Part shown: piece after piece, positions 1 through 64,000 of the stretch
How positions within the stretch are numbered: the stretch's first letter is position 1
How the letters are laid out: every line of letters starts with the position of its first letter
From: Paraspadella gotoi
Taxonomy: Eukaryota > Animalia > Chaetognatha
Assembly (NCBI GenBank): GCA_051294375.1
Contig: CM119269.1
Coordinates: forward strand, 17,780,265-17,844,264
Direction of reading: 5' to 3'
DNA length: 64,000 nucleotides
Notes under the pieces: generated by a model
Seen by the model: only the letters and a program-made list of their open reading frames with translations
Database searches by the model: none
What the model was told of the DNA's origin: nothing
Position numbers and translations under genes: made by a program

Positions 1-640
1 TCGATCTTTTTTTCATATTTCTTTAGATACAAAAGGTAGCGCTAGCAGTCGCTCAGATTCCAGGTTCAGCAAAATTAACAAAATGTCCCAAGTGTCTCGA
101 ATGTTGCGAACTAGTAACTACTATTCTACAGGGTAGTGATTCAAAACTTTGAAAATCCCTAACACTCGTGACGCATTAAATATTTCTAAAGAGATTTATT
201 CATTTGTTCTCTTTAGAATTTTTCTTTTAGCATAGAAATGAGCATAATATTAGTTTTGGGTATATGACACTTGTTGCTTGCAGCACATTTAAATTATTAA
301 TTTTATAGAACTACCGGAAAGATAAATTCATATATTTTGCTATCTCCTTTATCATGTTTATTTATATTTTTATTGACACAATGCATGCAAATTTCAAATG
401 AGGAGGGATTTTTATTTTGAAAATCGATCAAAAAAATTAGTTGATAATGAATTTATAATAATGAACTGCTTTAGGTAAAAAAATTAATTGTCCATTAAAG
501 CGTAGAAAAAATATTAAAATCAATTAGAATCAAAATTCGAATAGTGGATCATGCTTGTACCTGTGAACATTTTTAAATAAAAAATATTTTGAAGAGACAG
601 TAATTATTGTTATATGTTAGTGACAGAACCGTTCAATATA

Positions 641-716
641 AGCAGTCCCTGAGCTTCGGATCAGGCTGTAACACCATGTTACAGGCGGGTTAAGCGCCCC
701 GTCCCTCTTAACTGCC
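641..716 (-). ncRNA. Twister ribozyme-like motif, type P5 (family A)
   Basis: Minus strand reads GGCAGTT-aagagg-GA-CGG-ggcgct-TAA-CCC-GCC-tgtaaca cca tgttaca-G-CCTGA-TCCGAAGC-TCAGG-GACTGCT. P5, P3, P4, L4, T1 (CCG/CGG) and T2 (GC/GC) can all form. P2 is one nt short. Predicted U/A cut between 692 and 691. Confidence 0.75.
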
Positions 717-1059
717 AGACGACCACCGGGCAAGAACCCCGGACCTTTGGGTTGGGAGGCGAATGACTTGCCTCCGGCACCAATGGCCGCTGTGAACGGT
801 TGGTGGATTTTTAGTCCACCATACATCCCCCCTCCCGTAGGGAGAAGTCTGTTGCGTCTCTTCAGTGAATTGTTGTTGTTGTGGAAAGTTCGTCACCAAG
901 TTGAGGCATGTCGCCTGATGTGTTGTGGGCGGAAAGTGCATCACCAGGTTGAGGCATGTCGCCTGAAAGTGTTGTTGTTGCTGTTGTGTTCGGAAGTCGG
1001 GCTCACAATGAAGAGACAGTAATTATTGATATATGTTAGTGACAGAACCGTTCAATATA

Positions 1060-1135
1060 AGCAGTCCCTGAGCTTCGGATCAGGCTGTAACACCATGTTA
1101 CAGGCGGGTTAAGCGCCCCGTCCCTCTTAACTGCC
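1060..1135 (-). ncRNA. Twister ribozyme-like motif, type P5 (family A, second tandem copy)
   Basis: Same sequence as 641-716. Predicted cut between 1111 and 1110. Confidence 0.75.
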
Positions 1136-1239
1136 AGACGACCACCGGGCAAGAACCCCGACCTTTGGGTTGGGAGGCGAAGACTTGCCTCCGGCACCAA
1201 TGGCCGCTGGATGACGGTTGGTGGATTTTAGTCCACCAT

Positions 1240-1650
1240 AATTTATTATTTTTTTTCAATTTTTGCATATGCCTATATTTATACCTAGTACTCACCATAA
1301 AAAATGCTAAAATTTTAAAATGTTTTTTTCCTATTTTTGAAAGCAGAATTGAATTCCTCACAAAAAGTTGACTACAATATAACTCTTTTTAAAAAAATAT
1401 TTCATTAAGTAGGTCAAAATCATAAAAAACTATTATAGTTAACCTATAATTTAATTTTAGTATGAATAATATAGTTTTTTTTACTTTTAGCTAACTTAAT
1501 AAAATGATTTTTTATTAAAACTTATATTTTCCTATATCAACTTTTAATAAAGAATTCGAATCTGCTTTCAAAACTAAAAAAAATATTTTTTAATTTTAAT
1601 AATTTTAATGGTTTCTACTAAGTATAAATAATTAAAATATGCGTTTTATT
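1240..1650. repeat. AT-rich foldback (palindromic) interspersed repeat
   Basis: Imperfect long palindrome (aaagcagaattgaattc ... gaattcgaatctgcttt). Related copies near 10380-10917, 24420-24850 and 33000-33480. Confidence 0.6.
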
Positions 1651-2562
1651 TCGAATTCAACAAGGTTGATTCAGTACATACATGAGCAGCAAAAAAAGCT
1701 AAGATTAAAGACAAAACAAAGTTAAAGATTGCATGACACTACCACTATAGACTAAACAAAGTTAAAGTTATAGATTAAAATATTTCTATCATTAAAGTTG
1801 CAGTAGCCAACCAAATTTTAATTTTAATGGGAACAACATTAAACGAATCCATTATTGATAGTAGTTATTGTGTTAAAATATTTTTTTGCAAAAATGTTCC
1901 GAACCATGAGTAATTAGTTAACTAAAATTATAATATTGCTATTTAATGTCAAAATTTTTTTTAGATATTTTAAGTTTTTTTAATTGATTCTGATAGAGCT
2001 CAAAAAGTTAAGCAAAAAATTTATTTACAATTTTATAAAATTTTGATGTTTTATTATTAAAACTTAGCAAAAACTATTAAAATTATTGGATGATAATGAT
2101 GAGGATGATTTTTTTAGGTTTTTACTAATTTTGACCCACTTATCATCAAAATATTGAAAAAAGAATTATACTTTGTGCAGACAACTTTTCATAAACTATC
2201 TGAATCTGCTTTTAAAAATAAAAAAATTTAAAAATTTTTTAACGTTTCCTATCTATAAATAAATATTAAAAAATAATTACTAGTGCTTCTAGCCATTTTA
2301 AAAAAAATTAAAAAATTGAATTTGAAAGTTTTTTCAGAAATGTATGAAGTTTCATTTGGGAAGGTTCCCAAATCAAACTTTTGACTCACCTTATTGACAA
2401 AGTTTGACCCTAATTAAAAAATTTTTCTAACAATCTCAATAAATAAATATGGGCGTATGGTGGACTAAAATCCACCAACTGTTCATCAGCGGCCATTGGT
2501 GCCGGAGGCAAGTCATTCGCCTCCCAACCCAAAGGTCCGGGGTTCTAGCCCGGTGGTCGCCT

Positions 2563-2638
2563 GGCAGTTGAGAGGGACGGGACGCTTAACCCGCCTGTAA
2601 CACGGTGTTACAGCCTGATCCGAAGCTCAGGGACTGCT
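2563..2638 (+). ncRNA. Twister ribozyme-like motif, type P5 (family A)
   Basis: GGCAGTT...GA-CGG-gacgct-TAA-CCC-GCC-[P3]-G-CCTGA-TCCGAAGC-TCAGG-GACTGCT. Predicted cut 2587/2588. Confidence 0.72.
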
Positions 2639-2984
2639 TATATTGAACGGTTCTGTCACTAACACATAACAATAATTACTGTCTCTTCATTGGTGAGCCC
2701 GATTTCCGAACACAACAGCAACAACAACACTTTCAGGCGACATGCCCTAACTTGGCGATGCACTTTCCGCCCACAACACATCCGGCGACATGCCTCAACT
2801 TGGTGACGATCTTTCCACCAACAACAACAATTCACTGAAGAGACGCAACAGACTTCTCCCTACGGGAGGGGGGGATGTATGGTGGACTAAAATCCACCAA
2901 CTGTTCATCAGCGGCCATTGGTGCCGGAGGCAAATCATTTGCCTCCCAACCCAAAGGTCCGGGGTTCTAGCCAGGTGGTCGCCT

Positions 2985-3059
2985 GGCAGTTAAGAGCGAC
3001 GGGGCGCTTAACCCGCCTGTAACACGGTGTTACAGCCTGATCCGAAGTTTGGGACCGCT
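2985..3059 (+). ncRNA. Degenerate twister motif (family A)
   Basis: Same frame with substitutions in P2' (gagc) and P4' (TCCGAAGTTTGG). Predicted cut 3009/3010, 422 nt after the first. Confidence 0.5.
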
Positions 3060-3939
3060 TATATTGAACGGTTCTGTCACTAACACATAACAATAATTAC
3101 TGTCTCTTCAGGCGTATGCGAAAATTGATAAATTAAAAAAAATTATATATCAATGTTCTTTAGTATAAGACTATTCGAATTTTGATCTGCAACTTTCACT
3201 ACGACTCATTGTCTATGTCCAATGCACAGATTCACTGTATTCATTTGGAAAGTGTCAGTACGCTTGAGACACTTATTTTGGGTCTATAGGACGTCTTTCT
3301 GGACAAAACTGCTGACGCTCAAATCGCGACTCAGCAGAATAGTTTTGTGAAAAACAAAGAAAATTTGGCTGGCTGATTTATAACGTTATTCAATATTTCA
3401 GACTACAACTCAACTATAATATCCGAAAAACTTGACGTATTTCATCAGTTCCATCGGCCAAAGTCTCAATCGTTCGTCCGACGGTTTTTATGACCCTTTG
3501 TGTTTGTCATTCTAAGAAATCTGCCTCGGGCGAAGAAAAAACATTCTGTTCTAATGACGGTTCCAATTTTTCAAGAATTTTTTTTCTTAAGCTACAAAGT
3601 AGAGCGAGGGGTCTTCATAATAAAAGAAAATAAGAAAAAAGGTAACAAGAATAAGTAGTTCGTCGCCAGGGTTTGAACTCGGTTCCAAAGAAAAACGTTT
3701 ACGCTTTGTTAAAACAGGACATGAAAACGTAATCAAAGCTTGGTTTTATTGAGATATTGTCAAGACGAGAACGAACAATTAATTACAATTGACTCCGATT
3801 GCATATTGAATACATTTGTACAATACAATAATATACAATCCAATCATCTGATGATTACGCTCGACTCTTTTCGTCCCACAAATTCATCCGTTCAAATAGA
3901 GAGGAAAATAAATCTGCTCGGCGTTCGAATCTAGTTTAA

Positions 3940-4828
3940 GGGGACCAAGTGACCAAGGGGGGTAAAAAGCTGAAAGCATAACGTTTGACCCTTTAACTTA
4001 AGCTGTGTCTGATCATAAAATTCTTTCTTCTATAATTATTTAAGAAAGTAGTTAAAAAATTCGATATAATCAGCTAGCTTAATGTTTCTTTAAAAAATTG
4101 GTAAGAAGAATATCTTTTCAAATTTTAATTTTTTTTTCATAAAAAAAGGTAAGATCTAATTTTAAGAAAGATTTTCAGCTTTTATCAAAAAAATTTATAA
4201 CAAAAAAAAACTAAGAATGAATAAAAATAATAATAAAAGGTATTGACTGATTTTATTTAAACTTTATTTTTAAATGATTCTGTTAATTGGATAAAAATAA
4301 AACCCTCTGAAGTAATATAAATATAAAAAGAAGAAAAAGATTCTGTATTTTTTTAAAATTTTTAATTGTTATAATTAGGAATCAATATAGTTTAATAATA
4401 TACTTAAGGGATGAATATGAATATTAATTAATAGTTATTACAGTTTTGTTTCTGTAAGAATAGAATTTAAGTTTGATTTTTCTGCTTTTAAGTGAATATA
4501 AAAATAAAAAAATATTAGTCCTGTAAAGCCTTTGTTCAATAATGCTTAAACCTAAAATTGTAGCTTTGTACAATAAAAAATAAAAATTTAAAATTTAATA
4601 AAAAATATTTTTTAATGTAAAAATAAAATAATGGATTATATAAATATTTAGGTAGGATCAACTAAATTTTTGTTTTGATAATTAATAAAATTTTGTTTCC
4701 GCTTCAATAAGAGATAGGAATTTTTTTGCTACTTTCCTGTACAAAAAAAAATGAATGACTATTACCTTTCAAATTCCTTTGATGATAGACCCTAAAGCTT
4801 ATGATATCATTTTTATCACTAGGTCCCT
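3940..4828. mobile_element. Non-autonomous DNA transposon with TTAA target duplication (Kolobok-like MITE)
   Basis: TTAA|GGGGACCAAGTGA ... TCACTAGGTCCCT|TTAA. AT-rich non-coding interior. Confidence 0.65.
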
Positions 4829-5491
4829 TTAAGGACAAAAAACGAAAGAAATAGAGAAAGAAAGAAGGCAGAAGCAGAAAAAAAAAACAAAAACAAAAAA
4901 AAAGAAATTAGGAGAAAGAAAGAAAGAAAAAAAAATGAAGTGGAAGGCTGGGTTTGCCTTAGTTTGAATTTCATCCGTTGGTTGTGTTTGTCAAAGACCT
5001 TTTCTTTCTCTTTCTCTCTTTCTCTCCTTTCTTATTCCTTCGACGGGAGTGAGAGGGTGGGGGGAAAGGGGGGGTTAAGTGCGTTGACATGCTCGGGGAA
5101 ACAAAGATTTCCATCGCCGGTTTCGTCAAAAAAGAGGGGGCGGAACAGGGGGGCGGGCTTGGAAGAGTTCTCCGACGCTCGAGCGCACAATGCCACAAAG
5201 GGGTCTCCTTGACAGGACAATGCGGGGAAGAAAGAAGAAGCAACAAAGAAAATTAAAGATTAAGGAAAAAAAAGGGACAAAGAAAAAAATGGGGTCCGGA
5301 CGGTGAAAAAAAAAAAAAAATGGGGGAAAAGACCTCGAAATGAGGGAAGGAAAAAAAATTGTTTTCTATCACTTTTGTTCATGTTAGAATAATAAAATGG
5401 GTTCTTTCAAACCTCGTACTAAAGATTCGGATACGCATCTCAAAATATCCAAATTGAAGTGATAATCCTTTCTTTTTTCGTTGTTAATGAG

Positions 5492-5621
5492 TTAAGAGAA
5501 AATCAAAGTTTTAATGAATTGTGCAACGAATTTTATTTGTTCAGATACGGACATGTTCAAGCCTTCATCAGCGTCTATTACAGTTTTTGCACAATTCATT
5601 AAAACTTTGATTTTCTCTTAA
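5492..5621 (-). mobile_element. Inverted-repeat element enclosing a deleted minimal hammerhead (Penelope-like remnant)
   Basis: 35-bp perfect arms 5492-5526 / 5587-5621. The loop on the minus strand reads CTGATGAAGGCTT-GAACATGTC followed by AATAAA. Confidence 0.65.
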
Positions 5622-6391
5622 GTCTTAATATCCCTCGGAATACTTGGTTGAAAAATTGTGAACGGGTTGTGAACATTGTTCCCTTTTGCCGGTCTTCGTC
5701 CGCGATTTCACCAGTGATTTGCTTCCGCTCACAACTGAAAATTCTTCAAAACAGAAAAAGAGTCTGTTATAACAAAAAAAAAATATGCTCTTTTCAGAGA
5801 GAGGGAGAAGAGTAAGAGAGAGGGAGATAGAGAGTGACTTACCAGACCGAAAAAAAACCTTTGGTGTATTTGGCGATTTTTTCTTAACTTTGTACCCAAA
5901 TTTGCATGCAAGTGTTTTGTTTTACTTTTTCCATTTCTTTTTTGTTTTATTAGCTCACTCTGTCTCGAAACCGTAGTGATTAACCTGTCAGTGGATGAGT
6001 GTGGATCTAGTCATGAACCGGATATGATTCAAGCATGACCAAATCGGCGCCCATCCATTTTCAGTGAGTTTCGAGTTTCGAAAGCGTGAGCAGCCCATAG
6101 GGCCGAATCATGGTGCCGAGGAGCCGAATATTTGCCGCAAATTTATTTTTTAAAATGAAAAGTTTTTGTATCGACTTTGAAATTCTTTCTCTCTTTCTTT
6201 CTCTCTCCACACGGATACTGGCGGAGAAAAAAGTTTTCTCACACAGTTCGTTTCTATTTAGTTTTTTTTTTTTTTCGTCGCAACGAAAATTTGATTCAAG
6301 GAAAATGAAATAAAAACAAAAAAATAAGAAAGACAAAGCGAGCGAGCGGAAATGTGGAATGAGAGAAGGAAAAAATTGGAAGATTGCGTAA

Positions 6392-6501
<110 letters not shown>

Positions 6502-6825
6502 GAGTCAAAGCCGCTCCCCTCCCGTCTCGAAAATCGCGCGTGTTCGACAAGGTCGTTGAGCCTCAAGCCGAAGACCACGCTCGCGATTTTTTACCCGCGA
6601 TTTTCTTTCTCCTTCGCGGTTCATCGTCCCAATGGCGAAATCGAACCGTCTTACTGCGGAAAGGAAAAAGAAAAACAAACAAAACAAGAAAACTAAACAT
6701 AAATGTATAAATAAGAAGGGAGATTGAGTTTTAAGATCGAATTTAAAAAAAAAACCGCGTGGTTGAAGAATTTCGCAGAGGCGAAAGTTTCGAACCGATA
6801 ACGTTAGACAGGAGTCGATGGGAGG

Positions 6826-6927
<102 letters not shown>

Positions 6928-7434
6928 GGGTATAAACTTAAAAGATTGAGGAAGAGAGAGCGAGAGATAAGAGTTTCGTTCTATCGAACGAAATATTGAG
7001 AGGTAAACGATTTTGAGTTCGTGAGAGAAAAATCAAAACTGGAGACAGAGTCAGAGAGTCAGAGTCAGAGATGGAGTCGGTGACGATGGGTTGGAGGTCT
7101 CGAGGAAAACTAAGGATTTGGGCGCGAAACAAGCGAATTTAAGTAAGAGAGGAAGAATGGAAACGAGGAAGAGGAGGAACCGGGAAGAGGAGAAATGTCT
7201 CGTATGACTAAGGAGAAAAGGAAGAGCGGGCTTCGAGGAAGAGGAGAGGAGACGAAGTTGAAATGAAAAGAGAATGAGAAAGAAAGAAAAAGAGAGAGAG
7301 AGGGAGAGACTCTTTGTGTTGGAGACTTTTTCTCCATGAAAGAAAGAAAGAAAGAAAGGTTCCCTCATAATGTCCTCTTCCTCTTCCATCCACCATAAGA
7401 AATGCATGACAAACATCTCTCTCTCTTTTCTTTA

Positions 7435-7531
<97 letters not shown>

Positions 7532-7598
7532 GTGATTTCAACATTCAACAACTTATCCCGAAACTATGCAGCATCTGCTTTGAGAGAGAAGACCGGGT

Positions 7599-7629
<31 letters not shown>

Positions 7630-7669
7630 CTCTCTCGTCTTTTTCTTCTCTCGGTCTTTTCTCTGCTTC

Positions 7670-7708
<39 letters not shown>

Positions 7709-8902
7709 GAACACGTGTTTTCCTGTAGTTTTGCAGAAAATGCTTTTCTCAACTTACCACCGCTCATACCTGGGACAAAGCAGGAAAAAGACAAAGAAAA
7801 AAGGAATTCCATGTACAAGCTTTTAAGTTAGATTAAATAAGGTCGCATTTTAGATGCTATCAGGCTTGATTGTTATGGTCCCATTGCAGTTTCAAATAAA
7901 GGAATTCGTGTCATGTTCTAAGTTCGCGCCATTTCCGTAAATCTGAATTATTTTAAATCAGTTACTTTGGATAATCTTTTATCATTAGTTACTTTGATGA
8001 TTTTTTTTAATGACGGAGGGTTAGTGATAGTGATATGCTGATAGCCTTCTAAGTATGTTTCTCCCCAAACTTTTTAAGGAATGCATGTTTGACTGACGCT
8101 GACATCGTAATTAACTACCAATATAGTTCCATAGCAGTTTTTTTATTATCTATATTGTTTGATATTTATAGGTAACTGTGAAAATACGTAAATTAGGGGG
8201 GGTTCAAATATATCTGAGGTACGTAAAACGCCGTGATTAAAATTACAGTTTGACAATGTTATTGTAACAATATTTTCACAGCGATGGATAATAGATAACG
8301 TCAGCTCAAAAAGATTCGCGAATGACAAAATTCAATGTTTTTTAAAACTTTAAAGACTATAACCTAGCCTATATACTACAGTAATAATAAAAAATGCTAA
8401 CAAAAACTATATCTCATACAAGCTTCATTTCAAGAAACAGTTATGGCGTATCTTAATTTTATTTAATCAAATAGGCCCATTTTTACTGTCTTTAAATGTG
8501 CACTGAAATTTTTCCTATTTTTGTTTGAGAGAAGCCAATTTCCGCTTATACTAGACGCATGGCGGTCTCTTGCGGTAGCAAAATATGGGAGATCCAGAAA
8601 ACCAACAAAAGGGCAGATCGTATCCTCACTAAATTTTTTTTCCTTCTCACTTCACGGTTTTTGAAGGGACGCTGAAAATTTACAATATACGTACTATGTT
8701 ATTACGTTTAGTTTAATTACAAGCAGAATTGATTCAAGTTAAATTTAGATAATTTATTTTAAAGAGCTTCAGTGTATCATTCCGTCTTTGACTCCGTCTG
8801 AGGTGTTTTTGAAATTAAAACATATCAACGAACTATGGTTAACCCGTTTATAACAATATTATAATACAGTAACAAAAATACTTTCATGAAAACAATTTTT
8901 TT

Positions 8903-14323
<5,421 letters not shown>

Positions 14324-15989
14324 CTCCTTCGACAAATAAAATAAAACTTAAACAAAAAGCGAAGACGATGACGTAACAAAAGAATAAAAAAAAAAGTATT
14401 TTATGATTCTCTCGTTTATTTTTTCTCGAGTCGCTTCCCTTCTGCCTGGGATTCTTTTTTTTTTTTTTTAACGTGAACCAGAAATTGTGACGCGGATGAA
14501 CTTTTTTCCCCCGGACGTTCGTCTCACCTTCCGTTCGATCATCTTCCCCATCAGACTTCTCGTCATCTCATCTCATCTCACCAACTTTTTTCACTTTTCA
14601 TTATTTTTCCTCTCATCTCGGTCTTTTTTTGCAAAGGGAAGAAATAAAAAACTTTTTTTGGCATTTAAAAAAAAACTATCTTTTTTTTTTGGCGTCTTTA
14701 AATCTACACTAATCCTGTAAAACAGGTTCCTGGGTTCTAATCAGATCGCACTAAGGAATACCAAATGTTTCAAGGCGACGTTCTCGGCGAAGCGCTTTCG
14801 TATAGATCTAAGCGCTCAACAAACGATCCAGAAAATGTTTTTTTTCACCAAACGGTTCAGTTAATGTTTACTTTTTTAATACGAGAGTTCGCCGACCGAA
14901 TCACGATACGAAATCCCCCAAATTTAATCCGCAATCTTTTCAGATTCCGAAAAACATCGATTTAATTTACTTAATAATATCGAGAACCTTTTTTTTTTAA
15001 ATACACGAGTCCTTCATTAACGAGCCGCGGTTTGCGGCCAGCCTCTTTTCATTCGCTGGTTTTTAAAGTTCACTTTTTTTTATATTTTCGTATTTTTCCT
15101 ACTTTTATTTATTTGGAGACCAATAAATTCTTTTTTTTCCCCCAATTTTTTTGGACCATCAAAGCTTCAATTCTTCGCTCGTTACTGTTTAACGCGAAAG
15201 TGATATTCATGGACGGAGAATTTTCACATTCTTAAAAAGGTCATTTCATTTTCGGGCAAATTTAATCCAATGACAGAGAAAAGGATTACGCGGATCACAT
15301 TTAACTTTCAAATTTAACTTTCGGATTTGTCATTTGAGTTCCGAATTTCGTTATTGCAAGACCTGCCTTCGAAAAGGTTACATTAAATCTGTATTTTCCT
15401 TGTATATCAAAATTCGAAAATTTTCCGGTTTTGAGCGAAATCAGAGCTCAAACTCAAAACTTGAATTGATTGAAGGAAAACTGGAATAAAAAAACTAAAC
15501 AAGATCTAAAGACAAATTCAAAACAGATAATTGCTTCAACATTAGTTCAATCAGAGCTAAAACGAATTAGACAACAAACTATATTATCAAGATTAAACTA
15601 ATACCTGAGCTCACCGTAAGCGTAATTTCATTAACTGTTATGAACAGCCATAAATAGATCCAAAGTCTAGACATCGAGAAATTTTTGGTTTAAACTTTCA
15701 AGGGAAAGAAATAAAATAGTAAATTGTTCTTTGCATTAATTTTATTTGAGAATACAGTGGTGATGCCATTAATCAAAAATAGATCGGATCTTTATCGTAA
15801 ATAAATATTATTACAAACGTAGATAATTAAAAAGTATACGATGATATGACTTTTTAAATAAAGTTTATTAAAAGAGACGATTTAGATAATAAAGTAATAT
15901 AAAACGACTTAAACGACAGAAATTCAAAATTCTACGGGATAATGATGCTAAATCCTACTAATAATTTATACATTAATTAAATCATTAAT

Positions 15990-32581
<16,592 letters not shown>

Positions 32582-33988
32582 GGACGCCGGTGGTGGGGCT
32601 ACTCTGCAAATTGATTTTCGATGTTACTGTCAATTGCGAATTTAGTTGTAAAAAGTGGGTTTTTATATTTAGTTTAATTTTTATATTATTTTTTATATTT
32701 GTACTTAATTTTAATACTTATTTTTTATTTAGTTTTATATAGTTCGTTTATATATTTTATATAGCATTTTTTATTAACGAGACAGTTTGAGTATTGGCAG
32801 CAACAATTTTTATTTAATAAGAAAAACATGTTTCTGCTCAGAGTTCGAGCCTTCATCGGCGTCAATTTTTATATAGTTTTGATAGTTAAATTGCCCTATT
32901 ATTTAAAATAAAGATTAGCTTTGGAAATACCATCAGCCACGTACATATTTCACAAAGCTCTCAAAGTTGAAAAATAAAGCCTAGCTAAAATATTAAAATC
33001 AAGTTGAATCAAAATTCGAATAGTAGATCATGAACAGCCTTGTACCTGTGAACATTTTTAAATAAAAAAACTTAGTTTTTTATTTTTAAATTTTTGCATT
33101 AGCCCATATTTATACATACGTTTTTTTCTTATTTTGAAAGCAGATTCTAATTCCTCACGAAAAGTTGATAAAAGAAAGTTTAACTCTTTGTGGAAAATTA
33201 TTTTATTAAAAACTATTATTTAATTAACTTGTAGTATGAAAATATAGTTTTTTCAATTTTTAGCTAACTTAAGAAAGAATATTTGATTAAGACTTATATT
33301 TTTTTTTCTATTTTTTTATGAGGAATTCGAATCTGCTTTAAAAACTAAAAAAAATATTTTAAAATTTTGACATTTTCTATGGTGAGTACTCTGTATAAAT
33401 ATGGGCTAATGCGAAAATTCAGAAGTTAAATTTTTTTTCTTCATATTTCAATGTTTTTAGTACAAGACTTTTCATGCTCAACTATTCACTAACAACATCT
33501 TTGAATAACAAAAATAAAATACGGGTAAATTGGAAAATTTTTTTTCGTTACGTTAATAATAAAGAGAAAAAACAATTTAATTTGTTGTTTGCAACCAAAA
33601 AATTTTTTTCTGCTAGTTAATTAATTATTTCATGTAATATACATGTAGGGATGAATGTTTTCACGCCTGAATTTAATGGGCCCTTGGGTCTCAGAAAAAG
33701 GCACAAAAGTTGGAGTAAAATTCGGGTAGAAAACTGGAGCGAAAAATGAGGTCGAAGAATAGGGCGAATAGGCGACAAAAAGCGCGATATTCTCAAGGAA
33801 AAAACACCATCAATTCTCAGAAAATTATCCGTCAATAAATAATAAAGAAAAACATCGAATTTCGATAAGCCTTACCCCAAAAAATGTGTTTAACCTTTAG
33901 CTGAAATATTCAATAGTTTTCAACGGAGCGTCGCGATTCCCAATGAGGGGAAACCGCGAACTCAACCGGAGACTAAAGTCGACCTCTC

Positions 33989-34099
<111 letters not shown>

Positions 34100-34537
34100 C
34101 CCCCTTCCGCGTCTCCGCTTCCTTCATCACCGAATCGCAAATATCTCTCTTGAGAATTTTTAGCCATAAAGACAAAATTGTTTTAAGGGGAGGGCTATCC
34201 GCGAGAAGACGGAAAAAAGGTTATTAATTAAGTTAAGGGAAATTGATATAATTTTTTGAAGCAAGTCTTTGTCAATTTATCCTTTCCTACCTCAAACGCA
34301 GTTTGTCAGAAAAAGGGAACCTAAAAAATGGATTCTTTGTTTTTTAACTCTCTTAGTTACATTTTTTTATTAGGAATATTCTAATATTTACAATTTCGAT
34401 AGCGGGTTTCCCTTAAGTTCATAACCAAGGGGTGGCGATTCGCCAAGAAATGTATTTTAACTGAAGGAAATCTAATTACAAAAATGGGAAAAAGGAGAGA
34501 CTTGTCCCTGGGGAACGGGGGAAAGCAAGGAAGAGAG

Positions 34538-34587
<50 letters not shown>

Positions 34588-35791
34588 TTAGACTATAAGT
34601 AAAAGTTTTTAACTTAGAATTGGTCTCCCTAATGAGCACGATTAGGAACTGATTCTAACTAAAAGCAGAGAGCGAAAAAAAAACCAAAAAAACGCTTTAC
34701 CAGAAAAAATCAGTATTCGTGAAAGTAACTGAAGCAAATAAACGGATTCAAAATCAAATAAAACTGCAGAGTTTTCTTACAGACAACAGACAACAACGTC
34801 GACGATAGAAATATTAAAGCGACAATCTCAAAATATCAACAGAAAAACATGGCTAACAACCAATTAACACATCAGCGTCAAGGTTAATGATTTTGACAAC
34901 GACTACGATGACGACGACACACAAGACAAGACATTGGAAGTTCTTTGGCTAAGCAGGGACTATTTTTATCCAGAACGAAAGCATTTGAGCGAACCCCCTA
35001 GAGAAAAGTTCATAAAATATTGTACGTACAAATTTTAAAAAAATAAGACTCGCGACCGGTAGAGCATACCGATTTATCTGACATTATCGAATTGTGGAAA
35101 GAAGCAAAAAGACATTAGGAATTTCGGTGGGAGTTAATTTTGATCGCATACTTTAGAGATAATATTAGTGATGGCGTATTTAAATGTGACGCCAGCGACA
35201 TCGATTGTCGCCACAAAAATACAGCTTTTCTTCGAAATTTTTCTTTTTATTTTTATCGATCGCTGTTGGTCGATCCAACTTTTTTCACTTTTTTACTTTT
35301 AATTCGATCGAATGAAGAAGTTTGTTTTCAGTTATGAATTATTTATCTTCAGTATATAAATGACACGGTATAAAAAGGCCTCAACCCGCGGTGGCAATTC
35401 GGGACAGTAAAAAAAAATAAAGGTGATATATTTCTGATATATCATTCCACGATATATCTTATAGTGTAATCATTAATCATTAATCATTTAAAGTCAGCTT
35501 CTGCGAATAATCATAATATTTTCCAACTTACGAGGTTGTCCCCGTAATGCCGCCCCCTGACGCCGCCCAATAGAGCGCCCCCCCCTGGGGAGGCCTTTTA
35601 TTCCGGCTTACGAGGTTTTTTTTTTTTTGCCTGGACAAAGGAACTCGCTCAGCAGAAAATAAAAAGAAAAAACGACAATTTTTTTTTATTTCCATTTTAT
35701 TTTGGTTATTTTATCCACTAATATGTACGCGACATACATGAATTCATCTAAAGTGGTGAATTACTTAATTTTATAAATTTACGAAACCACG

Positions 35792-37765
<1,974 letters not shown>

Positions 37766-37805
37766 AGAAAAAAAAATGGAAAAGGGAAGAAATGAAGAAA
37801 TGAAG

Positions 37806-37860
<55 letters not shown>

Positions 37861-40712
37861 CGAAAAGAAAGTAAGAAGAAAGAGAACCAGTGGCTGCGCC
37901 AATACATGTAAATCGCTTTCAAGGGCTTAAACTGAACTGCTAATGCGGAACTAATAATATTTTAGTACTTAAAAAAATATTTTATAAGTTAAAACAATAT
38001 TATTTTTGTTTTGATATATGATATATTATTAAAATGCATTTATCAAGACATAGAATAAAAATAAAATAACATAAAATAGAATTACAAAAATATTTATTAA
38101 AAAAAATAAAAACAATTTTTAAAAGATTTAAAATAATAAAATTTAAAAAAAAATAATTGCTAATTAATTAAAAAGCAGGTGCAAAGAAAAAATTTAATAA
38201 GTTTAGATAAAGTTTATTTTGAATGTTTTTTGTTTTATATAGCCCTCTGGTAGAATAGGGTTAAAAATAAATAAAATTTAGTTAAATTGTTTTATGTTTA
38301 AAAAAAAGATAAAAATTTTGGTAAGATGTACTTAAACTAAAATTGATTATTATTTTGTTTTAAAAAATATTTTTTGTCTGTAGAGCTATCTGGTTTATTA
38401 AGACTAAAACAAGCAAAAATTTGTTATTTTGTGTAAAAGAATGCAAGTGAAGATCTAGTAGGTACAGACAGAAGAGCAAATTTATATAGAAAATAAAGGG
38501 AAAATGCTCATAGTAAAAAAATTAAAAGACAAATCTTAATAGGAGAGAATAAAAAGTTAAGTAACAAAAAAAGAAAAAAAAATGTACAATTTTAGGAGGT
38601 AAGTAAATCGCTAATGATTTAGGAAAACGTTAATTTAAAATCGATGAAAAGGGATTACAGGGACTACACTGGAGGGTTTGACATGGAGAACACCCATCAC
38701 GTTGTCAAAGTCGTTTTTCTGCGAGTTGTGTCGCTATGTTTGTTATTTATTTCTACCCGTTATTATTCGAAATTGAATAAAACAGCGTTCACCAGATTAC
38801 TGTTTAGTTTTATTTAGTTAATAACTTTCTGTTTAAAAGAATATAGTGGTTTTTATAAAATTGAAACAGTTTATTTAAGGTTTCGCATACAATCGGTGTC
38901 TTTTAGACAACGAAATCTGAACTTCAATAATTACCATATTTCTTGATCTCATTGGTTAGTACGAAGCTTTCTTCATTTAAAAAAACGGTAGTCTCAAGTT
39001 ATCTCCTTCTTATCACTTAGAACTTCCCATGTAAATTTCTATGAGTTAAAAATACGGTAAGACATGATTTCTTCAATGCTTGTCAATCTAATCTCATTAA
39101 CTGCTTAATTTTAGAAAAAATTATGCTTGAATTTTTATGGTACAGATGATTTTTAAAGATCGAATTCCTTATAAGAATCCTCATGTCTTTTACTGACACA
39201 AAAGATTTTAGGTAAGACGCCACATTATCTGATACAATTTTTTTTCTTTCATACGCTTTTCCTGATAATTTTTCCTCACTTCTTTTCTTCTCTTACTTTA
39301 TATTTTCCTCTTCCTCTTTCCTCCCTTACTTCTCACGGCTGTCACTTACATTTTTTTGGCCCCTCTTTTTTCGGTCACTCATGCACTTTCCTCACCTTTT
39401 TCTCATTTTCATTCTTTCCCTTTTTTCCCCCTTTTTCTTTCCATTTTCCCCTCTTTTCTTACCTTACAATTGTTTCACTATTTTTCCCCATTGCCTTCGT
39501 TTTTTTGCCTTTTCACCCTCTCTTCATTCTCTCCCCTTCTCTTTTAGTTTTCCCTTTTCGTCTTCACTCTCACTACATTTACATTGAGCCAAATCAAGAA
39601 ATTCTTTAATAAGCATTATAAGAAAGAAAATGAATGGTAGCGCATGATTTTTCTTTCAATTTTGGTTGCCTAGCAAATTTAGTAAATCGACAGATTTTGC
39701 GGAAAATTTTTCCGCAAAAATCTGCGATTTTGAGAAAAAACAAGTCCTGATGCTTTCCAGTGATTAAAGGATGGCGGTTTTTTTGATAATCAAGGTCAGT
39801 ATGTACCTCATCTTTTAAAACTAATAAATGAGTTAAAATATTCTCTTTATCAAAAATAAATGCAAGTCACAAAAAGTCACAAATTAAAAGACGTCTTTAA
39901 AAATTATTTGTGGCTAAACCCGAAAGTTTTTTTGATAATTTATAGGTGTTTAAAAGCTTATTCCATAGGCTACATTTTCTGTTAATTTCAACCAATTTGA
40001 TTTATTTTGTTTAACAAATTATGATAAAGACTGAAACTCCAACTTTTTGACTTGTTAACATTTAAAATTAATTTATAGGCAAACTATAAATAATTAAGCT
40101 AATAAATTACCCAGAGATAAAGAAATAAGAAAAGAACGATTTCCAAAGTAAAAATTTTTCTCAACTTTCCTTGGCATTCAAATCAGAAAAATCGTAAGTT
40201 AAAATGGACAAAAATTGACATAATTTTTTTGGCTAAAATTTATGCCAAATCGTACTATTTTATCATTTAGAAATTGGTGAGAGATGTTTTTAACCAATCC
40301 TTCGTTCGTATCGCCGCCATCCTAATTTGTCGTTGTGGGTACAAGCTTAAATCAACATTGGTAAGTAACAACACTGAACAATAGTGGAAAGAGTCCGTTT
40401 TTTATCTACGCCCCTTGGTAATTGCAAACGGTACGCGGAACCTTAAACATTATATCACTTCATTCAAGCTTGCAGGGTCCTGTCATGTTATTAACTTGTA
40501 GAAGGGTTTAAAACCGTGACTTACCATAGTTTGTCCAAAGTCCAAATATTGACCATAAGCGAAACATGATTTTACCATAACGTTTCATGTAAGATCGAAG
40601 CTGAAGAAAAAAGCAGAAAAGAGACCAAAGAAAGTCACTTTTTACTTTCAGATTTTCGCTCGAAAAATTTTTTGATTTTTTGTGAATTCAAAAATGTTAA
40701 ATTTTTTGATTG

Positions 40713-40773
<61 letters not shown>

Positions 40774-42347
40774 TATTTCTCTCTGACTTTCTTAATTTGA
40801 CTCTGCAAAGACCTCAGCCGATAAACCGACTTCTCATTTCTTCGTCAACCCTAGTTTCTTACATTACCCCAAATCTCCTAATTCCATGAGCTTCTCACAT
40901 CAACAAGATCTCCATGGATTCTCACCTTGATGACCTTCGATCCTGCTGCTTGACCTCACCTCATGATCCCGTTTGCACTCTTCAACTTTCTAGACTTTTA
41001 ATTTTAATTATCTAGTATCTGTCGTACTAACGGTATATCGATACATCTCTTTTAATTTGATTGCTTAAGTTATTTATTTGACGTGTTCACTGTTCAATGA
41101 GTAAATGAATGGTTATTCGACCGAATTATTGAGTGACTTATAGAGCTCCGGCGCAAATAAAAACAATGTTTGATTGATCAAATTTTTGGATAAACAATTT
41201 ATTGTTGTCCTTTGGAGAACGTTTTAGATCACGTGGTTCATTTCTCTTATTATTATTGAACTGTTAATCAGAGAGAGAATTATCCTATTTCGATTAAAAT
41301 TATGTACAATAATATATATAATAGTATTCCCCGATCTGATACTTAAATACAGTTGATATATTCTTTGAAATATTATACCACTTCATTGATAGGGAAGCCA
41401 GGTACTCTGGTAGTAAAAGTCTATGCCTGCCTATGGACATGTAATTAACAAATTTAAAATCTTTTAATTATTTAACATAACAGTATAGGCAATTAATTTT
41501 CAAAATATTCTCTTTATTTTAAAAAACAGATTTGGATTCGCTGTAAAAAACTAAGAAACTTTTATAAAATATGTTAAATAGTATTTTAATGTTTAAACCG
41601 CAAAAAATGATTATAATTTTTTAACATATATAAGTTTTTACAACAGAAAAAAAATCACCTTTTTTCTCCATTTTAAATGCTGAAGACGACATAATTTTTG
41701 ATAACCTATTATATATTTTTGATTTAACTTTTTATGAAGAATATGAATATTTATTAAAAGTTAGAAAAAATTACTTTTAAAATTTACTACAAATATATTG
41801 TATTTTACTATTCTGTTCCCGAGAAAATACGAACAAAATATTTTTTGTACTAATTAATCATACATTCATACTATCTTACGTCTAAATATCCTTGTCTGAT
41901 CACTAAAATATTTTTTTTGTTCTTGAGAGCTCCACTCTAATGGAGGCTTTAAACCACAAAGGCCTGTCCAAAGTCAAGGGAACGATAGCTTATTTATTTA
42001 ATGAATGGATAATTTTTATATTGGTAGTACAAATCTTATAAAATTCAGATCCTTGTATTTTGATGCTAGTGCGGAGTACAATATAGTATTCCCCGATCTA
42101 ATACTTAAGAGAGTGGGATTTTTATACAATTGAAACATTCTTTGAGATACTATAGTATATATATTATATTATTAAATGAATGGATAATTTTTATATTGTT
42201 TGTTCCAATTTCATATACTTATTTATACTATATCATATTAATCCGAAATTCTGTTTTAAATATCCTTCATCTCGTCTGCTCTTCTCTTCTTTTAACGATA
42301 ACCAAGAGACGACCTCTGAATTGAGGACTCGATGATTTTTTACCCTC

Positions 42348-42447
<100 letters not shown>

Positions 42448-43711
42448 CCGCCCCACCCATTGGGCGTAAACTGCAAAGGATGTGATCTGACTGGGAATTA
42501 TTTATGAGCCAACGACGAATAATTCTTTCATGAATCGTTTTCGTAATTTCACAATTCAGTGAAGCAAATTAAAAACAGTTAGTAATTAGGATTCGACGAA
42601 TGATTTTTGTTGACACATTGCCCAATGGGATTGCTAAATAAAAAGGATTTGGATTGGTCAATGGACAGAAACGGGTTAAATTTCAGTTAGGATTTTCGTA
42701 TCAAGAGAACGCAGCATTGCACCCTGGCTTTATCCTGTCACTCAAATGTCATTTCTATGGTGTTATCAAGCTGAGCTTCGCGCCCAAGGTCGAAACTAAG
42801 TCCCTTATCTTAATTGGAAAGCCCCCCCCCAAAAAAAGGAATCGGTTTTTCACGCGTCTTAGGTTTTTGGATCAACGGACTTTTATGGAGCAATACATTA
42901 TTATCAAATATTAATGTTATCGATTTGAAAAGTAGACATATCTAATAAATTGGAAAAACTAGATTTGAAGTTATTTTTTACTCGACTCGAAGATCCGCAA
43001 ATTTAACGTTTGGCGACTCGCCCTGTTGCCAGCAGAGCCAAAGGGCGAGTTCCCTCTGATCTGATGGGTCATTGTCTGACAACGAATTTGTATGTTTGGG
43101 TTCATTTGCAGTCCGTGAGAAAGGTTTTTTCTTACTTTTTTTCGCATACCTAAAAAATAGTCATTGTGTATTTTCTGTCTTTTTGTTTTATTATGGGATT
43201 TAGCGAAAACGAAAGTTTTTATTGGCAATAACAACCATTTTTTTAAACATTAAGGACAAGATTCGAACGCTGGTGAAGACTCGAATTTATTTTTAATTTC
43301 GCTATCCCCCAGGGATGCTCTAACATTATTTACATTAAAGAAATCTTAGTTTTCACCTTGTTCCGCCCTATTATCTTTTTTCGTTCTGTTAATTTAAATA
43401 TTTATATTTTGTTGAATTGTAAACTGTACAATTTATGCGTTTATCTGTAATGCTGTATGCCCTTTTGAATGTACTGTTTCAACTAATTGTTGTAAACGAA
43501 TAAAACACATATATTATCCAACTATCTGCCACCCGAACATTTTATCATTTTTTTTCATCCATTCATGCAACTTTTAAAAAAATTAATCAAAATTCATAAT
43601 TCAAACCACTGCGATTAAATGAATTAAATAAAAACGATTAAATAAAAACGGCGTTTAATGGCGAAGGGCGCTTTGATCCTATTCAATTTTGATCCGAATC
43701 CATCGACCGTG

Positions 43712-44368
43712 TCAAAGTAAATTCTCTCCTCGAGACGTCATTCGAATTCGTGGCGTCGATCGCGAACTCGTGACGTTATCCCACGTCATCAAGTAGATTG
43801 TGACAGAGCGGTCGACATCGAGGCGCCAATCGTTCACGGCGATGGCGCGAACGACGACGACGACGACGACGATCAGGAGAACGAAAGCGACGACGGTAGA
43901 ACCGTAGGCGCAGAAACGAAGGAACTTTCTTCTTCGCCGTCGTTGCCATGGAGAAGGCGTCGTTAGTGGCGTTGGTGCTGGCAAAAGCGGCAACGTCGCC
44001 GCCGTCGGAGGAGGCGTCGATGGCGGAGGTTCTGGTGGTTCCACTGAGGTTGATGGCAAAGTGGAAATCGGTGTCGGCGTCGACGTCGATGCCGGCGTTG
44101 TTGAAGCTGTCAACAAAGGGTGCGGTGAAGCTAAAGTCTTTGACGGCTGCGGCTGAGGCGGCGATGAATCTGAGCTTGACGTCGAAGATGGCGTTCCGAG
44201 TAGGATCGATGAGTGGAATGCTTCTGACAATGTCAATGGAGGGCCTGAAAACAACGTTGTTCTTTTCTTTTTTGAGAGAGGGGTGCTGACTGGCGATTGT
44301 CGAGGAGATGGATTAGATTCTGTCAACGACATCTTTGGCGTCGTGACTGTTTCAGTTTCCTTATCCAT
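43712..44368 (-). CDS. Hypothetical single-pass membrane protein, Pro/Ser/Thr-rich N-terminus, 218 aa from first ATG
   Basis: Longest non-microsatellite ORF in the ORF track, with exon-like GC content. An RRRRRK cluster precedes a hydrophobic segment (TVVAFVLLIVVVVVVVRAIAV). No family recognised. Confidence 0.65.
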   Translation of the reverse strand: MDKETETVTTPKMSLTESNPSPRQSPVSTPLSKKKRTTLFSGPPLTLSEAFHSSILLGTPSSTSSSDSSPPQPQPSKTLASPHPLLTASTTPASTSTPTPISTLPSTSVEPPEPPPSTPPPTAATLPLLPAPTPLTTPSPWQRRRRRKFLRFCAYGSTVVAFVLLIVVVVVVVRAIAVNDWRLDVDRSVTIYLMTWDNVTSSRSTPRIRMTSRGENLL

Positions 44369-47300
44369 TGATGGTTGTTGAGGCGGAATAATCGGTGTCG
44401 TTGCCAGGGATAATTGCTTCGGTTTCACTGGGAGAGTTTAATCGGCTTCGATCGGGATTTTAATGGAAGAGTCAACGATTGTCAGTTGTGAAACGGCGGG
44501 TTTTTTCCGCTGCTACGTTATAACTAGTTATAACTGTTGACGGGGAGTGAACGAGCGTTTAGTGTTTTTTCGGTGTTAACAGCGATGATGGTCGTTGCTC
44601 TCATTTACAACATTGAGCTGTTTGGTGGCATTGACGTCAATAGGATATGGTTATTTCCTTAGAATTTGGAGGAAACTGGAGGAACCAAGAACCAAAATGA
44701 AAGAAAATGAAAATGCATGAAAAAGGGAAAAAAATGATAAAGAATGGAAGTAATGGAGAATGACAAAACGTAACAGAACCATAGTGATAACGAAAGAATA
44801 AAATATTAAAAACACTTATTAAATAAAGGAAGCATATTTGTCGGGAAATTAATGGGAGAAAAATTTAGTTGGATGAATTCTCAAATGAATCGTAGGTGAT
44901 TAATGTCTCTTTTCGCGCCTTCAGGGATGAGGAATAACACACACTCACACTCTGCTCCATGCATCTCCTCTTCTCTCCTCTCCTTCTTACGTCCTCTCTA
45001 TCACTCCTCTCCATCTCTCTCTCTCTGTCTCTCTCTCTCTCATTAACTTAGCAATTCGAGAAGCATTGTTATCTCGGTATTGAATATTCGTGCATAAAAC
45101 TCATGAGACGAAAATTAAAAAAAATAATGAGTTACCTCGGTATAGTTAGGTCAATTAAAAATTTGTTGACAGCGGAATTTGTCTAATTTAGATTGAGCTT
45201 TATAAATATTTATTAACAAACTCATAGCCAAATATGTTCTTAAAAAAGCGAGAGAAAATGTCAAAAGTTTACGTACGCTGAAAAATTAAAAGAAAAACCT
45301 CGTAAAACATTTCGTAAATAGAAATCTACATATAAAACTTAATACATTAAAAATCTTTTATTTTGAGAACGCCCTTTCGATCTTTCGTCAGAATTAGATT
45401 TTTATATGGTCGCGTGTTCAAAGGGTTAGTCATAGGTAAAAACCGTCGGGAACTGACTCGAGGCCGAACGTCTTTTATTTTGTCAACGAGATCGACCGAC
45501 CAGCGATTGCCCTTTAACCCTTTCAATTTCTTCTTCCCCCTCCCACTCAGCTTTCCACCGGGACTTCAATCTCAAACGGTTTTCGGATGATCGCTCGCGA
45601 GGTTTCCACCGAACTTGTCGGGAGAACTTTAATTTTTAACGGAAGTTGCACGGTCGGTTGCTCTTGGCTGCCATCGAGATGATTAAAGATCGGAGACTTA
45701 CGGTCCTTGACTTATGAAACGGCAGCGTTTCTTGTGTTTCTCTGTTTCCTTGCTTCTTTGTTTCTTTCGTTAAATATTTTCTTTGTTTCTTGTTTTTCCT
45801 TTTATCTCACCTCCTTCCTCCCATTTCTCCTTTTCTTCCCTCCTCTTGGTCATTGCGTTTGGCCTCACGACATCCGCCTCATTGAAGGCTAATCCTCGGG
45901 TCTCTGACCTTCTCAAAGGAAATGCTCTTAATGGACCCAAATATCGAATGACGGCGCGGCGGCACCAAGTCTTGTCCGGGTGCCCGGGTCAAAGACCTCT
46001 AACAAGGTTCGGGCCTCGCATCTGAGTTAAGCATCGGGATGCGTCCTCAGCATTGGTAAGTCCCTATTGCCTAACCATGTGAGCCTGAAAATCGCGTTTT
46101 AAAGAGTTGGTCCGATAGAGGATGTGAACTTGGAACTGTTACGTATTTGTGTAGGCGTGAGGAGCCACGAGTTCCCATCACTAATCGATAAATTCGCGAG
46201 TGACGCGTCAGGATTCGGACGTCCTTTTCTCTGGGAACAGACACGCCTACACGCCCTACACGCCCTACACGCCCTACAATGTGACGAAGGGAAATTGATT
46301 CGCTGTGACGGATTAATCTGACCGACAAATGGCGACGATAAACGAAACGAAAAAAAAAAGAGCATAATTCGTTCGTTCGTTTTGTTTTACGTATTAGATC
46401 TTTAGTTGCGCCGCGAGTACTCGTCATGTTATGTCATGTCATGTCTCGAGAAATACACGTGATAAGGCAGTCATTGCGGCGCAACACATTTGAATTACCG
46501 TTCTTGTTTTCTTTACATTTTTTTTATTTTGTAACCTATTTTCATTTTTTTTATCTCCCTGACATTGAAAATAAGAAGTACTCACTCAATTGCATACATA
46601 TTACATAGGTTCTCCGATAAAATTTTGTAGTCTATATCATTGATCATGTGATCACTGGTCACTAATCAGTGATGCCCAGTATAACGTTAATGCTAGAAAA
46701 CCGAAAGAAAAAAAACCGAAATAGAAGTGGACGCTGAGCCATCTTAAAAAAAAAAAAATAAGAGCGACAGACGGGAGATTCTTTCCTTTGAATCCCAACA
46801 ACGGTTGACGCCTCCATTTCTAAAAAAAAAAAGAATAAAAGAGAAAGAAATCGTTCGAGCGGAAATAGTTCATCCGCCGCCGCAATAAAAAGCCGCGAGA
46901 GCCGAAGAGGCGCGTCTGCTAATGACGCCGTCTCGGCAGCGGGAGCGTTAACGTAGGAAAATTGCAAAATTACTTGTTTCACTATCTTTTTTTTTTTTAT
47001 TTAGATTTAAAAATAACTATTATTTATGATCTTATTTATTTGTTATAATATTTTTGCGTTAAATGTTTAAATAAAATGTTATTTATCAATATTTGTGATG
47101 AGGACGTTAGTGTTGTCTTCTGGAAATATAGGGCGCATCTACTCAACACAAGGTTTGGTTATTATTATATATTATATATTATACATATATTACTGCCGCA
47201 ACGAAACAGAAATAATGGCCCATGTGTTTTCCCCGCCTTTCTTTTCAGCAATCGATCTTAAGTATAAATTATTCAGTAGGTAATTTTTTCATAACTTGTT

Positions 47301-48359
47301 TTTACAAACTTCACGCTCGTTACGTACTTTTACTTTTACTAATACTATTTTTACATTTTTCCTCATCTTTTGTTTTTATCCACTTATTTTCTTCAAAACA
47401 CGAGTGATTATTTCTTGGCTTGCATCGCCTCCTGTTCTTTTTTTTGTTTCTTCGTTCCCTTGACTTTGTTCATTTGTTTCATTGCTCCTTCCCGACGCGA
47501 CGTCAACCTTTCACATTCACAATTAATCATTCACGTCTCCTTCGGCTTCGAGCGAATGAGAAGTTCCCCTCACTAAAATCTAAATTTAAATCGGTAACTT
47601 TGGGGACCCTCGTCACAAAGAGTTAAGTCACTGATTCAATTTAATTAATATTTTAATAGCTACTTAAAAAGTCAATAACAAAGGCTTTACGTTTCATCAA
47701 CGTATTACAAATGAAATATTCTAAATAATAATAAAAGGACGATTTACTTGAAGAAGATACGAGATTAAAATGTAGTTAATAACAATACTTTGGACGTCGA
47801 TTGAAAAGAGAGAAAAACGAGGTTTTAGTTCTTGGCTTGAAATTCGAATGAGAGAAACTTCACAATGACGACTGAGGTTTCACAGTAGTTTTGGTGAACG
47901 TATCTTTGTGACTAAGGAGTAAGGTCCACAGTGGTTTATGCTCCTTTTTGTTTAGCGGTGCCAAGACTTAAGAACGTGACTCTACGCCTCTTCGTCGCTG
48001 TCGTCAGCTTCGTCGCCCTAAAAGTCATCACCATCGTTAACGTCGTCGTCGTCGTCGTCGTCATCGCCAAACTCATCACTCCGTTTGTTGCTGATTGTAA
48101 ATGACGCGAATAAATTTAGAGAACAAACTTGAAGTCTAAATAACTAAATTTTCTTTCAGCGGTTTGCTATTTACTTTTCAGCTGTTTTTTAAGATTCATA
48201 ATACGGATAAATTTTTTACCAAAATGGCAATTGCCGTTTGTTTTTTTTTTTTTCTTTCGGTACAGATCATATTGTAAATTCGACTCATAATTGTTTTCTT
48301 CAAAGTCCAGCTCTTTTTTCTGATCTTCTTCTAGTCCTCTTATTCCTTATGTCTCCTTC

Positions 48360-62444
<14,085 letters not shown>

Positions 62445-62593
62445 CTGAAACGGGAAAGCGTTAAATTGATCGATTGATTGATTTAAAGATTGATTGAATA
62501 ATTTTTTATTTTGTTTATTAGCTGTTAATTAATGAATGTTATTAAATAATGAAGGCGTTTTTCTGAAAAAGAGACCAAAAAAAGAAGAGAGAG

Positions 62594-62648
<55 letters not shown>

Positions 62649-63289
62649 GAGAGAGAGAGTGCACTTTAAGATTTCATTCTCCGTCCATAATACCGTCTAA
62701 CATCTTCCTTCTCCTTCTATCCCCATCTTATCAACTTGAATCCCCGTCTCTTTTATCGACTTAAATAACCATAAGAATTCGTTATTTATCTTCATCACCT
62801 TCGAACGAACGCGCGCATAATTTCATCGCTTAAAAATCGTCTTTAGGTCGAAAAAATCGCGAATCTTTCGGTTTATTTCCCCAAATTTCCGAAGTCAACA
62901 ACTTTTTTTCACTTTTAAATTTTGGATCTTTCACGACTTGACATTACTCAGCGGATCAGGTGATTTTCAGAGGTGAATCAGGGACTATGATAAATGATAA
63001 ATGTATCTAAAATAGACATTTCATTATTTGAAACAGTTACTGGCGTTTTATTATTCCACGACTAAAAGTCTTCGTCATCTGTTATAAATAATTTTCGTAT
63101 TAATCGAAGTTCCACCGGAGAAAAACTGTCAGCGAATATGAATATTCATATGTCACAGAAATATATAAACAAAAAATAACAATGAAATTGCAATCGTTTA
63201 TCGTAAAAATAATGTTTTTAGAAAAGAGCTTCGTATTTATCTAATAAATAATTGTTTGAATACATCGACTTTTTATTATGAAACATAAA

Positions 63290-63336
63290 TTTAGGACATG
63301 TTTCTGCTTTAATGTAAGCCTTCATCAGCCCAAATG
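63290..63336 (-). ncRNA. Minimal type I hammerhead ribozyme motif
   Basis: Minus strand tttggg-CTGATGA-aggcttacattaaagca-GAAAC-AT-GTC-ctaaa, with palindromic ACATGT stem III. Lies inside 26-bp inverted arms 63266-63291 / 63353-63378. Confidence 0.7.
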
Positions 63337-63537
63337 TTAATTAAACGTCCGTAATTTATGTTTCATAATAAAAAGTCGTTATATGTAACTTCTAAATACA
63401 CGTAAAAAATATCGGTTTTTTCTCGGAGGTTCTTGAGAAAGCTGACATCATCTACTCGACTCTCATCGACGCATCAACTCCACTGCTTCACTCGAATTTC
63501 GAATTCGGCGACCGACTCGGGGAGAAGAGAAGTCGTG

Positions 63538-63931
63538 ATGGAGGCGGAGAAATCGTGTGGAGGAGGAAAGGGGAAGAAGACAAAGAGGAAGACGACGAAA
63601 ACGAGGAAGAAGAAAGGAGGAGAAGAAGGAGGAGGAGGAGGAGGAGGTGAGAAAACGAAACGAAAAAGCGGCGCCGAAACCAGGAATCGCAACCGAAACA
63701 ACAACATCAACAGAAACAAAAACAAAACCGCGGAAAACGAAACGGACGACGCCGCCGCCGGAGGAGACAAAGGCGACGACGCCGGGGCGCCGCCGGCGTC
63801 GACGAGTCAGCCGACGTCGCCCGTCAAACTCCCGCGACTTTGGACGGGCGATTCGGCGTCGGACAAGAGGCCGACGTCGGGCAGGGCGCCGTCGGCTCAC
63901 GTGCCCTTCCGGGCCATCAGCGTCGGGGCCG
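63538..63931 (+). CDS. Probable first coding exon of an unidentified gene nested antisense in a CCDC40 intron
   Basis: ATG in GTCGTGATGG context, open frame MEAEKSCGGGKGKK...PVKLPRLWTGDS...VPFRAISVGA, followed by a G|GTGAGG donor at 63932. Exon-like GC content. Low-complexity sequence lowers confidence. Confidence 0.5.
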
Positions 63932-64000
63932 GTGAGGGGGGGGGAGCGTGGCTGGTCGCCGAATGGTGGGGAAAAGGGTTCGTTTATTGTTGGGATTTAA

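Follow-up and report, generated by a model that had tools for sequence, protein, structure and literature searches.

Two insertions in the window, the 64-kb stretch of Paraspadella gotoi DNA analysed here, are best explained as copies of a high-copy non-coding TRIM, likely an LTR retrozyme, in which every LTR combines a tRNA-like head with a predicted twister ribozyme of type P5; we place the probability of this reading at about 0.55. The element is likely mobilised by a Gypsy element and, in the model set out below, likely spreads through an RNA circle of ~420 nt.

Organization of the elements

A preliminary description of this DNA had noted two repeat-spacer-repeat insertions built on a ~420-nt unit, and both observations hold: the two elements are 94% alike with no third copy in the 64 kb, and their repeat spacings are 422 and 419. 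Element A lies on the minus strand (590..1240, 651 bp) and element B on the plus strand (2456..3110, 655 bp); of the limits given previously (590–1239 and 2460–3110), the ends at 590 and 3110 stand and the other two are corrected.

The 5′ LTR of element B (2456..2689, 234 bp) begins with TA and ends with CA. It opens with a U3-like part (2456..2488) containing a 7-bp hairpin (2458–2477) and a clamp strand (2477–2485) that pairs with 2644–2652, followed by a degenerate 72-nt tRNA-like head (2489..2560) and the twister fold (2563..2638). The internal non-coding region (2690..2877, 188 bp) has a 48-bp duplication and CAA-rich runs, and includes a tRNA-Trp-like primer-binding site (PBS; 2691..2703) starting one base past the LTR end, a strand (2836–2844) whose partner is the end of the LTR (2681–2689), and a polypurine tract (PPT; 2864..2875) followed by TG and then by the 3′ LTR (2878..3110, 233 bp), in which the twister is damaged in P2, P4, P5 and T2. 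Both long-range pairings had been proposed earlier and are borne out, the clamp with one U-G pair and the other perfectly. Element A is similarly organized, with a 5′ LTR of 232 bp (1009..1240, tRNA head from 1207), an internal region of 185 bp (824..1008) containing a PBS with one base missing (1008–996) and a PPT (836–827), and a 3′ LTR of 234 bp (590..823, tRNA head from 790); the twister core is intact in both of its LTRs, with predicted cuts after 1111 and 692, giving a cut-to-cut piece of 419 nt.

The presence of a primer-binding site and a polypurine tract identifies the repeats as LTRs. Compared with the PBS for tRNA-Trp given in Fig. S2 of PMC10886601 (the printed PBS, not a host tRNA, being the reference), that of element B is identical at 11 of 13 positions, rising to 12 of 13 with the majority contig letter at 2703. 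In the LTR alignment five columns are element-specific and none is position-specific, as expected if both LTRs of an element are copied from one template. No Pfam families are found in the reading frames overlying either element, and no reverse transcriptase, integrase or Gypsy partner is detected by Pfam in 139 of the 191 window frames of at least 75 aa.

Target sites and family-wide boundaries

Both insertions are flanked by exact 4-bp duplications of the target site (TSDs), GGCG for element B (2452..2455 and 3111..3114) and AAAT for element A (1241..1244 and 586..589), with chance probabilities of 0.0003 and 0.019. The longer duplication GGCGTATG previously assigned to the plus copy reduces to GGCG because the repeat itself begins with TATG, as in all four LTRs, and TATG is not duplicated at element A. 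The termini are TA...CA rather than the canonical TG...CA in both insertions and at the loose ends of contigs family-wide.

Hundreds of contigs from DNA sequencing runs of the host stop at the LTR boundaries of element B. Loose ends with mixed, AT-rich flanks are present at 2456 (107, 68 and 18 contigs in runs X1, X5 and X9, respectively), behind 2689 (135, 100 and 36) and behind 3110 (72, 38 and 14); run X9 is guessed to be RNA and was kept out of the expression evidence. A further run (X10, organism B) contributes two contigs confined to 2629–2802. Summed contig depth is more than twofold greater over the LTRs than over the internal part, which fits solo LTRs, although depth is not copy number.

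Among the family variants listed, 2622 G>A (3–13% of depth) disrupts T1, and two-sided covariation is not seen. None of the catalytic bases varies in the 40 of 61 variant rows listed.

The tRNA-like head and the predicted twister

The preliminary description placed a tRNA-like head directly 5′ of a P5-permuted twister fold, and this arrangement is confirmed. The head has a 7-bp acceptor-like stem with A- and B-box-like motifs and is predicted to act as a Pol III promoter. A purpose-built descriptor with A and B box consensus sequences matches two of the four LTRs and 12 of 5000 shuffles; both element A LTRs miss it, and the B box of the head is imperfect. Neither ARAGORN nor Rfam calls a tRNA at the head.

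In the 5′ LTR of element B the twister fold agrees slot by slot with the published S. mansoni table. It comprises P5 (2563–69/2632–38), P2 (2572–75/2590–92), the GA dinucleotide (2576–77), T1 (2578–80/2620–22), the P1 linker (2581–86), UAA (2587–89, with the predicted cut after 2587), T2 (2593–94/2625–26), P3 (2595–2613), P4 (2614–18/2627–31) and L4 (2619–26). The previously recognised hallmarks (UAA, GA, L4 and two pseudoknots) hold in three of the four LTRs, which keep UAA at L1, GA before T1′, an L4 of the form U-NNN-AA-GC, T1 (3 bp), T2 (2 bp) and P4; element A has two intact folds and element B one intact and one damaged. A relaxed descriptor matches the same number of LTRs (3/4), 2 of 20,000 shuffles, and nothing further on either strand of the 64 kb.

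The helices are minimal. P2 has three pairs around a bulged A (a 3-nt strand), short of a 4-bp P2, and P1 in the monomer is a single G-U pair (less than 2 bp) capped by the palindrome GCGC; the P1 linker forms 6 bp solely between two LTRs. The covariance-model check suggested earlier gives no Rfam twister match to either element, whether the whole window, 500–3200 or two 91-base stretches are searched, and Twister-P5 (RF02684) is silent on the 91 bases even at E up to 10. This model has a gathering score of 37.6, contains an 8-bp P1 and lacks the P3 hairpin; 7 of 12 control loci scored, with 46–56 bits. Rfam likewise reports no hammerhead in the window, and its snoRNA matches lie far under gathering scores. 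According to PMC11662667, natural twisters can withstand bulges and deletions in P1, P2 and P4 but not such changes in the pseudoknots and catalytic bases, and these intolerant positions are intact in three of the four LTRs. A relative of the Paraspadella twister may be present among the approximately 2,600 natural twisters catalogued in the supplement of that paper. Pattern scans for relatives in viral contigs yielded 0, 0 and 3 loci, the three having no Rfam match; a scan of prokaryote genomes yielded none, and five loci from metagenome contigs all proved to be chance matches on BLAST and folding.

In the three intact LTRs the active skeleton lies 6.3–7.9 kcal/mol above the nested minimum, compared with a gap of 0–3.0 kcal/mol in seven natural P5 twisters; it is disfavoured because a competing hairpin ties up T1′, P2 and T2.

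Relationship to known retroelements

The element closely recalls Helenus/TRIMp3 (Kojima 2024, PMC10886601), whose tRNA head is of a similar type. Shared features include a TRIM of less than 1 kb, a tRNA-like sequence in the LTR, a PPT, a PBS for the 3′ end of a tRNA (that of tRNA-Trp, shared with Helenus-2_SyJa and Gypsy-32_NVi; PMC10886601) and, with animal Helenus, a 4-bp TSD (PMC10886601). They differ in that no ribozyme is described in the text or supplement of PMC10886601, whereas the Paraspadella element has the predicted twister fold; its LTR starts with TA rather than TG, although some Helenus consensus records likewise begin with TA; no T run follows its tRNA head; and its host is distant from named animal proteins (~41% identity). 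Five family motifs of the Paraspadella element match no Helenus record. Pol III transcription is unproven for Helenus too (PMC10886601). When read by eye, two published wasp Helenus LTRs that share the tRNA-Trp primer have an unremarked type III hammerhead directly after the tRNA head.

Plant LTR retrozymes (Cervera 2016, PMC4918200) are also non-coding, with a ribozyme in each LTR, PBS, PPT, 4-bp TSD, Gypsy-type ends and a structured unit between the cut sites (PMC4918200). They have type III hammerheads in place of the predicted twister and a tRNA-Met primer, in contrast to the tRNA-Trp primer, tRNA-like head, animal host and shorter (~420-nt) unit found here; circles, predicted for the Paraspadella element, are demonstrated in them (PMC4918200). 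Metazoan non-LTR retrozymes, including Sm-alpha (PMC7229834, PMC6765202), share the small unit, the animal host and, in Schistosoma, a tRNA-derived part, and amphibian examples have a minimal helix capped by a palindromic tetraloop (PMC7229834), but they are without LTR, PBS and PPT, have longer TSDs and type I hammerheads, and are Penelope-linked (PMC7229834, PMC6765202). The twisters of S. mansoni Perere-3 and RTE elements (PMC8501958, PMC7761336) have the same core slots, a similar P3, a weak or missing P1 and a retroelement location; they occur singly, as type-P1 ribozymes located at the 5′ end of non-LTR elements (PMC8501958, PMC7761336), whereas here the P5 permutation occurs twice, inside LTRs. 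The TRIM Cassandra, as outlined in PMC10886601, similarly has a Pol III promoter in the LTR and a transcript ending in the 3′ LTR, but is 5S-derived, plant-borne and ribozyme-free.

Proposed replication cycle

In the proposed cycle, Pol III would initiate at the 5′ LTR's tRNA head and, with no T4 run on the sense strand of the elements, read on through the 3′ LTR. Both twisters would then cleave at U/AA, probably aided by pairing between the LTRs through the self-complementary P1 linker, to release a 419–422-nt RNA without terminal redundancy. P5 and the U3 clamp would keep its ends close, and either a host ligase of the RtcB type or the ribozyme would join them. A Gypsy reverse transcriptase primed by tRNA-Trp could then go round the circle more than once, restoring a pair of LTRs together with the promoter, and the Gypsy integrase would remove two bases per end and insert the product with a 4-bp TSD. 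The non-coding retrozyme proposed in the preliminary description, with its tRNA head and twister, unit-length piece and promoter restoration, fits this anatomy, although its class does not; the 422-nt monomer of element B corresponds to 2588–3009 as stated there, but cutting at 3009 is unlikely since the 3′ twister is damaged.

Efficient cleavage occurs only as dimers in axolotl hammerheads with one pair and a palindromic tetraloop (PMC7229834), and the one-pair P1 with its GCGC cap resembles these amphibian ribozymes, so the pair of LTRs may fold as a double twister. The active dimer skeleton (-54.5) is better than two active monomers (-42.8) but loses to two misfolded monomers (-58.2) and to the best dimer (-69.4), and a self-complementary 6-mer is expected by chance in ~5% of cases. 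We raise only tentatively the proposal that this tRNA-headed animal LTR retrozyme cuts solely when the linkers of two LTRs share one 6-bp P1, and that with the hammerhead-bearing wasp Helenus it represents an overlooked animal class with exchangeable ribozymes.

Alternative explanations

The twister could instead make only a 3′ end, which we regard as improbable. Because the Pol III transcript from the tRNA head is without the U3 clamp, the 5′ twister would mostly misfold; the 3′ twister would cut, leaving a linear RNA whose 97–99-nt terminal repeat could serve ordinary strand transfer in the manner of Cassandra, with no circle needed. In the 3′ LTR of element A the P5 pairing probability is indeed 1.00 with U3 and 0.38 without it, and the element has no T4 terminator, in contrast to the T run that follows the tRNA in many Helenus LTRs; but the U3 contrast is weak or absent in the other LTRs (0.35 versus 0.12; 0.38 versus 0.45), U3 barely shifts the energy by which the active skeleton is disfavoured, and both sites are cleaved in plant LTR retrozymes (PMC4918200).

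To a plain Helenus-type TRIM that uses the normal LTR route and has captured a now-inactive twister-like fold, or a hairpin with a GCGC loop for RNA dimerisation, we give a similarly low standing. The Rfam miss, the 3-nt P2 strand, the lack of a real P1, the competing hairpin, the damaged copy at 2878–3110 and the lack of covariation among the variants listed are all consistent with this. Against it, the catalytic and pseudoknot positions are all kept in three of the four LTRs, T1 is paired as CCG/CGG here versus CCC/GGG in the S. mansoni table, the 40 of 61 variant rows listed leave the catalytic bases unchanged, and a second ribozyme class occupies the same spot in wasp Helenus.

The class originally suggested, a tRNA-SINE 1.5-mer tandem (a non-LTR retrozyme of the Sm-alpha type) integrating through target-primed reverse transcription and leaving an 8-bp TSD, is far less probable still: GGCGTATG does border element B, and Schistosoma has SINE-like promoter-plus-ribozyme repeats, but TATG lies within the repeat in all four LTRs (the extra four bases being expected by chance at 0.006), and this class is largely refuted by the PBS and PPT, both lacking in animal non-LTR retrozymes, the 4-bp TSD and the sharp ends, constant family-wide in the contigs, which point to an LTR-type element.

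Implications

In published descriptions, LTR retrozymes belong to plants and use type III hammerheads, while the retrozymes of animals are non-LTR repeats with type I hammerheads (PMC7229834). If the LTR retrozyme reading is correct, a twister-bearing animal LTR element breaks both rules, the twister gains a role in producing a retroelement circle, and the defined ends of a Pol III TRIM without terminators are accounted for. The minimal P1 offers a direct system for asking whether a twister acts as a natural dimer; were the double twister true, the circle would be released from full two-LTR transcripts only and not from solo LTRs. Since Rfam overlooks twisters of this kind, more may hide in repeat libraries.

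Structure of the two elements

Elements A (minus strand, 590–1240) and B (plus strand, 2456–3110) have the same repeat-spacer-repeat organization and are 94% identical; no third copy was found elsewhere in the 64-kb window. The repeats are 232–234 bp long, are spaced 419 and 422 bp apart, and all four start with TATGG and end with TCTTCA. The preliminary description had recognized both insertions, and its ends are corrected here by the repeat termini and target site duplications (TSDs). Each TSD is an exact 4 bp, GGCG around B (chance 0.0003) and AAAT around A (chance 0.019); the 8-bp TSD formerly assigned to B is an artifact of a TATG that happens to sit right after it, since TATG opens all four repeats and the family-wide contig ends agree. 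In the host DNA sequencing runs X1, X5 and X9, loose contig ends with mixed AT-rich flanks pile up at 2456 (107, 68 and 18 contigs), behind 2689 (135, 100 and 36) and behind 3110 (72, 38 and 14), indicating a large, dispersed family with fixed ends. On the element stretch 19,844 X1 contigs are placed.

A primer-binding site begins one base 3′ of the first repeat, and a polypurine tract lies 5′ of the second. Compared with the tRNA-Trp site of Gypsy-32_NVi and Helenus-2_SyJa, the primer site of B agrees in 11 of 13 bases, or in 12 if 2703 is given the base seen in nearly all contigs; that of A lacks one base. Repeats within one element share five element-specific letters, with no position-specific ones. 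This anatomy identifies the repeats as LTRs and the element as a TRIM. Pfam scanning of 139 of the 191 frames in the window detected neither a reverse transcriptase nor an integrase. CA is followed by the TT of the primer end at 2687–2692, and at 2874–2879 a TG separates the polypurine tract from the TA that opens the LTR; both LTR ends would fit integrase trimming of two bases, which would explain the unusual TA terminus. Both elements carry a 48-bp internal duplication (2733–2826 in B). Its units each contain a motif that starts with TGG, resembles the primer site and is flanked by unstructured, CAA-rich runs; it is possibly a packaging or spare priming signal.

A dispersed AT-rich MITE-like repeat with inverted ends is present between A and B (1258–1630) and at 24407–24719 and 33120–33438, and tandem arrays lie at 17757–18634 (about 75-bp period) and 21852–22264. 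Exons of a pyrimidine 5′-nucleotidase gene (11079–12551) and a glutamate-transporter gene (24955–25164) are on the minus strand. The transporter exon is 80–83% identical to two unnamed proteins, whose own identity to named animal proteins is no more than about 41%, so the host belongs to a poorly sampled, divergent animal lineage.

The tRNA-like head and predicted twister

The proposed tRNA-like head (2489–2560, plus strand; 72 nt) has a 7-bp closing stem and motifs resembling A and B boxes, spaced as in a tRNA. A descriptor using box consensuses matches two of four LTRs and 12 of 5000 shuffles; ARAGORN and Rfam call no tRNA there. The family variants listed for the closing stem, at 2490, 2557 and 2560, all retain the pair through G-U, which is weak support because transitions tend to keep pairs. 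Neither element has a T4 run on its sense strand.

Directly after the head, as previously noticed, is a predicted type-P5 twister filling all slots of the S. mansoni twister table, in P5 order: P5, P2′, GA, T1′ (CGG), linker, UAA, P2, GC, 8-bp P3, 5-bp P4 and L4 (UCCGAAGC). Scanned over both strands of the 64 kb, a relaxed descriptor that accepts any of the three permutations matches three of four LTRs and nothing outside them (2/20,000 dinucleotide shuffles). The B 3′ LTR twister is damaged in P2, P4, P5 and T2.

That the fold is inactive is unlikely. Several results count against activity. The suggested Rfam check is negative: Twister-P5 does not match the element even at E up to 10, and the same model finds 7 of 12 control loci at 46–56 bits; these seven are natural type-P5 twisters from viral contigs (L006–L008, L010–L013) and served as controls. 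In the Rfam consensus P1 is 8 bp long and a P3 hairpin is absent; here P1 is a single G-U pair, and P2 consists of three pairs interrupted by a bulged A. Folded without pseudoknots or Mg2+, the active skeleton lies 6.3–7.9 kcal/mol above the nested minimum, versus 0–3.0 in the seven natural twisters, because a competing hairpin occupies T1′, P2 and T2. Family variants show no two-sided covariation; 2622 G>A, which accounts for 13, 3 and 4% of the depth, disrupts T1, and 2602 A>T removes the final pair of P3. None of the 40 variant rows listed, out of 61, falls at G2576, A2577, UAA or GC. In a high-throughput assay, natural twisters tolerated P1, P2 and P4 defects and not pseudoknot or catalytic-base defects (PMC11662667), a pattern that fits the P1/P2 defects and retained core here. 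The modelled twister is probably active in some form.

In three LTRs, and in 90–99% of family depth, T1′ is joined to UAA by the linker GGCGCU, a single G-U pair with the palindromic GCGC as its loop (a self-complementary 6-mer has a 5% chance). Two copies can pair, by computation, as a 6-bp duplex. In the dimer the active skeleton reaches −54.5 kcal/mol per pair, compared with −42.8 without it; both the misfolded monomers, at −58.2, and the best nested dimer, at −69.4, are lower than the active dimer skeleton. Pairing of two LTRs through this palindromic P1 linker is a testable hypothesis.

A possible circular route

The 422-nt distance from one UAA step of B to the other and both long-range pairings reported earlier, including the U3 clamp (2477–2485 with 2644–2652), are confirmed. 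We favor, at roughly 55%, a route like that of LTR retrozymes. Pol III would start at the tRNA head and read through the element, and twister cleavage at both sites would release a 419–422-nt RNA whose ends would be brought together by P5 and the U3 clamp and be ligated into a circle. Gypsy reverse transcription primed by tRNA-Trp would then proceed around the circle, followed by integration. The same circle-then-reverse-transcription model is proposed for plant LTR retrozymes (PMC4918200). P5 has a pairing probability of 0.99–1.0 in the modelled circle of A. An unlikely alternative is that the twister only terminates a linear RNA, which would bear a 97–99-nt terminal repeat. The earlier reading as a 1.5-mer tRNA-SINE tandem is very improbable and was set aside, given the primer site, polypurine tract, LTR pattern, fixed ends and 4-bp TSDs.

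Relationship to Helenus and retrozymes

Helenus is the name given by Kojima (2024; PMC10886601) to TRIMs with a tRNA-like LTR segment and 4-bp TSDs; A and B have 4-bp TSDs and a candidate tRNA-like head. These elements are likely Helenus-like TRIMs that, on the modelled fold, would function like LTR retrozymes. They lie outside the hammerhead retrozyme family and, judged by score, outside Rfam Twister-P5. A 2026 preprint (bioRxiv 10.64898/2026.07.22.740005) still recognizes two kinds of retrozyme, LTR elements with type III hammerheads in plants and non-LTR elements with type I hammerheads in animals. The literature searched (including PMC8501958, PMC5408937, PMC7229834, PMC7761336, PMC6765202, PMC5680766, PMC12542633, PMC11722881 and PMC13570524), in which subscription journals are thinly covered and Repbase notes fall outside, describes no LTR element with a twister, no LTR retrozyme from an animal and no ribozyme in Helenus.

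Read by eye, the Synergus wasp records Helenus-2_SyJa-LTR and Helenus-2_SyUm-LTR (PMC10886601 Data S1) contain a candidate complete type III hammerhead just 3′ of the tRNA head, and in these records the LTRs use the same tRNA-Trp primer as A and B. The text and supplement of that paper mention no ribozyme in them. This parallel suggests that the combination of a tRNA head and a ribozyme in an animal LTR has arisen more than once.
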